Source of the DNA: an uncultured virus (IMG/VR IMGVR_UViG_3300027828_000003)
Taxonomy: Duplodnaviria > Heunggongvirae > Uroviricota > Caudoviricetes
Strand: one strand, 5' to 3'
Length of the DNA: 20,000 nucleotides
IMG/VR virus record: IMGVR_UViG_3300027828_000003
In this document: positions 1 through 20,000 of the stretch, piece after piece
How positions within the stretch are numbered: the first letter of the stretch is position 1
Layout: each line of letters opens with the position of its first letter
Translations under genes and position numbers: made by a program
Notes under the pieces: generated by a model
What the model was told of the DNA's origin: nothing
What the model saw: the letters and a program-made list of their open reading frames with translations, nothing else
Database searches by the model: none

Positions 1-950
1 ATCGCCTCGTCGCCACCCTGTTCGGGCGCGGGCAAGGCTTTCTCGCTCGTGCGAGCCATCAAGGCTTCAATCCGTTCCCGGTATTCGTCGGCCTTCGCGG
101 AAAGCTTGGCCTTCTCAAGCGGGTCCGTCGTTTCGTCCGCCCATGCCTGATTGCGCGTTTGATGCGCCTTCAGAGCGGCGAGCGTCCGATTGACGGCCGG
201 ACTGATAAGACGTGCCGTCTCCGGCGCGATGCTTTGCTTGACCCTGACGGGCATCAGAATAAGCATCGCCCCCGGATATTCCGGAAACGTCGCCATGGCC
301 GCTTCCGTCGCGGAATGGGCGTACAGGCTCACGTTTCCGTCCTTCCCGCCCAAGAGCTTCGCGATATCGCCAACGGATTTGAGATATTTTCCGTTGAACG
401 ACACCGGTTCGAAGTCCTTAGCGCGGGCGTCGTCTTTGTCCGTCACCCCGCCGGTCAGACTTTCCATGATCATTTGGTAATCAGGAAACGTGCCGGACAC
501 GATCGGGCACTTGATGCGCGCGTCTTGCTTGGCGTCCGTGAGGTACGCGCTCGACGCGTTCACCGCGTTCTCGATCTTGATCAGCTCATCCTCGCCGAGC
601 TTCTGCAAAAGCTTCAGCTTGGGAGCGAGATTTTCGCTGTGCAGGATCGCGCCTTGTTCCAGCCATGCCGGGGCTTGCCCGACAAGCGGCTGAGTGGCGA
701 TGAACAAACGGTGACCATCCGTGGCCACGGCCCGGATCCTGTCCTCGACGACATGGAAAAAGATTCCGTTGAGATAGTAGCGGGTCTCTTCCGTGCTGGC
801 GCACGCCAAAGCGGCATGCATCAGGGTCGCCGGAAACAGGATCGATTCGGAGGCTCCGACCTCGACGGCCTGGGCGTTGTCGTCCTGGCGCGCGTTGTTC
901 TCGGCTTCCGTGGTCTGTTCCGTGGTGGTGACGTGGTTTTGGTCAGTCAT
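1..950 (-). CDS. DNA polymerase III beta-clamp (DnaN)-like protein, truncated architecture, with C-terminal helical extension (3' end runs off the window)
   Basis: ATG at 950 preceded by GGAG; frame open to position 1. Hand translation gives clamp motifs ASTEETRYYLNG, AVATDGHRL, GTFPDY, VSFNGKYL and LILMPVR, then more than 75 extra residues. Confidence 0.85.
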   Translation of the reverse strand, partial: MTDQNHVTTTEQTTEAENNARQDDNAQAVEVGASESILFPATLMHAALACASTEETRYYLNGIFFHVVEDRIRAVATDGHRLFIATQPLVGQAPAWLEQGAILHSENLAPKLKLLQKLGEDELIKIENAVNASSAYLTDAKQDARIKCPIVSGTFPDYQMIMESLTGGVTDKDDARAKDFEPVSFNGKYLKSVGDIAKLLGGKDGNVSLYAHSATEAAMATFPEYPGAMLILMPVRVKQSIAPETARLISPAVNRTLAALKAHQTRNQAWADETTDPLEKAKLSAKADEYRERIEALMARTSEKALPAPEQGGDEA

Positions 951-1340
951 TGGATTTTCTCCGTGTTGCAGTGTGACCGGCGGCGGATGCGCTGCCGGGG
1001 CCTAGTTTGAAAATGGCCTAAGCGGGCGCACCCTCGCGGGCGCGCCCAATGGAGAATCTGCAATGTGGAGAATGTCGTTATTCACAATGTCCGAGAACGG
1101 GACGAAAGCGGGCGGCGGCTGCCTGTCGCGTTGTGGAATGCCGGATAAACGGACTGGATACCGCCGCACCGGTCACTGCCTTCCCAGCCGATCCCGTAGG
1201 ACCGTGCCACGTTCCGAAAGCCTTGACGCGAAGGCCTAGCCCAAAGGGCCAGAGCCGATCCCGATTCACGATGTCCAATAACCAGACCCGAGGGGCCTGA
1301 CGGCGCTCTGACCGCCGCGCACGGCGCAGGCATTGCCCTA
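951..1340 (-). promoter_or_regulatory. Long structured 5' leader of the clamp-like gene
   Basis: Minus-strand hairpins including GGGCGCGCCC-GCGA-GGGTGCGCCC (1024-1047, GNRA loop) and 977-998; direct repeats GGACATYGTGAAT (1080-1092, 1264-1276) and plus-strand AGCCGATCCCG (1186-1196, 1253-1263). Confidence 0.45.
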
Positions 1341-1344
1341 ACCG

Positions 1345-1363
1345 ATATGAGATAGTCTCATAT
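1345..1363. promoter_or_regulatory. Palindromic operator-like site ATATGAGA-TAG-TCTCATAT (core ATGAG-N5-CTCAT)
   Basis: Perfect 8-bp inverted repeat; the same core occurs at 2901-2915 and 8304-8318. Confidence 0.65.
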
Positions 1364-1540
1364 TATGGGGTATAGTTCAAGGCTTTTTATCGCAAACTCA
1401 TATGGTTATGGTTGGGCATTAATGAGCCGGTTTAAGGGCCGTTGGTGGCTGTAGGGGTATGTGAGGGGTAGACGTAGGGGTATGAGGTTGCGCGAATGTG
1501 GGGGCGTTAGAGAGGCTGTAGACCTGGCTTTGTATGAGGC

Positions 1541-1809
1541 AGGGAGAGAGAGCCGTAGGGGCTGGGCTGGGTGTAGGGACAGGGAGAGAGAGCCGTAGGG
1601 GCTGGGCCGGGTGTAGGGACAGGGAGAGAAGGCCGTAGGGGCTGGGCTGGGTGTAGGGACAGGGAGAGAGAGCCGTAGGGGCTGGGCTGGGTGTAGGGAC
1701 AGGGAGAGAGAGCCGTAGGGGCTGGGCCGGGTGTAGGGACAGGGAGAGAGAGCCGTAGGGGCTGGGCCGGGTGTAGGGACAGGGAGAGAAGGCCGTAGGG
1801 GCTGGGCTG
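1541..1809 (+). repeat. 40-bp G-rich tandem repeat, about 6.7 copies
   Basis: Unit AGGGAGAGAGAGCCGTAGGGGCTGGGCTGGGTGTAGGGAC starts at 1541, 1581, 1621, 1661, 1701, 1741 and 1781 (partial), with only two variable sites and no spacers. Confidence 0.97.
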
Positions 1810-1843
1810 ATGGTGCCCGATGTGTTGGGGCTTGAGGTAGGGC

Positions 1844-1876
1844 AAAAGAAAAGGGCCCGCGCAGCGGCGGGCCCTT
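1844..1876 (-). terminator. Rho-independent terminator of the 78-aa gene
   Basis: Stem AAGGGCCCGC/GCGGGCCCTT (1851-1876), followed on the minus strand by TTCTTTT. Confidence 0.85.
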
Positions 1877-1899
1877 GGTGGTGTAGGTGACGGCGCTTG

Positions 1900-2136
1900 T
1901 TAGGCGGCGGCTTCCAGGGTGCCCCCGGTCTCGAGCGTTTCAAGTTTCGCATAGAGCGGATTCAATTGCTTGGTCACAAGGCCCTTATCGTAGCCGGTCA
2001 AGGCGTCGCGGGTGCGTTCCAGCCGGGTGATGCGGGCCTTGGTGGCGGCGATCTGGTGGCCGATGGTGCCCTTGGTGGCGGCCGCCTTGGCGCCGGCGTT
2101 CAAACGGGTCTGGCTGTCGATGTTCACGTTACGCAT
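1900..2136 (-). CDS. Small basic helical protein (78 aa), standalone transcription unit
   Basis: AGGAG RBS, own promoter and terminator; contains two AxKAxxT(K/R) motifs and ends in EAAA. Confidence 0.8.
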   Translation of the reverse strand: MRNVNIDSQTRLNAGAKAAATKGTIGHQIAATKARITRLERTRDALTGYDKGLVTKQLNPLYAKLETLETGGTLEAAA

Positions 2137-2192
2137 GGTTCAATCTCCTGTTGCAGTGTCCGGCGGGGACCGTCCCCGTCGTCGATGGTTAG

Positions 2193-2221
2193 AATATAGG
2201 GTGTGATATGAATTTTGTCAA
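2193..2221 (-). promoter_or_regulatory. Near-consensus sigma70 promoter TTGACA-N17-TATATT
   Basis: -35 at 2221-2216 and -10 at 2198-2193, pointing into the 78-aa gene. Confidence 0.75.
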
Positions 2222-2807
2222 TATTATCAGCAATCTAGCGGCCATCCTGCATCCGTTGTAAACCGGGCGATCTGGCGCGGCGCGAAATTTTTTTGAAAAA
2301 AAATGCACGGGCTGGTTGCGGTTTTTGTGGGGCGAAGGCCGGGGGCGATCGTATGGGGCGCGTATATATAAGGGCTATGTGTAGGCCTATGGATAGGGCT
2401 GATGTTATGGGCGCCGGGTGTATGGGTAGCGGTATGCCTAGTCGGGCTGTAGGGCTTCCAGGGTTGCGCCTGGCTGAGGGGCGAGGAAACGGACCGGCGA
2501 AAATCTCAAGGCGCTATGCGCGCGGCGGGCGGCGGGCCTGTGTGGGTTTAGGTTGTGATCCATGGGCGATCCATGCCCAGCTGGCACGTAGGCGGCTGCG
2601 CACCCACGGCCCGAGCGAACGGCGCAATAAACTATCAGCTTTTTATAAATATTATTTCAATTGGAGAGTATTAAATATGAATCCAGTTTAAGAAAGAGTG
2701 ACACCCTACCCCCCTTCCCTGTCAAGAGACCGCGACCAAATCTCACAGCTCTTTGCTCTACCCAGGTCCAAACCGAGAGATAGTCGGCGACACCACAACT
2801 AGGTGTG

Positions 2808-2886
2808 ACGACTTGAACGACTTGAAACGACTTGCAGATCGCCACTATTGCCTCGGTTATGAGAAAGATACATAAATAGCGACTTG
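2808..2886 (+). repeat. Short direct repeats CGACTTG x4 upstream of terS
   Basis: ACGACTTG at 2808, 2817 and 2827; CGACTTG at 2880. Confidence 0.7.
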
Positions 2887-2900
2887 TTTATGGCGGCGTA

Positions 2901-2915
2901 ATGAGAGGGACTCAT
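2901..2915. promoter_or_regulatory. Operator-like palindrome ATGAG-AGGGA-CTCAT overlapping the terS RBS and start
   Basis: Exact ATGAG-N5-CTCAT match. Confidence 0.6.
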
Positions 2916-3579
2916 GTCTCTCTCGCTGGACCGGAGGAACGGCACGCGCGTGGGAAAGGGTCAGCCGGTGGCTGAGAACTCAGACAGCCCTATGGAAGGC
3001 AAACTGGTATGCGGAGCGAAGACCAGGAGCGGCGGCACCTGTCAGAAACCGCCTATCAAGGGGAAAAAGCGGTGTCGTCTTCATGGCGGCGCCAGCAACA
3101 ACCCTGCGCCGAAGGGCAACACCCGCGCTCTCAAGCACGGCCTCTACAGCTCGGTCATATCCGACGAGGAAAAGCGGCTTTGGGAACACATCGAGCTCGG
3201 CACGATCGACGACGAGCTTCGACTGGCTCGGGTCAAGCTACGACGCCTGTTGGCCTTCGAGAACGCCCAGAACACGCCCCAGGACGCCGGTGGGGCGACG
3301 AATTCGTCTCGAAAAGGCATGACGCTCGAGGAAGTCCGCGTCTTGACCGACGGCCGCAGCCGGCAAACCGAGATGGTTCAACGCCGAGTCGATTACACAC
3401 CAGAGATCCGCGGCTTACTCAAAACGATCGGCGATCTCGAGAAAACGCGCGCGGCAATCGGAACCGGAGCGGACGACCCGGAAACGATGGCCAGAAAGGT
3501 CCAGGACGCATTGCACGCGATTCATCTGATCCAGGAAGGAATACCGGTTGGACCCGATGAGGCATATGAGGCCGCTTGA
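2914..3579 (+). CDS. terS: Terminase small subunit (HGGxSTG-type N-terminal domain)
   Basis: CGAKTRSG..C..RCRLHGGAS and GNTRALKHGLYS motifs; lies directly before terL with an overlapping TGATG. Confidence 0.88.
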   Translation: MSLSLDRRNGTRVGKGQPVAENSDSPMEGKLVCGAKTRSGGTCQKPPIKGKKRCRLHGGASNNPAPKGNTRALKHGLYSSVISDEEKRLWEHIELGTIDDELRLARVKLRRLLAFENAQNTPQDAGGATNSSRKGMTLEEVRVLTDGRSRQTEMVQRRVDYTPEIRGLLKTIGDLEKTRAAIGTGADDPETMARKVQDALHAIHLIQEGIPVGPDEAYEAA

Positions 3580-4937
3580 TGCAGCCGCCAGACGCTTTTC
3601 TGACCGCGCAGCAGAAGGCAGCTATGGCGACGCTTGGGCCGCGGTGGTACCCACTGCGGCAGCATCCTGTTCAACTGCGGCTTTGGAACGACGACTACCG
3701 ATTCAAGGTCGTCCCGGCCGGCCGGCGTTCGGGCAAGACCGAGAACGCCAAACGCCGCATTGTGAACTGCGCCATTCGATCAAATCGGTACGGAAACGCC
3801 AGGTTCTTCGCCGCGGCGCCGACTTGGGCCCAGGCCAAACGCATCTTCTGGGCCGATCTGAAGGCGATGGTGCCGAAATGGCTGCTTGCCGGCGCGCCGT
3901 CGGAAGGCGAGCTGACGATCAGGCTCAACACCGGCTCGGAAATCTGCGTTTTCGGCATGGACAAGCCGGAACGCATCGAGGGTTCACCTTGGGATGGCGG
4001 CGTCCTCGACGAATACGCCAACATGAAGGAACAAGCCTGGGGGGCGCACGTCCGCCCTGCCCTCTCGGATCGCCGCGGCTGGTGTTGGCTGACCGGCGTC
4101 CCGGAAGGCCGCAACCACTACTACGACATCTACAAACGGGCCCAGGCCGACACGACCGGCGAATGGGGACACTACACCTGGAAATCGTCCGAAGTTCTGC
4201 CGCTTTCAGAAATCGAAGCGGCGCGAAAGGACCTCGACGAACTGACCTTCCTGCAGGAATACGAAGCGAGTTTCGTCAACTTCCTGGGTCAGGCCTACTA
4301 TTCGTTCGACGACAAAATTCATTGCGCGCCTCTGACGTACCGGCCGGACGATCTGATCGTCTTCTGCTTCGACTTCAACGTGGCGCCGGGCATAGCTGCG
4401 ATCTGCCAGGAGCAGCACTTGCCGTCCGGTCAGTACGGCACAGGCGTGATCGGCGAAGTTCACATCCCACAACATTCGAACACGGTTCGGGTCTGCAACC
4501 GATTAATTCAGGATTGGGGGCACCATCGCGGGAAAATCCTCTGCTACGGCGACGCATCCGGCGGCGCGGGTGGCAGTGCGAAGGTAGCCGGCTCGGACTG
4601 GGACCTGGTCCGAAAGACGCTCAAAGAGAAGTTCGGCGATCGGCTCGATTTTCGGGTGCCGTCCGCCAACCCGTCGGAACGCGCCCGCATCAACGCGGTC
4701 AACACGCGACTGAAGTCGATAAGCGGCGAGGTTCGTCTGATGGTCGATCCACGATTTGCACCGAATGTCGTCATCGACTTCGAGGGTGTGCGCCTCGTCA
4801 AGGGTGGTTCGGGCGAGATCGACAAGAAAGCCACCCCGAAGCTGACGCATGTCACCGACGCGATCGGCTACTACGTCTTCTACGAATTCCCGGTCATCAA
4901 ACAAACGGCGACGCAAGCCACCATCATCGGAGTCTGA
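3579..4937 (+). CDS. terL: Terminase large subunit
   Basis: Walker A AGRRSGKT, Walker B GVLDE, coupling motif LTGVPEG, nuclease motifs CFDFN and HVTDAIGY. ATG at 3579 is coupled to the terS stop. Confidence 0.96.
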   Translation: MQPPDAFLTAQQKAAMATLGPRWYPLRQHPVQLRLWNDDYRFKVVPAGRRSGKTENAKRRIVNCAIRSNRYGNARFFAAAPTWAQAKRIFWADLKAMVPKWLLAGAPSEGELTIRLNTGSEICVFGMDKPERIEGSPWDGGVLDEYANMKEQAWGAHVRPALSDRRGWCWLTGVPEGRNHYYDIYKRAQADTTGEWGHYTWKSSEVLPLSEIEAARKDLDELTFLQEYEASFVNFLGQAYYSFDDKIHCAPLTYRPDDLIVFCFDFNVAPGIAAICQEQHLPSGQYGTGVIGEVHIPQHSNTVRVCNRLIQDWGHHRGKILCYGDASGGAGGSAKVAGSDWDLVRKTLKEKFGDRLDFRVPSANPSERARINAVNTRLKSISGEVRLMVDPRFAPNVVIDFEGVRLVKGGSGEIDKKATPKLTHVTDAIGYYVFYEFPVIKQTATQATIIGV

Positions 4938-4941
4938 TCCA

Positions 4942-6372
4942 ATGCCGGTAAACACCCCCCACAACGAGTATTTGGCGAACAAACCAGATTGGGAACTCAT
5001 GCGCGACGCCATCGCCGGCGAACGCACCATCAAGGAACGCGGCACGACCTACTTGCCCAAACTGTCGGGCCAGACCGACGAGGAATACAACGCCTATAGG
5101 ACCCGGGCGATGTTCTTCGGCGCGACCGGTCGCACCCATGACGGCTTGCTCGGCGCGGTATTCCGCAAAGCGCCGAGCTACGAACTGCCGAGCCGCATCG
5201 ACGCTATCGCGAAGGATGCCGATCTGAATGGCACGCCGCTCGAAATGCTCGCCGTGTCGCTCGTCTCTGAAATTCTCGGCGTCGGCCGCGTCGCGATTCT
5301 GACAGATTGGCCTGAGAATCCGGTTGCCGAGCAAGCCAGGCCATACCTCTCCCTCTACTTGACCGAACAGATCACCAACTGGCGCACGCGAGTGATTAAC
5401 GATGTTCCGGTCCTCGACCAAGTCATTCTCTACGAAACCACCGACGAGCCCGCAGAAGACGGCTATGGCACGGTCGTCAAGCAGAACTATCGTGTCCTGA
5501 AACTCGACGACACTTCCGGATCCCTCGTGTACACGGTCGAAATCTGGGAGAAAATGAAGGAAAAGGAGGAATGGTTCCTTTCCGAGACGCACATTCCGAC
5601 CCACCGTGGCAAACCACTCGACTGGATACCGATCACCATTTTCTCACCGCACGATCTGTCGCCGAAAGTCGAAAAGCCGCCACTGCTCGACCTGGCCACC
5701 GTTAACGTCTCGCACTACCGGACCTCCGCCGACCTGGAACATGGTTGCCACTGGACGGCGATCCCGACGCCTTGGGTCTCTGGTCTCACCGACCACACCA
5801 CGACCTTACACGTCGGCGGGCAAACGGCATGGGTGCTGCCGGAAAACGCTCAAGCTGGCATGCTCGAGTTCACCGGAACCGGCCTTGCGGCGCTCGAAAA
5901 GCGTCTTCAGGAGAAACAGGCGAATATGGCCCGTTTGGGCGCTCGGCTCCTGGAAGACCAAAAGCGCGCCGCCGAGACCGAGGGATCGAAGCGCCTGGAC
6001 TATTCCGGCGACAATTCAGTCCTAGCCTCCGTGGCGAACGCTGCGAGCGAAGGCTTAACGCGAAACCTCAACTGGGCCAACTATTGGGCCGGCGGCGGCG
6101 AGGAAGAGGTCGAGTTCGCGGTCAACAAGGACTTCTTCGACAACCCGCTCGGGGCGCAGGATGTGCTTCACCTTGTCGCCGCATGGCAATCCGGCGGACT
6201 GCCGCGATCGGCGCTCTACTGGAACCTGCATCAGGGCGAGCGGCTGCCTCCCGACATGACGGAGGATGAATTCGTTCGCCAGATCGAACAGGAAGGGCCG
6301 GCACTCGGTACGATCGGCGAGAACGACGAGGACGATCCTGAACCGTCGCCGGACCCAATCGAAGACGAATAG
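4942..6372 (+). CDS. Portal protein (DUF4055-like)
   Basis: Follows terL; YLPK..YNAYRTRAMF and PPLLDLATVNVSHY..SADLEH motifs; acidic tail. GGAG RBS favours ATG 4942 over 4849. Confidence 0.9.
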   Translation: MPVNTPHNEYLANKPDWELMRDAIAGERTIKERGTTYLPKLSGQTDEEYNAYRTRAMFFGATGRTHDGLLGAVFRKAPSYELPSRIDAIAKDADLNGTPLEMLAVSLVSEILGVGRVAILTDWPENPVAEQARPYLSLYLTEQITNWRTRVINDVPVLDQVILYETTDEPAEDGYGTVVKQNYRVLKLDDTSGSLVYTVEIWEKMKEKEEWFLSETHIPTHRGKPLDWIPITIFSPHDLSPKVEKPPLLDLATVNVSHYRTSADLEHGCHWTAIPTPWVSGLTDHTTTLHVGGQTAWVLPENAQAGMLEFTGTGLAALEKRLQEKQANMARLGARLLEDQKRAAETEGSKRLDYSGDNSVLASVANAASEGLTRNLNWANYWAGGGEEEVEFAVNKDFFDNPLGAQDVLHLVAAWQSGGLPRSALYWNLHQGERLPPDMTEDEFVRQIEQEGPALGTIGENDEDDPEPSPDPIEDE

Positions 6373-6380
6373 GACCGATC

Positions 6381-6827
6381 ATGACCTATGCTCGGGACCA
6401 ATTCACCGGCAACATTATTGCGCTCGACTTCTTCTCGACGTTCTGCGGAGATTTGATCTCGAAGGGCACAGCGAGGGAGGTCTACGTCTATGCGCCAGAC
6501 CCGCGATACGTCGTGAAAATCGAAGTCGCCGCCAAGAGCTTCCAGAACATGCGGGAATGGGAGTTCTGGCGCGATTTCAATTTCGTCGACGACATCGCCA
6601 AATGGCTGGCGCCATGCAAGAGCATAAGTCCCTCCGGGATCATTCTCATTCAGCGGCGCACCAAGCCGATACCTGCCCACCGGTATCCCGATCGTCTGCC
6701 CCAATTCCTGACCGACATCAAACGAGAAAATTTCGGACTTATCGGCAACAGAGTGGTTGCCCACGACTATGGACGAGTTGTGACTTCGGCCCCAACCACC
6801 GCCCGGAAAGCGCTTTGGAGGTACTAG
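6381..6827 (+). CDS. Miniature protein-kinase-like (PKL fold) protein
   Basis: Ordered motifs ISKGTAREVY (Gly loop), YVVKI (Lys), QNMREW (alphaC Glu), TDIKRENFG (catalytic loop), VAHDYG (DFG-like); AGGA RBS. Confidence 0.78.
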   Translation: MTYARDQFTGNIIALDFFSTFCGDLISKGTAREVYVYAPDPRYVVKIEVAAKSFQNMREWEFWRDFNFVDDIAKWLAPCKSISPSGIILIQRRTKPIPAHRYPDRLPQFLTDIKRENFGLIGNRVVAHDYGRVVTSAPTTARKALWRY

Positions 6828-7901
6828 ATGCCCCAATCCCTGAACGAAGAACTGCTCGACGCCGTTGTCCGCCATCAGATCTACCTTCAGCGATACTCCA
6901 CGAGCGTCGTTCGGAAGATCATCAAACTCCTGAACAAGACGGATGCCGACATCGTCTCCCAGATCCTTGAGAAAGACCCGCTGAACCAAAACGGCACTTG
7001 GTCGGCCCGGCGCCTGAAAGCCCTGCTCAATGCGATCCGCGGCATCAACCGGGACGCCTTCAATCGGGTCGAGAACGCCGTCAGGTCGGAATTGACGGCC
7101 GCGGCCGCCTACGAGGCAGACTTTTCCGCCCGTATGATCACGCTCAACCTGCCGGTCGAGTTCAACATCGTGCAGCCTTCTGAAGAGCTTTTGGCAACGG
7201 TTGTGACCAAGAACCCCATCCACGGCCAATTGATCGGCGGATGGGTCGATCACCTGAGCAACAGCCGCATTCGCTCGATCGAGCAACAGCTTAGGATCGG
7301 CCTCGTCGAGGGCGAGACAATCGATCAGCTCGTCCGGCGCCTGCGCGGGACCAAAGCACGACAGTATCGCGATGGCGTGCTCGATCTCGGCCGCCGGCAC
7401 GCCGAGTCCTTCGTTAGAACCGCGGTCAACCATGCAACGACACAAGCCCGCGAAGCACTTTACGGCCACAACCGAGACCTCATCAAAAAAGTGAAATGGG
7501 TATCGACGCTCGATTCCCGCACCACACCTATCTGCCGGGCCCGGGACGGCAAACTGTTCGAAGTCGACAAAGGCCCACGACCGCCGGCGCATCCTGGATG
7601 CCGGTCCACGACCGTCCCGATCGTGCCAAGTTGGCGTGAACTCGGGTTCGACCTGGATGAACTCGACCCCGGCACGCGCGCGAGCATGAACGGCCAGGTT
7701 CCGGCCGATCTGACCTATGGCCCATGGTTGAAGCGGCAGCCGACGGAATTCGTCGAAGACGTTCTCGGCAAGACAAAGGCGAAACTGTTCCTCAAGGGAG
7801 AACTGCCCATCGACCGCTTCGTCGACGATCGGGGATTCGAACTGACCTTGGATCAGTTACGGCAGCGCGAGGCGGCAGCTTTCGCGAAAGCGGGCCTGTA
7901 A
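6828..7901 (+). CDS. Minor head morphogenesis protein (SPP1 gp7 / Mu F family)
   Basis: VRTAVNH, KWVSTLDSRTTPICRARDG and PPAHPGCRST motifs; typical position after the portal. Confidence 0.92.
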   Translation: MPQSLNEELLDAVVRHQIYLQRYSTSVVRKIIKLLNKTDADIVSQILEKDPLNQNGTWSARRLKALLNAIRGINRDAFNRVENAVRSELTAAAAYEADFSARMITLNLPVEFNIVQPSEELLATVVTKNPIHGQLIGGWVDHLSNSRIRSIEQQLRIGLVEGETIDQLVRRLRGTKARQYRDGVLDLGRRHAESFVRTAVNHATTQAREALYGHNRDLIKKVKWVSTLDSRTTPICRARDGKLFEVDKGPRPPAHPGCRSTTVPIVPSWRELGFDLDELDPGTRASMNGQVPADLTYGPWLKRQPTEFVEDVLGKTKAKLFLKGELPIDRFVDDRGFELTLDQLRQREAAAFAKAGL

Positions 7902-7996
7902 CGACGGCGATCAACGACAAGTAATGATTTACTGTGAACGACTATGAGTAACGTCAATATTACTTGGATCGACTTTGTCGACTTTGCATGAGATTC

Positions 7997-8024
7997 TTGC
8001 ATATGGATCGAATTCGGGTATTAT
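7997..8024 (+). promoter_or_regulatory. Putative sigma70 promoter TTGCAT-N16-TATTAT
   Basis: -10 ends 9 nt before ATG 8034, which has no SD, so the mRNA would be near-leaderless. Confidence 0.5.
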
Positions 8025-8033
8025 TCCCGCGTC

Positions 8034-8285
8034 ATGGAAGGCTCACACAATCGTCTCACGATCATTCGAGGCGGTTGCCAGGGGAAGCCTTACGCGAGAC
8101 GGACGAAAGGGGAAGCTGAACAACTGGTATGCCGAACTTGCGAACACGACATTGGTGTCGCTACTTCGGAATGGCTGGAAATTCAGATTGCCCCCATGAT
8201 CCAAGGGAACGAAGTGAAACCCGGTACGCCAGGTTTGATCTGCGTTCACTGCCTGTCTCGCGGAAAGGTAACGCGGGCGACATGA
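8034..8285 (+). CDS. Small putative zinc-binding protein (CxxC...CxxC)
   Basis: CRTC and CVHC pairs in 83 aa; fills the gap between MuF and the tRNA. Confidence 0.65.
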   Translation: MEGSHNRLTIIRGGCQGKPYARRTKGEAEQLVCRTCEHDIGVATSEWLEIQIAPMIQGNEVKPGTPGLICVHCLSRGKVTRAT

Positions 8286-8301
8286 CTTTTTTTGCAACAG
8301 G

Positions 8302-8320
8302 AAATGAGTAAAACTCATTT
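8302..8320. promoter_or_regulatory. Operator-like palindrome AAATGAGT-AAA-ACTCATTT
   Basis: Perfect 8-bp inverted repeat ending 5 nt before the tRNA; core ATGAG-N5-CTCAT. Confidence 0.65.
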
Positions 8321-8325
8321 ATTGT

Positions 8326-8402
8326 AGCGGGTTGGCGCAGTCTGGTAGCGCGGTTGGCTCATTACCAACAGGACGTCGGTTCGAATCCGACACCCGCCCC
8401 CA
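8326..8402 (+). tRNA. tRNA with CAT anticodon (Met/fMet/Ile2-like), CCA encoded
   Basis: Cloverleaf: acceptor AGCGGGT/ACCCGCC, D stem GCGC/GCGC, anticodon stem GTTGG/CCAAC with loop CTCATTA, T arm GTCGG-TTCGAAT-CCGAC, then C-CCA. Confidence 0.92.
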
Positions 8403-8513
8403 ATGCCAGAGAGAGGCCGTCCGGCGCGTCCCACACATATTCGGGCCGTCGGGCGGCCAAATATCTAAACAAAGACCATCGCGGCGCGATGGCATCTAAG
8501 CCGGAGGCGGACC

Positions 8514-9311
8514 ATGAAGCTTAAACCGACCATCAAGGATCTCTCGGAAGTCGACGAAAAGTATCGCGACCTCTACGTCGAAACCGACGGGGGTTATGTG
8601 CTCGAAGTCGAAGGGATGGTCGATCGCGCGAAAGTGGCCGAATTCCGCGACAACAACATCAAACTTCAGAAAGACCTGACCGACACGCAGGAAAAGCTGA
8701 CCGCGTTGAGCGCCAAGTTCGAAGGCATCGACCCGGAAAAGATCAAGGAACTTCAGGAAACCGAAGCCAAACTCCGCGACAAGCAGTTGATCGACGCCGG
8801 CCGCGTGGACGAATTGATCGACATGAAGCTCGCCGAACAGCGGAAGAACTTCCAGAAGGACTTGGCCCAGCGCGACGAAACGATCGGCAACCTGACCAAA
8901 GAACGCGACGAATCACGCGGCACCGTGAAACGCCTGCACGTCGAGAAAGTCGTCGGAGACGCCGCTCTCAAACACGGCGTTCGTGAAGGCGCGTTGGATG
9001 ACGTCTTCAATCATGCTCATGCCTACGGCTTCGATCTCGCCGAAGACGGCAACGACGTCGTCATCAAGGGTCCGAGCGGAGATCCGCGCCGCTCTTTGTC
9101 GGACCCGAGCAAAACAATGTCGGTGGAGGAATACTTCAACGACGTTCTCGCCGAGTCCAAGCCCTTCTACTTCAAGGAGAGCGCGGGCGGTGGCAGCAAG
9201 GGTGGCGGCGGCGGCCCGGCGGGTCGGCGTGTCAGCTTGTCTGACTCTGGCGCCATCAACGCAAACATCGAAGGCATCGCGTCCGGGAAAGTCCAAGTCT
9301 CCGACAACTAG
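8514..9311 (+). CDS. Capsid scaffolding protein
   Basis: GGAGG RBS; charged coiled coil, Gly-rich FKESAGGGSKGGGG, C-terminal IEGIASGKV; directly upstream of the capsid gene. Confidence 0.85.
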   Translation: MKLKPTIKDLSEVDEKYRDLYVETDGGYVLEVEGMVDRAKVAEFRDNNIKLQKDLTDTQEKLTALSAKFEGIDPEKIKELQETEAKLRDKQLIDAGRVDELIDMKLAEQRKNFQKDLAQRDETIGNLTKERDESRGTVKRLHVEKVVGDAALKHGVREGALDDVFNHAHAYGFDLAEDGNDVVIKGPSGDPRRSLSDPSKTMSVEEYFNDVLAESKPFYFKESAGGGSKGGGGGPAGRRVSLSDSGAINANIEGIASGKVQVSDN

Positions 9312-9412
9312 CCTTCCTTCAGCGCATCCGGCGGCTGCGCTAGTCCGGACCCGGTGGGTCCAATTCACCTGAAAACTGACCTCCCACCGGGGTCGAACTA
9401 GGAGTATTGGCT

Positions 9413-10582
9413 ATGTCCAACACCATTACCGCCATCATGCCGAAAATCCTTGCGCGCGGCCTTCTGGCCCTTCGCGAGCGCGTTGTCATGCCGCGCCTCG
9501 TCAACGGCGATTACTCCGCCGAGGCGGCGCAGAAAGGCGCGACCATCGACGTCCCGTACAGCCAGTCCAAGACGGCCAAGGACGTCACGCCGAGCAACAC
9601 GGATCCGGCCGCGGACAATTCCGAGCCGAAGTTCGTGCAGATCACGCTCGACCACTGGAAGCACTCCGACTTCCATCTGACCGACAAGGAAATGGCCCAG
9701 ATCGACGCCAACGAGCACTTCATCCCGCTCGAAATGCAGGAATCGATCAACGCGCTGGCCACCTTCGTCAACGCCACCATCCTCGCCGAGTACAAGGGCG
9801 TCTACGGCTACGCCGGTACCGCCGGCACCACGCCGTTCGGCGGCTCCGGTGACGCGGCTGGCGTCAAGGGTGCGACCCTGGCTCGGAAAGTTCTGAACGA
9901 GCAGAAAGCGCCGCTTGCCTCCCGGTTCGGCGTTCTCGACTTCACGGCGGAAGCTGAAGCCCTTGGCCTGTCTGCCTTCTCCGACGCCGAGAAGATCGGT
10001 TCCAACGGGGTCAAGATCGAGGGTGAAATCGGTCGGAAGTACGGCATCCAGTGGACGGCCGACGACCAGGTCCCGACGCACGTCGCCGGTACCATCACGA
10101 CCGGCCTCGTGGCCAAGGCCGCGACTGCCCAGGCAGTCGGCCTCAAGGCGATCGTCTGCACCACCGCGGCTTCCACCGGCGCCTGTGCGCTGAAGGAAGG
10201 CGACATCGTCACTTTTGCCGGCGACAGCCAGACCTACGTGCTGACTGCCGACGCGACGCAGGCCTCCGCGGCGACCGATGTCACGTTGAACATCGAGCCG
10301 GGCCTGAAGATCGCGCTTGCCGGCGGTGAGGACGTCTCCGTCAAGGGCGATCACGTCGTCAACATCGTGGCACACCGGGACGCCTTCGCTTTCGCGCAGC
10401 GCCCGTTGCTCACGGAATCCGACGGACTCGGCTCCCGGATCATGACCATGACCGATCCGATGACCGGCATCTCGCTCCGGCTGGAAGTCACCCGTCAGTA
10501 CAAGCAGACTGTGTGGGATCTCGACATCCTGTTCGGCGCAAAACTGGTTCGTCGCGAGTTGGCCACCCGCCTCGCCGGGTAG
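9413..10582 (+). CDS. Major capsid protein (P22 coat-like HK97 fold with insertion domain)
   Basis: GGAG RBS; GATIDVP, HRDAFAFAQRPL and DILFGAKLVRRELA motifs; strong codon bias; followed by a terminator. Confidence 0.92.
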   Translation: MSNTITAIMPKILARGLLALRERVVMPRLVNGDYSAEAAQKGATIDVPYSQSKTAKDVTPSNTDPAADNSEPKFVQITLDHWKHSDFHLTDKEMAQIDANEHFIPLEMQESINALATFVNATILAEYKGVYGYAGTAGTTPFGGSGDAAGVKGATLARKVLNEQKAPLASRFGVLDFTAEAEALGLSAFSDAEKIGSNGVKIEGEIGRKYGIQWTADDQVPTHVAGTITTGLVAKAATAQAVGLKAIVCTTAASTGACALKEGDIVTFAGDSQTYVLTADATQASAATDVTLNIEPGLKIALAGGEDVSVKGDHVVNIVAHRDAFAFAQRPLLTESDGLGSRIMTMTDPMTGISLRLEVTRQYKQTVWDLDILFGAKLVRRELATRLAG

Positions 10583-10609
10583 GTCTATCCGTCCTCGCGA
10601 CGTTGCATG

Positions 10610-10644
10610 GGGAGGCGGCGTCAAAACCGCCTCCCTTTTCTCTT
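10610..10644 (+). terminator. Rho-independent terminator after the capsid gene
   Basis: GGGAGGCGG/CCGCCTCCC stem followed by TTTTCTCTT. Confidence 0.85.
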
Positions 10645-10671
10645 CCAACTGCAACATAAGGGAACAGGATT

Positions 10672-11289
10672 ATGCGTCTCCCCACCTATCGACTTCGTCA
10701 TCGGAAGACGAAGGAAATCCGTGTCGTCAATCAGACCGACTATCAGGCCAACCTGTCGAAGTTCTCCGATTACGAACGGATCGGCGAAACACGCGGCGAA
10801 GGCAACGAGATGATCGAAGTTTCGGGCGTCTCGACCGAACCGCCGGCCGGCGGCGAAGTGTTGGCGAACCTTGCGACCTTCGTGACGAAGGCCAAACAGG
10901 ACAACGACCTCGACGACGACGGTTGGGCTGCGCTCACCCAGGGCGAACGCGACGCCCTTATCCTGAAGGCCATGCAGCCCCAGACGACCGATGGCGCCCC
11001 GTCGCCGACGCCCACCACCGAAGAGCAACCGGCGCCCTCGTCGACCGAAACCGGAAACGCCGGTGAAGGCGATGACGGAAAGGCCGATGCTGACACGACC
11101 GACATCCGCGCCAAGATCGACGCGGAATGCGAGGACAAACGCGCGATCGAGGCCCGCATCCTTGAGGACTTCAAGGAAGACACCGACCTTCGCGTCTACA
11201 ACACGCGCGACAAGCTGCTTGATCGCTACGTCGAACTGCACACCGCGGCGGCCGCCAAGGCGGCTGAAGCCGGTCAGCAGACCGCGTAA
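10672..11289 (+). CDS. Hypothetical acidic, linker-rich protein (probably head-associated)
   Basis: AGGA RBS; phage-like codon usage; position after the capsid gene. Confidence 0.75.
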   Translation: MRLPTYRLRHRKTKEIRVVNQTDYQANLSKFSDYERIGETRGEGNEMIEVSGVSTEPPAGGEVLANLATFVTKAKQDNDLDDDGWAALTQGERDALILKAMQPQTTDGAPSPTPTTEEQPAPSSTETGNAGEGDDGKADADTTDIRAKIDAECEDKRAIEARILEDFKEDTDLRVYNTRDKLLDRYVELHTAAAAKAAEAGQQTA

Positions 11290-11372
11290 ACGGCCGACTT
11301 ACGCTCGCATCGGCGATGAGAGCCCTGCCGCCAATTGAGAACGCTAGGAACCTCGGCTGGGGGGTTTATTCA

Positions 11373-11795
11373 ATGGCACTTCTTCACTGGTTGGTGGCAC
11401 GGCTCTCTTCGCTCTTCTGGCGGACGGAGACCGCGCCGGCCCATATCGTCAGCGGAATGGCCTTGTGCGGATGGTCCTTCATCCTCAGCACGAACAAGGT
11501 CTTCGACGCGAGCAACCTCTATGACTACCTCAGCGACATCGCCGCGGAACCATTCTGGGCGTTCCTCACACTTATTCTCGGCGTCGTGCAGGTCGTCGAA
11601 CCGTTCCTACCCAGGCAATCAACCACCCACTGGGCCCGTATAGCGTTTTGGGTGTTCCCGGCGGCCTTCTGGCTCTACATCACAGCCATCGCCGTCCTGG
11701 CCGTCCCGACAACGACGATCGCCGCCTCTTCGGCTGTTTTCGCCGTCGCTTGCATTTGGGGCTTCGTGCGCGAGGTTGATATCAAGTGCCGGTAG
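11373..11795 (+). CDS. Multi-pass membrane protein (holin-like); alternative start 11316
   Basis: About four hydrophobic segments. Confidence 0.6.
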   Translation: MALLHWLVARLSSLFWRTETAPAHIVSGMALCGWSFILSTNKVFDASNLYDYLSDIAAEPFWAFLTLILGVVQVVEPFLPRQSTTHWARIAFWVFPAAFWLYITAIAVLAVPTTTIAASSAVFAVACIWGFVREVDIKCR

Positions 11796-12100
11796 ATCAA
11801 CTAACCCCCGAAAACACGACATTCGGCGGTTTGGTCGTCCTGGTTCTCTACTACCTTTGGCGGCGCATAAAGTCCGATACCTACGCTGATCGAACGGCAG
11901 ATCGCGAAGGCTCCTTTCGAGACGACGTCATCGCCATGAACAAGACGCTCAACGAGCGCTGCGACCAGTTCGCCCATGAGCGCAATGTCGCCCTGGCGAA
12001 AGTCGCCGAATTGAACACGAAGATCGCCATCATGCAGCGTGATCTGGATCGCGCCCGGGCCGGCTGCAACAACCCGGCCACATGCGGCTTCGCCGAATAG
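11786..12100 (+). CDS. N-terminal TM anchor plus coiled-coil protein (lysis-accessory-like)
   Basis: GAGG RBS before GTG; TM segment FGGLVVLVLYYLW, heptad-rich C-terminal half, terminal Cys pair. Confidence 0.65.
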   Translation: MPVDQLTPENTTFGGLVVLVLYYLWRRIKSDTYADRTADREGSFRDDVIAMNKTLNERCDQFAHERNVALAKVAELNTKIAIMQRDLDRARAGCNNPATCGFAE

Positions 12101-12112
12101 GAGACACCGCCC

Positions 12113-12619
12113 ATGTTCGCTGTCGAAGACGGTACCGGCGTTGCTGGTGCCAATTCATACGTGTCGCTTGCCGACGCGGACACATACTTCGCTGACCGGT
12201 CGAACTCGACGTGGGCAGCTCTTGACAACACCGTGAAACAGAAAGGCCTCCTGGACGCCACCGAGTACGTTGGGAGCCTCTACCGCGGTTCTTGGCTCGG
12301 CAGCCTCTATTCGACTGAGCAAGGCTTGGATTGGCCGCGTGTCGGCGCCTACGACCCGGAAGGTCGACCGCTTGATGGCGTACCGAAGGATCTACAAGCC
12401 GCGATCTGCCGCTTGGCGCTCGAATCAGCGACGAATGGCGATCTGGTCACGTCCCAGGACCGTGGCGGCCAGGTCAAACGGGAGAAGATCGGCCCGATCG
12501 AAACGGAATACGCCGATGGCGCACCGGCTGGTCGGACCTTCCCGTATCTCGACGATCTCCTGAGCAGCCTCGTCACCGGCAACCGCCGCGGCATGGTCGT
12601 GACGCTTCAGCGGCGATGA
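12113..12619 (+). CDS. Head-tail adaptor (DnaT-like family)
   Basis: VEDGTG..ANSYVS..ADTYF, QGLDWPR and EKIGPIETEY motifs. Confidence 0.88.
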   Translation: MFAVEDGTGVAGANSYVSLADADTYFADRSNSTWAALDNTVKQKGLLDATEYVGSLYRGSWLGSLYSTEQGLDWPRVGAYDPEGRPLDGVPKDLQAAICRLALESATNGDLVTSQDRGGQVKREKIGPIETEYADGAPAGRTFPYLDDLLSSLVTGNRRGMVVTLQRR

Positions 12620-12978
12620 ACAAAGCTCAAATCGCGGCGAAGGTCGAAGCAGCCTTCAACAAGCTGGGCGATCTTGCCTACAACGCGACGCTGACCAAGA
12701 AGACGCAGGGAACCTATAATCCCGGCGTCCTGGCGGCTTCGCAGACCGAAACGACATCGACCGGAAAACTCCTGTTCGACGAGGCCAGGATCAAACAGGC
12801 GGACTATCTCGCCGGCGCCAACATCAAACCGAGCGACGAAGTAGCTTTTCTGCAAGGCGTGTCTTTCGCGCCGGAGAAAGGTCACACGATCGACATCACT
12901 GGCATCGGCACCAAGGACATCATCTGGGCGAACGATTTGATGCGCTTGGGGGCGCTTTTCGTGGTCGTCCTGCGATGA
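12616..12978 (+). CDS. Head closure / head-tail joining protein
   Basis: ATGA-coupled to the adaptor; size and synteny; GTYNP motif. Confidence 0.7.
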   Translation: MNKAQIAAKVEAAFNKLGDLAYNATLTKKTQGTYNPGVLAASQTETTSTGKLLFDEARIKQADYLAGANIKPSDEVAFLQGVSFAPEKGHTIDITGIGTKDIIWANDLMRLGALFVVVLR

Positions 12979-13427
12979 CTGGCCGGTTCGAAACCAGACT
13001 GAGGATATTCGCCGACAAGGCAATGGCGAACGTCGATCTCGTTTTTCGGAAGGCGACGTTCGAAATCTATTCCCGCGTCATCATGCGGACACCGGTCGAT
13101 ACCGGTCGGGCGCGCGGCAACTGGCAGACAGCCGCCGACGCCTACCCGACGGGCGTCACGCTCACGGACGACAAAGGAAGCGTCAACCAATCGGGCCGCG
13201 GCAACAGCGTCGCAAAAAGCGCAATGGAGTCGACCGTCCTGTCTGGCCCGTATCAGCGGAAATTCGTTCTGCTCAACAACGTCCCGTACATCGGCGTTCT
13301 CGAGTACGGGCGCGAAAGTGGTGCCCCCGGCAGCATGCAGGCGCCGGCCGGCATGGTCCGCGTCACGATCGCGGAATTTCAGGCCCTCGTCGAGAAAGCG
13401 GGCGGCGAAGTGATCCGGAACAACTAA
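12975..13427 (+). CDS. Neck / tail-completion protein (HK97 gp10-like)
   Basis: RTPVDTGRARGNW, NNVPYIGVLEYG and QAPAGMVR motifs. Confidence 0.88.
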   Translation: MTGRFETRLRIFADKAMANVDLVFRKATFEIYSRVIMRTPVDTGRARGNWQTAADAYPTGVTLTDDKGSVNQSGRGNSVAKSAMESTVLSGPYQRKFVLLNNVPYIGVLEYGRESGAPGSMQAPAGMVRVTIAEFQALVEKAGGEVIRNN

Positions 13428-13450
13428 CCCTGCCCTGAAGGAGACCTCTC

Positions 13451-13927
13451 ATGGGTGACATCGTCTTCAACATCGCGAAAGGCCGTGTGAACGAGCTTTT
13501 CAACCGGGTGAAAACCAACGACCCGGCCAACAGCGCCATCGTCATGGTCATTCTCAAAACGACCGCGACCGACGCGACTCTGAAGGACTTCGATACCCTG
13601 GCCGCCATTCTGGCCGGTACCAGCGTCGAGGCCGACTTCACGAACTATGCGCGCCAGGTCCTCACGGACGCCGATCTCGCCGCACTGTCGCCCGATGACG
13701 GGGCCGATAGCATGGCTTCGGCGATCCCGCAGATCACCATCTCGTCCGCCGGCGGCGCGAGCAACAACACCCTGAACAAGGTTCTGTTCTGCTACGATCC
13801 GGACACGACCGGCGGCACGGATTCTGACCTGATCCCCCTCACCGCTCACGATGACGGCCGGACGACGGATGGGAACGATCTCATCTGGAACGCCGGCAAC
13901 ATCTTCAACGCAACCGATCCGGTTTAA
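13451..13927 (+). CDS. Putative virion structural protein
   Basis: AAGGAG RBS; small Asp/Thr/Ala-rich protein within the neck region. Confidence 0.7.
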   Translation: MGDIVFNIAKGRVNELFNRVKTNDPANSAIVMVILKTTATDATLKDFDTLAAILAGTSVEADFTNYARQVLTDADLAALSPDDGADSMASAIPQITISSAGGASNNTLNKVLFCYDPDTTGGTDSDLIPLTAHDDGRTTDGNDLIWNAGNIFNATDPV

Positions 13928-13941
13928 CGGGAGAAACAGAT

Positions 13942-14205
13942 ATGTCCCCACTCGTCACCGCCCGCGTAAACCGCCTTGCATCCGCGCTGCTGCAGGAACG
14001 GGAAGGAATTACCAACGCGGCAAACAAACTTGTTTCGGACATGACGACCCGCCGGAACAACCTCGCGGCCCATCGCGCCACGGTCCAGGCCGATTTGGAA
14101 TTCGACGCAGCGACAAAGACGGCACTTGAAGCCGACATCGACGCTATCGAAGCCGGCCTTTCCGCCAAGATCGACGAGGTCTATGCGACGCTGACCGGAT
14201 CGTAA
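13942..14205 (+). CDS. Small coiled-coil protein
   Basis: GGGAG RBS; heptad pattern throughout. Confidence 0.7.
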   Translation: MSPLVTARVNRLASALLQEREGITNAANKLVSDMTTRRNNLAAHRATVQADLEFDAATKTALEADIDAIEAGLSAKIDEVYATLTGS

Positions 14206-14206
14206 C

Positions 14207-16744
14207 ATGGCCATTCTGGATGACCTTGGTTTGACGCCGGAGATAGCGGTTTCCATCACCCGCTATCTTGTGGCCAGTTACACCGGACCAACCGTCCGGC
14301 TGGAAGACGCTGGCGCGAACCAAGCCGACTTCTACCCCGATGGTCTAGGCGGCATTGCACAAGGGTCTTCTCTTGGCGATGCCCCTTCGGTTTGGGGGAC
14401 CGCACCGTTCTCTATCGTCACGCTCTATGAACAGTCCAATGGCCGTGACTTCGATGTCGCCGTAAACGCTGGCGTCCTCGTGGATGATGTTCATCCCGCA
14501 GGGCTTTGGGGGGCTACCGGTCTTCAAATGGAAACCGGGACCGCTATCGACATGATCGCGAACGAAAGCGACAGTCGCGTCATTTCAGGCGTCGTTATGA
14601 ACAACGGCGATATTACGCCCCCCGGCGGTTCGGTAATATTCTTCGGGCAATCCGTAGCAAGTTTGGCTGGTTTGCATTTTGATTATTTTGACGAACTTGA
14701 CGGTACGCCCGCTAATAAAATTCGGGGCAAAGTTGTTGGCGATAGTGGTGCACCAATTGCCGTAGGCGCTGATCTTGTCGCGGAAGGCAACACCGTCGTT
14801 TTTCAAGCGTTGAAGCCTCATGCCGGGACTAGCAGCGACGTTAATGCTTGGACTGTAGACGACATCGAGTTGTACACCGAAGATGCTCTAGACGCTCAAG
14901 TTCTCGTCGCTGATGGCGCTAGATGGGATTTTCGTGTCTTCGATTGGACGATCCGAACGCAAATTGCGGACGCCGACGAAGACTTCGTATTCTTTGAAGG
15001 CGTCGTTCTTCGCAGTAGTTCTGATATTTCCGACGCTACCCGTTCCGCCTTGGCGCAAGACCAGATGGCGTACTATGAAACGCGAGATTATGTGCCAGGT
15101 AGCGGAGGGACAAATCTTACAACAAGCCAAGAACGATCCACCGCCATTGCCCTGTCCCTCGCGACCGCGAAAACCATCGGTGCCGCTGCCGAGGTAGATG
15201 TATCAATAGCTCTATCGAAAGGGCTTGCTACAGACCTTGGCATAGCGACGGAAACAGCCGTTGCGCTGCCTTTGACGACAAAGACGGCCAGGACGCTCCT
15301 TACTGCGCTCGAAGCCGATGCGGCTGGCGATCTGGCGCTTGCGGTCGCCAAGGCATTGGGTGGCGCCGCGGAAACGGATCAGGCGGCCGCCCTAGACACG
15401 AGCGAAGCTCTGACCTTGCAGCCTGCGACGGAGGTAAACCGGGCCCTGACGCTGCTGGCCGGTCTGTTCCTGGGCACGGCAACCGACAACGAGACGGCCA
15501 TCCCGTTGTCGACCGCGACTATCCGAACGCTTGGATTGGTGAGCGAAGCGGAAAACGCTCTGCCGATCACGCTTGCAGCTGCCAAGACCCTCGGGATCGC
15601 TGGCGACGAGGAAGCCGCGCTCGTTCTGAGCAGACCTACGATCAAAACACTGCTTGCGGCTGCGGCAGTGGACTTCGCGGTCATGCTCAGTCGTGGAACG
15701 GCCTTGAACCTGTCAACCGCGGTGGAAGAGGACGCAGCGGCGTCAATGTCCCTCGCATCGGCCCTGACGATCGTCACGGCGGCGGAAAGCAGCGACGCCA
15801 TCCTGCTTTCGCGACCGACATTGAAGAGCCTTGGTCTGGCTTCCGAGCAAAACCTCGCCATTCCACTCTCGTCGACCGAACATCTCGGGCCCTACACGAA
15901 GATCCAAAGGGCGATTGATCTGCGTCTTGCCCAATACCAGGACGAGAACGTGGCTTGGGAGAACTTCTCCTACGAGCCCAAGACTGGTACGCCTTACCTG
16001 AAGCCGTTTCTTCTACCGGCAGAACCGAACGTCTTGACCGTCGGCGTAAAGCCCTTCCTGCAGAACACCGGCATCTATCAAATCTCGGTCGTTCACCCGA
16101 TCGGTGAAGGGAAAGCGGCGGCCGTGAAGCAGGCGGACGAACTCGTCACTCACTTCAAGCGCGGTACGGTTCTGAGCCTTGGCAGCCTCACTGTTCGCAT
16201 CGACCGTTGCTGGCATGGCTCACCGCAGAAGAGCGAGGCTTGGTACGTCGTCCCGGTATCCTTCATCTGGCGCGCGGAGACGCAGGAGAGCGCTTTTCCG
16301 ATCTCCTACAACCTGGGGGCCAGCGAGACCGTCGGCGGGAACTACGAGACCATCCAGCGCGCCTTGGACAGCGTTCTGTTCCAGTATCAGAGCGAAAACG
16401 TGGCCTGGGAGAATGTCCAGTACGAGCCGACGACCGGCACGCCCTATCTGGAACCCTATTTCAATCCGAACGAGCCCACACAGGCCGAGAGGAACGCCGG
16501 CGCGGCCAACCGCATTACCGGCACCTACGAGATCATGGTCTATGGGCCTCATGGCCCCGGCAAGAAAGCGGTCATCGAGAAGGCCGACGCCATCATCAAC
16601 AAGTTTCGCGCCGGATCGACCATAAAGCTCGACGGCCGCGCGATACGCATCGAACGGGCATGGCAAGCCACTGCCGTGCCGATGGAAGCCTGGATCCAGG
16701 TTCCCGTCACCATCTTCTGGCGGGTCGACACACCCAACCAGTAG
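14207..16744 (+). CDS. Fibre-like protein fused to two tandem tail-terminator-like domains
   Basis: Globular N-terminus, 13 repeats of about 20 aa (15113-15886), then two homologous ~130-aa domains (15893-16279, 16340-16741). It occupies the tail-terminator slot before the tail tube. Confidence 0.8.
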   Translation: MAILDDLGLTPEIAVSITRYLVASYTGPTVRLEDAGANQADFYPDGLGGIAQGSSLGDAPSVWGTAPFSIVTLYEQSNGRDFDVAVNAGVLVDDVHPAGLWGATGLQMETGTAIDMIANESDSRVISGVVMNNGDITPPGGSVIFFGQSVASLAGLHFDYFDELDGTPANKIRGKVVGDSGAPIAVGADLVAEGNTVVFQALKPHAGTSSDVNAWTVDDIELYTEDALDAQVLVADGARWDFRVFDWTIRTQIADADEDFVFFEGVVLRSSSDISDATRSALAQDQMAYYETRDYVPGSGGTNLTTSQERSTAIALSLATAKTIGAAAEVDVSIALSKGLATDLGIATETAVALPLTTKTARTLLTALEADAAGDLALAVAKALGGAAETDQAAALDTSEALTLQPATEVNRALTLLAGLFLGTATDNETAIPLSTATIRTLGLVSEAENALPITLAAAKTLGIAGDEEAALVLSRPTIKTLLAAAAVDFAVMLSRGTALNLSTAVEEDAAASMSLASALTIVTAAESSDAILLSRPTLKSLGLASEQNLAIPLSSTEHLGPYTKIQRAIDLRLAQYQDENVAWENFSYEPKTGTPYLKPFLLPAEPNVLTVGVKPFLQNTGIYQISVVHPIGEGKAAAVKQADELVTHFKRGTVLSLGSLTVRIDRCWHGSPQKSEAWYVVPVSFIWRAETQESAFPISYNLGASETVGGNYETIQRALDSVLFQYQSENVAWENVQYEPTTGTPYLEPYFNPNEPTQAERNAGAANRITGTYEIMVYGPHGPGKKAVIEKADAIINKFRAGSTIKLDGRAIRIERAWQATAVPMEAWIQVPVTIFWRVDTPNQ

Positions 16745-16807
16745 GCGTCCCCAGCGGCGCACACGCACCGCCCGACGGCGGCCCTTTCACATATGGAGGA
16801 CAATCCA

Positions 16808-17962
16808 ATGTTCGCTTCCGGTTCTGAACATGCCGTCAGCTACGTGGCGGAATCGACCTATGCGACCACGCCCGGCTCGCCGACCATGAAGGCGCTCCGC
16901 ACGCGCGATGGCGTCAATCTCAACATGACGAAACAGACGCTCACGTCGCAGGAAACCCGCGATGACCGGCAAATCGTCACCGAACGGCACGGCAACCAGC
17001 AATCCGCCGGCGATCTGCCGTTTGAACTGTCCTACAGCAGCCAGGACGATTTCATCGAAGCGGCGCTGATGGGCACTTGGGCGGCTTCGGTCGACCTGAC
17101 CGCGACCGATATCAGCGCGGCCAATTCGGACAACTCGTTCAACACCGTCGGCGCGGTCGATTTCTCGGCTTTCGAGACGGGCGACGAGATCACGGTTTCG
17201 GGCTTCACCGATCCGGACAACAACGGCACCTTCGTCATCGCCACGAAGACCAGCACGAAGATCACCGTCACCGGCGGGACGCTGGCGGATGAGGCGGCGG
17301 GCGATAGTGTCCAGATCGTTTCTTCCCGGCAGAAAGTCACCGCCGGCAAGGTGAACCGCAGTTTCACGATCGAGCGCCGTTTCACCGATATCACCCAGTT
17401 CTTCCGCTATGTCGGCCAGCGTGTGAACACCTTCAATCTCAACATCGCCCCGAATGCCATGGTCACGGGCACCTTCGGCATGGTCGGGTCCGGCCTGACC
17501 CCGTCTGGCACCTCGCTCGGCACGCCGACGGCCGCCCCGACGACGGAAGTCCTGGACAGCTTCACCGGCGTGCTGAAGGAAAACGACACCGAGATCGCCA
17601 TTGTCACCGGTCTCGACCTCAGCCTCGACAACGGCGTGAACCCGCTGTTCGTCGTCGGGTCCAAACAGGTCGCGGAGACCGACCGCGGCCGCAGCAACCT
17701 GACAGGATCGCTGACCGCCTACTTCCCCGACGCGACGCTGCTCAACAAATTCGTCAACGAGACGGAAAGCTCGCTCTACATCACCCTGCCGGACGCCGCC
17801 GGGAACGAGATCCGCATCAATCTGCCGCGGATCAAATACAACGGCGCCGACATCCCGCAGAGCGGTGAAGGCGCGCTCGTGCAGACCCTTCCAATCCGTG
17901 CCCTTCGGGACGCGACGGAGGGGACGAACATCGTCTGGGAGCGGAAGCCGACCACTTCCTAA
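16808..17962 (+). CDS. Major tail tube protein with an inserted beta domain
   Basis: GGAGG RBS before ATG 16808; YVAESTYATTP, SQETRDDRQ and RSFTIERRFTDI motifs; insert FETGDEITVSGF..NNGTF. Confidence 0.88.
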   Translation: MFASGSEHAVSYVAESTYATTPGSPTMKALRTRDGVNLNMTKQTLTSQETRDDRQIVTERHGNQQSAGDLPFELSYSSQDDFIEAALMGTWAASVDLTATDISAANSDNSFNTVGAVDFSAFETGDEITVSGFTDPDNNGTFVIATKTSTKITVTGGTLADEAAGDSVQIVSSRQKVTAGKVNRSFTIERRFTDITQFFRYVGQRVNTFNLNIAPNAMVTGTFGMVGSGLTPSGTSLGTPTAAPTTEVLDSFTGVLKENDTEIAIVTGLDLSLDNGVNPLFVVGSKQVAETDRGRSNLTGSLTAYFPDATLLNKFVNETESSLYITLPDAAGNEIRINLPRIKYNGADIPQSGEGALVQTLPIRALRDATEGTNIVWERKPTTS

Positions 17963-18001
17963 TCCAATCCCATTAACTCACTGCAACAAGGAGAATTGTG
18001 A

Positions 18002-18421
18002 ATGTCTGAGAACGAAAAAAAGAGCGGGGCCGGCTTCGATCTGGCCTCGCTCGACACCATCGCCGCATCCAATGAAGGCGAATGGATGAACGTCATGCAT
18101 CCGAAGACGGATGAACCGATCGGGGCCAGGATCAAACTGGCCGGGCCGGACAGCGATATCGTCAAGAAGGCCCAGAACAAGATCACCAACCGCCGTCTCA
18201 AAGGGCGGGGCCGGAACAAGCTCGACGCGGAGTCGATCAACGAAGAGCAGGTCGAAATGCTTGCTTCCTGCACGCTCGGCTGGGAGGGGATCGTCGTCAA
18301 CGGGGAAGAGGTGAAGTTCTCCAAGGATAACGCGGTCAACCTCTACCTCAAGTATCCCTGGATCATGGAACAGGTGAACATTTTCATCGGTGATCGGGCA
18401 AATTTTATCAAGAGCTCCTGA
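18002..18421 (+). CDS. Tail assembly chaperone (gpG-like)
   Basis: AAGGAG RBS; between tube and tape measure; GPDS, GWEGI and DRANF motifs. Confidence 0.88.
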   Translation: MSENEKKSGAGFDLASLDTIAASNEGEWMNVMHPKTDEPIGARIKLAGPDSDIVKKAQNKITNRRLKGRGRNKLDAESINEEQVEMLASCTLGWEGIVVNGEEVKFSKDNAVNLYLKYPWIMEQVNIFIGDRANFIKSS

Positions 18422-18771
18422 CGGAGCTTGTCGAGTACGCTGAAGAGCAGTTTCGACTGGACGCCCCAGTTTCAAAGGGATCGAAAACCACCCTCCGACA
18501 GACCCTCGAGCAAGTCTACGAGCAGACCGGTAAAATGCCGGAGCGACTTGCGGAAGTCGAGGACCTGTCGGCGGCGCTGATCCACATCTGGACCTGGTTT
18601 CACGAACTGTCAGCCACGCGGGGGAACAACGGCTTCGGCCCATCCCCCATCACCTTCACCGAAATCCAAGCGTGGTCGCAACTGACCGGCCGGACACTCG
18701 ATGTCTGGACGGTAGAAGCGATCAAGGCCGTCGACGCGCGATACCTCTTGGTCGTCAGCGAAAGGGAGTGA
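18400..18771 (+). CDS. -1 frameshift extension of the tail chaperone (gpGT-like)
   Basis: Slippery A-AAT-TTT at 18400-18406; the -1 frame is open (YQELLTELVEYAEEQF...) into ORF 18535-18771 (WTWFHELS..R..GFGPSPITFTEI). Confidence 0.82.
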   Translation, partial: KFYQELLTELVEYAEEQFRLDAPVSKGSKTTLRQTLEQVYEQTGKMPERLAEVEDLSAALIHIWTWFHELSATRGNNGFGPSPITFTEIQAWSQLTGRTLDVWTVEAIKAVDARYLLVVSERE

Positions 18772-18775
18772 TGCA

Positions 18776-20000
18776 ATGGTAATGGATATCGCTTCGCTGG
18801 GCATCGAGGTCGAATCTCGCGACGTCGACACGGCCAACAAACGGCTGGACAAAATGGCGAACGCCGGCGGCGAGGCGGAACGCTCAACTGGTCGGCTTAA
18901 GAAAGCCACAGACCGGTTGAACGATGCGCTTCGCGTGGCCGGCGGCCGCCTTCAGGCGATGGGCCGTCAGTTCTTTTCGATCAAGGGCCTCATTGCGAGC
19001 CTTGGCGTCGGGATCCTCGCGAAATCCTTCCTGGACGCCGCGCGAGAAACCGAGAACTACAGCGTGCGCCTCCAAACGCTCTTGGGCAGCATCGAACTCG
19101 GCAACGAGCTATTCGCCCAGCTGAGCGACTTGGCCGGGCGTGTGCCGTTCGAGTACCGGAACATCATGGACGCCGGCACGACGCTATCCACGGTCATCCG
19201 CTCGAACGTCGAGGACATCACGCTCTGGACGGAAATCACCGCGGACCTGGCCGCCGCGTTCGGCTTCACGATCGAGGACGCCGCACAACAGATGGTGCGC
19301 GCCCTTTCCGCCGGCGCTTCGGCCGCCGACACCTTCCGGGAACGCGGCGTGAACGCCTTCCTGGGCTTTCAGGCCGGTGTTTCCGTCAGCGCCGAGGAAA
19401 CCCGTCGCCGCATCCTGGAACAGTGGGAAAAGGTCGATAGCGGCTTCCGCGGCGCGACTCTTCGGCTGGCCAAAACCTGGGACGGCACAGTGTCTATGCT
19501 CAGTGACAAGTGGTTCCAATTTCGCTACTCGGTCGCCAACAACGGCCCGTTCGAATTCCTGAAGGCCAGCCTGCAAGTTCTCGACGAGGCTATCGGCCTC
19601 AGCTTCGACGAGATCCAGGAACACGGTAAACGCGCCAGCGATGTCGTCATGGATTATGCGGAACGAATTCTACTTGGCACAGCAGGTTTCATCGATTTTG
19701 TGCGGCCAATTATCAACTTCTTCGGCGATGCAATAGGAGGATTTATCGACTTCTACGATGGTCTGCCGCAGTGGGCGAAAGAGATCGGTTTGATTGGGGG
19801 AATCTTACTTGGCCCGAAGTTCGCTATAATGGCTGCTGTCGCAATTGGTCTGATGGAAAATGCTTGGGAGAAAGTCCGTGACCTAGCAAATGAAACCGAA
19901 AACGTCGCTCCGTGGTTCCGCGACTTCATGAACGACCCGATGGGAACCATGGGAATAGAAACAAGCCAAATGCCGTCAGGCTCATTGCTTGGATCGTCAA
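18776..20000 (+). CDS. Tape measure protein (runs off the window)
   Basis: GGGAG RBS; MVMDIASLGIEVESR start; Ala/Gly-rich helical frame read as open to the window end; follows the chaperones. Confidence 0.9.
   Translation, partial: MVMDIASLGIEVESRDVDTANKRLDKMANAGGEAERSTGRLKKATDRLNDALRVAGGRLQAMGRQFFSIKGLIASLGVGILAKSFLDAARETENYSVRLQTLLGSIELGNELFAQLSDLAGRVPFEYRNIMDAGTTLSTVIRSNVEDITLWTEITADLAAAFGFTIEDAAQQMVRALSAGASAADTFRERGVNAFLGFQAGVSVSAEETRRRILEQWEKVDSGFRGATLRLAKTWDGTVSMLSDKWFQFRYSVANNGPFEFLKASLQVLDEAIGLSFDEIQEHGKRASDVVMDYAERILLGTAGFIDFVRPIINFFGDAIGGFIDFYDGLPQWAKEIGLIGGILLGPKFAIMAAVAIGLMENAWEKVRDLANETENVAPWFRDFMNDPMGTMGIETSQMPSGSLLGSS

Follow-up and report, generated by a model that had tools for sequence, protein, structure and literature searches.

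Predicted separate expression, a generic start-associated leader and borderline hairpin similarity in a small helical protein gene and a truncated clamp-like gene of a tailed phage

The neighbouring genes for a 78-aa helical protein (p78) and a truncated beta-clamp-like protein of an uncultured tailed phage are best explained, with moderate confidence, as two separately expressed genes that carry a generic leader, the helical hairpin at the end of the clamp core being intrinsic to the clamp family. The original prediction, based on a hand alignment of the two proteins and a leader sequence upstream of both genes, with the G-rich array between them as a possible target, saw in the pair a co-regulated two-part module. 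These observations are partly confirmed, and the interpretation is supported in part. The similarity of the two proteins is not above chance as a single pair and borderline as a whole; the data do not support the module. The window, i.e., the whole stretch of 20,000 nucleotides that was analysed, contains the start of a leftward gene set that is divergent from terS and terL. In this set the first gene would encode a three-helix protein under its own near-consensus sigma-70-type promoter and with its own terminator; the second, after a C-tract non-coding spacer, would encode the truncated clamp-like protein with a conserved hairpin and a disordered tail. The analysis established gene structures and folds, synteny, the copy numbers of motifs and similarity statistics; all functions proposed below are inferred.

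The p78 gene (1900-2136, minus strand; protein P0121), for which 16 family members were recovered, is predicted from its flanking signals to be a separate transcription unit. A sigma-70-type promoter, TTGACA-17-TATATT, is recognised by a sequence match of 11/12 (2193-2221, minus strand), and by eye TTGACA/TTTACA-17-TAnnTT is also found upstream of the p78 homologues in loci L005 and L004. Directly 3′ of the gene lies an intrinsic-terminator-like hairpin of 10 pairs, 8 of them G-C, with a T run (1851-1876, minus strand; tail TTCTTTTG), and a comparable hairpin follows the homologue in L004. These predicted signals, together with the generic nature of the leader, argue against a co-regulated module. 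The three-helix protein contains a helical hairpin at residues 24-70 (1927-2067, minus strand), with helices at 24-45 and 49-70 and a block pLDDT of about 94 in the AF2 model. P78 matches no Pfam family (best E 0.029, below the cut-off) and no PHROG, 12 of its relatives have no Pfam match either, and the best E in a PDB profile search was 2.1. Sequence searches of the ESM Atlas and the PDB with p78 and with the clamp tail returned generic hairpins only, which were discarded, and Pfam, PHROG, PDB and structure searches revealed neither a DNA-binding family nor a DNA-binding fold in p78.

Among 1.84 billion representatives searched with HMMER, the p78 profile gave 30 matches at E≤0.001, none of which is a clamp-family protein. 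TPR proteins (E 1e-7 to 1e-4) were rejected as p78 relatives, as they match in multiple stretches at the ALxSYDKAL repeat junction; the profile is drawn to generic helical hairpins, and the TPR matches arise via an ALxxYDKxL hairpin motif. The basic unit of the p78 family, KAAATKGxxGHxxAAxKAxxTR, forms tandem repeats in P0135 and P0150. A pattern search gave 180 matches in genome contigs, with no p78 relative among them, and in metagenome contigs it recovered only the window's own contig, a distant relative (L033) and a repeat protein (L034). The DNA context is known for 5 of the 16 family members (P0121, P0154, the L004 homologue, P0122 and P0123), in the case of P0122 and P0123 from contig records only. 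P78 would be an abundant, first-expressed early protein with a target of its own.

The full-length clamp-like protein (P0001) has 411 aa, of which residues 1-316 are encoded in the window by an ORF that is open at the window edge (5′ part of the gene; 3-950, minus strand). Pfam family PF02767 matches residues 50-157 (E 3.6e-11) and was the only one found when P0001 and seven relatives were scanned, PF00712 and PF02768 giving no match in P0001. Matches were also obtained to phrog_3007 (E 3.9e-24; residues 40-238, profile positions 6-187 of 190) and phrog_947 (E 3.1e-15). The label of phrog_3007, 'RusA-like Holliday junction resolvase', is at odds with the clamp fold found. In the AF2 model the core consists of strands and helices between residues 35 and 232, amounting to about 1.5 clamp domains, i.e., one full domain (strands within 35-151) and a half domain (helix 187-204 and strands within 208-232), and Foldseek aligns the model with DnaN structures from Rickettsia, Caulobacter and E. 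coli at E ~1e-11. By AF2 and Foldseek, the clamp-domain fold (beta-alpha-beta-beta-beta, duplicated) is present, as in DnaN. The phage protein nevertheless departs from the three-domain DnaN chain (PF00712, PF02767 and PF02768), as it is reduced to some 1.5 domains out of three and has, in addition, the hairpin, an ALPAP motif, a disordered tail and a C-terminal helix.

A closer likeness is found in the short phage 'DNA polymerase III beta-like' proteins (~180-260 aa; phrog_3007 and phrog_947), with which the truncated clamp core is shared; the profile match spans the whole phrog model, and in BFVD the target-normalised TM-score to 202-aa phage proteins is 0.75-0.78. Examples in BFVD are A0A6J5S145 of an uncultured Caudovirales, G9FGZ4 of Rhodococcus phage REQ2 and Q6UYL9 of Burkholderia phage BcepNazgul. 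Whereas these short clamps stop at the end of the clamp core, the present family continues for about 170 residues, including the conserved hairpin. The parts of the literature that were available yielded no account of truncated phage clamps or phage DnaN-like proteins. Clamp-like proteins of short length are common among phages, and a family in which a highly conserved hairpin always follows the truncated core offers a concrete element to mutate.

This C-terminal hairpin, delimited by AF2 and the family alignment, spans residues 243-301 (TLAALKAHQTR ... KADEYRERIEAL; 48-224, minus strand), with helices at 243-273 and 277-301 and a block pLDDT of 89-98. It is the most conserved segment of a 27-sequence family alignment, in which A259, L260, A262, R266 and R293 are invariant. 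Beyond it follow a disordered tail that is acidic and then basic, and the C-terminal helix, which ends in Ala-Ala. Because the hairpin is also present in 13 further viral clamp loci in which no p78 relative was detected, it is independent of p78. It may serve the clamp family as a built-in element for self-association or docking that works without p78.

Between the two genes, the G-rich array that had been described is indeed present as a 40-bp tandem array of 6.8 copies (1540-1809; TRF, period 40, 95% matches), which is rich in G-tracts on the plus strand and C-rich on the gene strand. Its GC skew is +0.59 to +0.62, and GTAGGGG occurs nine times in it against an expectation of 1.05. A 177-aa ORF over the array (1419-1952, minus strand) was rejected as a gene because the equivalent spacer of L005 (596-1028) contains no ORF of at least 50 aa on the gene strand. 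The GC skew is -0.5 to -0.74 over about 500 nt after the p78 gene in L032, the window's own contig, and in L005; it lies in the same range over the 172 nt available after the homologue in L004, and a stretch of 81-84% GC follows the distant homologue in L033. Relatives do not share the spacer sequence itself, the 40-bp array being found here and no array in L005.

The order of 78-aa gene, C-tract spacer and clamp gene is kept in the closest relatives, adjacency is kept in the relative G002, and the records of P0002 and P0122 each give a single contig, of 5959 bp. A clamp relative is found in 14 viral loci, of which L005 alone also contains a p78 relative at E≤1e-3; in the 13 more distant loci, two of which have less than 1.3 kb of upstream sequence, no small-ORF match was better than E 0.37. 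The distant p78-like gene of L033 has no clamp gene in the 2.8 kb downstream. No similar DNA was found among 50,697 phage records, and the nearest genome record (G001) is without this region.

The shared leader is real and beyond chance, but it is not private to the p78/clamp pair. It reads CCGCCGG-ACACTGCAACA-GGAGA, 7 nt and ATG at the 78-aa gene (2137-2166, minus strand) and CCGCCGG-TC-ACACTGCAACA-C-GGAGA, 7 nt and ATG at the clamp gene (951-983, minus strand). The ACACTGCAACA copies, at 964-974 and 2149-2159 on the minus strand and flanked by CCGCCGG and GGAGA, are exact, with 0.21 matches per window expected by chance at up to one mismatch, which bears out the original observation of a common leader. 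A further copy of the motif at 17978-17988 (plus strand) is part of a third leader in the window, TCACTGCAACA-AGGAGA-N7-ATG (17978-18001, plus strand), before the tail assembly chaperone gene (18002-18421; phrog_313, E 3.3e-24). On L032, (C/A)ACTGCAACA occurs seven times in 12.2 kb, each time on the gene strand, and six of these copies are followed by a GGAG-type site and ATG. ACTGCAACA is invariant in 8/8 aligned copies, including the one at 17979 (plus strand) of the window; seven of the eight lie 16-19 nt before an ATG, counted from the start of the motif, and four have GGTCGCGGTA...TACCG upstream. With a ribosome-binding site, ACTGCAACA precedes at least seven genes of this phage, one of which, the tail chaperone gene, is late. 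In G002 (114.8 kb), CCATCTGCAA occurs 11 times, 10 times on one strand, against no occurrence of the reversed control pattern; ten copies lie 11-16 nt before an ATG, among them the copies at its p78 gene and its clamp gene. In L018, several genes are preceded by a related hairpin-ACTGCACA-SD element. This distribution, over early and late genes, deprives the leader of the role of a two-gene co-regulation mark. In a scan of viral contigs for ACTGCAACA-N0-2-GGAGA, a single copy was found in each of 80 of at least 113 stretches, which is the chance level for 14 bases.

The leader would be a phage-wide start-associated element, in which ACTGCAACA abuts the Shine–Dalgarno sequence and a short inverted repeat often lies upstream, marking many genes, early and late, rather than a private two-gene regulon. 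Since it is located inside the 5′-UTR of the 78-aa gene, the element would act on the mRNA, either by taking part in the initiation of translation or by binding a factor. Readings of the motif as a sigma-54, ECF or T7-like promoter, considered by eye, were dropped because in three phages a sigma-70-type promoter is located upstream of the p78 motif; in the case of sigma-54, the GG/GC spacing does not fit either. Rfam gave nothing near its gathering scores on L032, and the small hairpins obtained by RNA folding of seven leaders (z -1.2 to +0.2) are not thermodynamically unusual.

Comparable elements are the start-associated sequences (SAS) and extended SAS of Cluster K mycobacteriophages. In the available parts of their description, these are short asymmetric repeats in one orientation near start codons, preceding a subset of genes by a few nt and overlapping or abutting the Shine–Dalgarno sequence, with an upstream inverted repeat at variable spacing in about half of the copies (Pope et al., 2011; PMC3203893). 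The element described here similarly has many copies in one orientation at a fixed few nt before starts, ACTGCAACA abutting the Shine–Dalgarno sequence GGAG, an upstream repeat in part of the copies and a group-specific consensus. It differs in sequence, which is GGGATAGGAGCCC in SAS, in its probable host group, and in having one copy before a late structural gene, whereas SAS are, in the same parts of the article, confined to the non-structural genome half (PMC3203893). The GC content, together with DnaN matches to alphaproteobacteria, points to a probably alphaproteobacterial host for the present phage group. The ACTGCAACA element would thereby extend start-associated sequences from mycobacteriophages to a different phage group, making them a more general and comparable phenomenon. 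A literature query for repeated conserved intergenic motifs with a Shine–Dalgarno sequence in bacteriophage genomes returned nothing related.

With regard to the proteins, the best local alignment (Smith–Waterman, BLOSUM62) places p78 residues 24-68 on clamp residues 252-297 with 11 identities, one gap and a score of 33; the hand alignment, with the same 11 identities and register, was therefore the optimal one. Among 2000 shuffles, 34% attain this score when aligned with the whole clamp and 8.5% when only the tail is used, and BLASTP of the pair gives only a 3-residue match (E 36). By these sequence statistics, the similarity of the single pair is therefore not above chance.

Between the two families, profile statistics suggest a similarity that is weakly but reproducibly above composition. 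The profile-profile comparison yielded a signal in the same register, with hhalign P values of 0.14 for three p78 sequences, 0.04 for 11 and 0.012 for 16 against 40 clamp tails, and a further value of 0.032; the hhalign probabilities, however, were only 0.4-3.5% over all runs and 1.3-3.5% in those with P 0.012-0.04. The observed score was reached by 1 of 200 column-permuted profiles. Reciprocally, 21 of 27 real tails exceeded the 95th percentile of shuffled tails with the p78 HMM and 9 of 11 p78 relatives that of shuffles with the tail HMM, counts in which the sequences within each family are related and hence not independent; reversed controls had a mean of about 0 bits. Local alignments shared one register in 20, 12 and 16 of 27 comparisons. 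In a blind search of 3463 six-frame ORFs (367,875 residues) with the p78 HMM, clamp tails were the best non-self matches, on the hairpin (L011, E 0.011; L012, E 0.06). BLASTP of 16 p78 relatives against 40 clamps gave 33 matches at E≤1, 23 of them carried by the AHxTR hairpin, compared to six for reversed queries. The best single pair is P0122 with P0026 (E 2e-4, 47 ungapped residues), and P0128 matches the clamp profile with P 0.0028 over 76 columns. AF2 predicts an antiparallel helical hairpin for each of the two regions, the turns of which coincide in the alignment, and both carry the signature A-[AG]-[LI]-[KR]-A-x-x-T-R, followed by the turn and then K. Homology of the two hairpins, as a very old paralogy, is possible at somewhat less than even chances; alternatively, two helix-turn-helix hairpins may have converged.

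That the similarity of these Ala/Lys/Arg-rich hairpins is pure chance, and that the genes are functionally unconnected beyond their neighbourhood, seems rather doubtful. The pairwise shuffle and BLASTP values agree with it, as do the generic hairpins from structure searches, the choice of the pair by eye after many proteins had been scanned, and the TPR hairpins matched by the p78 profile, albeit in a huge library. Against it stand the clearly lower reversed and shuffled controls, the top rank of clamp tails in the blind search and the synteny in close relatives. Generic coiled-coil composition as the only source of the similarity is weakly contradicted at the family level and favoured by the TPR matches. 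It is unlikely that p78 is a free-standing paralogue of the clamp hairpin, forming a mixed helical bundle that determines which oligomeric state the truncated clamp adopts or which partner it chooses. The register-consistent family similarity, the matching hairpin geometry in the models, the adjacency in the closest relatives and a C-terminal Ala-Ala common to both families would fit such a paralogue. However, no test reached a conventional homology threshold (family-versus-family hhalign probability ≤3.5%), the hairpin persists in 13 clamp loci where no p78 could be detected, the p78-like gene of L033 stands without a nearby clamp, and the leader is not pair-specific. Of the proposed free and tethered hairpin copies, the matching predicted hairpins and a weak family signal stand, and homology is possible. 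Were p78 a free hairpin copy, it would clearly exemplify a phage that has detached a domain and uses it to regulate the parent protein.

An action of p78 on the skewed spacer, by binding its G-tract/C-tract DNA or transcript, e.g., at a replication- or packaging-related site by the terminase genes, with the clamp tail unrelated, is improbable. Gene and spacer are kept together more widely than gene and clamp, as seen from the skew in L032, L005 and L004 and the GC-rich stretch in L033, where no clamp gene is near, and the basic tandem repeats of P0135 and P0150 are such as a nucleic-acid-binding peptide might have. Yet p78 has no detected DNA-binding family or fold, the spacer differs in sequence between relatives, and adjacency alone is weak evidence. 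Two separately expressed genes with a generic leader are preferred to these readings. The following were counted against this preference and in favour of a real link between p78 and the clamp: the blind search, the BLASTP counts of 33 and six, the P0122/P0026 pair, P0128, the common register, the coinciding turns, the adjacency in G002, the single-contig records of P0002 and P0122, and the Ala-Ala enrichment.

A reading that joins these elements is quite improbable as a whole. In it, p78 would be an ancient free copy of the hairpin, made first and in excess from its consensus promoter, which pairs with the tethered hairpin and switches the assembly state or partner of the clamp; both proteins would be cleared via a shared Ala-Ala degron, and both mRNAs would carry the phage-wide start-associated RNA element, letting one factor tune many genes. 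SsrA-like C-terminal degradation signals are recognised by ClpXP. About half of the p78 and clamp family members are without an Ala-Ala ending and in this differ from such signals; the others resemble them, since hydrophobic/Ala-Ala-Ala or x-Ala-Ala termini (IAA, LAA, VAA, KAA, AAA) are frequent in both families. Counted on the last two residues, Ala-Ala is present in 8 of 16 p78 sequences and 12 of 27 clamp family members, compared to 3 of 89 DnaN-type controls.

The plus strand of the window carries the phage packaging and structural genes, including terS (2914-3579; phrog_1889, E 2.5e-16) and terL (3576-4937; phrog_2, E 9.7e-39), while the left end holds two minus-strand genes, one encoding a clamp-like protein (3..950) and one a 78-aa protein, p78 (P0121; 1900..2136). 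The clamp-like ORF is open at the window edge. The rest of the gene and about 4 kb past its end come from locus L032, a 12.2-kb part of a contig of 80,225 bp retrieved in a metagenome scan; in the stretches that were compared, it matches the window without a difference. The complete protein has 411 aa (P0001). No DNA similar to the window was found among the phage records searched. The p78 gene has its own sigma-70-type promoter (TTGACA-17-TATATT, 11/12, at 2221..2193 on the minus strand) and, directly after the gene, its own terminator (1876..1851, minus strand), so that it would form a transcription unit of its own.

The leader common to the two genes is real. An exact ACACTGCAACA occurs in front of both genes (minus strand, 964-974 and 2149-2159), flanked by CCGCCGG and GGAGA and 7 nt before each ATG, and the two leaders with their ACTGCAACA copies span 958-983 (clamp gene) and 2144-2166 (p78 gene) on that strand. 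The element is not private to this pair, however. A third copy in the window (17978-18001, plus strand, with the motif at 17978-17988) precedes the tail assembly chaperone gene (phrog_313, E 3.3e-24), and (C/A)ACTGCAACA occurs seven times in the 12.2 kb of L032 (5979, 7164, 9081, 9637, 10149, 11165 and 11560, plus strand), always on the gene strand, against about 0.7 copies expected by chance in our own estimate from a uniform base model. In six of these seven, a GGAG-type site and then an ATG come next. Among eight aligned copies ACTGCAACA is invariant; it lies directly before GGAG and ATG in seven and has GGTCGCGGTA...TACCG upstream in four. The relative G002, a genome of 114.8 kb rated complete, whose clamp is 45% identical to that of the window in a tblastn match, has its own version, CCATCTGCAA, in 11 copies, 10 of them on one strand, with none for the reversed control pattern. 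Ten copies stand 11-16 nt before an ATG, including those of its own p78 and clamp genes. Similarly, locus L018 has a hairpin, ACTGCACA and a Shine–Dalgarno sequence before several genes. In three phages, the motif in front of the p78 gene lies about 45 nt downstream of a sigma-70-type promoter (two of the promoters were read by eye), which would place it in the 5′-UTR. Hairpins predicted upstream of the leader have ordinary folding z-scores (-1.2 to +0.2), and Rfam gives nothing near its gathering scores on L032. The leader is a phage-wide start-associated element. The original prediction had taken it as the mark of a co-regulated pair, which is not supported for an element that precedes many genes, that of a tail assembly chaperone included, and whose G002 version has 11 copies.

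The nearest described counterparts of the leader, to which it is analogous, are the SAS/ESAS elements of Cluster K mycobacteriophages. These are 13-bp asymmetric repeats, located 3-7 bp before start codons and containing the Shine–Dalgarno core; about half of the SAS copies have upstream inverted repeats, and SAS function is given as unknown (PMC3203893). In another clamp-bearing phage (L016, 4041-9118, plus strand), the hairpin CGGCGATTAAGCCG, with variants, is present before at least five genes on one strand; this may be another repeat of broadly similar type, distinct from the leader and associated with gene starts or with terminators.

The label clamp-like is correct, as shown by Pfam, PHROGs, AlphaFold2 and Foldseek. 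PF02767, the central domain of DnaN, is the sole Pfam match (residues 50-157, E 3.6e-11). The AlphaFold2 model (27 input sequences, mean pLDDT 79) contains about 1.5 clamp domains, i.e., one full domain and half of another, with strands and helices over residues 35-232. Among the PHROGs, phrog_3007 matches residues 40-238 (E 3.9e-24), and there is a second match to phrog_947, annotated as 'DNA polymerase processivity factor' (E 3.1e-15). Foldseek matches the model to DnaN structures (E about 1e-11) and to phage 'beta-like' proteins of 180-260 aa, with TM-scores of 0.75-0.78 on target length. The protein thus belongs to this truncated phage class and has the same clamp core, but carries about 170 extra residues. 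These comprise two long helices (243-273 and 277-301, pLDDT 89-98), a disordered stretch that is first acidic and then basic, and a terminal helix (397-410). The helical hairpin is the best conserved block of the family alignment (TLAALRAHxTR ... KAxEYxxRI ... ALPAP), in which A259, L260, A262, R266 and R293 are invariant. A subgroup (P0010, P0011, P0015, P0020-P0022 and P0028) has an additional conserved block past the hairpin (alignment columns 480-560), RFxADVNAxLS...GLTLSQLADGVPIDDWFDAGL...RCxDWRR, without a Pfam match in the five members scanned (P0010, P0015, P0020-P0022). The phrog_3007 label, 'RusA-like Holliday junction resolvase', looks wrong for this family, as this PHROG covers the clamp core over its whole length (E 3.9e-24) and the fold is DnaN-like.

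For p78, no Pfam or PHROG family was found. Its AlphaFold2 model (mean pLDDT 78) has three helices (6-22, 24-45 and 49-70), with a pLDDT of about 94 in the second and third, which makes 'free helical hairpin' a fair description. Sequence searches recovered 16 members of a small family, 70-145 aa in length. Two further proteins (P0135, 131 aa; P0150, 98 aa) are built of the basic unit KAAATKGxxGHxxAAxKAxxTR, repeated in tandem two or three times; this unit corresponds to the N-terminal half of the p78 core and may be an independent binding module.

The resemblance of p78 to the clamp tail had been picked by eye. The hand alignment is exactly the Smith-Waterman optimum (11 identities, score 33), and it places the turn of p78 (residues 46-48) on that of the clamp (274-276), as in both AlphaFold2 models. 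As a single pair, however, the likeness is no more than chance: of 2000 shuffles, 34% reach this score when the whole clamp is the target and 8.5% when only the tail is, and BLASTP gives no match worth counting (E 36). At the family level the similarity is borderline. Against 27 clamp relatives, the top score of P0121 (68, with P0026 over 73 columns) exceeded all 300 shuffles (null maximum 42.6 on average, sd 4.5; reversed control 40), although this pair has no significance after composition adjustment; for the relatives P0122 and P0123, 1.7% and 7.3% of shuffles reached the observed maximum. The T of ITRLER was aligned to the T of AHxTR in 20/27, 12/27 and 16/27 of the best local alignments. 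Profile-profile comparison by hhalign returned the register of the original prediction every time, with probabilities of only 0.4-3.5% and P-values of 0.14 with three p78 sequences, 0.04 with 11, and, with 16, 0.012 against 40 tails and 0.032 against full-length clamps; the observed score of 16.9 was reached by one of 200 column-permuted profiles, and reversing the profile lowered it to 11.9. For the p78 relative P0128 against the clamp profile, P was 0.0028 (probability 11%).

In reciprocal HMM searches, both families mostly scored above the controls. Relative to 2700 shuffled tails, 21 of 27 real tails scored above the 95th percentile with the p78 HMM and 12 above the 99th; with the tail HMM, 9 of 11 p78 cores exceeded the 95th percentile of shuffles and two the 99th, reversed sequences averaging about 0 bits. 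In a blind search of 3463 six-frame ORFs (window and 18 loci), the top non-self matches of the p78 HMM were clamp tails, on the hairpin in L011 (E 0.011) and L012 (E 0.06). When 16 p78 relatives were compared with 40 clamps by BLASTP, 33 matches at E<=1 resulted, 23 of them on the hairpin, compared to six for reversed queries; the lowest E was 0.01 per query. Taken pair by pair, P0122 with P0026 came out best (E 2e-4). The register, percentile and BLASTP counts are not independent, since the members within each family are related. Moreover, when the p78 profile was run by HMMER over all 1.84 billion representatives, no clamp-family protein came up at E<=0.001, but TPR proteins did, through ALxSYDKAL. 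The profile is evidently drawn to generic hairpins and its E-values are to be treated cautiously. In our reading, the shared local signature, A-[AG]-[LI]-[KR]-A-x-x-T-R followed by a turn and then K, is real, while homology of p78 and the clamp hairpin is possible, though somewhat less likely than not.

The p78 gene is followed by the clamp gene on one strand in the window and in G002 (L005: 261-593 and 1501-2952, stop-to-stop ORFs). Further pairings are probable or possible for P0002 and P0122, each on one contig of 5959 bp, and for P0003 and P0123, from different records of one WGS set. By contrast, no p78 relative was seen in the remaining 13 viral loci that have a clamp relative (identity 30-37%), two of them spanning less than 1.3 kb upstream, and in L033 the 2.8 kb that lie downstream of a distant p78-like gene (112 aa) contain no clamp. 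In L006, L011 and L014 the clamp and terminase genes likewise point away from each other, so the position of the clamp gene is conserved; the first small gene is not. A radical-SAM-like gene (phrog_13321) lies after the clamp gene in L005, L011 and L032, and a DNA methyltransferase follows it in L005, L006 and L011; in the phage of the window (L032, 9661-12234), DUF6908 and DUF3085 proteins are encoded between the clamp and radical-SAM-like genes. The interpretation in the original prediction is partly supported. Its observations are partly confirmed, the leader solidly and the protein alignment with no more than borderline significance at family level. The two hairpins, an adjacency kept in close relatives and a possible distant kinship speak for the interpretation; against it, the co-regulated two-part module draws on a leader that many genes have in common, and the tail hairpin is widely present without the small protein.

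The predicted G-rich array between the two genes is present (1540-1809), with a 40-bp unit in 6.8 copies and a plus-strand GC skew of about +0.6. After the p78 homologues in L005 and L004 the DNA is just as skewed but has no tandem array. A non-coding stretch of extreme strand asymmetry thus comes after the p78 gene in every case (window 1400-1900, L005 600-1100, L004 8192-8364, L033 1791-2190). GC skew of the gene strand ranges from -0.5 to -0.74, with 46-57 C tracts per 700 nt (46 of three or more in the window), so the opposite strand would be rich in G tracts and quadruplex-prone; the stretch in L033 is 81-84% GC. Contigs L002 and L004 stop inside or just past the spacer and P0123 is encoded by gene 1 of its record, all of which look like assembly breaks. 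The location of the spacer beside terS suggests a genome-end, packaging or origin function. A 177-aa ORF across the array (1419-1952, minus strand), a proline/serine/leucine repeat, is probably no gene, as no ORF reaches 50 aa in the equivalent L005 spacer.

Lastly, eight of the 16 p78 relatives and 12 of the 27 clamp relatives (P0001-P0028) end in Ala-Ala, compared to three of 89 DnaN-type controls and about 3% expected from the alanine content of both families. Because such endings resemble ssrA-like ClpXP signals, they suggest by analogy that both proteins may be short-lived.

Follow-up and report, generated by a model that had tools for sequence, protein, structure and literature searches.

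Gene organisation of the putative kinase locus

The sequence analysed (hereafter the window) is a stretch of 20,000 nucleotides from an uncultured virus of the Caudoviricetes. An open reading frame (ORF) on its + strand, at 6381-6827, is translated without interruption into 148 amino acids (ORF list and translation) and encodes a protein with the motifs and the predicted fold of a protein kinase. The gene and its immediate surroundings are as follows:

4849..6372, + strand: portal gene, upstream neighbour (phrog_145, E 2.2e-132; PF13264)
6371..6374, + strand: AGGA, Shine-Dalgarno-like site read from the sequence, 6 nt 5' of the kinase ATG and overlapping the portal stop
6381-6827, + strand: mini-kinase ORF, 148 aa plus TAG stop, phrog_4301 member
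6817..6821, + strand: GGAGG, Shine-Dalgarno site for MuF read from the sequence, within the last kinase codons
6828..7901, + strand: short-form MuF head-morphogenesis gene, downstream neighbour (PF04233, E 3.1e-13; phrog_241, E 2e-144)

The portal ORF is listed from 4849, but translation probably begins at the ATG at 4942, right after the TerL stop. The portal stop (TAG, 6370-6372) is followed after 8 nt by the kinase ATG, and no nucleotide separates the kinase stop (TAG, 6825-6827) from the MuF ATG at 6828. This is the arrangement described in the initial annotation, a kinase gene wedged between portal and MuF, and both the sequence and the Pfam and PHROG matches agree with it. Translation of the kinase and MuF is probably coupled, as stop and start abut and the GGAGG lies inside kinase codons. 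The MuF of the window is a short form, which aligns to positions 9-365 of the 679 in the phrog_241 profile.

A scan found no promoter-like site on the + strand in 2500-10800, hence none near the kinase gene, and no strong terminator-like site from TerS to the coat gene. Because the gene lies in a TerS-to-coat late operon and is probably coupled to MuF, the kinase would be made late, together with the head proteins; late expression, as first proposed, is a reasonable reading of the tight junctions and of the scans. The GC content of the kinase gene (55.5%) is lower than that of its neighbours (58-64%). A foreign-DNA signature was considered and dropped: GC is not diagnostic here, since the GC3 of the gene (70.5%) falls within the range of its neighbours (66-85%). 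The protein is net basic (K+R 22 vs D+E 15). The head module of the window has no close isolate relative, the best match covering 10% of the query.

Conserved motifs

Conservation was assessed in 150 diverse representatives of the family with pairwise identity of at most 50%; residue numbers are those of the window protein. The elements of the protein are, in order:

6387..6443, + strand: N-terminal helices, residues 3-8 and 12-21, ahead of beta1 (model secondary structure; RIO1 1zp9_A alignment)
6459..6482, + strand: glycine-rich ATP loop S27-K-G29-T-A-R32-E-V34 (G29 148/150, R32 149/150, V34 142/150)
6510..6518, + strand: strand beta3, V44-V-K46 (K46, the ATP-phosphate-binding lysine, 150/150; model strand 43-48)
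6546..6557, + strand: start of helix alphaC, N56-M-R-E59 (N56 and E59 150/150; model helix 55-66)
6714..6731, + strand: catalytic loop D112-I-K114-R-E-N117, D-x-K-x-x-N (D112 150/150, K114 125/150, N117 148/150)
6765..6773, + strand: D129-Y-G131, metal-binding DFG equivalent, following the beta7/beta8 hairpin (D129 and Y130 150/150, G131 115/150)
6774..6824, + strand: basic/aromatic C-terminal tail of 17 residues, taking the place of the activation segment and of the remaining C-lobe (low model confidence, pLDDT 61-65)

The glycine-rich loop, the beta3 Lys, the alphaC Glu, D-x-x-x-x-N and the DFG-type Asp thus occur in the order of the protein-kinase-like (PKL) fold, and every core motif initially reported within the 148 residues was found where stated. 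The glycine-rich loop, given at first as K28-G-T-A-R-E-V-Y35, has the family consensus G-x-G-x-x-R-x-V. The salt-bridge glutamate is E59, while N56 is an invariant peculiar to the family; G86 and G119 are likewise present in 150 of the 150 representatives. Conservation of the catalytic residues in homologues had been named beforehand as a test of the kinase reading: K46, E59, D112 and D129 are found in all 150 and N117 in 148. The motifs are also conserved across 17 close relatives. The position two residues after the catalytic Asp (D+2) is K in 125 representatives, H in 11 and Q in 6; 17/150 thus have H or Q instead of K114.

Concerning the C-terminal region, the chain stops 17 residues past G131. 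The APE-ended activation segment, the alphaF Asp and alphaG-alphaI (subdomains VIII-XI) are absent from the window protein. The lack of a substrate-binding C-lobe, recognised at the outset, is a trait common to the family, in which the tail after DYG has a median length of 23 residues (range 15-65, 150 representatives). In the tail, 128/150 representatives carry R or K at position 140, and 122/150 have W at position 146. An autophosphorylation site in the tail was considered and dropped, since no more than 66/150 have S or T at position 138. Of the features of Hanks-type Ser/Thr kinases, the Lys of D-x-K-x-x-N (K114) is present, but subdomains VIII-XI are missing and PF00069 (Pkinase) does not appear among the 25 of 39 Pfam families listed in a scan of the 150 members.

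Predicted fold

The AlphaFold2 model of the window protein (pLDDT 86.0, pTM 0.81) contains the strands and helix of a kinase N-lobe (five strands and alphaC), followed by the catalytic loop, beta7, beta8 and DYG; the beta7/beta8 hairpin comprises model strands 118-121 and 124-127. After residue 73 the model has no helix of at least four residues, and the alphaE and alphaF helices are missing from it. These two helices scaffold the active site in known kinases, and activity without a partner is not assured because the model lacks them. The N-terminal helices may correspond to the additional N-terminal element of RIO kinases; the structural alignment with RIO1 (1zp9_A) covers model residues 1-148.

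A Foldseek check of the PKL fold had been proposed together with the kinase claim, and it returned kinases. Against the PDB, 25 matches were obtained at E<=1e-3, and among the 44 rows listed 42 are named kinases and two are kinase-containing complexes, with OspG (4q5h_A, E 1e-4), NleH2 and NleH1 at the top. Closest in fold are three minimal kinases, OspG, NleH and HopBF1, along with RIO and Bud32, and the matches are solely protein-kinase-like. An independent model in the ESM Atlas (pTM 0.86) has Pkinase (TM 0.68) and APH (TM 0.69) as its nearest named structural neighbours. In BFVD, phage proteins are close in structure (PaMx11, 142 aa, TM 0.85), and viral Ser/Thr kinases match at a greater distance. 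Kinase folds are therefore given by Foldseek against the PDB, VIA-align wide, BFVD and the ESM Atlas alike. At 148 aa, the window protein is shorter than every solved kinase among the structural matches.

The phrog_4301 family

The only PHROG match of the window protein is phrog_4301 (E 4.8e-33), which carries the label "unknown function" in PHROGs. A profile built from the window protein and 16 relatives was searched against the representative clusters of a 1.84-billion-protein library, and matched 1,631 50%-identity clusters at E<=1e-3, of which 499 at E<=1e-30. Based on the phrog_4301 match, the number of matching clusters and the residue conservation, the ORF is real, far beyond chance. 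Members are 135-175 aa long in 72 loci, with a median of 156 aa in the 150 representatives. The few members of 190-247 aa add only low-complexity extensions, and one (P0061) has an N-terminal hydrophobic segment; no fused or longer forms were found at E<=1e-5 among proteins of 434-2000 aa, in a search that the tool itself rates as weak.

The family is present in 92 isolate phage records, 74 of them Pseudomonas phages, including some of the therapy-relevant Yuavirus phages of P. aeruginosa. Nearly all records label the members hypothetical, and the family has no Pfam name. With a 150-sequence profile, 143 matches were obtained in an annotated database of 5.8 billion proteins; the best 120 of the 143 contain no Pfam domain and are named just "hypothetical" or "uncharacterized". 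A cluster look-up of seven proteins gave one name, a Marinobacter iranensis hypothetical protein. In bacterial genomes, a single-protein scan gave 82 pattern matches, none of which was confirmed.

No sequence method gives a significant link to any characterised kinase. The window protein matches no Pfam family at E<=1, NCBIfam gives only noise (E>=0.018), and the PDB sequence matches are not significant (E>=0.065 for the single protein with phmmer, E>=0.79 with two profiles). Only PF10707 is matched by more than one of the 150 members, among the 25 of 39 Pfam families listed. None of 10 members scanned with PADLOC matched a family at E<=1, and a literature search found no paper characterising phrog_4301.

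Genomic placement and mobility

In 72 distinct loci, the kinase gene is placed at TerS/TerL, TerL/portal, portal/MuF or Ad1/Hc1, or among replication genes; five different morphogenesis junctions are occupied, portal/MuF included. A link of the kinase to portal and MuF, for which synteny had been named as a check, is not borne out: portal or MuF adjoins the gene at that junction in only 3/72 loci, the window itself being one of them. No more than two genes away, 31/72 loci have a head, packaging or connector gene (30/71 without the window copy). At the same distance, the PHROG scan places a DNA- or nucleotide-metabolism gene in 19/72 loci; with the two M6-type loci (L001 and L022), placed by the annotation of the M6 record, the replication group amounts to 21/72. 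The neighbours on the replication side are dNMP phosphatase, NTP pyrophosphohydrolase, dNMP kinase, polynucleotide kinase, polymerase-related genes and methyltransferases, and the copies of L02 and Lacusarx adjoin DNA polymerase I.

Neither the 72 loci nor the search of long proteins revealed a conserved neighbour or fusion partner, so a stand-alone effector fits. The kinase-gene tree requires about 30 changes of context where 7 would be the minimum, and in none of 200 bootstrap trees does any context group have a single origin. Also, the window's own Ad1/Hc1 junction is uninterrupted, and most phages with the same head/connector families are without the kinase gene. The kinase gene is most likely a movable accessory (moron-like) cassette.

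Proposed function

Our preferred reading is that the gene encodes a small, unregulated, catalytically competent, free-standing PKL enzyme, carried on a movable cassette and made late in this phage. Drawn from sequence and model, it is put forward at roughly even confidence as a whole, and its parts differ in strength: the protein is quite probably a PKL-fold phosphotransferase, the balance is even on whether it is a protein kinase, and a role in host takeover or anti-defence is a tentative suggestion. ATP-Mg would be bound between the N-lobe (five strands and alphaC, the G-x-G-x-x-R loop and the K46-E59 pair) and a reduced C-lobe, consisting of the catalytic loop with D112 as base, K114 and N117 as metal ligand, the beta7/beta8 hairpin, the D129-Y-G metal loop and the basic/aromatic tail. 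As there is no activation segment, P+1 loop or alphaF-alphaI, the active site should be open and unregulated, and specificity would have to come from a partner or from the tail. Within the infected cell, the enzyme would most likely phosphorylate host or phage proteins on Ser/Thr, because D+2 is Lys, as in Ser/Thr kinases.

The same minimal core might instead transfer phosphate to a metabolite, a signalling nucleotide, a sugar phosphate or the 2'-OH of an RNA. The APH family among the ESM Atlas neighbours, the 21/72 loci near DNA- or nucleotide-metabolism genes (with the L02 and Lacusarx copies beside DNA polymerase I) and the little surface that is left for protein docking without a substrate-binding lobe would all suit such an enzyme. 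However, Lys at D+2 typically marks Ser/Thr protein kinases rather than enzymes of the APH or choline-kinase type, no partner from a pathway (glycosyltransferase, nucleotidyltransferase, phosphatase) recurs next to the gene and no fusions were found, and no metabolic logic is apparent in the occupation of five morphogenesis junctions. There is a precedent in the PKL-like C-terminal domains of DLP3 gp82 and RB69 gp52:53, which are described as arabinose-5-phosphate kinases in PMC13326640. On balance, we consider a small-molecule, nucleotide, sugar or RNA kinase unlikely.

In a bolder version of the preferred reading, the gene would be an independently evolved, self-contained cassette of ~150 residues with the smallest catalytically competent protein-kinase fold known, hopping between late-operon junctions for co-production with terminase, portal, capsid and connector proteins. 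Its product would be a promiscuous, unregulated kinase that blunts the defences triggered by those proteins, or that is capsid-borne and injected, to act before any phage gene is expressed. Taken jointly, these proposals are distinctly improbable.

The initial annotation proposed a late-made kinase that is possibly packaged and injected. In such a reading it would enter the capsid via MuF, portal or DNA and take effect as soon as the next infection begins. The position of the gene inside a head operon, its probable coupling to MuF and the 31/72 loci with a head, packaging or connector gene nearby are consistent with this. The protein is also net basic, as are many internal head proteins, and the GenBank record of vB_Pa-PAC9 calls its kinase copy "structural protein". 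Against packaging, the portal/MuF junction is rarely used, and function cannot depend on head co-assembly, since ~21/72 copies sit among replication genes, as in M6, L02 and Lacusarx. In polymorphic MuF toxins, the packaged cargo reportedly described by Jamet et al. in 2017, the effector domain is joined to the C-terminus of MuF or its coding sequence follows there at once, whereas the kinase is a separate ORF upstream of a short-form MuF. The virion proteomes of relatives do not support packaging either: the family member of Erythrobacter phage L02 is absent from the 13 virion proteins listed in the supplement of PMC12014285, and the 16 virion proteins of Sphingobium phage Lacusarx are placed at other locations in the main text of PMC5648845. 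Both absences are a weak negative, because the two copies lie in the replication module. A packaged and injected kinase appears very improbable.

An ATP-driven switch or ATPase that aids an assembly or packaging step, with no substrate phosphorylated, would resemble RIO kinases and Bud32, which act mainly as ATPases in larger machines. The gene is often beside terminase, portal and connector genes, but no one assembly partner accompanies it throughout, and many copies are found in replication modules. Moreover, D+2 is Lys here and Ser or Thr in RIO and Bud32, and most phages with the same head/connector families do without the gene, the Ad1/Hc1 junction of the window being uninterrupted; we regard this role as highly improbable. 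A pseudokinase or pure binding module would suit the drastically truncated C-lobe, with alphaE and alphaF absent, and the Ser that E. coli YrbL appears by eye to carry at the catalytic Asp position, but it is scarcely credible given catalytic residues that are invariant or nearly so across the 150 representatives, unlike those of pseudokinases.

If the enzyme is active, as we prefer to read it, phrog_4301 would mark the smallest form that the catalytic core of the protein-kinase fold can take. The repeated moves among conserved head and connector junctions are a clean example of accessory-gene mobility in late operons. Phage kinases have recently been presented as broad anti-defence weapons, with T7K (PMC13645617) and JSS1_004 as examples; the T7K-type kinases are one family, found mostly in T7-like phages, and phrog_4301 is a second, unrelated and far more widespread one.

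Comparison with known kinases

The closest structural similarity is to the minimal type III effector kinases OspG, NleH1 and NleH2 (PDB 4q5h, 4bvu, 4lrj, 4lrk, 4o96). Their solved chains comprise 159-171 residues, and ~30-45 residues over the same span are absent from the window protein. No significant sequence relationship was detected: the first family profile reached NleH1 (4lrj_A) at E 0.99, from the glycine-rich loop to beta3 only, and the second profile did not. OspG and NleH are secreted into animal cells, whereas the window protein is encoded in a phage head operon. OspG needs E2~ubiquitin for its activity (PMC11078946).

RIO kinases and Bud32/PRPK are atypical kinases without an activation loop; they are 220-290 residues long with full alphaE and alphaF, and belong to the ribosome or KEOPS machinery of archaea and eukaryotes. 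No Pfam RIO1 match was found among the 150 members. Going by the PDB entry titles, HopBF1 (6pwd, 6pwg) is an effector of a plant pathogen, and Ark1 (8yv5), an RNA kinase of archaea, is a tRNA 2'-kinase; both are ~25 residues longer and show no sequence link.

YrbL-PhoP_reg (PF10707) is a small bacterial kinase-like family, which shares the V/I-K strand and the G-x-G-x-x-R form of the glycine-rich loop, an unusual one. PF10707 matches 31/150 members at E<=1 (best 2.5e-5; the Pfam cut-off is 31.5 bits), but neither the window protein nor the nearest virus record (G001), and hhalign of the profile with E. coli YrbL aligns 27 columns at a probability of 11%. YrbL itself differs in its length (210 aa), its extra helical region, its chromosomal gene and, by eye, the Ser in place of the catalytic Asp. 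Membership was therefore rejected and YrbL retained as a distant lead; among the papers listed that mention it, titles and abstract openings name it in connection with the PhoP regulon or a transcription pause site.

T7 gp0.7 (T7K), like the predicted enzymes of phrog_4301, is a phage-encoded PKL kinase. The initial annotation had cited T7 gp0.7 as a phage kinase that modifies host proteins; the two fall into different families: T7 gp0.7 matches phrog_2828, 15752 and 18305, and the M6 and Pan1 homologues match phrog_4301. In hhalign, T7K and the family profile share 26 aligned columns, from the glycine-rich loop to the beta3 Lys, at a probability of 34%. T7K is 359 aa long and ends in a shut-off/DNA-binding domain; its gene is an early one, found mostly in Autographiviridae. 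T7K carries DPV in place of DFG (PMC13645617), where phrog_4301 has its invariant D-Y; membership in the T7K family was rejected. The same paper describes T7K as a hyper-promiscuous Ser/Thr/Tyr kinase that disarms defence systems, and because of this promiscuous and defence-disarming activity T7K is a functional model for phage kinases.

Genomic context of the mini-kinase gene

ORF, Pfam and PHROG annotation identifies the window as a morphogenesis module of a siphovirus, with the tail genes after Neck1. The annotated features are:

2914-3579, terminase small subunit (TerS)
3576-4937, terminase large subunit (TerL)
4849-6372, portal ORF as listed; probable start 4942
6381-6827, + strand, mini-kinase ORF
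6828-7901, + strand, short-form MuF
8326-8402, + strand, tRNA-Met, anticodon CAT
8514-9311, scaffold
9407-10582, P22-type coat
10609-10636, + strand, terminator-like hairpin
12113-12619, adaptor (Ad1)
12616-12978, head-closure (Hc1)
12975-13427, Neck1

The mini-kinase ATG lies 8 nt past the portal stop, with AGGA 6 nt upstream of it. Its TAG abuts the MuF ATG in the sequence, as the initial annotation described, and the MuF ribosome-binding GGAGG is located inside the last codons of the mini-kinase. The scans found no + strand promoter-like site in 2500-10800 and no strong terminator-like site from TerS to the end of the coat gene. Because of these tight junctions and the absence of both kinds of site, we infer that the mini-kinase belongs to the late head operon, with probable translational coupling to MuF. 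The first 89 nt of the portal ORF, as listed, lie within the end of TerL; since the portal PHROG match begins at residue 29 and an in-frame ATG is found at 4942, after the TerL stop, the real start is probably 4942.

Other features of the window were also seen. The tRNA-Met gene is inside the head module, in a 600-nt gap between the MuF and scaffold genes. MuF covers positions 9-365 of the 679-position phrog_241 profile, without the C-terminal extension of its longer relatives. The hairpin immediately downstream of the coat gene (10 pairs including 8 G-C, then a T run) is the sole convincing + strand terminator-like site in 2.5-10.8 kb. The 845-aa ORF at 14207-16744 (+) contains a tail-terminator domain (phrog_179, E 6.7e-51) at residues 562-695 only; a tail terminator of such length is unusual, and the ORF may represent a fusion. 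Left of the packaging genes, the stretch 1-2900 is uncharacterised, since its scanned ORFs (159-1010 +, 1419-1952 -, 1897-2199 + and 2293-2691 +) have no PHROG match at E<=1e-5.

The mini-kinase family and its conserved residues

Translation of 6381-6827 bears out all the motifs claimed for the 148-aa ORF: K28-GTAREVY, V44-V-K46, E59, D112-IKRE-N117 and D129-Y-G131, followed by 17 residues. The protein matches PHROG 4301 (‘unknown function’, E 4.8e-33); no match to a Pfam family was seen at E<=1, and NCBIfam gave only noise. Sixteen relatives (141-159 aa, 43-60% identity) came from a word-indexed search. The profile of the resulting 17-sequence alignment, run against all 1.84 billion representatives, matches 1,631 proteins at E<=1e-3, 1,121 at E<=1e-10 and 499 at E<=1e-30. 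Short proteins prevail: 143 of the best 150 matches have <=180 aa, and the gene encodes 135-175 aa in 72 distinct loci. In one longer member (P0061, 247 aa) the kinase core is preceded by a hydrophobic N-terminal segment resembling a transmembrane anchor; the extensions of other long forms are all low-complexity Pro/Gln-rich tails.

Among isolate phages, tblastn found members in 92 records, of which 74 are Pseudomonas phages, largely M6/YuA-type; the others include Vibrio, Xanthomonas, Sphingobium, Erythrobacter, Dinoroseobacter and Pseudanabaena phages. Of the 30 records listed, 24 are labelled hypothetical, three are without annotation and three carry kinase-type labels: ‘serine/threonine-protein kinase’ (AN14), ‘protein kinase’ (Lydia) and ‘cyclin-dependent kinase-like 5’ (Pan1). 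A second isolate query added ‘serine-threonine kinase’ (PAKlein3) and ‘structural protein’ (PAC9). In an annotated collection of 5.8 billion proteins, the 120 matches listed have no Pfam domain and are named only ‘hypothetical’ or ‘uncharacterized’; the ESM Atlas likewise gives mostly viral clusters that carry no family name.

Conservation in homologues, a check named beforehand, held for the catalytic residues. In the 17 sequences 22 columns are invariant, including G29, R32, V34, V44, K46, N56, E59, D112, K114, N117, F118, G119, D129 and Y130. In a wider sample of 150 representatives (pairwise <=50% identical), K46, N56, E59, G86, D112, G119, D129 and Y130 are found in all 150, R32 in 149, G29 and N117 in 148, C79 in 127 and K114 in 125 (replaced by H in 11 and Q in 6). 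The catalytic residues are, on these alignments, under strict selection. Across the same representatives the median length past D-Y-G is 23 residues (range 15-65), so that a short C-terminus characterises the family rather than reflecting a truncation.

Predicted fold

The AlphaFold2 model from the 17-sequence alignment (pLDDT 86.0, pTM 0.81) contains two N-terminal helices, beta1-beta3 (K46 in beta3), alphaC (E59) and beta4-beta5, followed by a short linker, the catalytic loop, a beta7-beta8 hairpin, DYG and a low-confidence tail; it has no helix of four or more residues after residue 73. Foldseek against the PDB gave 25 matches at E<=1e-3, with OspG, NleH2 and NleH1 first, then RIO2, PRPK/Bud32, BMPR2, PknB, AceK, HopBF1 and ordinary kinases. 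Named kinases make up 42 of the 44 rows listed and the remaining two are complexes containing a kinase, in agreement with the protein-kinase-like (PKL) fold that was to be checked. An independent ESM Atlas model (pTM 0.86) has Pkinase (TM 0.68) and APH (TM 0.69) as its nearest named structural neighbours. The predicted fold is thus protein-kinase-like. The shortest solved chains matched (NleH, OspG, Ark1, HopBF1) have 159-176 residues; with 148 residues and a core from about residue 22, the modelled mini-kinase is smaller than any of the solved kinases matched. Sequence-only PDB searches with the protein and the family profiles gave no significant match; the non-significant partial alignments are in register with the kinase motifs, those of NleH1 and CK2alpha at the Gly loop, Lys and Glu, and that of AceK from the catalytic loop through D-Y.

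Position of the gene across loci

We compared 80 IMG/VR and 3 isolate loci, giving 72 distinct kinase sequences, among them L004, which duplicates the window at 100% identity. On either side of the kinase, the two nearest genes were annotated with PHROG (141 and 135 ORFs), using crude longest-ORF calling, so that small genes may be missed or miscalled.

Position of the kinase gene in the loci with head, packaging or connector neighbours
Directly after TerL: L002, L003, L006, L007, L036 and L043 (the last TerL-kinase-portal)
Portal|MuF junction, portal-kinase-MuF: L004
Portal|MuF junction, MuF downstream only: L005
Portal|MuF junction, portal upstream only: L011
At or beside the Ad1/Hc1 connector genes: 11 loci; exact Ad1-kinase-Hc1 in L009, L010, L024, L065
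Between or beside TerS and TerL: 8 loci; exact TerS-kinase-TerL in L059, L069
Before a portal-like gene: L017
Scaffold or portal two genes off: L037, L082

A head, packaging or connector gene is the immediate neighbour in 27 of the 72 loci and lies within two genes in 31 (30 of 71 without the window's own copy). DNA- or nucleotide-metabolism neighbours are found in 19 loci by PHROG scan, or 21 with two M6-type loci added from record annotation, and in 20 all neighbours are unknowns. The expected portal-MuF synteny did not hold, this junction being used in only three of the 72 loci. In the window itself no gene separates Ad1 from Hc1 (phrog_477|phrog_161); in relatives that share these connector families, the kinase lies exactly at this junction.

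On a maximum-likelihood tree of the 72 kinases, whose bootstrap is not fully settled, the context label changes 30 times (29 in a quick tree), compared with a minimum of 7 and a shuffled mean of 42.8. Well-supported branches alone require at least five origins for Ad1|Hc1 and at least three for TerS|TerL, and a single origin of any context group was seen in none of 200 bootstrap trees. The window mini-kinase pairs with that of L005, also beside MuF (support 96/89). Given these varied contexts and repeated changes, the gene behaves as a movable accessory cassette.

At least six related loci have a homing or HNH endonuclease gene no more than two genes from the mini-kinase (L010 1400-1981, L011 560-1207, L040 6137-6931, L023 3651-3986, L027 4390-4929, L062 2984-3532), in several cases within a head or terminase module. 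The junctions used may be hot spots for mobile genes.

Relatives in virion proteomes

Packaging into virions, also proposed initially, found no support. The member in Erythrobacter phage vB_EliS-L02 (UIS25243.1, E 1.3e-40), which adjoins DNA polymerase I, is not among the 13 virion proteins tabulated for that phage in the text and supplement file 1 of PMC12014285. That of Sphingobium phage Lacusarx (gp062, also near polA) lies outside all regions assigned to 16 virion proteins in the main text of PMC5648845. This is weak negative evidence, since the two genes lie in replication modules and a protein present in few copies can be missed, and it is silent on phages with the gene in the head operon. 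Directly upstream of the Lacusarx mini-kinase, gp063 (L093 1850-3475) is annotated ‘DNA transfer protein’, yet lies in the replication region beside polA.

Activity, substrate and relation to known kinases

The mini-kinase is probably an active phosphotransferase, because residues that serve catalysis and nothing else do not vary in this very diverse family. A protein substrate, at roughly even chances, is favoured over a small molecule or RNA by the Lys at D+2 and by the lack of a recurring pathway partner. The APH and Ark1 structural matches, the nucleotide-metabolism neighbourhoods and the phage PKL-type sugar-phosphate kinases reported in PMC13326640 keep a small molecule or RNA in play as a less probable substrate.

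With neither an activation segment nor a lobe for substrate docking, the enzyme should have a constitutively open active site, and would then be either promiscuous or partner-dependent; OspG, Bud32 and HopBF1 depend on a partner. A host-takeover or anti-defence role, drawn by analogy with the T7 gp0.7 kinase, is possible but less likely than not.

Phage PKL kinases and bacterial minimal kinases were already known, and some annotators had labelled a few family members as kinases; the open-access papers and preprints searched include none characterising the PHROG 4301 family. The novelty lies in a phage family of very large size that has been neither named nor characterised, in the extreme reduction of the kinase fold in the models, and in the mobility of the gene among late-operon junctions.

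Kinship with T7 gp0.7, named initially as a known phage kinase, is rejected: the PHROGs are separate, profile comparison aligns 26 N-lobe columns only (probability 34%), and the T7 kinase has DPV in place of D-Y-G. PF10707 (YrbL-PhoP_reg) is the only Pfam family recurring among the 150 members (31 at E<=1, best 2.5e-5). The unusual G-x-G-x-x-R loop recurs in E. coli YrbL, but this protein has 210 aa and aligns to the family profile over only 27 columns (probability 11%); it is possibly a distant cousin. By eye it reads S-L-K-P-Q-N against the kinase D-L-K-P-x-N, with Ser at the position of the catalytic Asp, and may not be catalytic in the usual way; the K-12 gene (L084 13453-14085) is annotated ‘protein kinase-like domain-containing protein’. 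As the family is not of the T7 type and the YrbL link covers only 27 columns, we class it under the PKL superfamily only, with OspG/NleH, RIO/Bud32 and HopBF1 as its nearest structural analogues.

Follow-up and report, generated by a model that had tools for sequence, protein, structure and literature searches.

A tandem tail terminator as candidate anchor of a beads-on-a-string neck whisker in an uncultured siphophage

Introduction

Tail terminators are usually regarded as small, invariant caps. Phage fibres of the beads-on-a-string type have so far been described in a handful of cryo-EM structures only. In Bas63 the whiskers sit on a rope of the collar “such as beads on a string”, as the available text of the report puts it (PMC12609058). 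According to the accessible sections of a second report (PMC13730344), the rope of A1002 measures about 300 Å and holds 11 dimers whereas GP4 has 5 dimers, and the available part of a third paper (PMC10811340) describes gp105 of A511 as threaded on the BW3 chain.

Here, we analyse a window of 20,000 nucleotides from an uncultured caudoviricete (IMG/VR record IMGVR_UViG_3300027828_000003), in which the gene at the terminator position encodes a protein of 845 amino acids, denoted P0001. We suggest that P0001 has two roles, namely that of the tail terminator and that of anchor and backbone for a neck whisker, with a rope that would thread dimers of the neighbouring gene product P0152, a glycan-binding-like tip and, in the simplest ring, three chains per virion. 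We assign this reading a probability of roughly 0.55.

Gene order around the terminator position

The genes from Neck1 to the tail tube are located on the plus strand, and the whole series has the order adaptor, head closure, Neck1, two extra genes, P0001, tail tube, chaperone and tape measure. The adaptor Ad1 (12113-12619) and the head closure protein Hc1 (12616-12978) are the upstream neck genes; they are followed by the gene for Neck1, i.e. the tail completion protein of 150 aa (12975..13427; phrog_169, E 8.3e-37). Neck1 is the final canonical neck gene ahead of the inserted module. P0001 itself covers 14207..16744, and the next gene encodes the tail tube protein of 389 aa (16793..17962; PF18906, E 2.2e-48), which forms the ring under the terminator. 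With neck genes on one side and the tail tube gene on the other, P0001 occupies the terminator slot, where the sequence-only reading had placed it. In two cultured relatives, Xanthomonas phage Elanor and Pseudomonas phage PaMx28, Neck1 is directly followed by a terminator of about 140 aa in an otherwise equal order, and no extra genes are inserted.

The two small genes that had been noticed upstream are indeed found between Neck1 and the terminator. The first of them encodes P0152 (13451..13927, 158 aa), the proposed bead, and is preceded by the strong Shine-Dalgarno site AAGGAG; the second encodes P0153 (13942..14205, 87 aa). Both had been called structural-looking; P0152 is a probable bead, and P0153 matched no family.

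Integrity and expression of the long reading frame

The open reading frame of P0001 (14207-16744) is real and its translation proceeds without an internal stop. The protein is identical in the viral loci L001/L003 (one record) and L002, the latter with 1 mismatch in 4281 nt. Two Logan contigs reproduce the sequence with 0 differences: that of run X1 spans 14079-16900, and that of run X3 spans 14284-16377 and crosses both the junction between the repeats and the first terminator domain (D1) and the junction between D1 and the second one (D2). Inspected for stops and frameshifts, contigs from three runs are unbroken and no indels are listed, but the independence of these contigs is limited because X1 and X2 are possible source samples and X3 stems from the same year and habitat. 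None of the data sets listed as carrying this sequence is an RNA set.

The start of P0152 has a strong Shine-Dalgarno site and that of P0001 has none, which fits a many-to-one stoichiometry of the two products. As the stop codon of P0153 lies only 1 nt ahead of the P0001 ATG, it is likely from the arrangement of these codons that both genes are translationally coupled.

Full-length relatives were searched for in several ways. A word search with residues 1-845 covered 7,999 candidates with lengths of 464-1479 aa and returned none, and in an exhaustive HMMER search none of the best 150 of 2,027 matches spanned all parts of P0001. When the word search was restricted to residues 561-845, it returned P0275 only. 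Among 50,697 phage records tblastn matched 44, of which 0 reached at least 80% query coverage, and a scan of GTDB genomes with the tandem terminator region gave no relative. A metagenome scan with P0002, a homologue of the N-terminal domain, hit one 80-kb contig only, which is 87% identical to P0002 and was taken as the window's own record. A second tandem terminator was found neither in the protein, tblastn and GTDB searches nor among those best 150 of 2,027 HMMER matches.

That a relative with the full architecture was not found in three protein searches, and that the P0001 start has no Shine-Dalgarno site, would suit a reading in which the long frame is not the functional product. A short terminator would then be produced from an internal start or by proteolysis, or else the fused frame would reflect an error of assembly or a gene in decay. 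We consider this very improbable: the contigs of three runs and two viral records concur with zero indels, no in-frame internal ATG, GTG or TTG of P0001 has a Shine-Dalgarno site of at least 5 bases, and the start 1 nt past the preceding stop suggests coupled translation of the whole frame. Moreover, all four parts of P0001 keep a conservation typical of their families, and further long terminator fusions are known (see the last section).

Two terminator domains and the ring

P0001 matches the Pfam family PF13554 (Phage_tail_terminator_5) in 2 stretches with E 4.9e-42 and 143.6 bits (cut-off 27), and phrog_179 (‘tail terminator’) with E 6.7e-51. D1 comprises residues 563-693 (15893..16285) and was assigned with PF13554, a purpose-built HMM and the PDB sequence 2l25_A (E 1.8e-10). 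D2 comprises residues 712-844 (16340..16738) and was assigned with the second PF13554 stretch, a purpose-built HMM and 10lj_B, the ‘Terminator protein gp14’ (E 5.7e-6); 9jlf_D was found as a further match in the PDB sequences. The gap between the two HMM envelopes defines a linker of residues 694-711 (16286..16339). D1 and D2 share 59 of 132 positions (45% identity, E 6e-42), and each can be aligned over its full length with 29 single-domain terminators. The claim that P0001 ends in two homologous domains is thereby borne out, and these domains are of the genuine tail-terminator type. What differs from the usual single-domain terminator of about 130-160 residues is the size, since P0001 has 845 aa with two such domains and an extension of 560 residues.

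Of 9 columns that are conserved in the family, D1 deviates from the majority in a single one, where it has I in place of L, and D2 deviates at G53 only. As nearly all of these positions are kept, it is suggested that both domains retain their contacts to the tube and within the ring. In a tree of D1, D2 and the 29 terminators the branching came out without resolution. Because the terminator domains are genuine, the gene stands in the terminator slot and the reading frame is intact, the appendage would have its anchor at that end of the tail which faces the head, and a neck appendage, as had been proposed from the letters alone, is the natural reading.

The conserved positions in both domains, the linker of 18 residues and the precedent of the T5 tube are consistent with a pseudo-hexamer. 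From such sequence features it is plausible that three P0001 chains form a pseudo-hexameric ring, i.e. that the symmetry is reduced from six to three. The same whisker could also sit on another ring. Six chains per virion would then be present, of which one domain would build the canonical hexamer and the other a stacked second ring or an outer collar, so that six whiskers and no symmetry reduction would result. Every siphophage structure to which the accessible part of the T5 paper refers has a hexameric terminator, and the same text reports that the His-tagged T5 terminator polymerises to fibres; the terminator has a fold like that of the tube, and rings of this kind stack. In addition, the single-domain fusions P0014, P0018, P0064, P0076 and P0275 would carry six appendages, and six-fold neck appendages appear viable. 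Nevertheless, we rate six chains as unlikely, although this is the most serious of the competing readings. Almost all conserved positions are kept in D1 as well as in D2, suggesting that their contacts to the tube and within the ring have stayed the same, and a linker that short suits neighbours in one ring. Furthermore pb6 of T5, as described in the available part of that paper, shows that duplication leading to a trimeric pseudo-hexamer works in the tail machinery.

The candidate bead

The AF2 model of P0152 reached a pLDDT of 92.5. In an exhaustive VIA fold search of 48,161 chains the top 8 matches were all virus structural proteins, namely the Lilla1 baseplate (9.7), GP4 fibre I (8.4), the Bxb1 tip (7.4), the Sf14 neck (6.8), HFTV1 (6.6), 7-7-1 (6.0), phi812 (5.0) and phiKZ gp139 (4.7), and past these the scores drop to 4.1 or lower. 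The predicted fold is that of the small beads of the gp80/whisker type. On the basis of this model P0152 is a probable dimer subunit of the whisker or garland type, i.e. a bead. The available parts of the reports describe three settings in which proteins of this fold class occur as dimers with an extended chain running through them (PMC12609058, PMC13730344, PMC10811340). No Pfam family was matched by P0152 at E up to 10. The assignment of P0152 to PF23140 (Gp80) by sequence was also considered; it is unsupported by BLASTP, and hhalign gave a probability of 0.09 when the P0152 family was compared with P0110.

The repeats and their linkage with the bead

Ahead of the terminator domains 13 repeats had been counted, and this number was confirmed with units of 20 aa between about residue 303 and 560 (15113..15886). 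The BLOSUM autocorrelation of residues 296-565 peaks at a lag of 20 (z = 9.4), 40 (z = 10.7) and 60 residues (z = 7.6) when compared with 200 shuffles. Each unit of about 20 aa has a conserved E-x-D-x-A core. At the DNA level no tandem repeat is present, which marks the repeats as old and diverged. The region belongs to phrog_14065 and is 39% identical (E 1e-16) with the rope ORF of locus L008. A profile of the repeats gave no match among the PDB sequences, the best one (E 1.3) being an unrelated lipoprotein.

Modelled alone with AF2, the repeat region reached a pLDDT of 39.7 and a pTM of 0.28, which is compatible with a rope and also with an obligate oligomer. The model contains 22 short strands mostly in a 20-residue rhythm, i.e. 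about two per repeat. In the sequence-only reading the repeats were thought to fold as a fibre, either in each chain or as one trimeric β-fibre, and P0152 would then be an unrelated neighbour, e.g. a separate decoration or a connector of the baseplate type. A strand-rich rhythm of 20 residues could indeed give a β-helix or a triple β-spiral upon oligomerisation, a ring of three chains would supply three strands for a single trimeric fibre, and low monomer confidence is expected from obligate trimers.

The distribution of the genes bears on this question. Among 68 distinct viral loci that hold a P0152 homologue, 39 contain an ORF on the same strand with a 20-aa periodicity above 0.8 and 32 contain one above 1.2. 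Among 15 control loci a periodicity of 0.92 is reached by 2 ORFs, and none exceeds 1.2. Where at least 4 kb downstream of the bead gene are available, the periodic ORF is found downstream in 30 of 46 loci. Bead and rope genes are linked in the window (P0152 and P0001), and the same pairing occurs in the cultured Streptomyces phage Hiyaa, where gp12 is followed by gp13 with about 23 repeats. In P0110 the same repeats are joined to two PF23140 domains (GP4 gp80); P0110 gave no match in the PDB. A conserved third component between bead and rope was not found among 66 intervening ORFs of 31 loci, the largest cluster of which covers 4 loci. At least 2,276 clusters belong to the bead family, and its members were found on no fewer than 412 viral stretches, all unannotated. 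Repeat numbers, obtained by division of the periodic extents, range from about 7 to 28 across the loci. No sequence similarity of the bead family or of the repeat to the solved beads-on-a-string fibres was detected.

The periodic ORF went undetected in 29 of the 68 bead loci, as might be expected if the fibre folded by itself. Yet we hold a self-folding fibre to be improbable, since bead and rope genes travel together in phages as unrelated as the Mu-like myophage of locus L008, the actinophage Hiyaa and the present siphophage, and P0110 fuses the same repeats to domains of GP4 gp80. Furthermore, in the published excerpts extended chains run through the solved proteins of the bead fold class, and the repeat profile is matched by no solved fibre. 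By analogy with GP4, Bas63/Sf14 and A1002, the repeats probably represent an extended rope that threads P0152 dimers. Of the repeat fibre originally proposed, the repeats have therefore been retained, and its self-assembling or trimeric nature has given way to the likelier rope.

The N-terminal domain and P0153

Residues 1-295 (14207..15091) probably represent a distal β-sandwich of P0001, as found by structure search in the ESM Atlas. They resemble clusters of PF09206 with TM values of 0.71-0.73 over 263-271 aligned residues, values that compare model with model, are given by query and lie below the family-naming bar of the tool, the whole-protein Atlas model having a pLDDT of 0.58. One viral Atlas cluster unites PF11367 (Tail_completion_gp17) and PF09206. 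In Pfam residues 1-300 match no family at E up to 10, including PF09206. Four homologues of residues 1-295 are known from our searches (P0002, P0003, P0005 and P0007). We propose from these models that this domain resembles the catalytic domain of GH54 arabinofuranosidases or a ConA-type lectin and is a candidate for a glycan-binding or glycan-cleaving tip.

P0153 matched nothing in the Atlas, and no homologue was found in 82 loci searched, 80 of which are bead loci. A copy with 91% DNA identity precedes the gene of the paralogous N-terminal domain protein P0003 in contigs of the same runs.

The proposed whisker and its meaning

In the structure that we envisage, the tandem PF13554 domains would occupy the terminator positions atop the last ring of the tail tube, with three P0001 chains filling the six positions as a pseudo-hexamer in the simplest case. 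The 560 residues ahead of them would project outward. The thirteen repeats, for which modelling alone gave no confident fold, would run as an extended rope with about 13 docking sites through P0152 dimers, and every repeat may contribute about two short β-strands which complete the incomplete sandwiches of one dimer. A whisker would then consist of about 13 dimers and be roughly 35 nm long if the spacing of A1002 applies. Its far N-terminal end would be capped by the ConA/GH54-like β-sandwich that probably binds, and perhaps cleaves, a glycan of the host surface, and the tip may act in the first, reversible contact with the host.

A wider view, which we offer tentatively and regard as possible rather than probable, is that the bead family and the E-x-D-x-A repeat together constitute a portable whisker kit of wide distribution. 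The length of a whisker would be set by the number of repeats, and the kit could be plugged into any ring-forming protein of the virion, including the terminator. The latter would have acquired the kit and would have been duplicated afterwards. Three chains would then build a pseudo-six-fold ring with three whiskers; each of these would extend over about 35 nm, comprise about 26 beads and end in a glycan-binding tip.

If true, this would be the first reduction of symmetry from six to three at the level of the terminator and the first case of siphophage neck whiskers of the beads-on-a-string type. P0001 suggests that host-sensing appendages can be mounted on terminators and that the step from duplication to trimer, known from the T5 tube, is open to terminators as well. 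The bead family together with the 20-aa repeat would be a sequence signature for beaded fibres in thousands of uncultured phages, and the number of repeats would permit prediction of fibre length. A role that can be tested could then be assigned to two PHROGs of ‘unknown function’, 26662 and 14065.

Comparison with known systems

Among other long terminator proteins, P0014, P0018, P0064, P0076 and P0275 (644-866 aa) consist of Beta_helix and DUF5123 domains with or without fn3, followed by a C-terminal PF13554 domain. Like P0001, they combine a long N-terminal module that looks carbohydrate-active with a terminator that would serve as anchor in the neck. Unlike P0001, they have a single terminator domain and neither rope repeats nor a bead.

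The collar whiskers of the Felixounavirus myophages Bas63 and Sf14 (PDB 9mt4 and 9c39) are anchored by a dodecameric Ig-like collar at the interface of adaptor and head completion proteins, whereas the anchor in P0001 would be a duplicated terminator. Their rope is a short N-terminal extension with 2 dimers, and 12 whiskers are present; P0001 has 13 repeats and a large distal domain and belongs to a siphophage. Sequence similarity between the two systems is not detectable. In GP4 (fibre I gp80, PF23140, PDB 8jou), VP1 and A1002 (nozzle-rope gp39 with gp40/gp41) the anchor is a podophage nozzle or a fibre-tail adaptor, according to the accessible parts of the reports. In contrast with gp80 of GP4, P0152 does not fall into PF23140 on sequence grounds, and the E-x-D-x-A rope matches no solved rope. 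The order of distal domain, rope and C-terminal anchor, on the other hand, is shared by gp39 of A1002, as far as the available text describes it, and P0001. The ‘BW3TFN’ connectors gp105 of A511 and gp8 of T4 as well as the garland proteins of Milano and 7-7-1 are located in the baseplate and not in the neck.

With lambda gpU, SPP1 gp17, T5 p142 and the PF13554 founder 2L25, P0001 shares the canonical slot, and its D1 and D2 are each a full-length PF13554 domain. According to the available descriptions, the canonical terminators are single-domain hexamers (161 residues in T5), whereas P0001 has two domains per chain and an N-terminal extension of 560 residues. A precedent for its duplication is the T5 tube protein pb6, in which, as the accessible part of the T5 paper describes, a ring-forming tail domain was likewise duplicated and fused, giving a pseudo-six-fold trimer. 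In T5, as described there, this duplication occurred in the tube and the phage's own terminator is still a hexamer, whereas in P0001 it is the terminator that was duplicated.

The terminator gene and its place in the late module

In this siphophage-like virus the tail terminator probably doubles as the anchoring point of an appendage at the neck. This appendage is best explained as a whisker of beads on a string, which would be built from the repeat rope of the 845-aa protein P0001 (14207-16744) and the neighbouring 158-aa product P0152 (13451-13927). The late structural module is found on the + strand of the window: portal (DUF4055), a MuF-like protein, scaffold, P22-type coat and three small unknown genes are followed by the adaptor Ad1 (PF20557 / phrog_477), head closure (phrog_161) and Neck1/tail completion (phrog_169), then by two small genes (P0152 and the 87-aa P0153, 13942-14205), P0001, tube (PF18906), chaperone and tape measure. 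The three genes between coat and adaptor (10672-12100; 205, 159 and 104 aa) belong to no informative family and match solely phrog_8980 (unknown function) and, weakly, phrog_2658. The tube protein (16793-17962) bears an insertion of roughly 80-100 residues, possibly a surface domain, because it has 389 aa, compared with ~305-312 aa in relatives, and the PF18906 profile of 266 positions covers its residues 10-370.

A sequence-only reading had described an 845-aa gene in the terminator slot with two extra small genes upstream, and exactly this order is present: P0001 is located between the neck genes and the tube, and the two small genes lie between Neck1 and P0001, whose ATG is 1 nt past the stop of the preceding gene. 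The protein comprises an N-terminal (distal) domain (residues 1-295), thirteen 20-residue repeats (residues about 303-560) and two tail-terminator domains, D1 (563-693) and D2 (712-844). The two homologous C-terminal domains that had been reported are both complete PF13554 domains by Pfam and our own HMM (E 4.9e-42, two stretches), share 45% identity with one another (59/132, E 6e-42) and each align end to end with 29 single-domain terminators. Solved chains matching P0001 by sequence are 2l25_A, 10lj_B ('Terminator protein gp14') and 9jlf_D ('Terminator protein'). The 13 repeats of about 20 aa were also recovered, with autocorrelation z values of 9.4, 10.7 and 7.6 at lags 20, 40 and 60 (versus 200 shuffles); at the DNA level no tandem repeat occurs.

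The reading frame is intact and not split by a stop or frameshift. Two viral contigs, L003 (one record with L001) and L002, encode the identical protein, with 0 and 1 DNA mismatches respectively, and Logan contigs of three sequencing runs (X1-X3) cover it. Single contigs extend over 14079-16900 in X1 and over 14284-16377 in X3, both with 0 differences, the latter bridging the rope-D1 and D1-D2 junctions, and no insertions or deletions are listed for these runs over P0001. The three runs are metagenomes from marine sediment of a single year, X1 and X2 possibly being the source samples, so their agreement shows reproducible assembly rather than wide occurrence. Among the in-frame start codons inside the ORF, none is preceded by a Shine-Dalgarno match of at least 5 bases. 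The sequence features described for P0001 are real.

Rarity of the architecture and other terminator fusions

Among 50,697 phage records 44 match P0001, all listed matches falling inside residues 548-845, and none of these records covers 80% of the protein. In the two relatives examined, Elanor and PaMx28, a ~140-aa terminator directly follows Neck1. When 1.84 billion representatives were searched exhaustively with HMMER, 2,027 hits were obtained, and the best 150 of them form three separate classes: homologues of the N-terminal domain (P0002, P0003, P0005, P0007), large proteins with only the repeats in common, and terminators. A second tandem terminator was not found among these best 150 of 2,027 hits, and its absence is therefore provisional.

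Long fusions of the terminator recur. The same best 150 hits contain four long proteins with a single C-terminal terminator (P0014, P0018, P0064, P0076), and a word search revealed a fifth (P0275). These proteins of 644-866 aa, with one C-terminal PF13554 each, have one conserved N-terminal module in common (alignment A5), which by Pfam is a right-handed beta-helix / DUF5123 in three of the five (P0018, P0064, P0275), with fn3 in one. They look like neck-anchored polysaccharide-degrading spikes. An 851-aa beta-helix protein akin to the N-terminal part of these fusions is encoded in another viral contig (L104, 5938-8493) between capsid/cement genes and tail genes; its C-terminal part gives no match to PF13554.

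Probable rope repeats and candidate beads

Fibres of the beads-on-a-string type are known from several phages. Passages of PMC13730344 describe for podophage A1002 11 dimers of 147-171-aa gp80-like proteins on the fibre-dock 'rope' of gp39, each dimer making an augmented beta-sheet with this rope, which is about 300 A long, carries an Ig-like domain at its end and is anchored by a C-terminal platform domain; GP4 has a separate rope protein and five dimers. In excerpts on myophage Bas63 the N-terminal rope of the neck collar protein is wrapped by whisker dimers 'such as beads on a string' (PMC12609058), and in those on A511 an extended chain of a baseplate protein threads three gp105 dimers, the gp105 fold being common to Milano garland proteins (PMC10811340).

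The repeats of P0001 are found again in the 849-aa protein P0110, where two blocks of near-perfect 20-aa units, one of about 6 copies and one of about 12, precede two PF23140 domains ('Podophage GP4 fiber I protein gp80'). Rope and bead pair appear to be naturally fused in this single chain. Modelled alone (9-sequence alignment), the repeat region of P0001 reached a pLDDT of 39.7 and a pTM of 0.28, with 22 short strands mostly in a 20-residue rhythm. This model suggests a region with no autonomous fold, and an obligate oligomer would fit too; one bead dimer per repeat would be in keeping with its roughly two strands. Of the proposed repeat fibre the repeats remain; they are probably a rope and not a self-folding fibre.

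P0152 is a member of a large family that is strongly conserved and lacks annotation (phrog_26662; 2,276 proteins at E up to 0.001, members about 55-67% identical). Its AF2 model (45-sequence alignment; pLDDT 92.5, pTM 0.88) has GP4 fibre I as first Foldseek match in the PDB (8jou_a, E 9.5e-3, probability 1.00). In an exhaustive VIA search of 48,161 chains the top eight were virus structural proteins, namely Lilla1 baseplate (9.7), GP4 (8.4), Bxb1 tip (7.4), Sf14 neck (6.8), HFTV1 (6.6), 7-7-1 (6.0), phi812 (5.0) and phiKZ gp139 (4.7), followed by scores of 4.1 or less.

A pattern scan of viral contigs detected 412 stretches encoding a P0152 relative, from which 80 loci were kept and, after 12 with identical bead DNA had been dropped, 68 distinct ones. 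An ORF on the same strand, at least 150 aa long and scoring >0.8 for 20-residue periodicity, is present in 39 of the 68 (score >1.2 in 32), lies downstream in 30 of 46 loci having at least 4 kb there and occurs in 23 of 33 having at least 4 kb on both sides. In the same loci the threshold was passed by only 1 to 5 ORFs when lags of 17, 23, 26 and 30 served as controls. Across 15 other phage loci and the window (169,730 bases) the other periodic ORFs are only two long ones at 0.92, and no ORF of the 15 loci exceeds 1.2. The rope ORFs have the motif G-x-A-x-E-T-D-x-A-x-A-L in common (alignment A3). The rope of L008 is 39% identical to the P0001 repeats (E 1e-16). Bead-rope pairing crosses virion types, L008 being a Mu-like baseplate and fibre region. 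A PF13554 terminator is absent from all 80 bead loci, so terminator anchoring is special to the window's phage.

In Streptomyces phage Hiyaa (L007, 7001-10801) the P0152 homologue gp12 (39% identical) directly precedes gp13, a 'minor tail protein' of 1,110 aa that combines a large N-terminal half free of repeats with about 23 units of 20 aa; both genes are located between capsid genes and head-to-tail adaptor. Hiyaa has been cultured and would allow the bead-and-rope idea to be tested. In Pseudanabaena phage Pam4 (L006, 7001-12424) the homologue Pam4_34 adjoins a polysaccharide lyase gene and the gene of a 1,290-aa protein in which a few similar repeats occur close to the N-terminus and at about residues 460-540. 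As a by-product, an unannotated, very common and potentially useful bead-plus-rope gene pair has emerged.

Stoichiometry of the terminator ring

Passages of the T5 paper (PMC11784142) describe terminators as hexamers on the last tube ring, in which the N- and C-termini of one subunit touch the sheet/helix face of the next, and a tube protein with a duplicated domain whose trimers have pseudo-six-fold symmetry. Across nine conserved columns of the terminator alignment D1 and D2 each deviate from the majority in a single one (I for L in D1, G53 in D2), and the two domains are connected by a linker of 18 residues. Because of these kept columns, the linker and the T5 passages we favour three P0001 chains, which would fill the six terminator positions and give three whiskers; six chains in two stacked rings are a possible, less favoured arrangement. 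The terminator tree leaves unresolved whether D1 and D2 originated by duplication in place.

The distal domain and a related N-terminal domain

Residues 1-295 match no Pfam family, even at E 10. In the ESM Atlas (whole-protein pLDDT 0.58) the nearest models to this domain are PF09206 clusters (TM 0.71-0.73 over 263-271 residues), together with viral clusters containing Laminin_G_3, all of them leads marked 'under the bar'. PF09206 is the catalytic beta-sandwich of GH54 arabinofuranosidases. These model matches would fit a putative carbohydrate-binding or carbohydrate-cleaving tip. In one viral Atlas cluster, made up of 57 proteins of about 710 aa, PF11367 (Tail_completion_gp17) is joined to a PF09206-like domain, which suggests that the same kind of beta-sandwich has been acquired by a second family of neck or tail-end proteins.

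The same three runs contain a second contig (4,983 nt in X1 and X2) with a P0153-like gene (25 differences over 288 nt from window 13942-14229 in X3) followed by P0003; it also matches window 15023-15093. P0003 (455 aa) has an N-terminal domain 49% identical to that of P0001, then different repeats of about 22 aa and no terminator. Since its depth tracks that of the phage in X1-X3 (19 vs 19.7, 14.3 vs 15.4, 4-6 vs 5.5), this contig may be a second locus of the same genome, e.g. a tail fibre. The 87-aa gene, this suggests, travels with the N-terminal domain and not with the bead.

Comparison with known systems

The closest known systems are the collar-whisker complex of Bas63/Sf14 and the chain-like fibres of GP4/A1002. 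In contrast with both, the anchor here is a duplicated terminator and the virion is that of a siphophage; a length of 13 sites, a large distal domain and unrelated sequences further distinguish the proposed appendage of this phage.
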